A stretch of 64,000 bases of DNA from Microthyrium microscopicum (Eukaryota): contig MU004230.1 in NCBI GenBank assembly GCA_010405405.1, forward strand, positions 2,948,627 to 3,012,626, in the 5' to 3' direction. The position numbers and the translations under genes are program-made. The notes under the pieces are model-generated. The model did not search any database and was not told the DNA's origin. It saw nothing but the letters and a program-made list of their open reading frames with translations. The stretch's first letter is position 1, and every line of letters starts with the position of its first letter. Of the stretch, positions 1-64,000 are shown piece by piece.

Positions 1-453
1 AACCTCATCTCCGGCGTCAAAAACTTCCTGCCCCAAAACCGCGATCTTACACTCACAAAAATCACTGAATCCCTCATGGATCCCGCCAACGCTTCCTCCG
101 CTGCCATCGCGCGCACAGAACACTATCTCTACTTTGACCCGCGCTCCGCCAACGCGCGCGGCACAATGCCGCCTGCTAGCCGCAATGCTGGGGGTGCAGG
201 AGCGGGTGCGAGGGGCATGGAGGCGAGTTTCGGGCAGAGACGACAGGGCTTTAGCGAGGCGATTGTGTTTACGGTGGGCGGAGGGAGTATTGATGAGTAT
301 GGCAATTTGCAGGAGTGGGTTGCGAGGACGAGTGGTGGACCGAACCCGACGGCTGGTGTGGGGAAGAGGAGGGTTGTTTATGGGAGTACGGAGATTGTGG
401 CGGCGGAGGACTTTGTTAATGAGGAGTTGGCGAGGTTGGGTAGAGAAGGATAG
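1..453 (+). CDS. SLY1: Sec1/Munc18-family vesicle trafficking protein Sly1, C-terminal part (5' truncated by the window)
   Basis: Open frame from base 1: NLISGVKNFLP...LYFDPR...AIVFTVGGGSIDEYGNLQEW...VVYGSTEI, typical of the Sly1 C-terminus. Confidence 0.9.
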   Translation, partial: NLISGVKNFLPQNRDLTLTKITESLMDPANASSAAIARTEHYLYFDPRSANARGTMPPASRNAGGAGAGARGMEASFGQRRQGFSEAIVFTVGGGSIDEYGNLQEWVARTSGGPNPTAGVGKRRVVYGSTEIVAAEDFVNEELARLGREG

Positions 454-786
454 ATGGTGTAGGCAACAATATAATTTACCACTTGTGTACCAGTTGACAA
501 TGTGTTAGTGTGGTTTGGTCTTATGAGTTGGTATTGTGAACTTTATTACTATATACCGAAAAACGGGTACCTTGGAGAGATACTGTACGAGTCTACTGAG
601 TGTTGTGCTAGATTATGATATGCTGGAAAAGAGGGATCCTTCATAAAGACTGCGAGAGTACAATTTCGAGAACGTTGTTCTTAAACTTGTGCTCATGTAA
701 AGCACTGTGGCACTCCTAGAATATGTATTGCCCGTTTACGCCCTCTACATGCTTTGATCTATTGTGCAAGCAGTATTACGAACATC

Positions 787-3700
787 CTAAAACACCCAGG
801 TAAAGGAGCTTTCCAGCTGAAATGATGTGGAGCACCTGGAAACAGTAAGTAACATACACGGAAGAGGAGAAAGAGAACTAACCTAATATCAACAGACGAT
901 GCACCGATTAATATGTCAAACGATCCCTCTTCTGCAATCCACGCAGATATCGCAGTATCATAATACCCAAGCGCATGCTTATCAAGCACCATCTTGATGA
1001 CTGTCGTCTCGCCGGGTTGTAAAAACACCTTTGCAAAGGCCTTCAACTCCTTCTGCGGACGCACCAACTTGGCTTCGACATCACGAACATATAGCTGCAC
1101 TGTCTCATTGCCAGCCACATCTCCCGTGTTCGTCACTGGCACTGACACTGCCATCTTCTCGTCCGCTGCAATGCGCCCTTCGACAGTGGGCTGGCCATAA
1201 TCAAAGGTCGTATACGACAGTCCATGTCCAAAGGCAAACAGCGGCTCAATCGCTCGAGCCTCATAGTGCCGATAACCAATAAACACGCCCTCCTCATAAA
1301 CAACCTCCAAGTTCTCGCCCGGCCAATTCGCATAGCTCGGCGTATCTTCCAGCCTCTTTGGAAAAGTCGTTGGCAGCTTGCCGCCCGGATTATGTCGTCC
1401 AAACAGCACATCAGCAAGCGCATTACCCGCCTCCTGCCCCTGATACCACGCTTGTAGTATAGCAGGCGCCTGCTCAACCCACGGCATCGCCACAGGCGTA
1501 CCAGACTGATTGACAATCACGCAGTTTGGATTCGCAGCCAGCACGGCGGAGATGAGACGGTCTTGGCTGCCATGTTTGGGCAGGTCGAGAGTTTGGCGAT
1601 CATATCCCTCTGATTCCCACTCTGCGTCAAGACCGACGACGATGATGGCAACGTCTGCGGCGGATGCAATGTCTACGGCTTCTTGTAGGAGGTTTACGCC
1701 AGACTCTTCCTGGTATCCGATGCGGCAGCCGCCGTATTTGTGGGAAAGGGGGCCGGTGGATTGTTTGGACAGGGGACGGACTTCGTTGGTGCTTTCAACG
1801 AGGAGGTCGACGGTGGTGTTGGCTTCGAGATGGATGGATTTGTGGACGTCTTGGGAGGCTTCGAACATGGCTTCGCCTTCCTCGGTCCAGTCCCAGTTGT
1901 CGATAAATAGCTTGCCGCCCACGTAGAAGCGGCCGGGTCCGACAGAGTTGAAGCTGAATGTGTGGTCGCCGGATGATTGGGGAGTGATGGTTGTCTTGAC
2001 TCGGAAAGAGTATGCGGGCAGAACGGGTTTTGGCGCAGAGTCCCAGAGGAACAAGTCTGTTGTCTCTTTGTGCTGGATAGCAAATGGTTCGCCCTCAAAT
2101 TGATCCCCCTTGTAGTACTCCAATATTACACCTTGCTTGCCATCTGAAGTCTGGCAGTGCTCGGAGGCAAGAGGGAGCCATTTCGTGGAATCGCATCCTT
2201 GAGCGAAAGTCACCTCCGCGTCTGTAGCTGCCCGTATACCCTCGAAGGGCGTGACAGTGTACAGCGGGTTCAAAGTCGCACTTCCACCACCCGTGACAAC
2301 ATCCCGCTTGGCATTAGGTCCTATCACCGCAATCTTCTTGACATTCCTGATAGGAAGAAGGTTATTTTGATTCTTGAGCAAGGTCAACCCCTCAGCACCG
2401 GCTCTGCGGATCAACTGAGCCGTCTCGGGATTGTCCAGGGAACGTTCCGGGGGTTCAGGAGGGCCCTGAAGTCCTTTGGTCCGCTCCACCAGCTGGAGAA
2501 CACGAGCAGCGGATCGCTCTACGTCTGCTCGGGACAGCTCGCCTTGAGATATTGCCTTCATGGCACGGACGCCTCTCCATTTTGCGGGTCCCGGCATTTC
2601 CAGATCGCATCCAGCCTTGATGGACTCGGCAACAGAGTTGGTCCCTGTCCAGTCTGATATGACTAACCTGTACTGGTGTCAGCTGGCGAAAAAGAGTATA
2701 AATAGGGCGCTAGATAGGTACCCGTCGTATTTCCACTCCCCACGCAGAATGTCCCTTAGAAGCCAGTCATTCATGTCTGAATGTACGCCATTCACGAGGT
2801 TGTAAGATGACATGACCGCCCATGGCGAGGACTCTCGGATAGCAATCTCGAACGGCTTCAGATATATCTCTCTTAGAGGCCGTTCTTCGATGATGGAGTT
2901 GATGGTCATCCGATGAGTCTCCTGCTCATTGCCGACAAAATGCTTGATTGTGGCGGATACATTCTTGCTCTGTAGGCCGCGGATGTAAGCGGCAGCCAAC
3001 TTTCCGGTAAGCAGAGGATCTTCCGAGAAAGATTCAAAGTTCCGACCACCTAGTGGAGAGCGGTGCATACAGACTGTTGGAGCCAAGAGCACATTGGCAC
3101 CTCGAGCAAGTGTTTCCTCGCCGAGCAACTTGCCCAGCTGCTCAACCAGCTCGGTATTCCATGTAGCAGCGAGAGAGATACCGCAAGGGAACAGTGCGGC
3201 CTAGAGAAAATGAAACCTGTTAGCTGATGTCTGGACTTTACCGTAAAAGGAAAGCCAAGGGTGCATTTTCCAGTAGTATGGTAGTAATACATGCCACTGG
3301 TAGTGAGCTCATGTAGACAAGAATGCTGTACATACCCTAGTGCCGTTCTTAAAGTACTCGCCCCTGGCACCACTCGGCCCGTCCGTTGTCTTAATTGAAG
3401 GTATACCATGCTCTGGCAAGGGTACACTGCGCCAAAAGTCGGCCCCTGCTAGAAGCGAAACCTACAAGCAATCCACGTGGTTAGCTTTTCTCCCCGTAAG
3501 ATTTTGATAATACAAGGTTTTAATGCCCCGTTCCCGTCTTAGCATGCTTCAGCCTTATCAAGCTCAATGGGTATCCGGCTAGATATCGGTCCACGGTTCA
3601 ACTATCGCAGCCGAGCTGTACTAGTCGTGATCCCATGGAAGTCGACGCGTATCGGCCGTCATTTTGAGTTCAGTTCCACTGTATATGTGATATTTCCAGA

Positions 3701-4101
3701 ATGAGGCCAAGAGATCAACGAAATAGCCGAGCCTTGCATTTAAGCTTTATCAGTCATGCGGACAGCTGGAATTAGAGGTAGGAGTTGATATATCGAGAGC
3801 CGGGGATGCGCCAGGAACCATCTCCAATGAGCGAATGAAGTATTTCTGTTGAAGCTTGGGGGTCTTCTACCTAGCTCAAATGAAATTGCCGGGGAGCGGG
3901 CCGTCCTGGAGTTTCCAAGGGTCGCCAGAAGAGAAGACATTTTCCCCACAGGATCTGGATCAGGGCTCGGGAATTGTTACTGACCTGTTCCTCTAGTGTA
4001 AGCTTAGAGACTAGCTCTCGGACTTCTTGAGAGATATTCATCGTATCTCCAGCACCTGGAGAGCTTGTTAGTACTTGAATGGTACCCGGAGGTTTCGCCA
4101 T
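787..4101 (-). CDS. GH3 beta-glucosidase with PA14-type insert and FnIII C-terminus; no obvious signal peptide; about 5 exons
   Basis: Motifs LTLEEQ/VSLLAGADFW, TTDGPSGARG, GGRNFESFSEDP, IKHFVGNEQE, VISDW, ESEGYDR, FAFGHGLSYTTF. Introns ~3462-3983, ~3201-3335, ~2667-2720, ~838-883. Start may instead be the ATG at 4041. Confidence 0.92.
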
Positions 4102-5941
4102 GATGAGATACCAGTCGTGTTGGAAACAGAAGGAGACAAGTGGTTCGAACTAGACGACGACCTATGAAGCTTATTCTCAAACTTCAAGGGATTGTTATCG
4201 TCGGTATTCTGTGCTCGTTCCACAGCTACGCCAATATTTTTCATATTGAAAAGGAGTACAGGATGGAGTATTAAGGTCTATTGGGAATCTAGCGTGGGGA
4301 AGTAGGAGGTAGTTGTCCACGACAATCGGAACTGGAGATAATTTGATGTGATAAGTTTGTAGTATTGAACAATATTAAGTAAAACCAGAATATAAAGTAT
4401 TCAAGGAAGGAGATGAAGAGAGATATCCCAAGAAAGGGTTGACCAGGCTGAGATTTAAGTCTCAATAATAGAGGCACATCGACTTCCCTTTCCTGTAGCA
4501 AAGACAAAGACAATCTGCTGAGTCGGTGATCGCAACGGTCCATTGGCACTTGCTCCTGGAAATTAATAGCAGTACTATAATGCGGTGAGGTTAGGAGGGA
4601 CCATGGAATGAAGCACCAAGAGGCTAGATGCTAGTGCCGCGCGATTTACGGTAAGCAGTTGGCCATTCTGCAGACCTCCAGCAACCAGCCAGACGAGCTC
4701 GCATGAATTAACGAGGCAGGATCAAAGGCAGATAGGCAAGTGTTTATTCACTTCTCCCCAGGTCAAGGAGAGTAACGTGATGGATGGTACATGGATGCCT
4801 GTGTCCCCGTCACCACGCTGAAGTTGTAAACAGGTTGAGGACTAGTGCTTGCACATGGATATGTCTTGTCGATTAAGATTACAAATACTCCAAGCGTAAA
4901 CACAAGACGGTCTAAGACTCCTGCGGATAGAATAAAGTCGAGAAGATCAATAGGTCAGCGATGGTCCTCAGAAAGGCAACGGTTAAGGAAGTAAAATGGG
5001 CATAATCTGACCGGAAGGTGCTGCAGTACCCAACGAGCTGGGAGAAATTTGAAGAGCTTGGATCTGTTCGCACCAAAACGAGTGCAAAAATCCAGAATGT
5101 GAGCGGATCCATGCTGCCGTTCCTTATTGAGGTTGAGTTTGAGCATGGTTTGATGCAGGGTGCTCCATGGGCCTAAAGTAGATAAATGTGTTGTGGTAGG
5201 GCACAAACTGGACCAGATACCTCATGTTTCCGCAGATTGCAGGGCAATTGTCAGGTATCTAGATACTTGTTGAATCCCCGAGAGATTTGCGCCAGTGCTT
5301 GAGCGTAATGCAGGTAAAATTGGGTCGGAAAGTTCGGTCGACTGTGTGCACTGTGGAGTAGGTTGTGACTTGTACTGTTCCTGGTGCCTGTGCCCTCCTC
5401 ATTTGTCCTCGTCGTTCGCCCACCGTTTGCCCGCTCCATGTAAGCGCACATCATCTCCTAGTATAAATCTATGAGGGCAGGCATCCACCGGTGCCGCCCA
5501 TCTCTCGCTTGAAGGCAGCTCATGTCGCACGCTTGGGCAATGCAGTGTCAAAGATATTTGGCGACACGACCCCCCATTGACGCAGGACACAGGCTCATTG
5601 ACCCAGAGGCATGGTTCGCGCTTCCATACCTGGAGCTCTCGTCCGAATAGACCGGGGATGACGATAGGCTAGGGTTTTGAAATAGCTAAAATTGGCTTTC
5701 TGTGTTGGCTATACCAGCAGCAGTTCCAGTAGTACTGCTTGTCGCATACTAGCAGTACATGATGCTCCACATGTATTCCCTGCTCGAGATTCCATCTTGG
5801 CACAGACCGTCTATCCATCCTAGTTGCCTAGCATCATCCTATCTGGGGCAATCTCTTTGGTCAGCGATGCTTGGCGCTCCTCTATCCGGTCGCTATCCTA
5901 GACAGCCGCGTGATTCTTTACCCCGGAAAACAGCAGACGTC

Positions 5942-8900
5942 TTACCAGTCGTCTTCTCGCTTCCGCGAGCTCATGGCAGCCTGGCGTGCTCGAAGTGCCT
6001 CTGCAAGGCTCCCCGCCATGCTGTCGTGACTCGCATCACTACTACTCGCGGCCGAGCCGGAATATCCGCTGTCTCGTGCTGCAGGGGCGGGAGCCGGCTT
6101 CTTACCAACAGGACGCTTTGCGGGCGGTGCTGGAGGAGTGGGCTTGCCCCGGGTACCTGTGCCATTCGCGGCTACAGCGCCAGGAGGACCAGGCACGGGT
6201 CTTGACGCTGGAGGTGGCGGAGGCGGGGCTTGAATTTGTATTTCTTCTACATATGCAGAAGGGACCCAGCCTTGAACCGAAGGGTCATCAGCGACGCTCC
6301 CCTTTGGTCGTGCAAGCCACCAACCTGTAAGAATGTTAGTATTATGATTACCCGAATCTAGATTGACTCGCAATGAAGCTTAGGCACACTTACCATTGGC
6401 TTCCTTTCGAACAATGATAATAACGTCACCCTTGGTGACGGTCATTTCCCCAGCGCTCTGGCCGGCAAAATCGTACAAGGCCCGAGCAGTTGGATCTTGG
6501 CTTGGTGGAGGTGCGGCAGGTGGGGGTGGGGGAGGTCCTCGCATGGAAGATGTTGATGCCGTGCGATCATGGGAAGGTCCATTGATCGCTGCTAGGGATT
6601 GAGGCACTGCCCTCGTCTGTCCCACTGGGTTAGAAGCCACAGGACGAGATTGCGCAGGACGTGATGCGAGCTTGGAGGTCGCCCCTCCAGGACCACCAGG
6701 CCGTAACAGCTTCCCTTTTGTGATTGCCTTGGCTGGAACCTGCTTTCCTCGTGGAGTTGGTTTGGATGTTGAATTAGGAGGCTCGCCCTGGCCGGTATGA
6801 ATAGTCCCGCTCTTGTAAAGGTCATCTCGCGGTACGTTGGGATCCTTGACCGTTTTGACAGCCGAAGGTTTACCGGGTTTTTTGTTGTATTCAATCCTAT
6901 AAGAGTTAAAATTAGGCCTGTCATATTGATGATCCGAATGGCTAGAGCACTTACGTGGCACCTATTCTTAGTTCAATTGATCCGCGGGAAGTGTTTTGAA
7001 GATGAGTAAAGAACTCGGTCTTGAACACACAGTTCAGAAGTGGGTCGGCTTCTTGCTGTGCACCAACGCCTATGGAAAACCAATCGTCCTTCAATGTTGA
7101 GCAGCTGACGTATTTAATAGCGCCGAGACCGATGACTCGATCAGCTTGAATCTGCACCTGTCTTTGAACTGCAACCTGCTTGACAATGTAGACATTGCGT
7201 GGAGTCAATATTAGCATTCGAGGTTCGGGTTTACTCGATCGTCCAAGTTTGGATACGAGTAATTCTGCTCGGCATGAAAAAATGACGGGCTCATTGCTTT
7301 GAAGATTGACGGCCGAGCGAACCATTTCACCCGGACCACCCGAATTGGCGATACCAAGATAATCTCCCAAGAATCTTCGATAGCCTAAAAGACTGAAGCG
7401 ACGACGCTCTTTCCGACCCTTGAGGACTTGATGACCTTGATCTCGTAGTTGAATAAACTCGAATCCACCATTTATACGTCTCCAAAATCTTTGTATCCGG
7501 ATTGCACACTCTGTTCGGTAGCGGATATAATTCCGCCAAGCTCTCTGAATTCGAATAGCCATATTGTGCCAGTACCTGTCCCGCATAGTTTCCAAAGCGA
7601 ACAGAGTTTCAGGTGTTTTGATGAAAGCCTTTGTCCGGCCCATTTGATATTCTTCAATGGGAATGCTGGTATCTTTCAAGATTTGCTTGGTTCCAGAAAG
7701 GTAGTCACCCGTCCAGGTGTAATCACCGGCGTATGATGTTTTGGGTGACAGAAGATAAAATCTTTCCACAAATTTTTCGAAGGTTTGACGATATGCAAAT
7801 CCAGCTCGCCGTATACGAACGTTTTCTTGCAATCCAAGATATTTGATTTGGTGGAGGACGTTACCTTCGTTATACTCGGATGGAGACTTGTTTTCGTTCG
7901 GTTTGATTGTTCGAATGTATGACGGTGACGCTTTCATCAGAGTGGAAACCAAGTCGTTAGCGGAAGCCTTGATCTTGTCTCCTGCCGTGGGAGGTCGTCG
8001 CTTGTTGTCCTGATCAACTGGGGCGGGGAATAATGTATGCAGGAATTTGTTGCTGCTTTGACCAATAAGGTTCAACAAGTCTTTCAATAGTTGGTCCTTG
8101 TTCTTGTCAGTCATGCCTTCTACTGCGTAAGCGACGTCTCCAGCGTAATGCTTGATGATGAATTGGCCCTGTCGGGGCTGGAAATTGGCATTCGCAGCTA
8201 AGGTGTTAAGTCTTTGGACAAAAGTTTGATCTGCAGCAGCTGGGTCTGCGTGTGCAGTTGCGCAGGCATCATTGAGGACGGCAAACACGCCTGCAGGACG
8301 TCTTTCTTCGATGAGTTCGCACACCACCTTGTTGTCAAAGTACTTGATCGGTGTCCATTGGATCTGTTCTCTTTCGTATTCCTCTTGTTCGGCTTTAAGA
8401 GTCAGTTGAATGAAGATTTGCTGAAGCTTTTCGTTGACATAGTTGATACACAGCTGCTCGAAGCTGTTCTTTTCGAAAATTTCGAATCCGTAGATATCCA
8501 AGATTCCAACCGATTGAGCCATGGCTCCTCGGGCTTTCAATGAGACGTTTACACGTTGAACAATCCAATCAAAGAGGTTAAAGTATATACCCTTGGCTAA
8601 TGCATCTCGAACAGATGTTGCTTGGGCTGGATTCAGAGGAACATTGTACACCGAGCCACGGCGTCCTCCACGGCTTGTTTCCACAATTCTCTCGGTGAGC
8701 GCTTTGTCGACATGATCAGCTTGAACTTCCATGAGATATGCTACGAAATCTACGACCGAGCGGTCTATGATTTTCGCATTTCCTTCTTCGTTTTCACCAA
8801 ATTGGACATTCCCCAACCAAAGTATAGCAGCCAACATGCGGAAAATGTTGTCCTGTTCAGCCTGAGCAAGTCCAATAATCTTCATGGCATTGACAGTCTC

Positions 8901-9782
8901 CGCAAAGTCGCCATGATCATCGATGCCATCCACATCCAAGCATTTCGATTTGCTGGTATATAGGTACGAGCCAGGTTGTTGCACGCCGAACATTTCTCGA
9001 TAGTTTGAAGTTGCAGCTTTGGTAAATTGGTAGAATATATGAAAATTGCGTTCGTTTTTGATCTGACCGACTACACGAGATTTTTCGAGAAGGTAGTTGT
9101 TGATGTTAGCTCCAACTGGCTCACCTTGCGCATTAAATTGGATTTCTAGGTATTTTCCGAAACGGGAAGAATTGTTGTTTCGCAGCGTCTTTGCATTTCC
9201 GAACGATTCCAGGAGAGGATTTGTAGCCAAAACCATGTCCTTTATTTGCTGAATCGAGGAATCCGAGCCTCCGGAAACACTGGCAATATACTGCATGATT
9301 CTTTTGGCAGCCTCGGTTTTGCCCGCGCCAGACTCTCCTGAAATGATGATACATTGGTTTTCTTTATAGCCCTTCATATTGTAGTAAGATGATTCGGCAA
9401 TGGCAAAGACGTGGGGAGGCATCTCCAGTCTGTTTTTCCCTTTGTAGCTGTCCAGCACAGCATCGGTGTATATCCCCAAGTCGCGAAAAGGATTGACGGA
9501 GACCAGCACATGGCCGATGTATGTGTATATTTCAGCATTCTCAAATCTTTTTCTAAGATTGTCATTTATTGCCTCGTTGGAGATTTTGCTAATGAGAGTC
9601 AAGTCGGAGACGCCAACCTCCTTCTTCTTGGTGGACTCGAAGACAGCTCGTTTGATAGGGCCTTTAGATTTGCTGGCATCGTTCGATCTCGAGGCGCCGG
9701 CGTCTTTCTTGCGACCGGCTCGTTTAGTTACAGCCTAAATTGGTCAGATAAGCATCAAATAATGAATGAGAGATTGTACCAT
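5942..9782 (-). CDS. myoA: Class I myosin (motor, IQ, TH1, SH3, acidic C-terminus)
   Basis: [10 protein letters not shown]-loop, [19 protein letters not shown] site RRGSVY, SH3 ALYDFAG...GWW...GWVPSAY, terminal EDDW. First coding exon is ATG only (9780-9782), then [11 protein letters not shown]. Confidence 0.97.
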
Positions 9783-10142
9783 GATGGCGGCTGAGCCTTG
9801 TTCGACGCGGGGTGGTTTGGTCGCGCAGCCGATGGATGAGTGAGGAGAGAGGGATTGCCGATGACCAACGACTGATCAAAACAGTATGAAGTTGGTGATT
9901 GTGCAGATGGAGAAATGGCGGTTGAGTATAACAGGCTACAGGATTAAGATGTTGCGTTGCGTTGCGTAGCTTTGCTTGGCTGCGCTGTGCTGTGTTTGGT
10001 AGACCTGACGTGCGTATGGAAGGTGCGGTGCGTGGGTGCGCGGCTGCCCTGGCCAGGTTGGGCAGTTGCTACCTTGGAAGCTTCTAAAGGCAGGAATCAA
10101 CCGGCCGACGCCACACATAAATCGGAAGGTGCCAAATCCGCT

Positions 10143-10345
10143 ATCCCTTAACCTACCTCGACACTGCATTAGTGCGCGGGCACCTTACTGAAGAAGGTAA
10201 CAAGAATACGCCTCAGCCCCGAAAACACTCCCAAAATCACCCCTTCACATACAAAATGTAGAGAAGCTAGTGGCTGACAGCTTGCTTTGTCACTGGCTCT
10301 TCATTTTTTTGGCTGAAAAAGGCGTGTCGAGAGAGGTTAAGGGAT
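10143..10345. mobile_element. MITE-like element, copy 1
   Basis: Terminal inverted repeat ATCCCTTAACCT(acc/ctc)TCGACAC, 20 of 22 bp paired; interior matches 19304-19536 in reverse orientation. Confidence 0.75.
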
Positions 10346-10757
10346 GGGAAACAGACTGATCTTTGATTTCCCATCGAATGCGCTGGGAGTTGAAGCACCT
10401 TTTCATTTAGTAGCTTCGGTGGGACCGATCGCACTCGATGGGAGTGTTGGAGCTTGCAATTGTACTCCATATCGCCCAGTCCATTGTATCTTACTCATTG
10501 TATCTTACTCTTACCATGTATTTTGTTTCATCTCGATTCCCAAGGGTACCTCCCTCTTAACCTTTCAAGCCCCCTCTAATTTCTACATTAATTCTACCAG
10601 TGCGCCACCAACCCCTTACGCCCATCAATCATCAATCCTTGAACTAAACTCACAACAACATTCAACAACATCATCTTATCTGGCGCTTACCTTCGTTTTT
10701 TTTCCACTGCTCTTACAATAATGTAATTCTCTTCTGCCGGCACATTCTACATGTATC

Positions 10758-13700
10758 ATGCCTTCAAACGTCCAAACCTCGTCCAATCAAACCCCGGGAC
10801 TGAGCCACTCAGCAGCGAACCATGCATCCGAGCCAATATCTGTTGCCCAAAATAGAAACCCTGCAATACACAACAACGAATCCCCTAACTCTTTCGCCGC
10901 TCCTACAATGCCTCGTGCTACTACCAGTAGCCATGACCACCTTCTTGACCACGATGAAATAGTTCACAGTCCTGCAGACGCCCCGCAAGCTCCTCGTCGT
11001 GAGCAAGCTATCGAGTCCGAGCCAGCCTCTCCACCCGGAGAATCACCTATCCGCAACTTGCAATATTTCGAAGTATCCTCCCAGCAGCAACAACACCAGG
11101 CTATCCCAGCATCAGATCTACAAGTTGTGAATAGTAGCACATGGGAAGAAGGACGAGAAGCCTCCATGTACGAACCTCAAGGTCAGAACGGACTGCAGCC
11201 CATGCCATCGCACTACAATGCAGGCCTAGATCCAACGATGGATCGTCCAACCACCGCAGCCTCCACCGATACATACCAGCAAGCACAAACACTTTTTAGA
11301 GACTTTGATGGCGTTCACTATGCACCGAGCATACTACAGCCAACCGTTGAGGAAGACGACTCGAGGCCGGATAGCAAGAGCTCTATGTTGAGGGAACCTC
11401 CACCGCTGGACAATCCTTTCCCTCCACCAGCCTCGGGCATGGTATACTATCCTGCGCCTGTCCCAACGACTTTATTACTACCGCAACGCTTATCCAAAGC
11501 TGCTCCTACCTCGATTGATGCCAAACGTAGATCACAGATGATACAGACACTGGCTCCGGATGCTAGAAAGTCTGCTATATGGCTGAACGAGAGGCCAGGT
11601 TCGATACAGGCGTTTCCACCAGAACAAGAGGACGATCTTTCACATTTGCAAGCTCTCAAGGCTCGTATGTCAACTTTGCCACCACAGCTTAGAGCATCCA
11701 TGTTCTTTGAGAACCCTGCCACATTGCAAGACGTGGAAATCAAGGACAAGTCAGCTGTGGCAACACTAGAAGACCTCCTAGATGCTTCTACAACTGCGCC
11801 TGTAAGTGCATTCACGGATCACCCATTTGCCGGAAAGGCAGGGGCAGCTGGTGTATATAAGAAAGAAGGGAGGGCCAAACGTCAATCACGGATGCCCAGT
11901 GGCGATGTTCAAAAGATTCAGAATCGTCAAAGTAGCCACCTCATTAGTGAGGCGGAAGATGAGACAAAACGCCAAAGCAGCAACCCTATCATCGATACCG
12001 AAAAGCCCAAGAAGCGAAGAAGTTCATTTCTCGGTCTACGCCGCTTTTCCGTCTCGTCAACCGACGCCCTCAATGCTCCAGACAGCCATCTGAAGAAAAA
12101 GAGCAGTCGTGCTTTCAGCTTCGGGGGAGCCCTGGACGACACGGCATTAAATCGAGCCCCTGATGGCACTATTATTGGAGGTCGTTCTGGCGCGACAACA
12201 CCTATGCTAGGCAATGATCCTACCGGCGAGGAAGACGATGCTGAAGGTGGTGAAGAAGACGATCCAGACTTCCCCATGCCGGAGGACGGCGAGTTGGATT
12301 ATCTACCTCCAACGACACTTCTTGCTGAACTCCAGTACCGTAAAAAGATTCAAAAGACACGTAATCGTACTGCACTCGAATCGTTCCCCAATGGAATGCA
12401 CTCTACACTCTTGCAGATGGATGCAGTTGCACAGGTTCAGAAGAAAAAACGCCAGAATGCTCGAATTACTCTTGCTTGGGAAGATCCAGATCGCGTCAAG
12501 GCCACTGAAAATGCAGGTGGCGATGATGAAGACGTACCTCTGGGAATGCTGTTTGCTGGCAATTCCAAAGTTACTGAACAGTTGAAGGATCAAGGAATGG
12601 GCGGCTGGGATCGGCCGATGGGCCTTCTGGAGTTGAGAGAAAGAGAAGAAAATGAGCCTCTGAGCTTACGAAAAGCTAGATTGAGGGGTGAGAATCAATT
12701 TGTTTCTCGCGGTCCCAGTCCTTCCATGTTTGGAGCCCCTCTCCTTCAATTGAACGGCGAAGAAGCAATTGAGAGCGATGATGAGCCAGGAGAATCGTTG
12801 GCTCAAAGAGCACAGAGACTCAAGACCAAGAAAGAAGATGGTCAAACAAACGTTGAGGGTAGACCTATCAGTCAAGCATTCTCAGAGGAACTACTGGGTC
12901 AATTCTCTGCCAGTGCCAACAACTCCAAGGAGAATCTTTCGCCTGGCGTAGGTGATGCATCTTCTAACCGCAGTGCAAGCCCGGAAGGTGAAGAAGAAAC
13001 TCTTGGTCAGCGCCGAGCAAGACTCCAACGTCAAAGCCAGTTTCCTCAGCCAGGCCCAATGGCCACGGGATCTACAGCCCCACACAACGTTCCCCAACAA
13101 CGACCCGTACTTCGTGCATCAACCAGTCTGGCAGATCTGCTCCACCACGTCCCAGTAGGCGCAACTCGCAAAGTATCAGACAAAGACCTAATCTCAGGCC
13201 TCCCAGCAAACAGTCTACTCGCAAAGAGTGAGGAAGTACAAGCAGCCAAACGCGAACGCATGTCACGCCAAACATCCGGCCATATGCTAACCCAACCGCT
13301 CATGGATCTCGGCAACCTCAACAGAAACTCTACCGCCAACGCACCCATGAATCCAGGATTCCGTGGCGGAATGTATAATAACGGCGGGATGTACAACATA
13401 GGCTTCGGTGGCCAAGCACCAGCAACTAATACCGCATCTATGATGGACCTGCGCCAAAGCATGTACGACCTCAACGCCCAACGCCAAATGCAGGGTATGT
13501 CCATGTATGGCATGCAGCAGCCACAAATGATGGCGTATCCAAATGCATATGCAGGTGCCACCAACTCCATGTCTCCAAACATGGGCATGATGGGGATGGG
13601 GATGGGCGCTGGCATGAGTATGCCGCCTGTGGGTATGATGGGTGGTATGGGCGTCCCTGCTGCATATAACCAGATGCAGCCCATGAACAACTTTCAGGCC

Positions 13701-13934
13701 GCATCCACTCCCAATCTGCTTAGTGGTATGAACAGCTTTGCGGGCGGATCAACTCCGAATCTACTGGGTGGGATGGGCACACCGCAAATGAATGCTTATC
13801 AGCAGCGTAGCTCGACTTTGATGGAGGGGAGGTCTGTGGCTCCTCCTATGCAGCCTGCTTTTGCGGAGGCGTATCTTGATGTCAAGGGGCGGAATCGGAT
13901 TGATGAGTGGAGACAGAGTGTGCAGATGGGGTAA
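10758..13934 (+). CDS. Hypothetical fungal protein, 1058 aa, intronless, largely disordered with an M/G/Q/N-rich C-terminus
   Basis: Long ORF with ordered-looking blocks (LPPQLRASMFFE, LLDASTTAPVSAFTDHPFAG, PTTLLAELQYRK, DEDVPLG, IDEWRQSV). Confidence 0.85.
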   Translation: MPSNVQTSSNQTPGLSHSAANHASEPISVAQNRNPAIHNNESPNSFAAPTMPRATTSSHDHLLDHDEIVHSPADAPQAPRREQAIESEPASPPGESPIRNLQYFEVSSQQQQHQAIPASDLQVVNSSTWEEGREASMYEPQGQNGLQPMPSHYNAGLDPTMDRPTTAASTDTYQQAQTLFRDFDGVHYAPSILQPTVEEDDSRPDSKSSMLREPPPLDNPFPPPASGMVYYPAPVPTTLLLPQRLSKAAPTSIDAKRRSQMIQTLAPDARKSAIWLNERPGSIQAFPPEQEDDLSHLQALKARMSTLPPQLRASMFFENPATLQDVEIKDKSAVATLEDLLDASTTAPVSAFTDHPFAGKAGAAGVYKKEGRAKRQSRMPSGDVQKIQNRQSSHLISEAEDETKRQSSNPIIDTEKPKKRRSSFLGLRRFSVSSTDALNAPDSHLKKKSSRAFSFGGALDDTALNRAPDGTIIGGRSGATTPMLGNDPTGEEDDAEGGEEDDPDFPMPEDGELDYLPPTTLLAELQYRKKIQKTRNRTALESFPNGMHSTLLQMDAVAQVQKKKRQNARITLAWEDPDRVKATENAGGDDEDVPLGMLFAGNSKVTEQLKDQGMGGWDRPMGLLELREREENEPLSLRKARLRGENQFVSRGPSPSMFGAPLLQLNGEEAIESDDEPGESLAQRAQRLKTKKEDGQTNVEGRPISQAFSEELLGQFSASANNSKENLSPGVGDASSNRSASPEGEEETLGQRRARLQRQSQFPQPGPMATGSTAPHNVPQQRPVLRASTSLADLLHHVPVGATRKVSDKDLISGLPANSLLAKSEEVQAAKRERMSRQTSGHMLTQPLMDLGNLNRNSTANAPMNPGFRGGMYNNGGMYNIGFGGQAPATNTASMMDLRQSMYDLNAQRQMQGMSMYGMQQPQMMAYPNAYAGATNSMSPNMGMMGMGMGAGMSMPPVGMMGGMGVPAAYNQMQPMNNFQAASTPNLLSGMNSFAGGSTPNLLGGMGTPQMNAYQQRSSTLMEGRSVAPPMQPAFAEAYLDVKGRNRIDEWRQSVQMG

Positions 13935-15631
13935 TAGTTTTGGAGATATTCTAATTTGGTCTGCGTTGTGTTGGTGCATTTCAGCATGGCATTGTATGGA
14001 GTTTTGGTTTGGGTTTGGCATTTTCAAGTAGCGAGTGAGCGAATCTCGTTCGCATATCTTCTCATGTAAACAGAGGAAGTTGGCGAATCAGCAAAAATAA
14101 TAATGTTGGGTCTAGCTTGGGATTCTGGTAATAACGGCTCTCTGCATATGTTGGGCGGGTATTTTGATCGCGTTGCCCAACGGGGATATAACACGATTCA
14201 GCTAGTATAAACTTAACGTACTTCTCCGCAGTCAAAATCCAATGACACAGTATGGTCTTTCAAGGCCTGGTTAGACAAATCTTTATTCAGAAAACAACAC
14301 TCGACACGACATGCGTGAGCAGCTATATCATCAATGCAGCAGAATCTAGGTATTTCTCTTGAACTTATTTACATCAAGTATTTCCACCCCTTGCAATTAG
14401 GTACCTACCTAGGTTCATGAACGGAACGGTGCATATCAATTGACGCACATATATCTTTTCGCAATCCCTTGTCCAGTTTTGGCCTATCGAGATCTTTATG
14501 ATGAAACTATTACAATCCGAGATATACATCAACTACTACTACTGAAGATATGGATTTATTTGTAAGTCGTCATCTGCTGGCCGGCGCTAGCTTTAGGCGC
14601 GGGTGTTTGGCGCTAGTCATCTCGTGCTTCGTTAAAGAATTAGCGCGCTATTATTGGCTGCATAATGCATCATCGACTAAACAGGAAAGAGCAAGAGAGT
14701 CTACGGTAGAGGCCAGAACTGCAACTCTGCAACTCTTTGAGGGGAGGACTTGATGTATAACACATGTTACTCCCATTGAGAGTGCAGACAGTTGCTTAAG
14801 ATTGATCAAGATGGTGGAATAATTGTACTCTCGTAATAACGTGCGGTACTATCCATTGTAGGTGTTACGTATGTGTCGTGTTTTGTCACCCTGTCGCGCT
14901 ACTTCACCGCGAACTTGTGGCTACTTTACGCTGCTCTGATTTCCTGTAATATTATAGGCACTAGTTGCCAATACATAGTCCATATACTACACTCTTTTGA
15001 CGTGGTAGAGCGGTAGACTGATATCGCGCTTAATTCTTTTTATAGCTCTCAACCCTGTGCGCTGCGCTTGACCTTTTGGGCAGATAATAAACTCGAAAGT
15101 ACGGAAAGGGCAAAGGCCAGACCAGGCAGGCGCTACGGAGTTTGCTGCTGGGGGATTTGCTCAGAGAGTGACGGACGGCTCTTGCCTTGTGCTGGCCTGC
15201 AACTGCAACTGCAAGTGGACTGCACCAGTGCCAAGACTGCTCCTGCCTGCTCCTGAGGTGGAGGCGACTTTCTCCGAGCGCCAACTTCGAACTCAACAGT
15301 GAAGACGACACTTTAAACCAACACCACCAACATCTTCGCTCCCCAATAACTCTATTCCCAACTCGCAATTCTCCCGAGTGCTCTATATCCGCGCCACCGC
15401 TATTCTTCCCCACCACTCCTCGTTTCGTCCTCTTCCCGCGCCGCCTCCTCACGTCGCGAACTCCTCATCCACGTGCCCAAGACCCCAAAGACCACCCTCG
15501 CCACTACCTCATCGCATCCACCAACAAATTCGCTGTCGAAGTCCTTTTTCTCGCGTTGCCCTTGCCGGGCAGAGCCGGTCCGGGCTCTTGAATAAACCCC
15601 TAGTTGGCTAGTTTCTCGACGAGGTGCAGCC

Positions 15632-18544
15632 ATGGAGAAGAGACGTGTCAAGGTACGGACAACTCGCCGCGCCCCGTTACTTCATACTAACAGTTACAGG
15701 TGTATACCTTGGTCGCGAGTGATTGGTAAATATTATAACCGGATCGCGACAATGACCTTGGATTAACCGATACTCTAGGTTTGACAAAGGCACTGGCTTT
15801 TGTGTTGGCACAGTCGTCAATGTGAGTTATAACATTGCGCGCGCACGTCGCACTTTGACAGCATACTGATCTCTTTGCAGGATGAAGCGCGAATACACGT
15901 GCAGTCCGAAGACGAGCCCGAACGAACACTTTTAGACACGATAATCAGCAAAGATGATGGATATCAGAAACAGCAAGGTAAACTTGACGTCACGACCCCT
16001 CAACAACTGCTAATCGTCATTTAGACACCCTGATAGTATGGACAGATCAAAATGTTACGGACATGGCGCTCAGCTTCCAAGAGGCCGAGGGATGTGCGGC
16101 GATCTGGTATGCCGTCATACTCACCGCAAGTCATGCGCAATGCTAATGATCAAATAGGGAATTTGTCAGTGAAGCTCAGGCGAAGATGGGAGTTAACAGT
16201 AACAATGGTAGGAAAATAGATCCTCGCTTGTTCTGTATGCAGCTAACAACTATGCAGACGATGGACTATCGGACGAAATCCTCGACGGAAGCCAGCTAAA
16301 TCTTCCCGAACCCGAAATGGGTAGTATTAGCGAGATAGAAAATACCATGCGAATGGCAAACAACAGCACAGGTGGTCGAGAAGCGCTTGCAAAGTTTGTG
16401 GTTCAAAACGAGTACATATCAAAACTGGTACCACTCGTTGAAACTGCCGAAGACTTGGAGAGCCTAAACGATTTGCATCGACTCTGCAATATCATGAAGA
16501 CCATAATTCTACTCAACGACAATGCGATCATGGAGCAAGCCGTTCGTGATGATCTGATCCTAGGAGTCGTGGGCGCATTGGAATATGACCCTGATTTTCC
16601 AAGTCACAAGGCCAACCATCGTAAATATCTTTCCAACGCGTCACGGTTCAAGCAAGTCATCAAAATGGACGATGCAGCTGTCGAACAAAAGATCCATCAA
16701 ACATATCGACTACAATACCTCAAAGATGTCGTTCTCGCCCGCATAATAGACGATCCTACATTCTCCGTTCTCAATTCCCTCATATACTTCAACCAAATCG
16801 AAATCGTACAACATGTGCAGTCAAGTCAGAACATCCTCAAGGCACTTTTTGGAATATTCAGAGAGCCAACCGAAGATCCGCAACGAAAGAAGAATGCTGT
16901 TTTATTTATACAACAGTGCTGTCAAATTGCGAAAGGACTGCAACCGCCCGGGCGGCAAAGCTTGTTCAACAACTTTGTTCAATCCGGTCTTTTCCAAGTC
17001 ATCACATTTGCTCTTAAGCATTCGGAGCCTCAAATACGAGTAGCAGGCACGGAGATACTTATTGCGTTGATCGACCATGATAACCTGTTTCTTCGGGGCC
17101 AGATCTTCAAAGCGGTTAACGAGAAGTCCAAGCCGCTGACGGATACGCTCATCGAATTATTGTTACAGGAGCCGGATCTGGGAGTAAAAGCACAAATGGC
17201 GGATGCGATCAAAATATTACTGGACCCAGTGCTAAATGCTCAGTCCATCGACCACATGAGTCGCACCAATGCGGAAGTGATGGCGAAATTTCGAGGACCC
17301 AATATCATGTCAAACGGGAACAACGAATTTGTTCAAGCATTTTACGACGAGTCCTCAAAGAAACTGTTCAAGCCACTTCGAGACTTGGTTCATCGAGAAA
17401 CAAGTATGCTCATAATTTCCCTCAAATCATAATATACTAACTTCATGCGTAGTGGCCGATTTGACACCACCGGAAAATGCACTATATGCCCATCTCGTCG
17501 AAACGCTCATGTATTTTCTAAGACAGCATGCTTTCCGGACGAAGGGATTCCTTCAAGTTAACGAATTGAACGCTAGAGTCGCTCAGCTTTTTAGCTCGCC
17601 GGAGAGATATTTGCAGCTCACGGCCTTGAAATACTTCAGAACATGTTTAGCCATGAACGATCCGTGGCATCAGCAACAAATGGTTGAGATTCGGGTCATG
17701 GAACCGATTTTGAACATATTGGTGGAAAGTATGCCACGAGACAATCTCCTCAATTCTGCCTGTCTGGACTTCTTTGAGTTTCTCCGTAGAGTAAGTAATC
17801 TTTTTCCCTATGTGTATCTTCCTTCACTAACAAATATAGGCGGATCACCTTAGAGAGATGGTGCAGCACCTGTTAGAAAACTTCAGAGAGCAGGTTGACA
17901 AACTGGCCTACTTTGAAACTTTCAAAGTTTTGGTAGCCAAATATGAACAGATGACGGCGCCTATTCCCGATGAGCTATCTTTTACCACCGTGGAAACCGA
18001 ACAACCTCGAAGCCAGATCGCTTCAAATGGTCAGAGATGGCAAGGACTTAGAGACGTGGATCCTGATGAAGAAGCCTACTTCAATAGTGATGAACAGGAA
18101 GAAGAAACAGTGTCCCCGAGCGCCACTCCCAAAACGCTGTCCAATGGCGCATCTCCACTGAAACCTCTGGTGGACTATCCAGATGACGATGATGATGAGC
18201 CAGAGATACCTGCCACAAATGGAGACCACGCAATAGCATCCAGCGACGAGAAGGAGAACTCGAGTCCATCAACAGCACGAAGCCAAACGCCTCCACCACC
18301 TGAACGACTGTCTGAAAAGCGGCGACGCGAAGAGGACGATGAAGACGATGAGCTAGGCCGCCTTGTCTCCCAGCCAAAGCGCCGCAGCTCACTCGGCAGT
18401 AACGGCAGCAACACCAGCTCGGCGAGCCAAACACTCAAGCGCAAGAAGAGCATGAGCACTGGCAAAGACGGCGCGGGCAAAAAGATTAATATCTCGCTTG
18501 CCGTCAAGCCAGAGAATGCGCAGGTCGAGGGCGAGTCGTCATAG
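15632..18544 (+). CDS. PSY2: Protein phosphatase 4 regulatory subunit 3 (Psy2/SMK-1), multi-exon
   Basis: Spliced N-terminus MEKRRVK/VYTL..DW/FDKGTGFC, then YQKQQ/DTLIVW, DMALSFQEAEGC, LEYDPDFP, RLQYLKDVVLAR, DNLLNSACL. Confidence 0.93.
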
Positions 18545-18780
18545 TGGACTACCCAGTCCTCTTCCTCCAGCTAACTTGCGTCTCGCACCCAACCTCCCTT
18601 TTCTACTTCGTCCCGATGCATGGTCGCGGTTCGGTTGATACCCCTTCGTTGTCGGCGAAATCGGTGTTTTTGTGACAAGAAACTTCGCGCACAGGGAGTT
18701 TCTTTGTCAAGGCGTTTTGCTCATCTTCTCCTCAACATCACCAACAAATACCCCATGAGGGGAAAACAGTCCATTGTTAC

Positions 18781-18855
18781 CCTTCTTCTTCTTTTTCTTC
18801 TTTTTCTTTTGCGCCCACTTGCATAAAGCCGTGTTGCTGTTGTTGTTGTTTTGTT
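18781..18855 (+). repeat. Simple (CTT)n/(TTG)n low-complexity tracts in the probable PSY2 3' UTR
   Basis: cttcttcttctttttcttc and gttgctgttgttgttgtt are directly visible. Confidence 0.6.
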
Positions 18856-19303
18856 TTAGTATTCCCAGTAGGCGCGCTATTCTTTTTGGTACACGTCCTG
18901 GGAGCATGGCTTGGGCTTTATTTATATATATTCTTTTGGCGGGATCAGAGTGCGTGGCATGGATTGTGCTATTGATGACTGAGTGGCGGCAATGTGGTTT
19001 GTAGCGACTATGAATATCAGATGATGGTTTGGGTGGTCAAACCGGATTGAATAGGAAATATCGATATTTTCATTCTGTGCTGATGCTTGTGCATAAGTGA
19101 GGACGATCGGCGAATGTTGCGACAATTCATGATGCCCGTTAACGACTTGCACGAAGCGGTAGCTTGCAAGGCCTTAGGTCACTAAGGGCTAGTGGCTTGG
19201 AGATGCACAACACCTACGAGATAGGTTCGAGGAAGACATGGGCAAAGTATTCAATACTATCCTGAAGGATTTCTTAATGAGGAGGAAACTGAGCAAATCG
19301 GCG

Positions 19304-19536
19304 ATCCCTTAACCTGTAGCGACATTGCGGCTTGAGCTAGCAAAGCCCGACAGCCAGTTACCAAGCAAGCTGTCAGCCACTTTCCAACAGTAGCGTCGAA
19401 ATAATTTGTATGTGAAGGGGTGATTTTGGGTGTGTTTTCGGGGCTGAGGCGTATTTTACGTTGGAAATCTTGCCTTCTTGAGTAAGGTGCCCGCGCACTA
19501 ATGCACCGTCGCTTTCTAGCGCCTACAGGTTAAGGG
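19304..19536. mobile_element. MITE-like element, copy 2 (inverted relative to copy 1)
   Basis: Perfect 14-bp TIR CCCTTAACCTGTAG (19306-19319) / CTACAGGTTAAGGG (19523-19536). Shares TTTGTATGTGAAGGGGTGATTTTGGG.GTGTTTTCGGGGCTGAGGCGTATT and AGTAAGGTGCCCGCGCACTAATGCA with copy 1. Confidence 0.75.
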
Positions 19537-20496
19537 TTATATAACCTTGGAAGTGAAGTTTGAATCGCAAGCCACAATCTCAGCCTTGCGTTATGTGATT
19601 GGCTCATTTTCATTTGCTCAGCCTTGTCAAACCTCCTGGTACCAACATAGCCAGCGCTTCATGTCTTCAGTACGTGAACGCATTAGTGAAAGACCTTAGT
19701 CCATTGATTTCATGGGGTAAAATATAGCGCGGAACAGTCGGAGCCAGCTACCGATATAGATCGACGTATCCTTGACCCCTTGAAGCCATTAGATTAATAA
19801 TAACACGAAGTTTAAAATATAAACTCCGCAAGCAAAAGCCAGTATGAGCACAGAACTCGATGTATATGTAGGAGAAATAGCGCAGTCTGATCTGAATCTC
19901 TGAGATTTTCCCTTTCCTAATATTCGAGCGAACAATCGTTCTAAACGATCTGGACTTGCGGTATAAGGTATACCCAATGCCCTATAAAAGCTTTAAATGA
20001 TAGCACCAATCTATAAGCAGTTTCCAACAATCAAAACTGGTCTTTTCTTTTCTTCTTAAACCCAATCTTTCAGGACTACTCCTGCAATGTAAGTCAGCGG
20101 TAGCTTGTCCAATTAGATATCCTACTCGCACATCACTCTAAATCTCAGACACTTGTAGCGCTTCCGAGCACCACCACGTGAGTTTTTAGTTCACATCTCT
20201 AGAATCGGCCCTTTCAGTTTTTGGGTTTCTACCGAGATTTGACGCCCAGAGATCGGATATTGAGAGACCGACGAAGATGCTCATTTGAACGTGCGCCTCT
20301 GAGTGGGCTGGCCTACGGCGAATTCTTTTCCCTGGTACCTGAAATCTTGCGCAATGAATGTACATCTAGTCACTTTGCCCTTTGCTCGAACTGTTGAACG
20401 GAAGAAAGCGTCTTGGGCAATGGTAGATGTATCAAATCGACTGCTTTCTCGTGCTCGCTCTTCCATCGTCAATATTTCATATTCGTAACCTATATC

Positions 20497-22583
20497 ATGC
20501 CAGCTTCATCGCTGCTATATGTCGCGCTGGTATGCAAAATAGTCGGAGTAGGCAAGTCTTCCCATCTGAAGCCAAGACAACGCATATAACAGCCTTTTTG
20601 ACTGACAAGTCTAGCGTCACTCGAACCAACAGCGGAACCAGGCTCGATCAGCTCAAGCTTTATACCCGAAAGAACCGGCAGCGCAACACCACACAATACA
20701 TACAATCCTACTCCATTGCCACGATCTGAGAATGATTCGCCGACAATCCCATCCACGCCGAATATCAAAGCGCTTGCAGGACCTGGCGATGGAGGAGGGC
20801 ATGGTAAAAAAGGACCACCAAAATCGCCTCCAAAAGGCAAAGGTCCAGTCCCAGTACCACATCTTGGCAATGGTGGAGTCCCAGTTTCTCACAGCAGTTG
20901 GCCAAGTGTAGGTCCAGCGGCGCCAAAGCATACTCCTGAAGATGACTCGGATGAAGAAGGATATGGCCCACCTCCTCCTCCTGCGCAGACAACAGTACAT
21001 CCTCCAAAGCCGATTACGCATGCTCCAAAGCCAAATACTACGCATCCTCCGAAGCCAGTAACTACGCCTCCGAGGCAGACAGGTCCACCGGGGCCTAAGC
21101 CTACTAACTACTGGAGCGGGATTTTTCAATGGCCTGGAAAAGGAGCACCTTGGTTGCAGGATGGGTCTCGGAATGGCACACAAAGTGGAAACAAGGGAGG
21201 CAATGGAGGGCGCAATGGAGGAGGAGCTGCTGCCGGTAGGTCAATGATGATCTAAAATTGCTATATTGAGCGCTGATGAAATGATCTAGGTCTCCCTGAC
21301 TTGGAGCTCCATGGCGGTGGTGGAATGCACAGAGAACAATTTTGCTCTTCGCTGATCGCTACTGCGTTCCCGAAGGTCATGATGTCCTTTGCCCAAGGGC
21401 ATCCAATTGCCTCCCAATCCGTTACCGTAACACTGCCAGGTTATGATCGCCCTGCGAACTCTTGGAAAGAGTGTATGCCGGCATATGGTCCGTTTGCATG
21501 GACTGGTGGGCGGGCGGCACCTTGGGGAGACGGACCACCGCCCGTAATTGTGGTTTCTGGAGGAAACCCATCCCCTGATGAAGAAGTCTGTAAAGCTGCA
21601 TCTGCTACTCTGGGTGAGCAAGTCCAGTCGGTTTTCGCTAGTGCTTCTTCGTCTAGAATTGCGCATACCGCGTATGGGCCGCTGGGCGGAAGAGCTACTG
21701 CAACAATACACGGCGGTCCTTGTATCAAGGCTAGCACTTATCCAAATGGCCGAGTCCCTGGAATATATCCTTCCACTGCTGTCAGTCACGGATCAGCGGT
21801 TCCTGGTGTTGCTCCTTCCACTGGTGTATCTGGCGCAACAATGACACCAGCCCAAACAGCCGCTCCAACGACAGAAAACAGCGCTGCGCCAACTCCAGAG
21901 GGTAAACTTGGGCCACTCGAAGTTATGACGGGAGACATCGCAATTTGCAGACAGTATCCCGATTTCCTGACTAACGATTGGAGTCATGTATACACGCTAG
22001 AACGACATACAGTGTTCAAATCGGATTGTTGGTGAGTTTTGACTGCTCGCATGCCGAGATGTACAAAGCAAGCTAATTGATATAGGACTGTGGCTTCTTT
22101 GCCCGGAGAAATGGGTTCTATCCAGGGCAGCAACATTTGGCTGCATGACTCAGAACATAATTGCTGGTTCCATGATCAATTGCTTGCAGATCCCGTCGAG
22201 AATATTTCAAAAAAGTTGCAGTATTGTAAAAGTCCGGGTCGCTTTGTCGCAGGATTATTGCCACAATACTCGAGGCAAGACTGTTATGACGGTCCATCGC
22301 TGGATGCGACTTCAGTGAATTTAGGATCTGGTGATTATGTGGATGTAAGCTGCCAGATATTTGGAGAAGAAGTACGAGGGAACCAGTAAGTTCGGTCCAA
22401 GATAGTGGAAGTGTACGTTGCTGATTGTGAAAGCACATGGATCAAAGCAACACAGGGCTGTTATATGCCCGGAGCCGTATTCGACGAGAGCAAATGGAGA
22501 GGTAAGTTCTAACTCTAAGGCCTGTCATGAATATCAGATATCCTCTAACAAGGCCAGGATCTGCTCTTCAACGCTGTACATAG
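20497..22583 (+). CDS. Putative secreted Pro/Gly-rich protein with two C-terminal Cys-containing SH3b-like modules
   Basis: Exons join in frame: MPASSLLYVALVCKIVGV/ASLEPT (GC-AG intron 20552-20614), ORFs 20716, 21301 and 22090, final exons TWIKATQGCYMPGAVFDESKWR/GSALQRCT*. Repeat pattern C..P....V.VSCQ..GE.V.GN..W.....CY. Confidence 0.7.
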
Positions 22584-22855
22584 ACAGATATTCCGCATTA
22601 TATACCTTCAGCCAAAGGACTGGCTTAAAATTTATATTTGTTTTCATCAGAAGCGCTACAGTTCCCAGTCCAAATGATATAGATATCGAGAAAAGAGCTA
22701 AAGATAAGCACGACACGATCGTTTATATGATAGGTCTTCATAAATTATTGCAGAGCTTATTATCTCGAAATATAACAGCTCAAAGCTGCCCTCTGCGACA
22801 TCAGATATTGTCTGATATGATAATACAGGTCAAGCCATTCGTGACCCTTTCGCGA

Positions 22856-24832
22856 CTACTTATGTCTCTTCTTATCCAGCTCTCCACCCGTCAACTTCAC
22901 CAGCGCTGGGAATACCTGAGATGCAAGTTAGCTTAACAATCGTTCATAGGTGACCTATCTCTCTTACTGGAGTTCCAAAACCGGTGACGGCATCCCACCC
23001 CTTGACTGCTGGAAAGCCTGGCGAGTCACAGCCAACGGCACTACCACCAGTGATATCCGTAAAACCAAAATGTCCTTTTTTATATAGCCAAGGATTTAGA
23101 AAACCAAGGGTTGGCTTTCCAGCAGCAATCAAAGCATCGTTGACCAAGGCAATGATACCAGAGAACAGTGGTGTAGAGGCACTTGTTCCACTGATTCTTT
23201 CTTCAGTTCCGTTCCAAAAGATCGCGAAGTTTTGGCCTTGTGCCGAGATATCTGGGAATGCTCTGCCAGATTTGTTGTACAAACCGTTGAATTTCCCGCC
23301 TAGTCCCTCGATATACTTGTGTACAGCATCGACCTGATACATTGGTTTGGGGAAATAGTTGGAGAATCCGCCTCCGCTCGAGTAAACACCTCCAATAGGA
23401 TTACCATTCGCGTCTAGGCTTCCACTGAATGCGGCAACTTCAGGTTGGAATTGATGCGTGGCTCCAACGGCAGTTACATAAGGACATGTTGCTGGAAATC
23501 CAGGGAGAAATCCGGTGGTGTTCGTATTCTGGAGTTTGCATCTCTTCCCGTTTGGCCCAACGCCATCATCACCAGAGGCAACCAACAAACTGATTCCTCG
23601 AGCACCAAGTTGAGCAAATCCTCGACAAACCCTCATGGCATAATCGAGTGGAACAGACTGCTCGTCATCGCCATAGCTTGTGGACACTACTGGCGGTGTG
23701 TCATCTTTGTCTAGCACGTAATTAATCCAGGTAAGATATGGCTCGTTGGTATTAGTTGTGCTCAAAGGTCCTGGAATAAAAGGTGGTTCTCCACCCGTCG
23801 AGTATGCGATCACTGGGGTAGGAGAGCTGATACCTAAAATAGCTTGCACGTCAAGATTTGCTTCTTGGGATATGCCCGTGAGAGCCTGCGCATATGTCAA
23901 AGGTCCGTCTTGCGTTGGCCCTCCGTCTATGGATATCTGCGGGAATGAATTGGCTTGCTCCAAAGCGTCCTTACGATACTTGTTGACAAATTCTAGAGCA
24001 TCTGGACGAATGGGGATCTCGCCCAAAAAGTTATTGAATCCGATGCTGTTTTCATCGTCCGATTGGACTTCGTAGTTCGCTGTCTTGTAAAGAGCCTGGA
24101 AGCATTGCGGAGTCACGAGAGTAATGTTGCACACTTTGGACAGTGTCGGATCTGAAGGAGGCACATAACCCTCCGGAATCTGTGCCTCCACGCCAAAACC
24201 AATCGTGTTACTCTTCCTAGGCTTGTAGCGCAGGAAAGAAGTTGTTGGCTGGATAGTGTCTATGTGCGCATGGAGATGCTGTGGAAGTGACCAGCCTAGT
24301 GTGCGAGCAAGTCTTGTGCCGTCTTCATGCTCATAGGCAGAATATTTAGTCTGTAACAAATTCTCAACATCTTTCAAGGGCAGTGATACGCGAATCCAAT
24401 CTTTAGCAGGGCTGTGTTCAAGTTGTTCTGTAGAGATTCCGCTCTGTTTTAGCCACGCATACACCAGATCCAGTGATTCCTTAGTCGGTTTGATCAGCTC
24501 AGTCACTTCTTTGCTACTAAGGTGCTGTCCATATCTAGCATGTTCAGGGTCGGAAACTGTTGCGTAAATTATCAGCCAGGATAAAGACGCACACTTGTAT
24601 TCAAGTTACCTTCATACAAATGTCGCTCGAGCTCGTCAAATCTGGATTGTTTGACCCCTATTTGTAGTTGGAGATGACTGTTGTCCGTTTCCAAAGGTAT
24701 CGCGGACCTTTTCCATCCTCTAGGTAGCGTGTGTCTTTCCCTGATCGTATAGGCACTTGTCGCTTGTACCGGAGTTCCAGACACCAGGTCCACCACCAAC
24801 GCAAAGAATGTGAGTTGCCAACTTCCCAACAT
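22856..24832 (-). CDS. Secreted sedolisin-family (S53) tripeptidyl-peptidase
   Basis: Signal peptide MLGSWQLTFFALVV, prodomain LYE/VSDP..YGQHLS, EANLDVQ, STSYGDDE, SGDDG, SGTSASTP, GWDAVTGFGTP; two introns. Confidence 0.93.
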
Positions 24833-27562
24833 GATGAAGAAGCTGGTGAGAATCGTAGTGAGTAGAAAGAGCGCCTTGTTATTCTTATTATATATTGTTA
24901 TTCTGATATCTGCTATCTTCAACCTTGCTTCTAAGGTCTTGGTTATTAAAATCTAAATATGTACCCATGAAGATCTCCACGGAAGAGTCGTTAGACATAT
25001 TGAATCCTTCAGCACATAGTACAGTGCCAATATGTCGCAACAAACAACACAAGAAGAGGATTCCAATGATTCCGAGATATGAATCTTGAACAAAGCTCAG
25101 TTGACCTATTGACGAACAGGCGGCAAAGCAATCCTTTTCTCTAGAACGTGTCGTATGGACGGTAGATATACCTGGTAGGCAATTTAAGAATTGAAATGAA
25201 GAAAATGCTGGCATTACTGGCCAAGATAGTTTCCTTCATTAGCATTCAACTTGCAGCAGAAACTTCGATTTTTGACTCTCAAGAGAGTTTCCATACAACT
25301 CTTCCCAGAGATACCTTTAGCGTGTCCGCCATAGCCAGATTCACGAGTTGAGACGCAATTGGGTACCTATCTTTTGAGCTTTGATGCAGAAAGCAGTGGC
25401 CGAACTTCCTAATCTAGCTAGAAGTTCATATGTTGAAAGAAACCATCGACCAATCGATGAATTGCACGGCTCTAACATCTCGCCAGCTCTCTGTTCAGAC
25501 CTGAACGTATTTAGAAATTACTGTGGGGCGTCAAGCTTGCCAAAATTAGGCAGGAACCGTACCCTAGGTCTAGGAACCGTTGTTTTGACCGGCGCAATGG
25601 TCGCTGCGATGTCTTGGATGTGTATAGACGGAATGCTTTGATGCTGTTGGATGCCGATATATATTAGACCAGACAAGGATTGCCCATCCACTGCTTGCGA
25701 CCGCCATTATGCGAATGACCAAGTATTTGTCTAGGACAGCTCTCCCACCGTCAGGCGAAGTGGCTGGTCGCTCATCATTACGTAGTGGTAAGATATGTGC
25801 TTGTTGTGCTTGTAGCTTGAGGCTCTGGTATCGAGATGACAAAATGCCATATCTGTTTCTTGCATACCAAGCTAGTCTCCCTTCCTTAACAAGGTACCTT
25901 GATAGCCCTCTGTTGATATTAACCATCCAGCTCTCAATAGAGTTGGTAAAATGATATCACATAACGTTTTTAGAGATCTTCTATAATATCAATTTCTAGT
26001 GTAGGGATAACATTCCTGACGCTCGAAGAAGCATTTCAAAGTTGAATATGGTTCCTGAATCAGTGCCAAAGGTGTAGTACAATTATATCATGTTATTAGG
26101 CGCACTGTGCACATATTCTCTGACTACAGTTGGTGTTACCAGAAGATATTCCCCTGAGCGGCCGAGCCTCATCATTTTGCGTCTAACTCAGGATTGATCA
26201 AGTAACAATGGCGTCGATCTTCGACGTAAACATCCTGTATAGCCCGTATTTGTCTCCTTGAGTGGTCACATCCAGTATGTGTGCCCTGAAAAATAGCTAC
26301 AGTCTTCAATATCTTCATCAAGTGTGACTGGATACCAGTCAGTTGGTTTTAGCTAACTATACCGATCCATATCGAGGTCCCGAAATATCAAGAATTCGTA
26401 GAACGAGGACAACTCCTTCGGTTTTGAAGACTGCGATTGATCGCGAATTAAGTAATTCATACTAAGTGCTAAGTTCATGATGTATAAGGTGTTTACGCTA
26501 TAAAGAAGGATTCTTAAATACTATGCTAAGGCATAGGTTGGGTAACCTATTAGGGTTAACCTAATATATATAGATTCTTAGCATTAGGTTAGGTTTTAAA
26601 AATATTTTATAAAACCTATACCTAACCTAAGCAAAATAAAATTATTATAGGTTAAACCTAAGGAACCTAAAGGACCTAAATTAGAAACTTATTAAGTAAG
26701 ATTTATTTAGTACGTAACCTATTTAGGTTATAAAAGAAGAGTTACTATATCTAATATAATTAGTAAAAGCTAAGTAGATAGAAATAATCTAGTATATAAA
26801 TTAGAGAGTTAGAAAAGTATTAATTAAAATATTTAGTATAGTATATAGATTAAACTATATATTAACTAGCTATTACTACTAAAATCCTAATAACTAGTTT
26901 AAACCTTCTTCTTCTTACTAACCTTACTAAAGACTATACCTATTAGTAGTTACTTTTACTTATTCTCTAATTCCTACTAAAAAGTAGACTTAAATATTAG
27001 TTTATAAACTCTTCTACTAGTAGCTATTATAAGTAAAAGCCTATTAATATCTTTTAGTAATTATCTATAAAAAGAGTCTTAAGTATTACTATTCTCTATC
27101 TTATTACTATTCTTATTACTATCTAAATCTATACTATAGAATCTAGAAGAGGTCTTTAAGCTTATAGATTTACTAGTACTAATACCCTTAAGGTTTTCTT
27201 TCTCTTTAGTAAATCTAAAACTAGTATTATTTTTATTATTAAAACTATCTTTACTAGCCTTATCTACGTCCTTATCTAAAATATTATTATCCTTACTTAA
27301 ATTATTTAAATTATCTTCCTTATTAGAAATAATAAGCAACTTATCTAAATCTTTATAATAAGTTATATAATTAAATATCTAATAGTATATAATATTAGGA
27401 TTACTAAAATAAATATAATTAAGTAGAGTATTTATAAGTTATTTTATAATTATATTAATATATTTTTTATATATACTAATCTCTACTTTAATCTTATTAG
27501 AACTACCTTAATAGTCTAAAATATTAGCTATTAATTTAGTAAACTTATTATTATTATATTAG

Positions 27563-27636
27563 NNNNNNNNNNNNNNNNNNNNNNNNNNNNNNNNNNNNNN
27601 NNNNNNNNNNNNNNNNNNNNNNNNNNNNNNNNNNNN
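27563..27636. other. Assembly gap (N run)
   Basis: Run of n characters. Confidence 1.
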
Positions 27637-28199
27637 NTAAATTATAAATAATATAATAATAAAGATATACTACTTTTAAAGTATTATATAAACTTATTAG
27701 ATAAAGATAAGCTAGTTAAGCTATTATCTATTATAATATTATTATTATCTATAATTAGTTCTATATTATTAGATTAAGTATTTAAATTACTATACTTCTT
27801 AAGCTAAACTTTATAAAAGTCTTTAATTATTATGTTATACTAAGATAAACTATTTAAACTAGGATAGTCCTTTTACTAAGGATTAGTAAAGGTAAACTTA
27901 GCTATATAAGGAGATAATAACTAACTAAAAGTATAAATACGCTATAATTAGATATTAATTTATATTAGGTTAAAGTATACTTATAGTTTTCCTTAAGCCT
28001 CTTTTAAACTAGACTAAAGTTTACTCTACTAATATAATTAAGTACTTACTAGTATATATTTACCTAGAATAGCCTCCTTATTATTAATATATTAAAAGAG
28101 CTTTTAGAAGTATAAAAGAACTTTATAGATAAATAAAGCCTTAGATCTACTAAGAATCTAGGTTATAGCGTTAAATAGAGTAGTAAGCTAAACTAGATA

Positions 28200-31100
28200 C
28201 CGTAAGAAAATAGTAAGTTAAGTAATGTAAAGGCTACTTAAGCCCTACAATTTTAGGTAGCGTTATAAGGGGCGTCAAAAATATAGGGCTAGTAAAATAG
28301 GTAGTATCTATTTTTAACGCCCCTTTGGTGTCTAGATATTATTACTAAGTAAGCTATTTTGTCGTTTTTAAAGCTAATCTAAACTAATTCAAGTAGGATG
28401 TTATTATTTTAATAGTAGGGGTAGATTTTGCAATTAGGCTAAAGCTATAGAAGAACATTTATATATAGATTTTGTAGTAGAATTCTATATCGTTCTTTAT
28501 ACTAATTAATATTCTTAAAATCTAATTCTTTTAACTCTAAACTAATTAAATACTAGGAATTTAACTATTACTATGCTAAAGGCGCTAAAGAAAGTATACT
28601 AAAATTATTAGCCTTTTGCTAAATTAGATTTAAATGTTGTAGGTTTAACCTTTAGTTAATCCTCTAGGGCTAAATTACATGCTAGGAAGCATAAATTACT
28701 TTTATTAAGGAAATAGTATACTAAATAGGCTAAAATGAAGTCCTAGAATTGTTCTTCTATAGAACGCTAACTAGAGGTAGTAGGGTAGATAATATAATAA
28801 TATATTCTACTTAAGAGGGGTGAATAGCAATATAAACTACCTAAAGGTATAAAGTAGAGTAAATGTCCTAATGCTTATTGCTAGTAGCGTCCTGCTAGAT
28901 GTAGTAATGCTATGGAATTCTTTAAGGAATCTTATTTAATAGTATTAAGATAGTAGACTTAGCGAGTAGCTTTATAGATTACTAAGAATTAATTCTATTA
29001 TATTATTAACTCTCTAAAGTGCTCTAAAGACTATTCTAGACTTAAAGATATAATCTATATCTAGTATTACGAGCAAAGAGAAGAGAAGAAGTCTATTAGT
29101 ACTTATTAATTGCTTTAGTATATAAATAACGTATAGCAATATATTTATACTACTAAGATTGCTTATAGTAAGCTTCTAAAAGACTAAAAATTAACAAAAG
29201 GCTAGCTTTAAAGATTCCTATTCTGTTAGAGGATTAGTTAAAGGAAGGCTACTTGTCTTACTTAATAGTTACTAAAATTATAAGTAGATATATGCTAGGA
29301 CTTTATTACTTATATAAGGCTTACTACCTATAGAGCTATTAGACCTACTAGTAGTAAAAGAAAGAATATTAATACTATCTCTAACTAGGATTTAGAAGTA
29401 ATAATATAGCCCTATTAAATAGTTAATATAGATAAGATACTAATACTTTTTTGTAACTTTAATAGTTATACTTTAGCAAATATAGGCTCTAAGACTATTG
29501 CTATTTATACTTATAAAGATAAAGATAAGAAGCGTTAGATAATAATAGTTCTAGCTATTACTATTAACGGCATCCTTTAAATTCTACTGCTAATTATCTT
29601 CTATAGAACTAAGAATAAGAAGAAGGGTCGTATTAATAAGAAGGAGGGCCTATACTACTATAATAGCGTTTATATAAAGTATAATAAGATAGCGTAGAAT
29701 AATAATAAGTTAATATAGTAGTAGTTAAAGGAAGTATATTTAAAAGGAATAGATAGAGCCCTAGAAGGGTATTCTAGAGGTCCTAGTAGTCCTAATAGCT
29801 CTAAAGATATTCTATAGCCTTCTATCTTAGGTAATTCTTCTCTTATACCTTTTTAAAATAAAAATATTTTAGTACTAACTATAGGATCTAGAGCTTAATT
29901 TAATAATATCTCTACTAAATTCTAGCCCTACTATAATATCTTTAATATCTTGCACCTCTTTAATATCTATAACATCTATAATATCTACTTCTAACTCTTC
30001 TATTCTTATTATAGACGCTTTCTCTGTTTATAAAATAGACTTTATTAAGCAAATCTATAAAGATAATAATATTATTATTATTATTATTTCTCTTAGTTAT
30101 ATATCTAAAATCTAACTACTTAATATTAGTATGAATAAGCCTTTTAAATAAATAGTTAAGGAATTATAAGATATATAGGTCCCTATATTCTACTAATAGG
30201 ATTACTTTAAAGACTTCCCTAATATAAAATCTATAGAACCTTTAGAATAGACAACATCTTAATGCTGCATGTTTATAATATATATTATAGGATAAGTATA
30301 GAATTAAATACATACTTATAATACTAAAGTTATTAGGCGCTCCTTTACTACTACGGGATTAAATAACTAGTTAAATACTATCGTTACGGAGGAGAAGTAT
30401 AACATTAGTATTAAAGATTTACTAGTACTACTAGACCTTTCAAACTAGCGTTTAGTAAAGCTAGAATTTGTTAAAGCTACTGCTGCTAAAGAGGATAATA
30501 AGCAAGAGAAGGATAATAATCCTATAGTACACGTATCTAACGTTAGTAACGATAATAGCATAGAATATTATAATAAAGATAAGATTACAACATCTAATAT
30601 TAATACTAAAGATACTAAAAATACTATAAATATTAAAGTTATTTAAGATATTAAAGATACTAAAGACACTACTATAGATATTAAGTTAAACAAAGATAAA
30701 GATAATAGATTTATAACGTCCTTTATAGCGATAATAAATGCTCTACTGTAAAATTTACTTATACTTATTTTGCTAGAAATATCTCTATCGTTTATTATGC
30801 CTTAGCCTATTCTTCCTATTCTTCTAATTATATAATCTCTTTACCTTTAGAATTAGTATCTAATACTGCTATCTAATACCCCCTCCTAAATTAAATCCTA
30901 TAGCGGACTTAAAGAGTTAAATCCTATTTATTTTGTATAGCAGAATACTTATAGGTTACTAGAATAGACACTTAAAGACTAGTATTAATAGCTTCCTAAA
31001 TGGGTCTATAATCCTACTCTAGAACCTACCTAAAATATTAAGATAGTATATCTAATAGTAATATTCTATTAGTAATAGGACTCGTAATATTAGTTGTTTA

Positions 31101-31453
31101 GCGTTAAATTAGGTAGTATTCTTGACTTATAGTAAATCTAGTAGAGTTAGGAAAATTATTAGTAACGACTAGGTAATATTAGTATTAAAAAGAGCGCTTT
31201 AATTTATATACTTATATACAATTCTATACTATCTAGTTCTTAATATCTTGAGCTTTAAATATATCTATTTTAGTGTTAGAATTCCTTATTTAAAAGGATA
31301 TAAAGTTAAATAGGATTATAGGGTTCGTAGTTATAAAAATAGATTAGTAGTAATTTACTACTAGGAGCATTTCTATAGAAACTACGCTAAAAACGCCTTT
31401 AAATGCCCTCTCCCTTTATAACTTATATTGCTTAACTTACTATTTTCTTATAG
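28200..31453 (+). mobile_element. pogo-like Tc1/mariner DNA transposon (RIPed), nested in the hAT transposase
   Basis: TA TSD on both sides. ~31-bp TIR CCGTAAGAAAATAGTAAGTTAAGTAATGTAA / TTATATTGCTTAACTTACTATTTTCTTATAG. De-RIPed DDE motifs NMDETP (29425-29442) and QPLDVSVNKPFK (30113-30148). Confidence 0.88.
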
Positions 31454-34400
31454 TACTTAATATTAGCCTATTCTATATTAAATGGTGTAAGAATTCTTAC
31501 CTATTGCTAATCCTTCTTTTTTCTAGCTTTATAAGCTTTAGTAATAAGGAAGTATATAAGGAGTATCTTAATAATTTAAAGGCAAAGTTCTATTATTATT
31601 ATTAAGTCCTAACGTATTTTAATATCTTAGATTAGCTAAAGGTTACTACAAGGATTAAGATTATTCTAATATTTATTAATAGAGTATAGATTAGACATTT
31701 AGGATTTATTAGAATAAAAACTAGCTAAGTTAGTAAAGAACCTAAGAAGATATAGTTTAAAGGAGCTAATATACTTAGTAATACTACGAGCCTAGACTAT
31801 ATTAGCTATTTTAATTAATACTTTTTTAACTTACTAAAAATAAGAACTAACTTATTTTATATAAAGTAAAAGTAACTAAGCTATATTTTATAATAAGTTT
31901 CCTCTTCTTTAAAATATCTTCTTTAATAAATACTTATTTAATTTCTTTATCTATAGATTTATAGCTAAAATAGGAAAGTAAAGCGCCTTATACTAGTTAA
32001 ATAATATAAGATATATAAAGAACTTAAATAATACTTATAGTATACTTAAAGTATTAATATATATTTAATACTTAGGTACTATTATCTTATTATTACTAGT
32101 ATTATTAACTATAATAAAGTAAACCTTCTTAGTAATACTATATTAATTAAATATATTACTTATAAGTTTAGCATAAGCCTTACTTATAGACTTTCTAATA
32201 GTAGAAAGAAAGCTAAGAAGCCTCTCCTTTTATTCCTACTATAAAGTAATTTATTATCTAATAATAGCTAAGTACTCTTTATAAGTAAAATTTAAAGACT
32301 ACCTATTTAGCTAAATACTAATATATATATTATTACTTAGCTAAATAAACTTTTCTTTTAACTTTATAAGATTAATTATAACTTATTTTATAACTTCTAA
32401 AGTAATAATTTTCTATAAAGTAAATTAAGGTTAAATACTTAGTAGTATATAGTAGTTAATAACTTACTATATAAATTATAATTTAAATATACTAAGAAGA
32501 AGACCCTTAGCTATAATTAAACGTGCCTATAAAGTAAGAAAATCTTATAGTATAATCTTATATCTATTAAAGCTATAAGTAGCCTTAAGCTTTATATTAT
32601 ATATTTATAAATATTATAATTAGTAATAGTATAGTATAATAGGAATTAAATATACTAAAGTTATAGTTAATCTTATTTAATTAAGTATAATCTAATCTTT
32701 ATTACCTTTAGCTATAATAATATTATTATAATCTTAAGAAGTAATATACTTATTAAGTAATCCTTACCTAATAAGGAAAGTACTAGTATTATCTTTATAA
32801 AGGTAATAGTATTTAAGAAACTTATAATAATAAATATAGTAATAATAAGGCTAGCTAGTAGACTTAAAAGCGCTTACTTATATATTATCCTAAATAAGGC
32901 TTTTTTTCTTACTATACTAATAAGAATCTATTTATATAAGAATTAGCCTTTCTTAGTTAGTAGTAAACTAAAATATAATTTATTACTAAGTCTAAAAATA
33001 GTTATTAGTATTCTTACTCTATAAATACGCTTTTTTTCCTTAATTACTAAATTCCTTTAATACCTTAAGTATTATACTAGAAATAAAAGAAGTAAGTACT
33101 AGTAAATTAGAAGGTAATATGCTAATAAGAAAGTTTAAAATAGTACTATTAGTAATAGTACTTCTATCTTAGATAGTAAGTTATAATAATAAGAAAGAAG
33201 TTATTAAGCTAGCTCTAAATATAAAGGAATTAAAGGTAGAAGCAAAGGAAAATATAATTTAGGATAGCGTTAACTTTATTAAAAAAACCTAGAGTTCTAA
33301 AGGAATAAAATTAATAAGTTAAAAAAGTATTAATTAGAAATCTAATACTATTTATATTATTTTATAATATTATTTATAGAAACTTCTATTTATTCTTCCT
33401 CTTCTTTTAATATTAATTAATTATACTCTATATTCTAATTATCTACTTTCTAATTACGCTAATTTAACTAATCTAGTAATTTAGGAAGTAACTAATATAA
33501 CGCGTTTCTTCTCCTAATTTCTTATATTACTATACTATTAAACTCTTTCTTAATTTATTATATTTTTTAGCTCTTCTTAGAACTACTTAGCTTAGTCTTC
33601 TTTCTCTAAAAGTAATTTTATAAACTAAAGATTTATAAAGTTATTCCTTTATATAATCTATACTTAGTCTAATTATTACTAGTAGTTAGCTATTTTATTT
33701 TTCTTAATTAGTATATCTACTAAAAAGTAATACTAATTCTACTTAAGTAGTTATAATACGCTATATAAAATATACTAAATCTAAAAATTATTTCTATAAT
33801 TAACTTTATTATACTACTTAATATAATATTTAAACCTTAAAGTAAAAATATCCTAATAGTCTATTAATTTCTATACTTAATTTAAAAAGATAATATACTA
33901 ATTAATCTCTATTATATTTTCTTTATTATAGTAATAAAAAATACTATCTAAATTAACCTACTTATATTTTTATATCTAAATAATAATTAAATAGTAGAGA
34001 ATATTTTAGTCTAAAAATAATTATAAAGCTAGAAATAGGTAACTAAGGTACTCCTTACTTTAATTATCTTTAGTTATAAAGATTATACTACTAGAAAAAA
34101 TTATAACTATTATTAATAGCTATTTAAGAAGTATTACTACTAAAGTACTTACTAAAAAATAATAATTAGCTACTTATAGATTATATAGTACTTTTATATA
34201 GAAAGTTTTAGAACTATAGTCTTAAAGAGTAAATAAATATAGATATTAATAATAGAAAGCATATATAGTATTATTATTATTATAATAATTTAAGTTTATA
34301 TTATTTATACTAACTAAAAATATTTATAATAAATTCTTTAAAGTTTATTATATAAAAGTATATAATTATAGTAATAAGAGTTTACTTAATATAGTAAAAT

Positions 34401-35099
34401 AACTTCTACTATAATTTATTTCTAAGATTTACTACTTAGAAAAGTAGTAAAATAAATATAAATATTACTAAAAATTTAGTAAAAAAAAGAAAATAAAAAA
34501 ATAATAATAAGTAAAATCTAAAGTAAAGAATAGAGTTAGTATTATAACTTAAATAAACTTATAAAAATTAGAAGGTTATATAGACTTAAAGAGTTTAGAG
34601 TTATAGTCTTAGAGTATAGTTATATTTAGTAATAATATATAAATAATTTATTATAAAAAGTTAAAAATAATAAAACTTATTAAGACTAGCGTCTTATAAT
34701 TAAGATATATTAAACTTTATACTAGTATTAAGCTACTATTAAGGCTAAGTTTTAAAGAGTTATAAAAATATTAATTAGAATTTAGAAAGTTTATTATAGC
34801 TTTTACTTTCTAAAATATTTATTTATTATAGTATTCTTTTCTTATTAGTTTAAACTAAGTTCTACTAAGTTAAAAGTTAATATTCTAAATATTCTTATTT
34901 ACTATAAGTTATAAATTATTCTATAGCTTACCTTATTAAGTTATTTACTCCTTTTAATTAGTTACTATATAATCTACGCTTTATTAATCTTTATTATATT
35001 ATTTTAGCTTACTTTATTATTTTAACGTAACTATATTCTTCTTAACTTTATTTACTTACTTCTTAGAATTTCTTTCTTAATCTTAAATTTTTTATATTT

Positions 35100-35400
35100 A
35101 CTATACATACTTTTATTCTTTTTTTCTAATCTATTTATAATCTTATACTCTTCTTTATATACTATACTCTTTTTTATCCTTTTCTTTTAATCTACTTATA
35201 ACTTTATACTTCTCTTTACTTACTATACTCTACTTTATTTTTTTCTTTTAACTTACTTATAATCTTATACTTCTTTTTATTTACTATACTCTACTTTATT
35301 ACTCTCTTTATATCTACTTATAACTTTACTTTCTTATTTTCTTTTTATTTATCTCTTCTTTATTAATAAAAGTAAGCTATAAAACTCTTACTATCTATCT
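35100..35400. repeat. Degenerate ~61-bp tandem repeat (about 4-5 units) inside the hAT element
   Basis: actatactc...tttaa..tacttataa..ttatact recurs with a one-base shift per 60-nt line. Confidence 0.7.
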
Positions 35401-35526
35401 TATAACTTTTTATTCTTATTCTTTATATATTTCTAGTATTATTAAATAAGTATTATTATTTAAGTTATTTTTTTTACTAATATTCCTTATAAATAATAAT
35501 ATTAGTAGTAAAGAAAAAAATATATA

Positions 35527-37481
35527 TATATATAAATCTCTTTATTATTTAATATATATAACGTACTCCTTAGGGTGCTTCTATAGGTAGTACTAATGGG
35601 CCTAAGCAGACGATACCTCTAAATATAGTAAATAAACCCTCTAGGGAAGAAACTACTATAGTGCACCTAGGAGGGGCTTTACTAGCCTTATAGAGTCTTT
35701 TTACCTCTTATAAATGCTTATAGTTTAATCTATAGATTAGAACTATCTTATTATATATTTATTCTCTTTAATTCTCTTCCTCTACTTATTTATTAATATA
35801 TCTATAACCTCTTTATCTATTTCTTTAACTTTAGGAATAATCCTTAGGCTAGTAATAGTAGCCTACAAAGCTACTAGTACTAATATAGTAATACTTCCTC
35901 TAGAGACTACTAAAGGCGTTAATGCTAAAGTGCTTCGTATAAAGCTTATAAAGTTAAGAGGCTATTATCCTAATGCCTTTACTATAAAAGCTAGGGCTAT
36001 TAGCCTTTTAGTACCTTTTATAGGTAAGGCTACCTAGGTAGTAGTAGAGGGTTATTTACCCTTTAGTAGTAATAGTAGTAGTAGTAGTATACTAAGTATA
36101 GAAAACTATACGTCTTTACTATAATTCTATAAAGCTAATATATATTTAAATAGAGAGGCTTAGAGAGCCTCTACTACTATAGTATTATTCTTATACTTAC
36201 TATAAGATTTATCCTAATAGTTATACCCCTTTTTAAAGCAGTTAGAGCATTATTTCTTCCTTTTTTAAGTATAATCCTATGTATTATAGCCCTTTATATA
36301 ATAGCTATATTATAGCTATTCACTATAGATAGATTAGGTATAACCTTAGTACTTATAGTAATAATACTATACATATACTAGTATAGTATCCTATAGCTTA
36401 TAGCTATACTATACGTTCTTAATAGTTAGTCCTTAGGCTATAGTAATCTCTTATAAAGCCTCTATAGGTAGATAGACGATAAGGAATAATCTCTTTTTTC
36501 TTAAGATTATTATCTTATTGCTATAAATCTAGCTTACGTAGGAAATAGCTAGTATATATCTATTAGCCTTATATAGGCTCTTAATAAAGCCTAAATTATA
36601 TTTATCTACTTCCTTATTATAACTAATCTTATTGCTAATATGTTTTATAAGAATAGTAGCTATTTTAATAAGATAGTCTTACTAGAGTACTTACGCGCCT
36701 TATATAGTATAGCCTATAGCTTAGGTGTAATCCTTTGCCTTAGCGTCTCTAAAAATAAGTCTTAGATCGCTACTTTATAAGGGTTTAACGCCTAATATAC
36801 TTATAAATATCTTTTTAAGTTCCTTAAGGACCTCTAAGGAGGTTTTAGTATATTTATCTTTATCTAGTTATAAGATAATTAATTATCCTTTTAGTTTACT
36901 TATAAGTAGTTTATTATAGAAGGCAACGTGTACCTAATTCTATATATTTAGGGCTAGCATAGTAGGTTTATACTATACTATAGCCTTAATCTTATCTAGC
37001 CTTTTTATAATTATATTTAGATTAGTAGAAGGATTAAGGAGAGGATATTTATTAGCTATAGGCTTTTTAGTAAGCTTATACTTATAGATATAGTCCTATA
37101 GCGTAGCTAGTCGCTTTAGTATAAGCATAAGCTTCTATTTAAGAATAACTATTTCTAATCTAATTTGTTGCCCTTATTAGAATTCTAAGGCTATCTAGCC
37201 TATAGTAATAACTATATAGAGTTCTTTTAACGTCTTAAAGGAGACTAAGCTACTATTATAACTCTTAAAGTTAGAGTCTCTCTCTTCTATTTAGTAATTT
37301 AGTAGTAAAGTTTCTACTATTTAGGCTCTTTTGCTATAATAGCGTAGCGCCTACGTGTATCTAGCTAAATTTTAGATATATTTATACTGTAGAGCGTTCA
37401 AAGAGATTCTAATAATTTAATTAAATTAAACTACTAGTTTAGTGTAAAAGTAGCCATGTATTAAGCTAAAGAAGGTCTCTA
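35527..37481 (-). mobile_element. Non-LTR (Tad1/I-like) retroelement carrying only a RIPed ORF1/gag
   Basis: Flanked by direct repeat AAAAAAATATATA (35514-35526 and 37482-37494). ATG at 37457. De-RIPed triple Zn knuckle QCY.C...GHTQSIC / CG.C..GH....C / CSNCFKKGH...DKSC at ~36200-36385. (TA)n 3' tail. Confidence 0.7.
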
Positions 37482-40139
37482 AAAAAAATATATAATTAAT
37501 AAACTACTAATATTCTATATTCTAAAGAAATATTTATTTACATTATATTAGAAGTTTTTTAAGCTACTAAGTTAACTTTACTAATACTAACCTATTATTA
37601 ATACTATATTTAAGTTATAATAAAAGTTTCGTTATATCTATAAAATAATTCTTCTTAGGCTTAATTATTACTTACTACTAATATTATTTATATATACTCT
37701 TTTTCTTAAATAACTAGGAGCTTAAATTTAGACTAAGCTATTTATACTAATACGTTCTTAGAGTAATCTCTTAGTAAATAAATATTTAAGATATAAGAGA
37801 AGAATCTATAAGATAAAAAGATAGCTTAAGAAGTTATAGAAGAAATTATTATATTTCTATCTTATTAGTCTAACTATATAAAAGAAACTTATAGTAATAA
37901 GTTAAAGACTTATAGCTAATAAGAGTAGTATAAATTTATAATATAGCTTATAAATTAAAGGTCTTAGCTTTTAAAATAGAACTAGTATCTTTAATTAAAG
38001 CTAATAATAAATAATTAGAAAATATAACTATTTATATTAAAGCCTAACTACTTATTATATTAGGATTATAAAGTTAAAAATAGTAAGTTAGATTTATATA
38101 AGTTAGAATAAATAGTTTTATTTTAGTATTTTAATACTTTAAATAGTACTATATCTATAATCTTATTTTCTAATTAATATTTAATTATACTTTATTAAGA
38201 AAATATTATTTTCTAAAACTTTAACTAGAGCTAATATTAATTAATAAGTATTTTTATTTTATCTAAATTAAGTATTAGTTATAATAAATTAACTTATATT
38301 TATTAAAGGAACTAGAAAGAATTTTACGCTTAAAGCTAAATATAAGTAAATCTTTATTACTAATTTCTTAAACTTTACTAGTATCTTTTATATTAACTTC
38401 TAAGCTTTTTTCTAAAGCTTTAAGGTAAATAAACTATTAATCTTTTAAACTTCTTAATCTTCTATTTTTTAAATTGCCTTATTAAATAGTATTTTTTCTT
38501 AAAAGTTAAGGTATTAAGTTATTAAATTTATAATTACTCCTTACTCTATTTTAGTAAAAATAAGACTAATACTAGGAGAGTAACTACTATATTTATAATA
38601 AGTTTAGAAATTTATTAGTATTAATTTTAGTATTAGTTTTATTATATTTTATAATTACTTTATAGAATAATTTTAGAAGTTTCTTCTAAGTATAAGTTAA
38701 TAGCTAATATCTATAGTTAAAGTCTACTAATTCTTAATTCTTTTCTTAATTCTTTATAGTACGTAATTTAGTAAAGTCTAGAAAGTGTTTCTTATATAGT
38801 ATTAGTTAAATTTATATATACTAAGTATAAAAAACTTATATTAAGAGTTTTTATAAGAATAAGAATCTAAAGATAGTAATAGTCCTTAATAAAGCTAGTT
38901 TCCTTATTAGCTAAATCTTTAATAGCATAATTAATAAAGAAAACGTTATAAATAGCTTTTTACTATCTATAGATAAAGTTAACTTAAGAGAAGAATAAAA
39001 TTTATAAATTATACTCTTAGTAACTATACTTATAAAAGAGTTAATAAAATTTTAAATTAAAGGTAATTTAAGAAGCCTCCTTAGAAATAATATAGCTAAT
39101 AGTAATATTATAATTATAAGTAATATCTTTATTAGTATTAATATATATATTATACTACTTAGACTTCTTATATTTTATTTTTATTAATTCTTAATAGTAA
39201 GCTAATAAAGTAATAGTAGTAAAATATAGTCTAGTTTAATAAGTAGTATACTTAGGTTTCTAGCTAAGTAATTCTATAAATTTGCTAGTATTAATACTAA
39301 AAGAAATTAATAAAAAAAATCTAATAGTAAAAAAATATATACTACTTTTATTTAAAGAGTTTTATATAAGTAATAAGAATAGTAATATATTAGTTTTTAA
39401 AAGCTTCTTAGTATTCTATAGTCTTACGCTTTTTATTATTTTTATAATTAATATAAGTATTATTATTCTTCTTAAGGTAATTATATTCTATAGTATAGCT
39501 ATTAAGATTAGTATAATAAGCATAATTCTTAATTATATAAGGATTTTAAAATAATTAATTTATAAGCTTCTTAGTACCTATATTAAGAGAATAAAGTTTT
39601 AAAGAGTTAAATAAGTATTAATTAGGCTAAGAAACTAAAACTAAGACTAATAAAGAAAATATAAGAATTATTATTACTAATTAAAAGAAAGTATATAAAA
39701 GAAATTAAAGTATATAAGTAATATAAAGTAGTATATATATATAGTCTCTTAGGTAATACTCTTTAGAATATATTAATTTTAGTACTAGATTATAATACTT
39801 TTATTATTTTAGGTTAGCTCTATTATTACTTATTCTTCTTTACTACTTTACTCTTTTTAATTAGTTAAGCTTTTAAAGTTTTAAATTATACTAGTTTAAT
39901 ACTTTAAATATTTTCTCTCTATAAAGGAATATTAAGAAATAGTTTTTAATAAGTAATAAGCTTACCTCTTATGTCTTTAAAAAATTTATCTATTTCTTTT
40001 TCTTTAATTCTTTCTACTTTTTTAAGATTTTTAAGTCTTTCTTACCCTTACTATTTAGACCTTTACTACTTTAAAGAGCTTTATTACTACTATAGTATAC
40101 CTAAATAATCTTAATTCTCTTCTCTCTATACTTCTTTAG

Positions 40140-40450
40140 ACTCTAATAAACTTTATAATACTCTAAACCTTTTTATATAACCTTTATAAACTACTCTAGC
40201 CTAGTAATAATTTTTATAGCCTTTAAACTTCTTTATAAATCTTTTATAAACTACTTTAACTTAATAGTAACTTTTATAGCTTTTAAACCTCTTTATACTA
40301 CTTTTATAAATTACTTTAACCTAGCTATAATTTTTATAAACTTCTATATATTAATAGTAACCTTAATAAACTACTTTATATTAATAACTAACTTCTTAAT
40401 ACTAATAAAACCTAGCTATAACTTATAGAAACTATTATAAAAAAGCTTTA
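40140..40450. repeat. Degenerate 30/60-bp tandem repeat inside the hAT element
   Basis: ttttataaactact.taac units recur in register on consecutive 60-nt lines. Confidence 0.7.
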
Positions 40451-42614
40451 ACTTATAAAAACTATTATAACTAGTAAAATACTTATTATTATATATTTTA
40501 ATATACTAAACCTAGTAATAAGTTTTATATACTCTATTTTTTTTATAAATATTAACTATAATACTAGTAAAAGCTTTATATAAAATTTACTAAATTTAGA
40601 AAGCTTATAATCTTTTAATTCTTAAAATACTATTTATAAAATTAGTTTATAAAATTTATATTACGTTCTAAGAAACTTCTAGTAATAGTAGTAGTTTAAT
40701 AAATTTAGATATATATTAGTAAAGTAATATAATTTAATATCTATAAGAATTAGTAAAAGCTTATCTTATTATATACTTTAAAAATAAGTTATACCTCTAT
40801 TTTCTAGATTATAAGTTATTAATTTTTATAAACGCTAACCTTTATATAATTTATATAAAGAGAATAATAATTTAATAAAAGGATATAAACTTAGTAAAAG
40901 CTTTATATACTAGCTAAGTTATAAACTATTAAATAAGTATTTAAAATTAACTAGTAACTTTATTATAGAGAGGTAATTAGAACTAGTAAACTTTAAAAAA
41001 TAGAAAAGAAATTATAGTTATATAATTATTTATAAATAATAGAACTAATAAACTAATTCTAAATCTTAATTAATACTTTTATAACTTATTAAAAAAGTAG
41101 TAGTAAAATATAATTATTAAATACTATACTAAACTTTTTAAGTTAACCTAAATTATATAGCGTTAGTCTTTTATTTAGGTTATCTATTAATAAATACGAC
41201 CTATAAGCTAAACCTATAGAAACCTAATCTATTTAGGTTAGGTTATAATATTTCTAAAACCTAACCTACGTAGGTTATAAAAATATTTAGAGAAACCCAT
41301 ACCTAACCTAACCTAACCCATGCCCTAGCATATCAAATACGAGTGTTGGCCGAAGATCCATTGGCTATTATCATACATCAATACAACACATATTGGAGGT
41401 GACACAGGATTTCAAGTCTAGGATTTACGACAAGGGCAAAAAATGATATCATCTTACTCGTTGATGTACTACTATGGTGTGACAAAACGAGACCTAACGA
41501 CTGAAATTACCTTGCTAGTCAAGTACTTGACAGTTAGTTTTGTCTATCTCGGGTTTCGTAGCCATTCTCTAGCTAGTAAGTAGGACTTTGAGACTATATC
41601 AACATTTGGTCACTTCAAGAGCGTCAGTTATCATGCCCACATGAGACGGGAGTGCTCATTCCTGGCTTCATCAAGGTATTCATGACTTGCAACTACCAAA
41701 ATCTTGCTCGATCATGGAAGTGAGTGGTCTATTGGAACTGTCATCTGATTCCGTGTCGGAAATTGCAGATTCTCTTTGAAATTGCTGGTTGGGTAGCATT
41801 CACACTCGCCGCAGCCAAGCACAGACAAACTGGTACATCACTTTAGTTTGCCTTTGTTTTCTTGTTGAAGGTCAAACTAGAAACCCATGGCTACTTGGCC
41901 TGAATAAGGCATGTGGCTCCCATGTACTATTCATCTATCGTCGCTCATATTGTGTGAGACCCACTTTCTCCAGGAACTCCTCGCTCGTCTAGCGGAGCTA
42001 TGGTTGGCACATGTTGGGTGAAGGACTTCATATCCTGGAGTAGCAGGTTTGTAGTTCAATCAGATGTCAGCGATCCTCGGCATTACACTATTTTGGCGTG
42101 ATTACTCGCATAGATGTTGGTGACATCCGAAAGTATTGGCTTAACTTTTGTGCCTCAACATCCCCACAAACCACCGCACTAGGTTACTTGAAAATCTCTA
42201 ATGAGTGGATTCGACGATTCCCGCATTGTGTAAGAGAATTCCTGGAACAAGAGGATATTGTTGCTCCTCTTGTCTCTTTGGAGGATGGGTGTTGTGACCC
42301 TTGTAGAATATCAATCCCCAGTTAATTTATATCCCAGCGCTTTGGCCAGACCAGGCAGGTGTTCATCGACTGGGGACCTGGCTCTTTCGCAATGTAGCAG
42401 GGTTACGACTCGATCAAGACTGTTGACAGACGAGAAGAGATGAGCAATTATGGCAAATCCATTCATGACATCTGATTCTGATTGCACAGAGGCAATAGTT
42501 ATAAAGCGTTGCTGTCTGTCGGTTTGAGATTATTTCTATCATCACACCAAATTCTCCAGGAAATCCAACCACTTTTCAGCCTTATCTAATATATCACCTG
42601 TCTTTATCCTCAAA

Positions 42615-43435
42615 ATGAAGTTCTCCAACATCGCCTCAGTCGCTACTCTAGCTTTGGGAGTCTCTGGCAGTCTTTATCGCCGTGACTTGACCACTATCAA
42701 TGGCGTCCTCACCACCATTGGCACCAAGCTCAGTGCTCTCGACTCTGCTGTCAACGCCTTCAGTGGTGATATCTCAGCCCTCCAGTCCGCCAGTGACGAT
42801 GTTATCTCCACCCTCAAGTCTGGAACTTCCACCATTTCTGGAACCGACACTTTGAGCCAGACTGATGCCGTTGGTGTTGCTACCTCTGTTCAAACCCTGG
42901 AAACCTCTGTTCAAAAAGCTGTCAACGACATCATCTCCAAGAAGAGCGCCATCGTCGCTGGAGGATTCGGTGGACAGGTCTTGAAGGCACTCCAGGATCA
43001 GCAATCTGGTTCTGATGCTCTTGCCAAAGCCCTCACCTCCAAGGTCCCAACCGAGTTGCAATCAGTTGCTACCCAGCTTTCCGCTGGAATCCACACCGAC
43101 ATCCAAAAGGGTATTGATGCCTTCCAGGGTACTGGTGGCTCTGCTCCAGCCTCCAGCTCTAGCAAGGGAGGAGCTGCTCCAACCTCAACCAAGACCTCCG
43201 CTGCTACCTCCGCTGTTTCTGCGCCAACTGGCTCCGTTGCACCAATCTCATCTGGCTCATCTCCCTCAGGCACAGGTAAGCTCATCTATAGTCACAGTTA
43301 AAGTGCATGAAACTGATTCATTCTCTAGTCAGCAGCGCTCCATCTTCTCCAGCTGTCCAGACTGGTGCCGCCGCTCCAGCAAAGACTGGCTCAGCTTTCC
43401 TTGCCGTCGCCGCTGTCATGGGACTTCTCCTTTAA
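42615..43435 (+). CDS. HsbA / cell wall mannoprotein-like secreted protein, probably GPI-anchored
   Basis: Signal peptide, RRD processing site, helical domain ending LTSKVPTELQSVATQLSAGI...GIDAF, S/T/G linker; after one intron QTGAA plus hydrophobic tail FLAVAAVMGLLL. Confidence 0.85.
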
Positions 43436-44740
43436 ATCCAGGTTTCGAATGATCTGACTTTTCTGGGAACAATGAATCCCTTCATTGCATCTGGTGCGTC
43501 TGGAGCTACATATGGGTACTCCGTAACTTGTAATATTCTACACATTCAGTCGATTTCCTCGCAACCATTGTAAATAATTAGGCTTGAAAATGTACTTTTA
43601 AAAGAACTTTAGTTTCTTTGTATGCAACTACTTCCCATACTATTCCAGTTCTAGTAGCTACCTAGATCACTTCTGCTAGTAGTCAGTTCATGGCTTGTAG
43701 GCGAAAGCGACCTCTAGTGCGGCTCAAGAGAGGTTGCGGAGACCTCGTGGCAGGACTTAGACTCCGTCGATATGACGCACAAACCCGTCCGCGGACCCAT
43801 TTCAGCAATTCCTTTCCAAACCGAGGATAGTCGTTCTGTTTCTGGGGTACTGACTGGGGTTCCCACGACATGGATTGGCAGTGATTCAGGGGTACAAGTT
43901 TGAATCTTCCTGGTCAAGTAGTTCGTACAATCTAGGATAATTCAACGGCAAAGCATGGTTCGGCGCCTAGCGAAGTTACATGGACTTCAGAGCTACCTAG
44001 GCATGAGCTAGTTGTAGCTGGCTTGTAGTTGGTTCCTGTTCCCATCAGCAGACGTTTCTGATATAGGGCAGTGTCCCCATCCGCTGCGACCCGGTGTAGA
44101 ACACTAAGATCGGAGACGGTAACAACGTGGACTTTGCTAGATTATAGCACTTTGCGGGGATGGGAGTACAGCTAACGGCTCCGGGGATGAAAGTGGTAAT
44201 GGTTGGTTGTTTGTTGTCGTGACTCGACATTCTTTGCACGTCTTCACAGCGCATTGCTTCTAATCCATGCCTCTGATCTTGCTGCACAAGGCCAGGAGGG
44301 AAAATTCAATGGATTCTGAATCCTGAAGTCAAGATGACTTTCTTAATTGCATCATTGGACGGTTGACTCATGAAGCTAGAAAATAATGCCACCCCAGTGA
44401 CAGAAGTATTCAAAGTGGAGGCTCAAGTACAAATGTATGCGATCATTCACTATAGAAAACGTTAGCTATCGTTTGTTGTCTACATCGTAATAGTATGATT
44501 TGAATCCCCAGTAAGCGAAAGACCAAGTTTAGAAATATAAACCACCAAATAACTGTCCGCTGAGGGGAAGCTGTCCATGCACTCGATCCAGACTATCCAT
44601 CATATCCAAGCCTACGGCCTTAGAATCGAAAGCTTTTAAGAGTTGATTATATTCACCAGTCAAGGAAAGGGTATCAATTAGCAAAAGCACAATTACGAGC
44701 CTACGGACCACAAGAAACACAAAGCTTCTCATATACAATC

Positions 44741-46287
44741 TCACGTCCGCCCTAAATCCTTCAAAAAGCCATCCCGCTCTTTTCTCAACTCGCGCATAAT
44801 CCTAAAGCTTTCGCGCTGTGTATTCTGCAAACTCTTGACTTGTTGCCGTAACATCTCCACCTCTGAAATTCCTTGTTGTTCCTTATCGTCTTGTAGAGCT
44901 ATGAAGTCCTCCTCTTCCTCTTCGTTAGCCTTGCCATTTGTTTGGCGGGACTTTTCTTCGTTCTTCGCTTGTAAATCTAGTACGCCGGCCCAGAGTAGGT
45001 CGGCTGGAAAGCCCGGGTATGCAAGCGCTGCGCTGAATTTCGATTGCGAGCGCACTTGATCTGCCATACTGGAGAATGTGACTCTTTGTGACTCTGCTGA
45101 AATATTCGCGTCGAACTTTGGCTTGATGACTAGATGAGATACTGAAGAACATCCGATTCGTTGAAGAGGGTTGACGGGTTGGATGTTTGTTACTGCGCCA
45201 GGAAGTGTACACACGTCGCCTTCGAAGGTGCCGTTACCCACTGCCCAGCTGCCAATTTTGCCATTGGAGTAGCCCACTAGAAGACGGGTGGCGTCAAATG
45301 ATAGTGCCATGCAGTTGATGGTTGGAGCCTCGTCCTTGGAGTCCGTTGGAGCAGGCCATGCTGAGAGAGCGGAAACGTCGATTGCCGATTGGGTTGATGA
45401 GCCTTGTTCAAGTATACTGGATTTTGAGGTTTGTGAATAGAAATCAATAAGTTGAATGTTGCCGTTGTCGTAGCCGATGTAGCATGCTCGATCTGCTGGA
45501 TCCAAGACTAGAGTCCTAGGTATTTGGGGAAGGAGATACGTCTGTAAAAGCACTCCTTGTGAGATGTGCCATATCAGCATAGACCGGTCTTCTGATATAC
45601 TGATCGCGAAATTGGACGATGACTGGGAATGGCCAACTGCGAGAGCTGTGATTGGAGCTCGATGAGCAGTAAGAGTGTGCACTGGTGTCCTACTAGAAGA
45701 TGTACTGAATGCTTGATCCGATGTCTGGGAGTGCGACAGAATTGAAGCAAACGTCCATATCAATACAGTGCTGTCTAAAGATCCGGTTAGAAAATATTGT
45801 GAGCTCTTGTCCACCGCGATGCTGGTTACAGCTTGCACATGAGATTGTTGAGTTTTAACCACTCGTCCAGAATATGTCTTAAAAGTAATTAGCAATGTAA
45901 AAGGCATCAAAAGCATTTTGTCCATACCTCCCAAATGAGCACGCTGCCAGACTCTGTACCGCACACGACCCAGCTTCCTCCATCGCCACCAGTTGCGAGT
46001 GCCGTCACACGCTCGCCAAACGGTACTGTGAGTTCTTGGGCGCCTTTTTCTCGGTTGTAGACATGGATCACGGCCTTGTCAGCTTGAGCGGCAAAGACAT
46101 GATTATCGCTAAGAGCGACACAGCATGGCCGCGAGGAGGATTTTTTGAAGACTGCTGATTGGCTGAAGTGAGGACGAAGAGTGAGATGAAAAATTCCAGC
46201 GTCTTTGACTACTGGAACGCTGGCTGCTGCAATTGTTTTGGTAGCGGATTGCGATTGAATCGAGGCGAAAATCTCTTCCGTCAACAT
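44741..46287 (-). CDS. IPI3: Pre-rRNA processing WD40 protein Ipi3 (Rix1 complex)
   Basis: MLTE start, FAAQADKAVIHVYNREKG, GTESG.VLIWE, HVQAVT, WD repeats, C-terminal coiled coil; one intron. Confidence 0.85.
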
Positions 46288-46711
46288 TTTGTGTTATTTG
46301 ACAATGTTGGAGGATGTAGATGGGTGAGTTGTTGATGAAGATTTTAGCAGAGCTGGAAAAGTCAACACCAAATTTTTAGCATCACGACCTCACGTTTCTT
46401 GCTCTGGTACACTTAATAAGCAATCTCCTGTAGAAACACCTGGACATTTTCACGTATATTTAGCTGGTCAGAGAAATGTCACGAGGAAAAGAAGCAGGCT
46501 TATTCCAAAACAGGCTTCATTGATCATACTGGACAAGTCCATCAATAGAGTACAGCGGGGATTTAATATCCCAAGAACCAGCAAATAACCATACTCCCCA
46601 AACAACCGACCCTTTTTTCTTCAGTCAATGCTTTGCCGGAGCAGCAGCACTAACTTGTCCCAAACCGACTGAATATAACAATAGTATAGAAGACAACCAT
46701 ATTTCGGCCTT

Positions 46712-48389
46712 CTAGAAGCTCATTTTCTTGCCAGCGAAGTCACCGAAACCACCACGATTGGTGCCACGACCGCCGCGAGGAGCACCACGTCCTCCACCAC
46801 CACGGCCGCCAAAGCCTCCTCCACCGCGACCACCAAAGCCTCCACCGCCACGGCCACCGAAACCTCCACCACCACGACCTCTGAAGCCACCACGATCGCC
46901 ACCACCGCGACCGCCGCCGAAGCCTCCACGGCCACGGCCTCCTCCTCCTCCGCCGTTGTCCTGGCGGGGTTGGGAGAAGTCAAGTCTCATCGGACGACCA
47001 CCAATTTCGCCTCCACGAAGGCTCTCAACAGCTTCTTTGGCTTGATCCACAGATTCATATTGAACGTAAGCAAATCCCTTTGGAGTCTCATCCTCTCTAT
47101 TCGTAGGAATGGAGATACGGATGATACTTCCGAATGACTCAAATGTCTCTTTGACCATATCATAAGTGGCATCGAATGAAAGATTACCCACAAAGATGGT
47201 GTCTGAAGGAGCGCTCTCAACGTCTCCAAATCGCTTGCCTCGCGAATCACTCTTGGCGCGGAAGTCTTCTTTGGACTTGTTCGCGTTGAAAGGTTGAGTA
47301 AGATCAACATTGATCTCACGGCCATCAATCATCTGGTTATGCATAGCATCTTTAGCAGCAGCAGCTTCTTCAGCAGAAGAAAATTCAACAAAGCCAAATC
47401 TAGGAAAATGTTAGAGTAAAGACGCCATGAAAAACCAGTGAACTTACCCCTTGGACTTTCCAGTGTCCTTGTGATACATGATCTTGCAAGAAGCAATCTC
47501 ACCAAATTCTTTGAATGCCTCGTACAGTGCATCATCATCTGTACCCCAGCTGAGGCGGCCAACAAATAGAGTTGCGGATGGGGCAGACTCTGAATTCTCA
47601 TTATCATCAGTCACTTTACTCTTCTTTGCGGCGGGCTCCGCAGTGTCATCTGCCTTGCGCTTCTTTTGAGGCTCAGGCTTTGTCTCTTCATCACCATCAG
47701 AACTCGAATCATCAGAGTCTTCGTCAGCAGACTATTGAAGTTAGATAAATTGCAGTGGCGGATAGAGAGGTGCTTACCGAATCCTCTTTAGCAGCACCGT
47801 TGGCTTTGGCAGCAGGCTTTGGGGCTTCTTCATCAGATGCGGAATCGTCAGAGTCATCGGAATCTTCTTCGGAGGCATCAGAATCTGGCTGGAATTTGCT
47901 AGTTTCGACAACGTTATCGTCATCTGACTCACTATCATCTGAGTCGGACTCGGAGTCGTCATTTTTAGCAGCACCAGCTACGGCAGCAGCAGCAGCACCA
48001 TTAGCCTTGGGCTTTGGTGGGACCTCATCATCGGATGCTTCGGAGTCGTCTTCCTCGTCGCTAGATTCATCGCTCTCAGCAGCCTTATGGTTTCCGTTTA
48101 CGCCGTTTGTGCCGTTGGCCTTTGGTGCGGGAGCTTCAGCCTCGCTTTCAGATGCATCGGAGTCTTCAGAGTCGTCGCTAGGCTCGGATTCTGAGTCGGA
48201 CTCGGAGTCGTCAGAGTTGGCAGGCTTAGGGGCACCCTTCTTGGCGACTGCCTTAGCTAGGTCCTTGGATTTGGCCTTTGCGGATTGAGAAGGTTTGGCA
48301 ACACGACCATCCTTGACGCCGTTGAGAACCTTAGCAGGTGTAGCGACCACTGGAGCAGCGGCTGATTTGGAAGATTTTGATTTAGCCAT
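46712..48389 (-). CDS. NSR1: Nucleolin-like protein (acidic/Ser N-terminus, two RRMs, RGG tail)
   Basis: S/D/E tracts, RRM1 LFVGRLSW...KG/FGFVEF, RRM2 IFVGNLSF...KGFAYVQY, GAR domain ending GKKMSF; two coding introns. Confidence 0.92.
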
Positions 48390-48417
48390 GACTAGATATT
48401 GTAGCAGTAACTATAAT

Positions 48418-48708
48418 CTGAAGAGCATCATGTTAGCAAAACGTTAAGCGCTTAAGCTTGAGCTCGAACGAGCTCAGACTAGCAGGATAAAGCAGGAAGC
48501 GTAAGATATTTGTCGGAGGCAGAGGTAGAAAGCTCGTAGTTGAGTTCAAAGCACACCACGAAAGGATGCAGGCAGCAACCGCGGTAATGACCAGCGGAAC
48601 TTGCGAGGCGCGATCTCACAATCTCGAGAAAAGCAAGGGCGAGGATATGCAGAGTTTGGTGACCGATAGCGATGTTGAGGCGCAGTAATTAGATCAAGAG
48701 TAGCTTAC
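48418..48708 (-). other. Probable 5' UTR intron of NSR1 (291 nt)
   Basis: Donor GTAAGC at 48708, branch GCTAAC at ~48432-48437, acceptor CAG 28 nt upstream of the ATG. Confidence 0.7.
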
Positions 48709-49205
48709 AGTGGTCAAAGGTGCAAAGATTGCAAGTAGGTCCAGTAATGAGACTGGAGAGTGTTCAATGAAGAACTAAAGAAGAACAGCAAGAAGTTGTT
48801 CTGAAAGGTGGTGGAGGATGTAGAGGGTTGGAAAAAAGTTCTGAACTTTATTGGCGGTGAGAACTTTTGTGTGGCAACCGATTCCAAAGAAAAAAGGTTA
48901 GAGAATTTTTTTTGTGCCAAAGGCTCGGACCAGCCCAGCCCCACCTTTGGTCGCTCTTGACCTTTTCGAGGAAGGTGCGAGGTTGGTGCATTACGCTAGT
49001 GTTTAAGTAGCTAGCTTCCGAAAGTAGCGTGACATCCTTGCTCAATGCAACTCCCTCTCCAAAAACTGCATCAGCATTTGATATTCAATCTCAAGGAGGC
49101 ATAACAGAGTGCGCTCGTCGAGTCTTGAGTTAATTCATTCTTCAATGCCTTTCGCATACATGTTACTGCGCAAAACCTGCTGTATATGATTGTTTAATCA
49201 ATATC

Positions 49206-50973
49206 ATGGCTCCGCGTCCTCCTCCCTCCTCGCACAAACCACGCAACAAGCGACGGCATCACCTTTCCATATCATCGCCCGACTTTCCGCTCGCTGCCTT
49301 TCTATGGCCTGCACGAACCGGTGTATCATCATGGATTCTACTACCTCTGATACTGATGGCTGCTGGTCTGTTTCGATGGGCCACTAGCATCTGGCCGTAC
49401 TCTGGCTTCCAGTCTCCTCCCATGCACGGAGATTTCGAAGCTCAGCGACATTGGATGGAGATCACCACACATTTGCCAATATCAGAATGGTACTTTCACG
49501 ACTTACAATGGTGGGGCCTAGACTACCCTCCATTGACTGCGTATCATAGCTGGCTTGTTGGCCAAATGTATGTGTTCTGTTCCTCCTGTGACCTCCGCGT
49601 TAACACCACGTAGCGGTAACTTTATCGACGGGACTTGGTTTACCCTATACAAGTCGCGCGGCCTTGACGATCCCATTCTAAAGCTATATATGCGCGCTTC
49701 CGTCCTCGTATCCGAGTATCTTATATATGTTCCCGCCATTGCTGTTGCTGCACGTTGGTTTGTGCGTCTGGAACATGTCAATTTCGTTGAGTTTGCCATC
49801 GCCCTCACAGCCATCCTGATGCAACCAGCTACCATTTTGATCGACCATGGCCATTTTCAATATAATACGGTGATGCTCGGATTAGCCGCCGCGACGATCT
49901 CAAGTCTAATGGCTGGCCGAGTTCGTTGGGCTTGCGTCTTCTTCGTTGGAGCTCTCGGATTCAAGCAGATGGCTTTATTCTATGCGCCAGCAGTCTTTGC
50001 CTACCTTCTTGGAAGCTGTATCACCCCGAAAATAGATGTGGTCCGTCTCTTTACCATCGCTTTGACGACTATACTCTCTTTCGGGGTGCTTTACGCACCC
50101 TTACTTCTTGGCTCCATACGAGATGCATATCGCAAAATCGCAATCGAGGAATATCAAATTCCACCTCTTTTGGCATCACTGCCGTTCGACGTGGACCAGC
50201 AAAACATGCTTCATAGGCCTTTGATACAGCTCGCCCAAAGCATCCATCGCATCTTCCCATTCGCGCGTGGTCTCTTTGAAGACAAAGTTGCCAACTTCTG
50301 GTGCGCAATTCACACCTTCCACAAGTTACACCAATACTCGAGCTCTACGGTCCAAAGGGCCGCACTTGTCGCCACTCTATTTTCAATCACTCCCCCGTGT
50401 CTTATCCTACTCTTCAAGCCCAAAAAAGACCTGGTTCCTCTCGCCTTTGCCGCGACTTCATGGGGATTCTTCTTATGCTCCTATCAAGTACACGAGAAGA
50501 ACGTGCTTTTGCCACTTCTACCCATGACACTCATATTGGCCTCTCAAGGAGGTTTACTCCCGCCTATTCGCGCCTGGGTCGGATTCGCTAATATCTTGGC
50601 CTGCTGGACCATGTATCCTCTGCTACGGCGAGATGGACTTCAGCTACCGTACTATGTTCTTACGCTACTTTGGGCATACCTGATGGGACTTCCTCCTACT
50701 TCTTTATCGACATATTTTGGGACGAAAGAAGCTGCTGGTGGTTTGACAGCATTGCTTCACCTACCATTTTATGCGGCGATGATGGCATGGCATGTGGCGA
50801 ACGAGTTTGTCGCTCCACCGGCCAACAAGCCAGATCTATGGGTCGTAGGAAATGTACTGATAGGCGCTGCTGGCTTTGGTTTGTGCTATTTATGGTGTCT
50901 GTTCTCACTTGCACAAAAAGCGGGCCTACTTTCATGGTTTAAAAAAGAAACTGAAAAGCAGAAGACGCTGTAA
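49206..50973 (+). CDS. ALG6: Dolichyl-P-Glc:Man9GlcNAc2-PP-Dol alpha-1,3-glucosyltransferase
   Basis: GDFEAQRHWME, WGLDYPPLTAYHSW, IDHGHFQYN, FKQMAL, RIFPFARGLFEDKVANFW, QVHEK; one intron. Confidence 0.96.
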
Positions 50974-51950
50974 GCCTGCAAGGTTCTATTTAGGTTGTTT
51001 TGGCGTCATATACCCTTGCAATTGGAAGCTATTTGAGCGAAGATTACCATCTTTGGTGTAATATTATAGTATACAATATGTAAAATGTAGAGAGGCTCAA
51101 GGTCAGGTGAAATCTATGACCTGGTCTATGCAATGTTTAAGTTTCCGAACCCGCAATGCATGTTTTCTTTCTTTCCTCTAGGTATTCTCTCCTTATGCGA
51201 CTTGGAAGCCGAATCCTGCCATACACGATTTGTACTTTGACATCATGGACTGGCAGTCTTGTTGCGGGTTATCGGATTTGGAGAAGAGCATGCACTCATC
51301 GCGAGCAGCCTTTTCATCTGTACACACGCAGCATGGCTAGCTTGATGTTAGCTTTGCTTCCGGGTTGAGTAGTGATCGAGTTTGTAGAGGCGTACCTTGA
51401 CTTTTGGCTGTTCGGAAGAGGCGATGCTTGAGGAGATGGGCGCGGTCGCTAGGGTGACTGAACCCAATTAGCAGAGTACTGCGGAAGTGGTAGACCATAC
51501 CTACGCGATTGAGTAGCCGACATATTGAACGTTAATCTGACAGGAAGAAGCTGTTGTGCTGAAGGCGAGCTCAATGTCAATGATCTGGAGATATTCTGAT
51601 TCGATGCATTACTAAGGGCGGCGTATGAGTAATCCGATTGGTTCAAACTGCAGGGATCTAGCCTTGAATAGTGCTTTTTGACCTAAGACAAAGATGGCTT
51701 AGCTTCCCTGCGTTGAATCTGATGTCATCACCAACAAGGCTGAAAACGAAAACCAGTTGTGTCTAAACTCTAAACAACCACTTTCTGTAATCCCACTGTT
51801 ACGTCAGTAATCGATTTCGTGCATATAAACGGCATCTCTAGCTCGATAAGCTAGCTACTCTTTCTCTTCAAAACCACACGATCAAGAACACGAAAGCCAT
51901 CAATCGCACCAGCAACACCTACTCCGTACCAGAAACCAATACCACCAACC

Positions 51951-52306
51951 ATGCCATCATTCAAAGTCATTCTCGCGAGCATAGCACTCTTCGTCGGCGT
52001 CGCTGTCTACTTCTTCGGTATTCCAAAAGAATGGAAGCAAGCAATGGAGCGAAGAGCTCTCAAAACCATGGGCGAAAACAAAGCAAGCTATATGCTTAAA
52101 GGTATATGACACATCAGCCTCCAACAATCGATCAGACTAACAAATTCTTAGACCAAATCTCCAAAATTCCCGAAGCAGATCAACAAGACGTCAAGGATTT
52201 GAAGAAGGGATTGAACAACATCACGGGCGGAGCCACAAACAACCGCCTGGGTGAAGAGGGAGGCGAGTTGGCCGATAAGTTGACCAGCCCATTCACTGGA
52301 CGGTAA
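51951..52306 (+). CDS. Small (~100 aa) protein with an N-terminal hydrophobic anchor
   Basis: ACC-ATG context; MPSFKVILASIALFVGVAVYFFGIP...TMGENKASYMLK/DQISKIP... joined by a GTATAT..CTAAC..TAG intron; TATAAA at 51824. Confidence 0.8.
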
Positions 52307-53229
52307 ACACCACATATTGTGGTCACGTCAAGCAGTACACATATAGATATTGTGTGTTGCTATGAAAAGCATGTTTTGGTTGGGTTAGGAATCTAGCGAT
52401 TGGAGCTTATGCGATGAATACGTATCATCCAGCTGTTGTAATATATGAAGCGAACATCTTATACTTTTCACCAACCATCATTCCACAGTGACTGTCTTTC
52501 AATGCACATAATAGGCCGCTGTGCTAGATGTTCTAATTTTGCTATCAGTTAAGACTTTATGAATTAATAGGGCCATTGTCGAGATGACCATTAGGAAGGC
52601 GGCGGGTTTTCCCACGCAGAGCACAGCTCCACAGGTAGTAGCATGAGGTGAGCCATAGGATGAATCATTCTGGTGTCATTCGGTTCTACAGGATCAGTCT
52701 GGCCTATGAATCGAGTGCCTTCGTAAGCACAACCATTGATTCCAGGCCACACACGGCAACCCTTTGGCATTGCAGGCATATCAATCGGCTTTACCATGCA
52801 TAAAGAATGTGTAGCACATATTCGTCTAGATGAACTCATTTCCTGTCACTTTGAAGTTTATGGTCGTGATTGAGTTTACTGGATATAAAAGGTATAGGAA
52901 GTATAGTACAAGTATGAGGAAAAGTATACTTTTGCAATCTTTAGAAGCAATACAGTTCTTGTGTTGAGAATGGTTTCTGAATGAGGCTTTTGGTTGTTGG
53001 TATGGCATTCTTTCACTCTACATTTCATTCCGATTGTGACGAGGACATTTGGATCTCAACCCGGACTGAGACATATCAAAGATATGTACATGAACCCACA
53101 ACGACATCGCCTGAATCTATACAGATGCTATCAAATTCAACCCCTCGTAGCCGAGAAGATCTTGCTAATCATAGAGCACATTCACAGAAATAGCTTGTAG
53201 GGTGTTTTTTTCGAAACCGAAATCATAAT

Positions 53230-54131
53230 TCATTTCTTAGCTTGAAGCATTTCCCGCAACATCTCAACCTCCGCCTCCCTCTTCGCAAGATCTAACTTCA
53301 GTTTCTCCTTTTCCTGGTTAGACTCTTTCAACTCGTTTTCCAATTCTTCAATTCGATCGATCCGTTTTTGACGATACTTCTTCGCCGCAATATTGTTCCG
53401 CTGACGCTTCAGTACCCGATCAGGTGACGGACGACTAGACATCGGACCGCTGGAATTCGACTTGGTCATGGACAGCGGTGTCGGGCTAGGATTTTGCGAG
53501 GAAGAATAATTCAGAGACAATTCAGTGGTGGCCGTTGGAGCATTCTGGACGGCTGGAGCGAGGAGGACGCCTTGAGTTGTTGTCATACCGTTGTAAGAGG
53601 CAGTACTTTGCAGCGTTTCTATCATCAGTGAGTAATGGATAGTTGGTAGTGATAGACAACCAATAGACAAATAAACAGCGAGCCCCCCGTGACTTCATTG
53701 GTTCCCACAAACGCTACTAAAGAAAGGTTGCTATATTTTCCATTGCCTTCAATAAACGGTGCCAGTCTGAGCGCCCCTTATGGTACTAAACGCACTCGAC
53801 ACCAGAGCGTGTTGTGTGGAAGCCATCGAAATCGATGGGAGCACGCGCTTTATGTTGTCTATCGGTTGGAAAGAGAGCAAGATAACGTACCATCATATCC
53901 AGTCGTTTGCGATGTATTTATAACATTGATCAAATCATCACCAGATGTAGGCAAAATCGTCTCCAGAGCAGTAGACCCGCTCATCAAAGACCAATCCGCC
54001 ACACCCAACAACGATTGATCATAACCTTCACCGTCTGGTAAGAACCACTCGTGTTCATTACCAAGGAGGTTTGCGGTGGAATAGTTGAGAGGCTGCAGCT
54101 GCTGAAGATGCTCCGGATCCCATCCTTGCAG
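53230..54131 (-). CDS. bZIP transcription factor, JlbA/IDI-4-like; start at CUG 54131 or AUG 53984
   Basis: Basic region KRQRNNIAAKKYRQKRIDRIEELE plus leucine zipper; intron 53619-53890 (GTACGT..CTCAC..TAG) joins an upstream acidic exon in frame. Confidence 0.8.
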
Positions 54132-54306
54132 GTTCTAAAGGCCTCCGCTCGAGGCCTAGGAGATAGTTATGAGTGGTTTGGGGACGGTGACCAGAATCGA
54201 ATTGATCTGGGTAAGTTTTGGGGTGAAGATGCTCAATGGATGGAGTTGGAGGTTTGGCTTTTGTAGGCGTGATGCCATTGAGGGGCGGGGAGGGCGCTGT
54301 CCGAAA

Positions 54307-54313
54307 TGAGTCA
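54307..54313 (-). promoter_or_regulatory. Gcn4/CpcA (AP-1) element TGACTCA upstream of the bZIP gene
   Basis: Exact heptamer about 180 nt upstream of the candidate start. Confidence 0.55.
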
Positions 54314-55575
54314 AGAATTGTGCTTGGTTCCACGGGGCGTCTTTAGTCCGAGTTTCAAACCCAATTGAGCGGATCTATCCAAGGCGCGGTCTTCGATTCG
54401 TGAATTTGATTGGATGGATAATAGCAGTCATATCCGTCAGCCTTATAGAAGGCGAGGTGCCAAGTTTTCCTAAAGCAGGAATAAAATCCGACTGAAGAGG
54501 TTTGTTGATGGGCTGAGTAACAGTGGCAACTGTCAGCCTTGAAGAGTGCGATGTGCCACGTTGTCTAAGAGCAAATATAAATTTCGAACGAAACGTTTCA
54601 GTGTTTGTTGATCATTGGAATAACAATCAGAAGAATCAATTGACTGCTCAACTTACTAGTTGATTGTCATTGCAGAGCTGCTGCAATCAAGATCAATTGC
54701 GAATTAAACTTTGAAGAAAATCTATCTGCGTTATTTCGTCTAATAAGGGTGCAGTACCATATAACCAAATTTTCGAGATTTCAGTATTTCATCCCCAGAA
54801 AGCATGCTAGAATAGTAGAGTGGTCGCAGTAATGAAAAGCAATAATGTTGTCTGACTAGTTCCAAGAGGGAATGTAGTTGAGACGTTTTGAAGGCTTTGT
54901 CAGGATGTAAACTTACTATTCACGATAGCAGAGTGCAGGGGATGAGGAACTTTGTCAGCTTGGTGTGCAAGCAAAAGCTGACCTTGTGTTCGATTGCGGT
55001 GAACATCGTAATGTTATGAGATGACGGTGAATTGGTCTCTCATGTTGTTTTTTTGCGTTTTTCATTTTGGCTGAATTGGATTCTTTTTTGGGAACTTGCT
55101 GGTGGTGGTGGTTGAAGAGGGAGTGGATTTTGGCTGGTAGGAATGGTACTGAGATGCATTATTGACTGTTCTAATTAGCATCTTTTGATTCTGTTACTGT
55201 ATGTTGAACTCAGGTCTAAGTTCACAATGTACTGATCGAGTCAACGATGAATAATGGAAGCAAAGGAGGAAACGCCAGAAATGAACGGCACGACAACGGC
55301 AATTCATCTTTCGTACCAAACCAACATTTTATATCCGCAAGCCAAACCATTCCTCATCATACACGGCACAGTCCCTCCGTCGCTCTCGTAAACCCGTATG
55401 GCAACATATCAGCCAACAATCACGGCCATGTTAAGCCCTACGCCATCTTCCGATCTCGCTTGACCTCAATCGCATATACCCGGCCGACAAGGCTGTCTCG
55501 AGGTCCCCCAAGACCAGACATCGAGATTTCTCACAACCACCACACGTACAATCGACTCCAGACTTCACCACCAAA

Positions 55576-56676
55576 ATGGCGCCCCTAAAACTAGCAATCC
55601 TAGACGACAACCAAAACCTCGCCTCAACCTACTTCACCCCCACCGCCTTCCCCACCCTCAGCATAACAATCTTCAACGACACCCTCCCCCCCTACTCCCA
55701 CCCGACCACCAGCTCCTCCGACCGCAAAGCCATCATCGCCCGCCTCCTCCCCTTCGCCATAATCTCCACCATGCGCGAACGCACCCCCTTCACCGAAGAC
55801 CTCGTCTCCCAACTCCCCAACCTAAAACTCCTCCTCGTAACCGGCAAACGCCACAATACCTTCGACTATGGCGCGTTTCATTCACGCAGCATACCAATCA
55901 TCGCAGCAGCGGGCCGACCAAAGCAGGTGTTGGACGACGCACAGAAGGAGATTTGTAGAGATGGTGCTCATGCGACGACACAGCATACATGGGCGCTGAT
56001 TCTAGGGCTCGCGAGGGGTGTGGCGCGGGAAGATCATGCGTTGAAGAGTGGGTTATGGCAGACGTCCTTTGCGTTGGGATTGCAGGGTCTCACGCTGGGT
56101 GTGCTGGGCTTGGGGCGGTTGGGGGGTAGTACGGCGCGGATTGGGGTGTTGGCTTGGGGGATGAAGGTCGTGGCGTGGAGTAGTAGTCTTACGCAGGAGA
56201 AGGCTGATGAGACGGCGAAAGCGCTTGGGTTGCCGGTGGAGGTTGGGGGGGAGAAGACGTTTAGGGTTGTGGGGAAGGAGGAGTTGTTTAGGGTGGCGGA
56301 TGTGGTTAGTGTGCATTATGCGTTGAGTGCGAGGAGTGAGGGGATTGTGGGCAGGGAGGAGTTGGGGGTGATGAAGAAGGGTGCGCTGTTGGTGAATACT
56401 TCGAGGGGGCCGTTGATTGATGAGGGTGCGTTGTTGGAGACGTTGGAGAAGGGGGGGATTGCGGGTGCTGCGCTGGATGTTTTTGATGTGGAGCCGGTGC
56501 AGAAGGATCATCCGTATAGATCTTATAAATGGGGAACGGAGGGACGGTCAGAGTTGTTGTTATCGCCGCATATGGGGTATGTGGAAAAGGATACGTTGGA
56601 GACGTGGTATGAGGAGACGGCGGAGAACTTGCAGCGATGGTTGAAGGGGGAGAAGGCAGTACATCAGATTTTGTGA
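55576..56676 (+). CDS. D-isomer-specific 2-hydroxyacid dehydrogenase, intronless
   Basis: MRERTPF, Rossmann motif GLGRLG, LVNTSRGPLIDE, AALDVFDVEP, SPHMGYV. Confidence 0.92.
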   Translation: MAPLKLAILDDNQNLASTYFTPTAFPTLSITIFNDTLPPYSHPTTSSSDRKAIIARLLPFAIISTMRERTPFTEDLVSQLPNLKLLLVTGKRHNTFDYGAFHSRSIPIIAAAGRPKQVLDDAQKEICRDGAHATTQHTWALILGLARGVAREDHALKSGLWQTSFALGLQGLTLGVLGLGRLGGSTARIGVLAWGMKVVAWSSSLTQEKADETAKALGLPVEVGGEKTFRVVGKEELFRVADVVSVHYALSARSEGIVGREELGVMKKGALLVNTSRGPLIDEGALLETLEKGGIAGAALDVFDVEPVQKDHPYRSYKWGTEGRSELLLSPHMGYVEKDTLETWYEETAENLQRWLKGEKAVHQIL

Positions 56677-56942
56677 GATGGGAGGTAGAGAGACGTTAAG
56701 TAAATATGTCATTGGTATTTCATTTGGTTGATGAGCTACATAACTCCGTAAAAGCGTCATTACAATCGTATTTATACAAGTCCGTTAACCGACTCCTGCG
56801 TAATTCATAGGGTATAACAATTCGGCCGAGGGGTCCATCGATTAGGAATTACAACGCCGATGATCCGGACACTTGACGGCTTCTAAAAAACCATTGTCAG
56901 TCCAACGTCGTTTGAGGATTGTGTAAAAGTCAAGTCAGCATC

Positions 56943-57549
56943 TTAGGCGCTTGAAACTTGGCTCATGGTTGGGTTCGACCTTCCGCTCCGCATGTTTACA
57001 CTCCCCCTCGAGTCAAGAAAGGTGAATACGGTAGATGCGATCCAGGCGGCGAGGGCGAAGAAGAGGAAGGCGGTTGATGCTTGAGATTCTCGGCATCTCT
57101 TGGAAGATCCCAGAGTGATCTTGTTAGACTTGAGATAATCCTATGGATCATTAGTGGACTGCTTGGTATAACTACGACTGCGGAACTTACGCCATTGGAG
57201 CATGAATGGCTTCCGAGGATTGCCGCTGTCGCAACAGCAGCACAGAAGATGAAGAGGAGGTTGAAGGCATCAAGACCGAGCATGATAGCGCGGTGGAAGA
57301 TGAAGCTCTCATTCAAAGTCGCAGCAGTGAGATATATGAGAGACAGCATGGCAAAGATGGCAGTGAACAGATCATAGTTGATGATGGCGGGCGTGCCACC
57401 CATCGCGACCTGGTTCGCGGTCAATGCTAATACTATGAGCATGCAGAAGAACTATAATGACACATGTTAGAGCGCTTGGATACGATGATGGTATTGCGAA
57501 GGCTTACCTGGAATCCGCGGAGACCCAGAGCAAGTGGTCTCGAAACCAT
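56943..57549 (-). CDS. NCE102: MARVEL-domain eisosome/MCC protein Nce102
   Basis: MVSRPLALGLRGFQ/FFCMLIVLAL...HSCSN/..YLKSN.IT.GS.KRCRESQASTAFLFF; four TM segments, two introns. Confidence 0.88.
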
Positions 57550-57947
57550 GTCGAAGATTGTTTTGGTAGTTTGGTAAGTGGTGGGTGTATGGAGGCGAAG
57601 AGGTTGAGAGAATCAAGGATGCAGCGTAGGAGAAAACTGTTGAGCAAGATAATGCAGATGTTAGTGAGGATATGCTTGATAGTGAGATGAGAATGAGAGA
57701 AAAAGGACTTGAGAAGTGAAGCGGGCAGGAGCAATAAAGACTTTCGGCGGGCGCAGTGATGACGTCGGACGTGATGGAAAGTGTACCGCAGAAAGTACAG
57801 AAAATGGTGTGGAAAGAGCGGGTAAGAGAGCGGAAATACGCGGCAGAGTGGCTTGTGGATTGAATGATGCGTTTTGAGTGGATAGTTGAGACTTTGCAGC
57901 CAACTTGAAAGCGTAATGCGAACCGTAGTTTGTCTCAAGCGTCAAAG

Positions 57948-58349
57948 TGGAGAGGGTCAGCCCGTGAATTTCTAGGATTTTGACTCCATATTTACTGCGG
58001 ATTTTGACTGTCGATCTACTCTGGAATTAGCCTAGCCCCTGAGATCTCGTGATATCAAACCGCAGAAACTGCCCTTATAGTAATTCTCCCTGTAGGCGTT
58101 TTTGTGCCATGATCTTAACTTCAACATCTAATTAAATAACTTTGACGTTGACTTAACTTGAGCACTATTCTAAAACAGGTTAGTAGTAGGTCAGCATGAG
58201 AAGTAAAAGTGGAGTGTAAGTCGATTTTACTCAGTAAAAACGACTTTTACTCTTTTGCGCGCTATTCCCTTTAAGGGAGTAGAAACGCCTTCCGAGTACC
58301 TGCGGATCGCGTTCCGAGGGTACTCCAAATGGCATGCTGACCCTCTCCA
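57948..58349. mobile_element. Candidate MITE or foldback element upstream of NCE102
   Basis: Perfect 14-bp inverted repeat TGGAGAGGGTCAGC / GCTGACCCTCTCCA, an inner GGTCAGCATG/CATGCTGACC pair and several internal hairpins. Confidence 0.5.
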
Positions 58350-59045
58350 GTGAAAATTGCAAGCGTTTAGAGAAAGCAGTTGACGATGCCGTGCAGATTC
58401 AACGATTTGGCAAGCTGCAACTGTTAAAGAGTCTCAGATGTTGGGAAGGTAGTGGGCGTCGTAGATAATTATTGGAGGCAGTCGCAGCCTGATTGTTTCT
58501 ACAGTTGCGCCTTCCATCGCCTAGCAACCGCCCATCCCGACTGCCAAATCTGTACCCTGTCAACTCTCTGTGGCTGCGACTTCCCGATCCTTCGAATCCA
58601 GAGCCTCATCCCTGTCAGAATACCATCGCGACTGCCATTCATTCGTCTGTTGGGCGCAACCTCGCACCGAACTGTGTTTACTGTGAACCATACACAGCCT
58701 TTGGAGACGAGTACATTGAAACTGCCAGGTTAACCCACGCTCGTGTATCTATAAACAAAAGTTTCAAGTCGTCTAGATATTAAACGCTGATATTTCCCAC
58801 AGCAACCACATCGTACGAACATGGGTAATGCACGTATATCAACGAACCAATTTGTCCATTCGCGACACCAAGTATCCTAGTCTGAAGAATATCAACAATC
58901 AAACGCCAACGCTCAGCATGCTTGCAATCGCGCTGGCTATGCTTCTCGTCGCTATCGTACCCAAACCCAGAAAATTTGTAACAAGCGTCAATCTCCGCTG
59001 TAGTACCCCAAGAAGCCCATAAAACTACTCTACTCTCCATGTCAA

Positions 59046-61874
59046 TCAACCCCATGGGCCAGTCTCCTTGATATCTCCGCCAAATCTGCCCACTGTCACC
59101 CAGTCAACTTTCTTGCCAGCCGCCTCATCAAGCTTTGGGCCATCCCAATCTGGCCAAGGCGTACGTTCTGGCCGACAACCTAAGCCTTCCGCAGAAATCC
59201 ATAGTTGAAGAACAGCAACGATGAACTGTAGCTTCTTGCGTAGCATGTTGCCGTTATTCTTGTTTTGAGCTGGTCCAAGTAGGAGATACTCTAGTGAGCC
59301 GGAGACGATATCGCGCCCTTTGACGTATCTGAGTGGTAGGATCTCTTTTTGCTTGATGTAGGATAAAGCCGCCTCACTGAGACATGTGAAATCACAGTAT
59401 TCGCCGTCTGCGGAAATGACCATTTTGGTATGATCTGGGAAGTTGACCTATGTTACGTTAGTTGTAATTCAAAGAATGAAAAGCAGGGAAATCATACCTG
59501 CACAGAGCCATCAGTGAACCACCAAAATCCAACAGTACCAACTCGTTGATAGAACCGTACAATCGGACCAGCAGCCATCTCCTTCTCCTCTTGAATGTCA
59601 TTAACTGTGCTGAGCGTCTGGCACATATATCTCGAAAACTTTGACCATAGCACAATATTCCGCTTCCGCTGTTCCTCGTTTGGAAAGTTCGCTTGCAATT
59701 TGCCAGTCTGGTCAACGCCGTAGAAATCGATCGGTATCTGATATATGGCTTGCGCATTCACTTTATCATTTTGCTTGTCTAGATGGGTGTACCCGTGGCG
59801 AACGACGGCGTGCATGACTGGTTGGCGGGACGTTGCGTTGAAGGAGCATCCAATTGTCCCATCTTTGAGAACGTAGCCGACGCCGTGCTTCTTTGCGTAG
59901 TCTACCCATTTTGTCACGAATGGAAGCGGTTGGAGGGGGTTGCCGCGTTTGCTGGGGCGCGTTTTGCAGGCTAAGGCGGAGAGGATGCGTTCGCGGAGCT
60001 GGGAGGCTTTGCGGAGGACACTTGCTGGGTCATTGCCGAATTCAATGTCGCTGAGGGCAGGAAGAGGGGCGGGACTATCGACTACCCTTCGAACTGTTTG
60101 AACGTCTTGATCCGAAATAATTGGGTTTGGCTCTTTCCGTCGACTAGCGTGATCCCGCAGTCGTTGAGATGGCAAAGACCGAAGAGTTTGCTTGAAGGAT
60201 TGTGCGACGGTATGACCTTCGGCCCGAGGAGGCGGTTCCATTAAGGTTGGCTTCTCTTGAGATCGTGACATAGTTCGAGTGGGTAGTTCTGGTACAGGTG
60301 CGACCGCCGTTTCTTTTGATCGCGAAGTCGTCCGCTGCAAAGTTGGCAACTCTGAGGCTGGCTTGTCTTTCGAGCGAGATGTTGTTCGTGATCGAGTGCT
60401 GTGACCAGGTCTCACTGGCGGACCCATTTGATTCTCTTCTGGATCGACATTTTCTTTCAGTCGTCGGGATGGTATCCGTTTGGCTGGTTGAAGTCGAGTC
60501 AGAATGGAATCTGCAACCACATGGTTACCTGATATTTCTGTCAGTTGAGAAATATGAGTAGACGATTGCTCCTCGGCAATCTCACTCAGGTTTGGCGTTC
60601 TGTTTCTCGATTTCTTCTCCGAAATAAATGGTACGTATACTGTCCCATTAGCAATGGGTACTGTTGGGGCTCGTCCAGCTTTGATTTCTCGTTCAATTTC
60701 CTTAACAATAGATGTGATGCTGTCGATGCTGATGACAGGAAATATATTGCCTGGTGAGTACTCTCCTACTCCTGCTTTTTTGCACGCCTGATACCAGCTA
60801 AAAGAGTATCCTTGAGAGATTTCGGTGGGCCCAGGAGGAGCAGTGTTGAAGTAATTTGGTGGTGAATTGGTACAGTGGCTAGCCAGAGTCTCGGGCACCC
60901 AATGAAGCCTGAAAAAACTGTGACTGACGATTTGATCGGGAACTGGCCGGTTGTCTTCATCGACAAGTAACGAGCCAACGAGATCTTGGAGATCTGTCGA
61001 GATGACGTTCTGGTGCTTTTTCAAGTCTGGCCATACGTATTCTCGTTGTTGAAGCTTTTTGTAAATCTCTTCGCGTTTCGATGCATGGAATGGAGCTTTG
61101 CCAACTGCCAAGGTGTAGCTGTGATTGTTAGCTGCATATTCGAAGGCTGATATAGGAACAACTTACGCGATAATACCGATAGCCCATAAGTCAACCTTTT
61201 CATTGTGCCCCTTTCCATGCTTCTCCAGAATTTCCGGCGCGAGATAGTTTGGAGTACCGCACATTGTCGTCCGTCTCAATCCAACTTCATTCTTTCCAAC
61301 AAGTACTGCTGCAAGCCCAAAGTCCCCAACCTTGATATTCATATCTGAATCGAGAAATAGGTTGCCTGTCTTCAAATCGCGATGAACAATGTTTCGATGA
61401 TGTAGGTATTTTATCGCACCGCAGATCTGGATAATAAAGCGTCGTATTTCTGGCATGGAGAAGAATTTGCGTTTCTTGAGGGCGTCGGCGAGCGATCCAT
61501 TGTCGCATATTTCTAAAACGACGTATGTACTCTTTTCGAAGGAAAAGGCTCGATGGAATTCGACGATGTTGGGGTGATGGATCTTGGAGTGAAGTTGTAA
61601 TTCTGTTACGAACTAGAGCATAACATGTCAGCTTTTGCGTATCAACAATAGTGCTTCCGGCGCCTACTTTCTGTGCCAGCTTCTGAGGCTCCATCTGCGA
61701 TTTGACAATCTTCAAAGCAACAATCTTGCCCGACGGTTGGTGATTTTCGCAAGTTTCCGCCCTATAACAAATGGCGAATCCTCCTTTTCCGAGTTGGTCG
61801 GCAGTAAGATACTGAATGCCATTTGGCTCCCGAACTATCCGTGGCGGAGGGTCCGCATGTAAATTGGAAGACAT
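59046..61874 (-). CDS. CDC5: Polo-like kinase
   Basis: LGKGGFAICY, HRDLKTGN, GDFGLA, TMCGTPNYLAPE, polo boxes FVTKWVDY..KHGVGY and QVNFPDHTK; three introns. Confidence 0.93.
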
Positions 61875-62296
61875 GTTTGCGTCGGCGAGTCGAAAATGTA
61901 AACGAGTGCTAACGGCAATTCATATAGACTGAAAGCTGAAATGTTGAACTGCTGGTTGATGGAACTATTGAAGAATGTTACCAGTCAAGCTGCCTCCAGG
62001 AGTCGAGTTGGAGATAATGGAGGGAGATGGGTTGGATCGGACTTGCGCTGTACAATTACTTGGCTTGAGCTCCTGCCAATTCAGAGGCGCGATGTTTATG
62101 GCGTCCACGAGCTGGTTGCGGGGTGACCAGTTTGGTGCCTGGATTGGCAGGCACCACTCGAACCATATCAGGCCACTTTCCTAACTACCAAATTGAATAT
62201 TCTAAGTACCAAGAAAATCTTCCTCCATACAGTATTCTTCGGGTGAATGAAATAGTTTCTCCTGGAACGTTGCAAGCTCGAGGTTCAGGCCTGAAA

Positions 62297-63948
62297 ATGC
62301 ATCATCCATTCCAAGTAATCGCCAAAATCTCGCGTCCTGAGAAGCAATTTCTGCTCGCTGCGAGTGGACCAAAACTTCTCTGTGTGAATTTAGAGGATGG
62401 AACAATAGCATCGCAATGGCAGGCAGAAGTAGTTAAAACCGCTGCCGTGTCCGAAGTAAGATCATTACAGATAATGGGGAAAAACACTCTCTAACAAAAT
62501 ATTTTCAGAAGCTCAAGACAGAAGAGTCTAATGAACCACCGGCAAAGAAGCGAAAGACTGCGCAACCAGAACAAGAAGCGCCCAACGTTACAGCCATCGA
62601 AATCACTCCAGATGGCTCTCATGCTGTAATCGTAACCGGCGAGGATAAGACCATCCGCGTCTTTCACGTCTCTAGCGAAGGTGTCTTGACAGAAAAGAGT
62701 CAAAGGTTGGTCACCTCCCTATAGCAAAAAACCAAACCCCTGACGTTTCTAGATGCATGGCCAAGCGGCCTTCAGCAATTACGCTCACAAATGAAGGAAA
62801 TATGATACTGTGTGCAGACAAGTTTGGAGATGCTTACTCACTGCCTCTTCTACCCACTCCGGAACAAGACGAAGCTGCGAGGCAAGCCGCTGTCAACATA
62901 GCAAAGCCTAGGGAACCAGCAGCTTCCGAAACTACAGTTCATTCCAAAGCCAACAGAAGAGCTTTGGAATACCAACGGAAGCAGGCCGAAGAAAAGACGA
63001 AGGATAATGCGCAAGAGAAGGACCATTTGAAGCTAAAAGAGACTCTTTTATTCGCCCATGATCTACTACTGGGACATGTCGCTATGGTTATCGATATCAT
63101 TGCAGCCCAAAAGCCGCCGGTTAAAGAAGGACAAAGACCTAGATCCTATGTTATCACATCCGATAGAGACGAGCACATCCGTGTGTCTAGAGGCCCCCCT
63201 CAATCCCATGTTATAGAGTCGTTTTGTCTCGGACATGGAGAGTTTGTCAGCAAGCTTTGCCTTGTAGATCCAGATATCCTTGTCTCTGGGGGTGGAGATG
63301 ATGACCTCTTCGTCTGGGATTGGCTTGGAGGGCGCCTACTTTCCAAACTTTCTCTCAGATCTGCTGTTATCAGAGTTACAGGTCAAAGTGAGGATGACTG
63401 TAAAATCGCTGTGTCGGGCTTATGGTTACTCCCTGGGACGACAGCTGAACAGGTTTGTTTTTCTCTGATCTGTGATACTTTAAGCTAACAGCTGGTGTCA
63501 GAATCGACTTCTCATCGGATGCGAAGGAGTACCAGCTTTATTTCATTGCGCTGTTTCAACACTACAAGATGACAACGCCACTATAGATACCTTTCCTCTG
63601 GACGGAAATTTGCTCGATCTGGCCATTGATAAGGGACTGATTATCGTCTCCATTGACAATATTCACAAGCCAACGTCAGTGACTGACATTGACAATAGCA
63701 CAGTGAGTTTTGTATAAGCAGTTTGTGACATTGTCTAATGAGTGTTCTAGATTTTCAAGCCCAGATTACAAATTTTTACGCTTGATGAGGCGTTACAAAA
63801 TCAGACAGAAACATTCAGGCATCAATTAGTAGAAGTCAACGAAATGATGACTACAGAGTGGCATGAAAAAAGCCTCCGGACATTACTCTATGGCATAGGT
63901 CCACTACGGAAACGAAGGAATGAGTACGGCGCTGATCTGGAAGAGTGA
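62297..63948 (+). CDS. TRM82: tRNA (guanine-N7)-methyltransferase non-catalytic WD40 subunit
   Basis: MHHPFQ start, TGEDKTIRV, MAKRPS, ADKFGD, LLGHV, TSDRDEHIRVSR, FCLGH.EFVS, SGGGD; four introns. Confidence 0.93.
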
Positions 63949-64000
63949 ACAGCCTGTGAAAATATTTCTCTATCACTTCAATATGAGTCTTTGAATGACG

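Follow-up and report, generated by a model that had tools for sequence, protein, structure and literature searches.

A RIP-killed hAT element with a histone H3-like gene between its terminal repeats in Microthyrium microscopicum

Structure of the element and its nested insertions

Positions refer to the window, i.e., the whole stretch of 64,000 nucleotides that was analysed. The window contained an AT-rich block (GC 0.15–0.29, TA/AT 1.4–2.0; GC outside 0.40–0.59) flanked by an 8-bp TSD, TTAAATAC at left (26514..26521) and TCAAATAC at right (41333..41340). Within these lay a pair of 22-nt TIRs, at 26522..26543 on the plus strand and at 41311..41332 on the minus strand, which were identical at 19 positions and differed by transitions at the other three. 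The left TIR was followed by GGGTT-type subterminal repeats and was also found, in a less mutated form, in 475-bp MITEs. The initial annotation had taken these ends to bound the entire 14.8-kb block; this was borne out by 13 two-ended copies of the family, each with its own TSD. A landing inside a long host ORF was rejected, as no ORF spanned the joined flanks.

The two nested insertions that had been proposed within the block proved to be real, both being missing from other family copies. Insertion 1 (28200..31453) was a TIR element with a TA duplication, representing a separate repeat family; judged from its ends, it is probably of Tc1/mariner type. Insertion 2 (~35527..37482, minus strand, boundaries approximate) was non-LTR-like, with a (TA)n end and a gag-like ORF in which zinc-knuckle-like motifs were read by eye. 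Pfam searches of X-read-through frames of both insertions produced no match in 12 of 12 frames. An assembly gap of 75 N (27563..27637) stood in place of roughly 235 bp of transposase gene sequence, positions 1042–1276 of the element as seen in the other copies, and a misjoin was therefore ruled out.

The hAT catalytic motifs already noticed in the left half belonged to a RIP-killed transposase gene on the minus strand (26971..33219, ends approximate), approximately 3.2 kb long once insertion 1 was subtracted. Its support comprised motifs in X-read-through frames, a coding signal, and a RIP-aware match to the C-terminal regions of other hATs in this genome (4 of 6 controls, z = 4.8–7.7). When read against the hAT catalytic pattern, the gene displayed a DDE core, CxxH and a C-terminal dimerisation domain, of which the second D and CxxH were only RIP-compatible. 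A frame switch with splice-like ends suggests a probable 50-nt intron (31796..31845, minus strand), which contained one copy of a recurrent word of ~20 nt. Pfam found no hAT family in the X-read transposase of any of eight copies, a PDB profile search was blank, and the RIPed transposase drew no match in a word-based search of proteins. Blanks in these searches are uninformative about the interior.

Copy number and RIP history of the family

Fourteen collinear copies were aligned over a core of 9,897 bp. Both ends were present in 13 of these, each with its own 8-bp TSD (exact pairs in 7, transitions only in 6), and an 8-bp TSD was also present at the one MITE checked. The element had moved as a unit by cut-and-paste, with its own TSD at 13 sites. 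The nine uninterrupted copies measured 9,562–9,899 bp, a range explained by copy-number changes in a 61-bp minisatellite (35060..35330). Comparison with other copies had been put forward as a test of the 'extra' interior, and all nine uninterrupted copies possessed it; copies lacking the region, internal nested elements and a gap misjoin, the three outcomes that would have counted against a single element, were not found.

Divergence over 91 copy pairs was 8.7% for transitions and 0.12% for transversions. Surviving CpA sites were confined to one copy in 83 of 127 cases, and the residual correlation between copies was -0.087, against -0.083 expected. From these patterns, RIP struck each copy independently, after an amplification burst. 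No copy among the 14 was intact and every gene model was therefore read through RIP. Lone un-mutated TIRs at two loci (C6 and C8) had no intact element attached, and a TIR pattern search of metagenome contigs gave no matches. For the empty site, the sequencing runs comprised X2 and X4, probably of the source sample itself, and a second sample (X5, X6) that provided low-depth identical pieces only.

Gene content of the interior

RIP-aware alignment identified a RIP-killed histone H3-like (H3L) gene of ~133 codons at 40418..40915 on the plus strand, between the TIRs and on the opposite strand to the transposase, with two introns (40518–40567 and 40784–40831). Host H3 scored 103.6 against this region, compared with 37.4 ± 3.4 in 40 shuffles (z = 19), while H2A, H2B, H4 and NF-YC controls gave z ≤ 2.2; of 73 aligned columns, 36 were identical and 17 RIP-compatible. 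H3L was present in all 13 copies covering the region (scores 138–161), each with 10–13 stops in 132 codons, and a second H3L was not found in the element (scores ≤ 38.6). With an independent tool, a profile of 12 X-read copies had 21 matches among 1.84 billion proteins; all 13 that were fetched were H3-type or contained H3 domains, and where intron 2 lies, 12 of the 13 had additional residues. The protein P0011 matched the Pyrenophora tritici-repentis consensus by eye, and aligned ungapped across the 48-nt intron 2. A PF00125 search of the genome itself recovered 12 matches, all host histone-fold genes and none a RIPed H3L. The gene had escaped Pfam and word-based searches, and came to light when RIP-mutated copies were pooled and their codons scored against proteins with RIP allowed for in the model.

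A metagenome scan with the H3L alignment kept 80 of 582 loci, mostly canonical H3; five were inspected and two (L083 and L089) were informative. In L083, a hAT N-terminus was arranged head-to-head with two H3Ls that looked intact; this N-terminus gave no match. Both H3L intron sites were found in L083, L089 and P. tritici-repentis (by eye in the last, and intron 1 by eye in all; intron 2 of P. tritici-repentis is 48 nt, as it is here), and neither was present in host H3 or CenH3. An intron also occupied the intron-2 site in L086, an H3 of canonical appearance, and this site is therefore not diagnostic by itself. A strict intron regex missed the known introns. The introns common to the present, P. 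tritici-repentis and two metagenomic genes suggest that H3L is old and vertically inherited.

These observations bear on whether H3L is a passenger, captured once by transduplication and of no benefit to the element, which is the published reading for both P. tritici-repentis and P. fijiensis in the available text of those papers (PMC3538342, PMC6710886). H3L sequences were highly variable, and H3L was not found at any of 17 other hAT loci of the genome (within the 10 kb fetched at each, scores ≤ 48), showing that hATs spread here without it. However, a full-length frame, start, two spliceable introns and the histone fold were retained in distant elements, where decay would be expected of a neutral passenger, and the introns differed from those of host genes, indicating that capture was neither recent nor local. 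Passenger status was judged somewhat unlikely.

Within codons 1–30 of H3L, origin from a lysine codon was impossible at every position under C>T/G>A change; L083 and L089 retained tail lysines, so the lysine-free tail is not family-wide. The tail was divergent, loop 1 was eleven residues longer than in H3, F84 was excluded with W allowed, Q68 was excluded, and A stood at 107. Positions 68 (Q) and 107 (T) are further CenH3-telling positions. Divergence of the tail, loop 1 and F84W are features of CenH3 in the available text of PMC3156773, and the present H3L shares a divergent tail, a long loop 1 and a W-compatible position 84. It could thus be a CenH3 mimic, steering the element to centromeric chromatin or interfering there, but this is very improbable. 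Unlike CenH3, H3L was multi-copy and transposon-borne, its introns differed from those of host CenH3, and insertion sites displayed no bias to AT-rich DNA, an indirect indication as regards centromeric location; right flanks beyond 300 bp had genic GC (0.39–0.56) in 12 of 13 copies, with several copies far apart on a single contig. Furthermore, other H3Ls displayed these residue states in no fixed combination (position 84, F or W; position 68, Q, K, S or A), and the P. tritici-repentis H3L belongs to neither H3 nor CenH3 according to the available text of Manning et al. (PMC3538342).

On the minus strand at 39361..39581, an exon resembled the central ORF of H3L-hAT elements through an ungapped match of 61 codons to the ORF facing H3L in L089. 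In 2000 shuffles the score of 52.4 was never reached; among 1500 decoy ORFs, 7 (0.5%) reached it, and in an unrestricted search 1 of 100 shuffles equalled the match. The exon sits where the published layout places the central ORF, head-to-head with H3L. The next exon of L089 gave no match, and a word-based protein search with the L089 exon was blank; ESM Atlas returned clusters without names (best 0.85), which serve as a lead only. A central ORF is likely to lie between the transposase and H3L, on the transposase strand. Its downstream exons may occupy 38150–39360, within 37495..39360 (minus strand), where there was a weak coding signal, and 60-bp tandem repeats (40158..40346, minus strand) could represent an upstream exon.

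Of the ~6-kb interior, H3L occupied 0.5 kb, the minisatellite 0.4 kb, the right end ~0.4 kb, and the central ORF region up to ~2.2 kb, of which 0.2 kb was matched, leaving ~2.6 kb without gene assignment. The segment at 33300..35059 was common to all copies and was not found outside the family, and had no coding signal by a weak test: interior values, at 5–7, were not above the 95th percentile of non-ORF DNA (6.9), and the same test missed the H3L exons. Fixed-stop and first coding-signal scans gave no usable information. This ~2.6 kb, with part of the supposed central ORF, might instead be another gene, or a transposon that nested there long ago, and have become fixed in the founder before the family amplified. 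The coding test could miss short exons; a RIP-blind inverted match between element positions 3846–3886 and 6103–6143 brackets 2.3 kb; and the ~20-nt word, found elsewhere at introns or gene borders, recurs at 33325 and 34766. Yet the inverted match was at chance level (one per shuffled control, in both of two) and had no convincing TIR or TSD, a second H3L was lacking, and no copy outside the family was seen among 32 candidates scored (other matches ≤ 350 bp, at 67–78%). The last result led to rejection of the interior as a separate repeat family, and an old nested insert or additional gene is unlikely. The unassigned DNA is probably regulatory or expanded non-coding sequence.

Relation to published H3-carrying hATs and proposed role

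The comparisons that follow apply to the available text of each paper. Manning et al. (2013) described a 5.6-kb element in P. tritici-repentis with transposase, central ORF and H3L (PMC3538342). As here, its central ORF lies upstream on the transposase strand and its H3L is divergent and near the other end; the TIR start agrees with the present TIR at 15 of 23 positions by eye. In contrast to the RIP-saturated 9.9-kb family described here, that element is nearly unmutated and transcribed, and its H3L retains F84 and tail lysines. A 2.3-kb chimeric form occurs there; no counterpart was seen here, where there are 475-bp MITEs instead.

Dhillon et al. (2019) reported H3-hATs in Pseudocercospora fijiensis and five other Mycosphaerellaceae (PMC6710886). 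These resemble the present family in length (9.5–9.9 kb), ~20-bp TIRs, 8-bp TSDs, death by RIP, an H3-like gene and a mostly unannotated interior. They differ in TIR sequence, in number (471 elements against 14) and in having one or two H3 copies rather than one. Their H3 was interpreted as an intronless retrocopy, whereas two introns interrupt the present H3L, at positions other than those of the host H3 introns; judged by length, the '16-aa insertion' described there may be the equivalent of intron 2. In the analysis by the same authors, the P. tritici-repentis element showed no similarity to those of Mycosphaerellaceae, and the two were interpreted as independent captures (PMC6710886). ToxhAT, a 14-kb hAT bearing ToxA (PMC9594970), is by its description likewise a fungal hAT of large size in which additional genes lie inside the TIRs; no effector gene was recognised in the present element.

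In size, termini and gene content the present family fits these published H3-carrying hATs, a kind already described (PMC6710886, PMC3538342). The 'cargo-carrying giant hAT' of the initial annotation was right in that the element is an oversized hAT with further genes, but it is not a novel type. Similarly, the extra interior, first explained as cargo or a second ORF, does belong to the element and contains H3L, probably with a central ORF; these genes have the look of resident accessory genes of this hAT lineage rather than of captured host cargo. Overall, the island is most probably a dead copy of a ~9.9-kb H3L-type hAT. As old accessory genes, H3L and the central ORF would have been handed down together with the transposase in hATs of Dothideomycete type, rather than captured afresh from the host. 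This family amplified in a short burst before RIP saturated it copy by copy, and the present copy later received its two insertions.

The match of both introns to P. tritici-repentis and two metagenomic H3Ls, and the exclusion of lysine from codons 1–30, are new here, and point to H3L being an ancient transposon-owned histone variant. No paper making the argument from shared introns was found in open-access full text. H3L may act as a replacement histone on the element's own chromatin, with help from the central ORF, so evading silencing marks on tail lysines; this role is proposed tentatively, as plausible but short of probable. A broader and more doubtful proposal is that H3L-hATs are one ancient lineage in which the H3 variant and its central ORF partner form an anti-silencing module, with the ~20-nt word, repeated at introns and gene borders, as a possible cis signal directing the module to the element. 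If true, a single gene, handed down with its introns, would underlie both the 'independent captures' and the 'retrocopy' of the literature. In this family the tail would have lost every lysine as far as the histone fold and, with no equivalent of K4, K9, K27 or K36, its nucleosomes would refuse H3K9 and H3K27 methylation. The sharing of H3L introns would revise the published view of repeated captures, and makes it testable why a transposon keeps its own histone.

Amplification of the element as a single unit

The AT-rich block at 26522–41332 (GC 0.15–0.29, against 0.40–0.59 in the surrounding DNA) had a dinucleotide pattern of the RIP type and was flanked by the target site duplications (TSDs) TTAAATAC and TCAAATAC; its 22-nt terminal inverted repeats (TIRs) were identical at 19 positions and differed by transitions at three. 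Queries from the left end, the middle and the right part all recovered one and the same group of loci in the assembly (37.1 Mb, 58 contigs), at ~89–94% identity. The resulting alignment of 14 copies, window copy included, was collinear except for a 61-bp minisatellite, assembly gaps and 1–2-bp indels, with a core of 9,897 bp. All 13 two-ended copies had their own 8-bp TSD (seven exact, six with transitions only), while copy C14 comprised the left 4.8 kb only. This upheld the initial annotation, which had proposed one oversized hAT; the genome-wide collection of copies that it suggested showed the interior to be common to the uninterrupted copies (9/14, 9,562–9,899 bp). Both nested insertions it had identified were private to the window copy. 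One, 3,254 bp long and belonging to a separate repeat family, had TIRs and a TA duplication; the other (~35527–37482, ~1.96 kb) was non-LTR-like, with a gag-like ORF, zinc-knuckle-like motifs, a (TA)n end and no visible reverse transcriptase, and its nearest matches were 12 other loci at 67–72% identity, with no close copy. The possibility that the N gap was a misjoin was rejected, as its 75 N corresponded to about 235 real bases of other copies.

Across 91 copy pairs, mean divergence was 8.7% for transitions and 0.12% for transversions. At 127 CpA-context sites the C was kept in some copy, in 83 of them by a single copy, and residual correlation between copies was absent (median -0.087, expected -0.083). 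Given these private survivors, the lack of correlation and the transition-dominated divergence, the 9.9-kb unit was probably amplified in a short burst, after which RIP would have saturated each copy separately; cut-and-paste spread as one unit, followed by RIP, is regarded as demonstrated. In 12 of 13 copies the right flank was of genic GC.

Less mutated family TIRs were retained in three ~475-bp MITEs (G000:C3:2289251-2289705, C5:2614078-2614552, C11:585929-586403), on a ~70-bp mini-element (C8:~1457060-1457129) and singly at C6:1314359. A heavily mutated ~0.7-kb relic (L018/L048, G000:C17:454000-454560) resembled both family ends. Sequencing runs X5 and X6, from a sample labelled as another organism, contained low-depth pieces identical to the unique flanks, which suggests carry-over rather than a relative.

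Genes of the interior

Because standard searches of the RIP-mutated element returned no match, even for the transposase, copies were pooled, and a simulated RIP model was used to score their codons against proteins. The transposase ran from ~3600 to 450 of the element (minus strand), with one probable intron, and was matched by four of six other hAT C-terminal regions of this genome (z 4.8–7.7). At least four further RIP-mutated hAT families were present (L163-L179), several apparently 6–9 kb.

Near the right end, host H3 matched the plus strand (score 103.6, against 37.4 ± 3.4 for 40 shuffles), as did pieces of host CenH3 (z 9.8 and 16.8); H2A, H2B, H4 and NF-YC had no match there (z ≤ 2.2). 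The alignment with host H3 comprised 73 columns, 36 identical and 17 RIP-compatible. The modelled histone H3-like gene (H3L; 40418–40915, plus strand) had ~133 codons and introns of 50 and 48 nt, and was found in all 13 copies covering its place, with 10–13 stops in each. It was not detected within the 10 kb fetched at each of 17 other hAT loci of this genome, nor in as much of the further hAT families at L163-L179.

One exon of an ORF lying head-to-head with an H3L at the metagenome locus L089 aligned ungapped over 61 codons with 39401–39581 (minus strand). Its score was reached by 1/100 shuffles across the whole element; in the region where the published layout would place the ORF, by 0/2000 shuffles and 7/1500 decoy ORFs. 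The next L089 exon had no match in the element. With moderate confidence, this exon may be assigned to the central ORF between transposase and H3L; its remaining exons are putatively placed from a weak coding signal alone, and the same analysis failed to pick up the exons of H3L. The initial annotation's view of the interior as cargo or a second ORF stands as regards the presence of genes, but the element itself is of a published kind.

The ~2.6 kb between transposase and central-ORF exon had no gene assignment, and a second H3L was not found there. A further nested transposon is rather improbable for this stretch, which had no convincing internal termini and no copy outside the family among 32 candidates scored. 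A ~20-nt word occurred six times, at 26815(+), 31823(-), 33325(+), 34766(+), 39613(+) and 41078(-), a number reached by 0/200 shuffles; one site lay in the transposase intron and the others at gene borders or probable introns. By eye, the P. tritici-repentis consensus had a different recurrent word, of 9 nt, within its introns.

Introns and relatives of the H3L

The element is a further member of the histone-H3-carrying hATs. Manning et al. (PMC3538342) report a P. tritici-repentis hAT of 5.6 kb that contains a transposase, a central ORF and an H3L assigned to neither H3 nor CenH3. The H3-hATs reported by Dhillon et al. (PMC6710886) from P. fijiensis and relatives are RIP-killed and 9.5–9.9 kb long (20-bp TIRs, 8-bp TSDs); these authors interpret the H3 gene as a retrocopy captured independently of the P. 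tritici-repentis case. In the P. tritici-repentis consensus of the latter source, inspection by eye showed the present gene order, with both H3L introns placed as in this element. P0011, a protein matching that consensus, aligned ungapped across the 48-nt intron.

A profile of 12 X-read H3L copies matched 21 of 1.84 billion proteins (best E 6e-10). The 13 fetched were all H3-type or had H3 domains, and in 12 additional residues stood where intron 2 lies, which would be expected of an unspliced intron. Both introns were missing from host H3 and host CenH3. Taken together, the introns suggest an ancient, transposon-owned histone gene, with the caveat for the second site that a canonical-looking metagenomic H3 (L086) had an intron there also.

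Of the 80 loci retained in a metagenome scan for H3L, most were canonical H3; five were inspected, L089 among them. At L083, two intron-bearing H3Ls lay head-to-head with a hAT N-terminus. This contig was un-mutated, its tandem H3L genes (1000–1600 and 2500–3100, similar repeats before each) facing the transposase directly, with no central ORF in between.

Possible role of the H3L

H3L and central ORF would be inherited accessory genes. Since a lysine codon cannot be lost through C>T or G>A changes, and codons 1–30 were incompatible with ancestral lysine, the predicted H3L tail would have lacked equivalents of K4, K9, K27 and K36. Loop 1 was long, Q68 was absent, and position 84 excluded F and allowed W. 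Loss of Q68 is a CenH3 trait. The state of loop 1 and of position 84 is shared with CenH3 (PMC3156773), as would befit a centromere mimic; however, such traits were scattered among other H3Ls, and this role is very improbable. Tentatively favoured is a putative replacement histone shielding the element from silencing, against which it counts that related H3Ls had tail lysines; that the gene is simply a passenger is somewhat less probable. The main value of this case lies in its intron evidence, which suggests that the transposon has long owned a histone gene.
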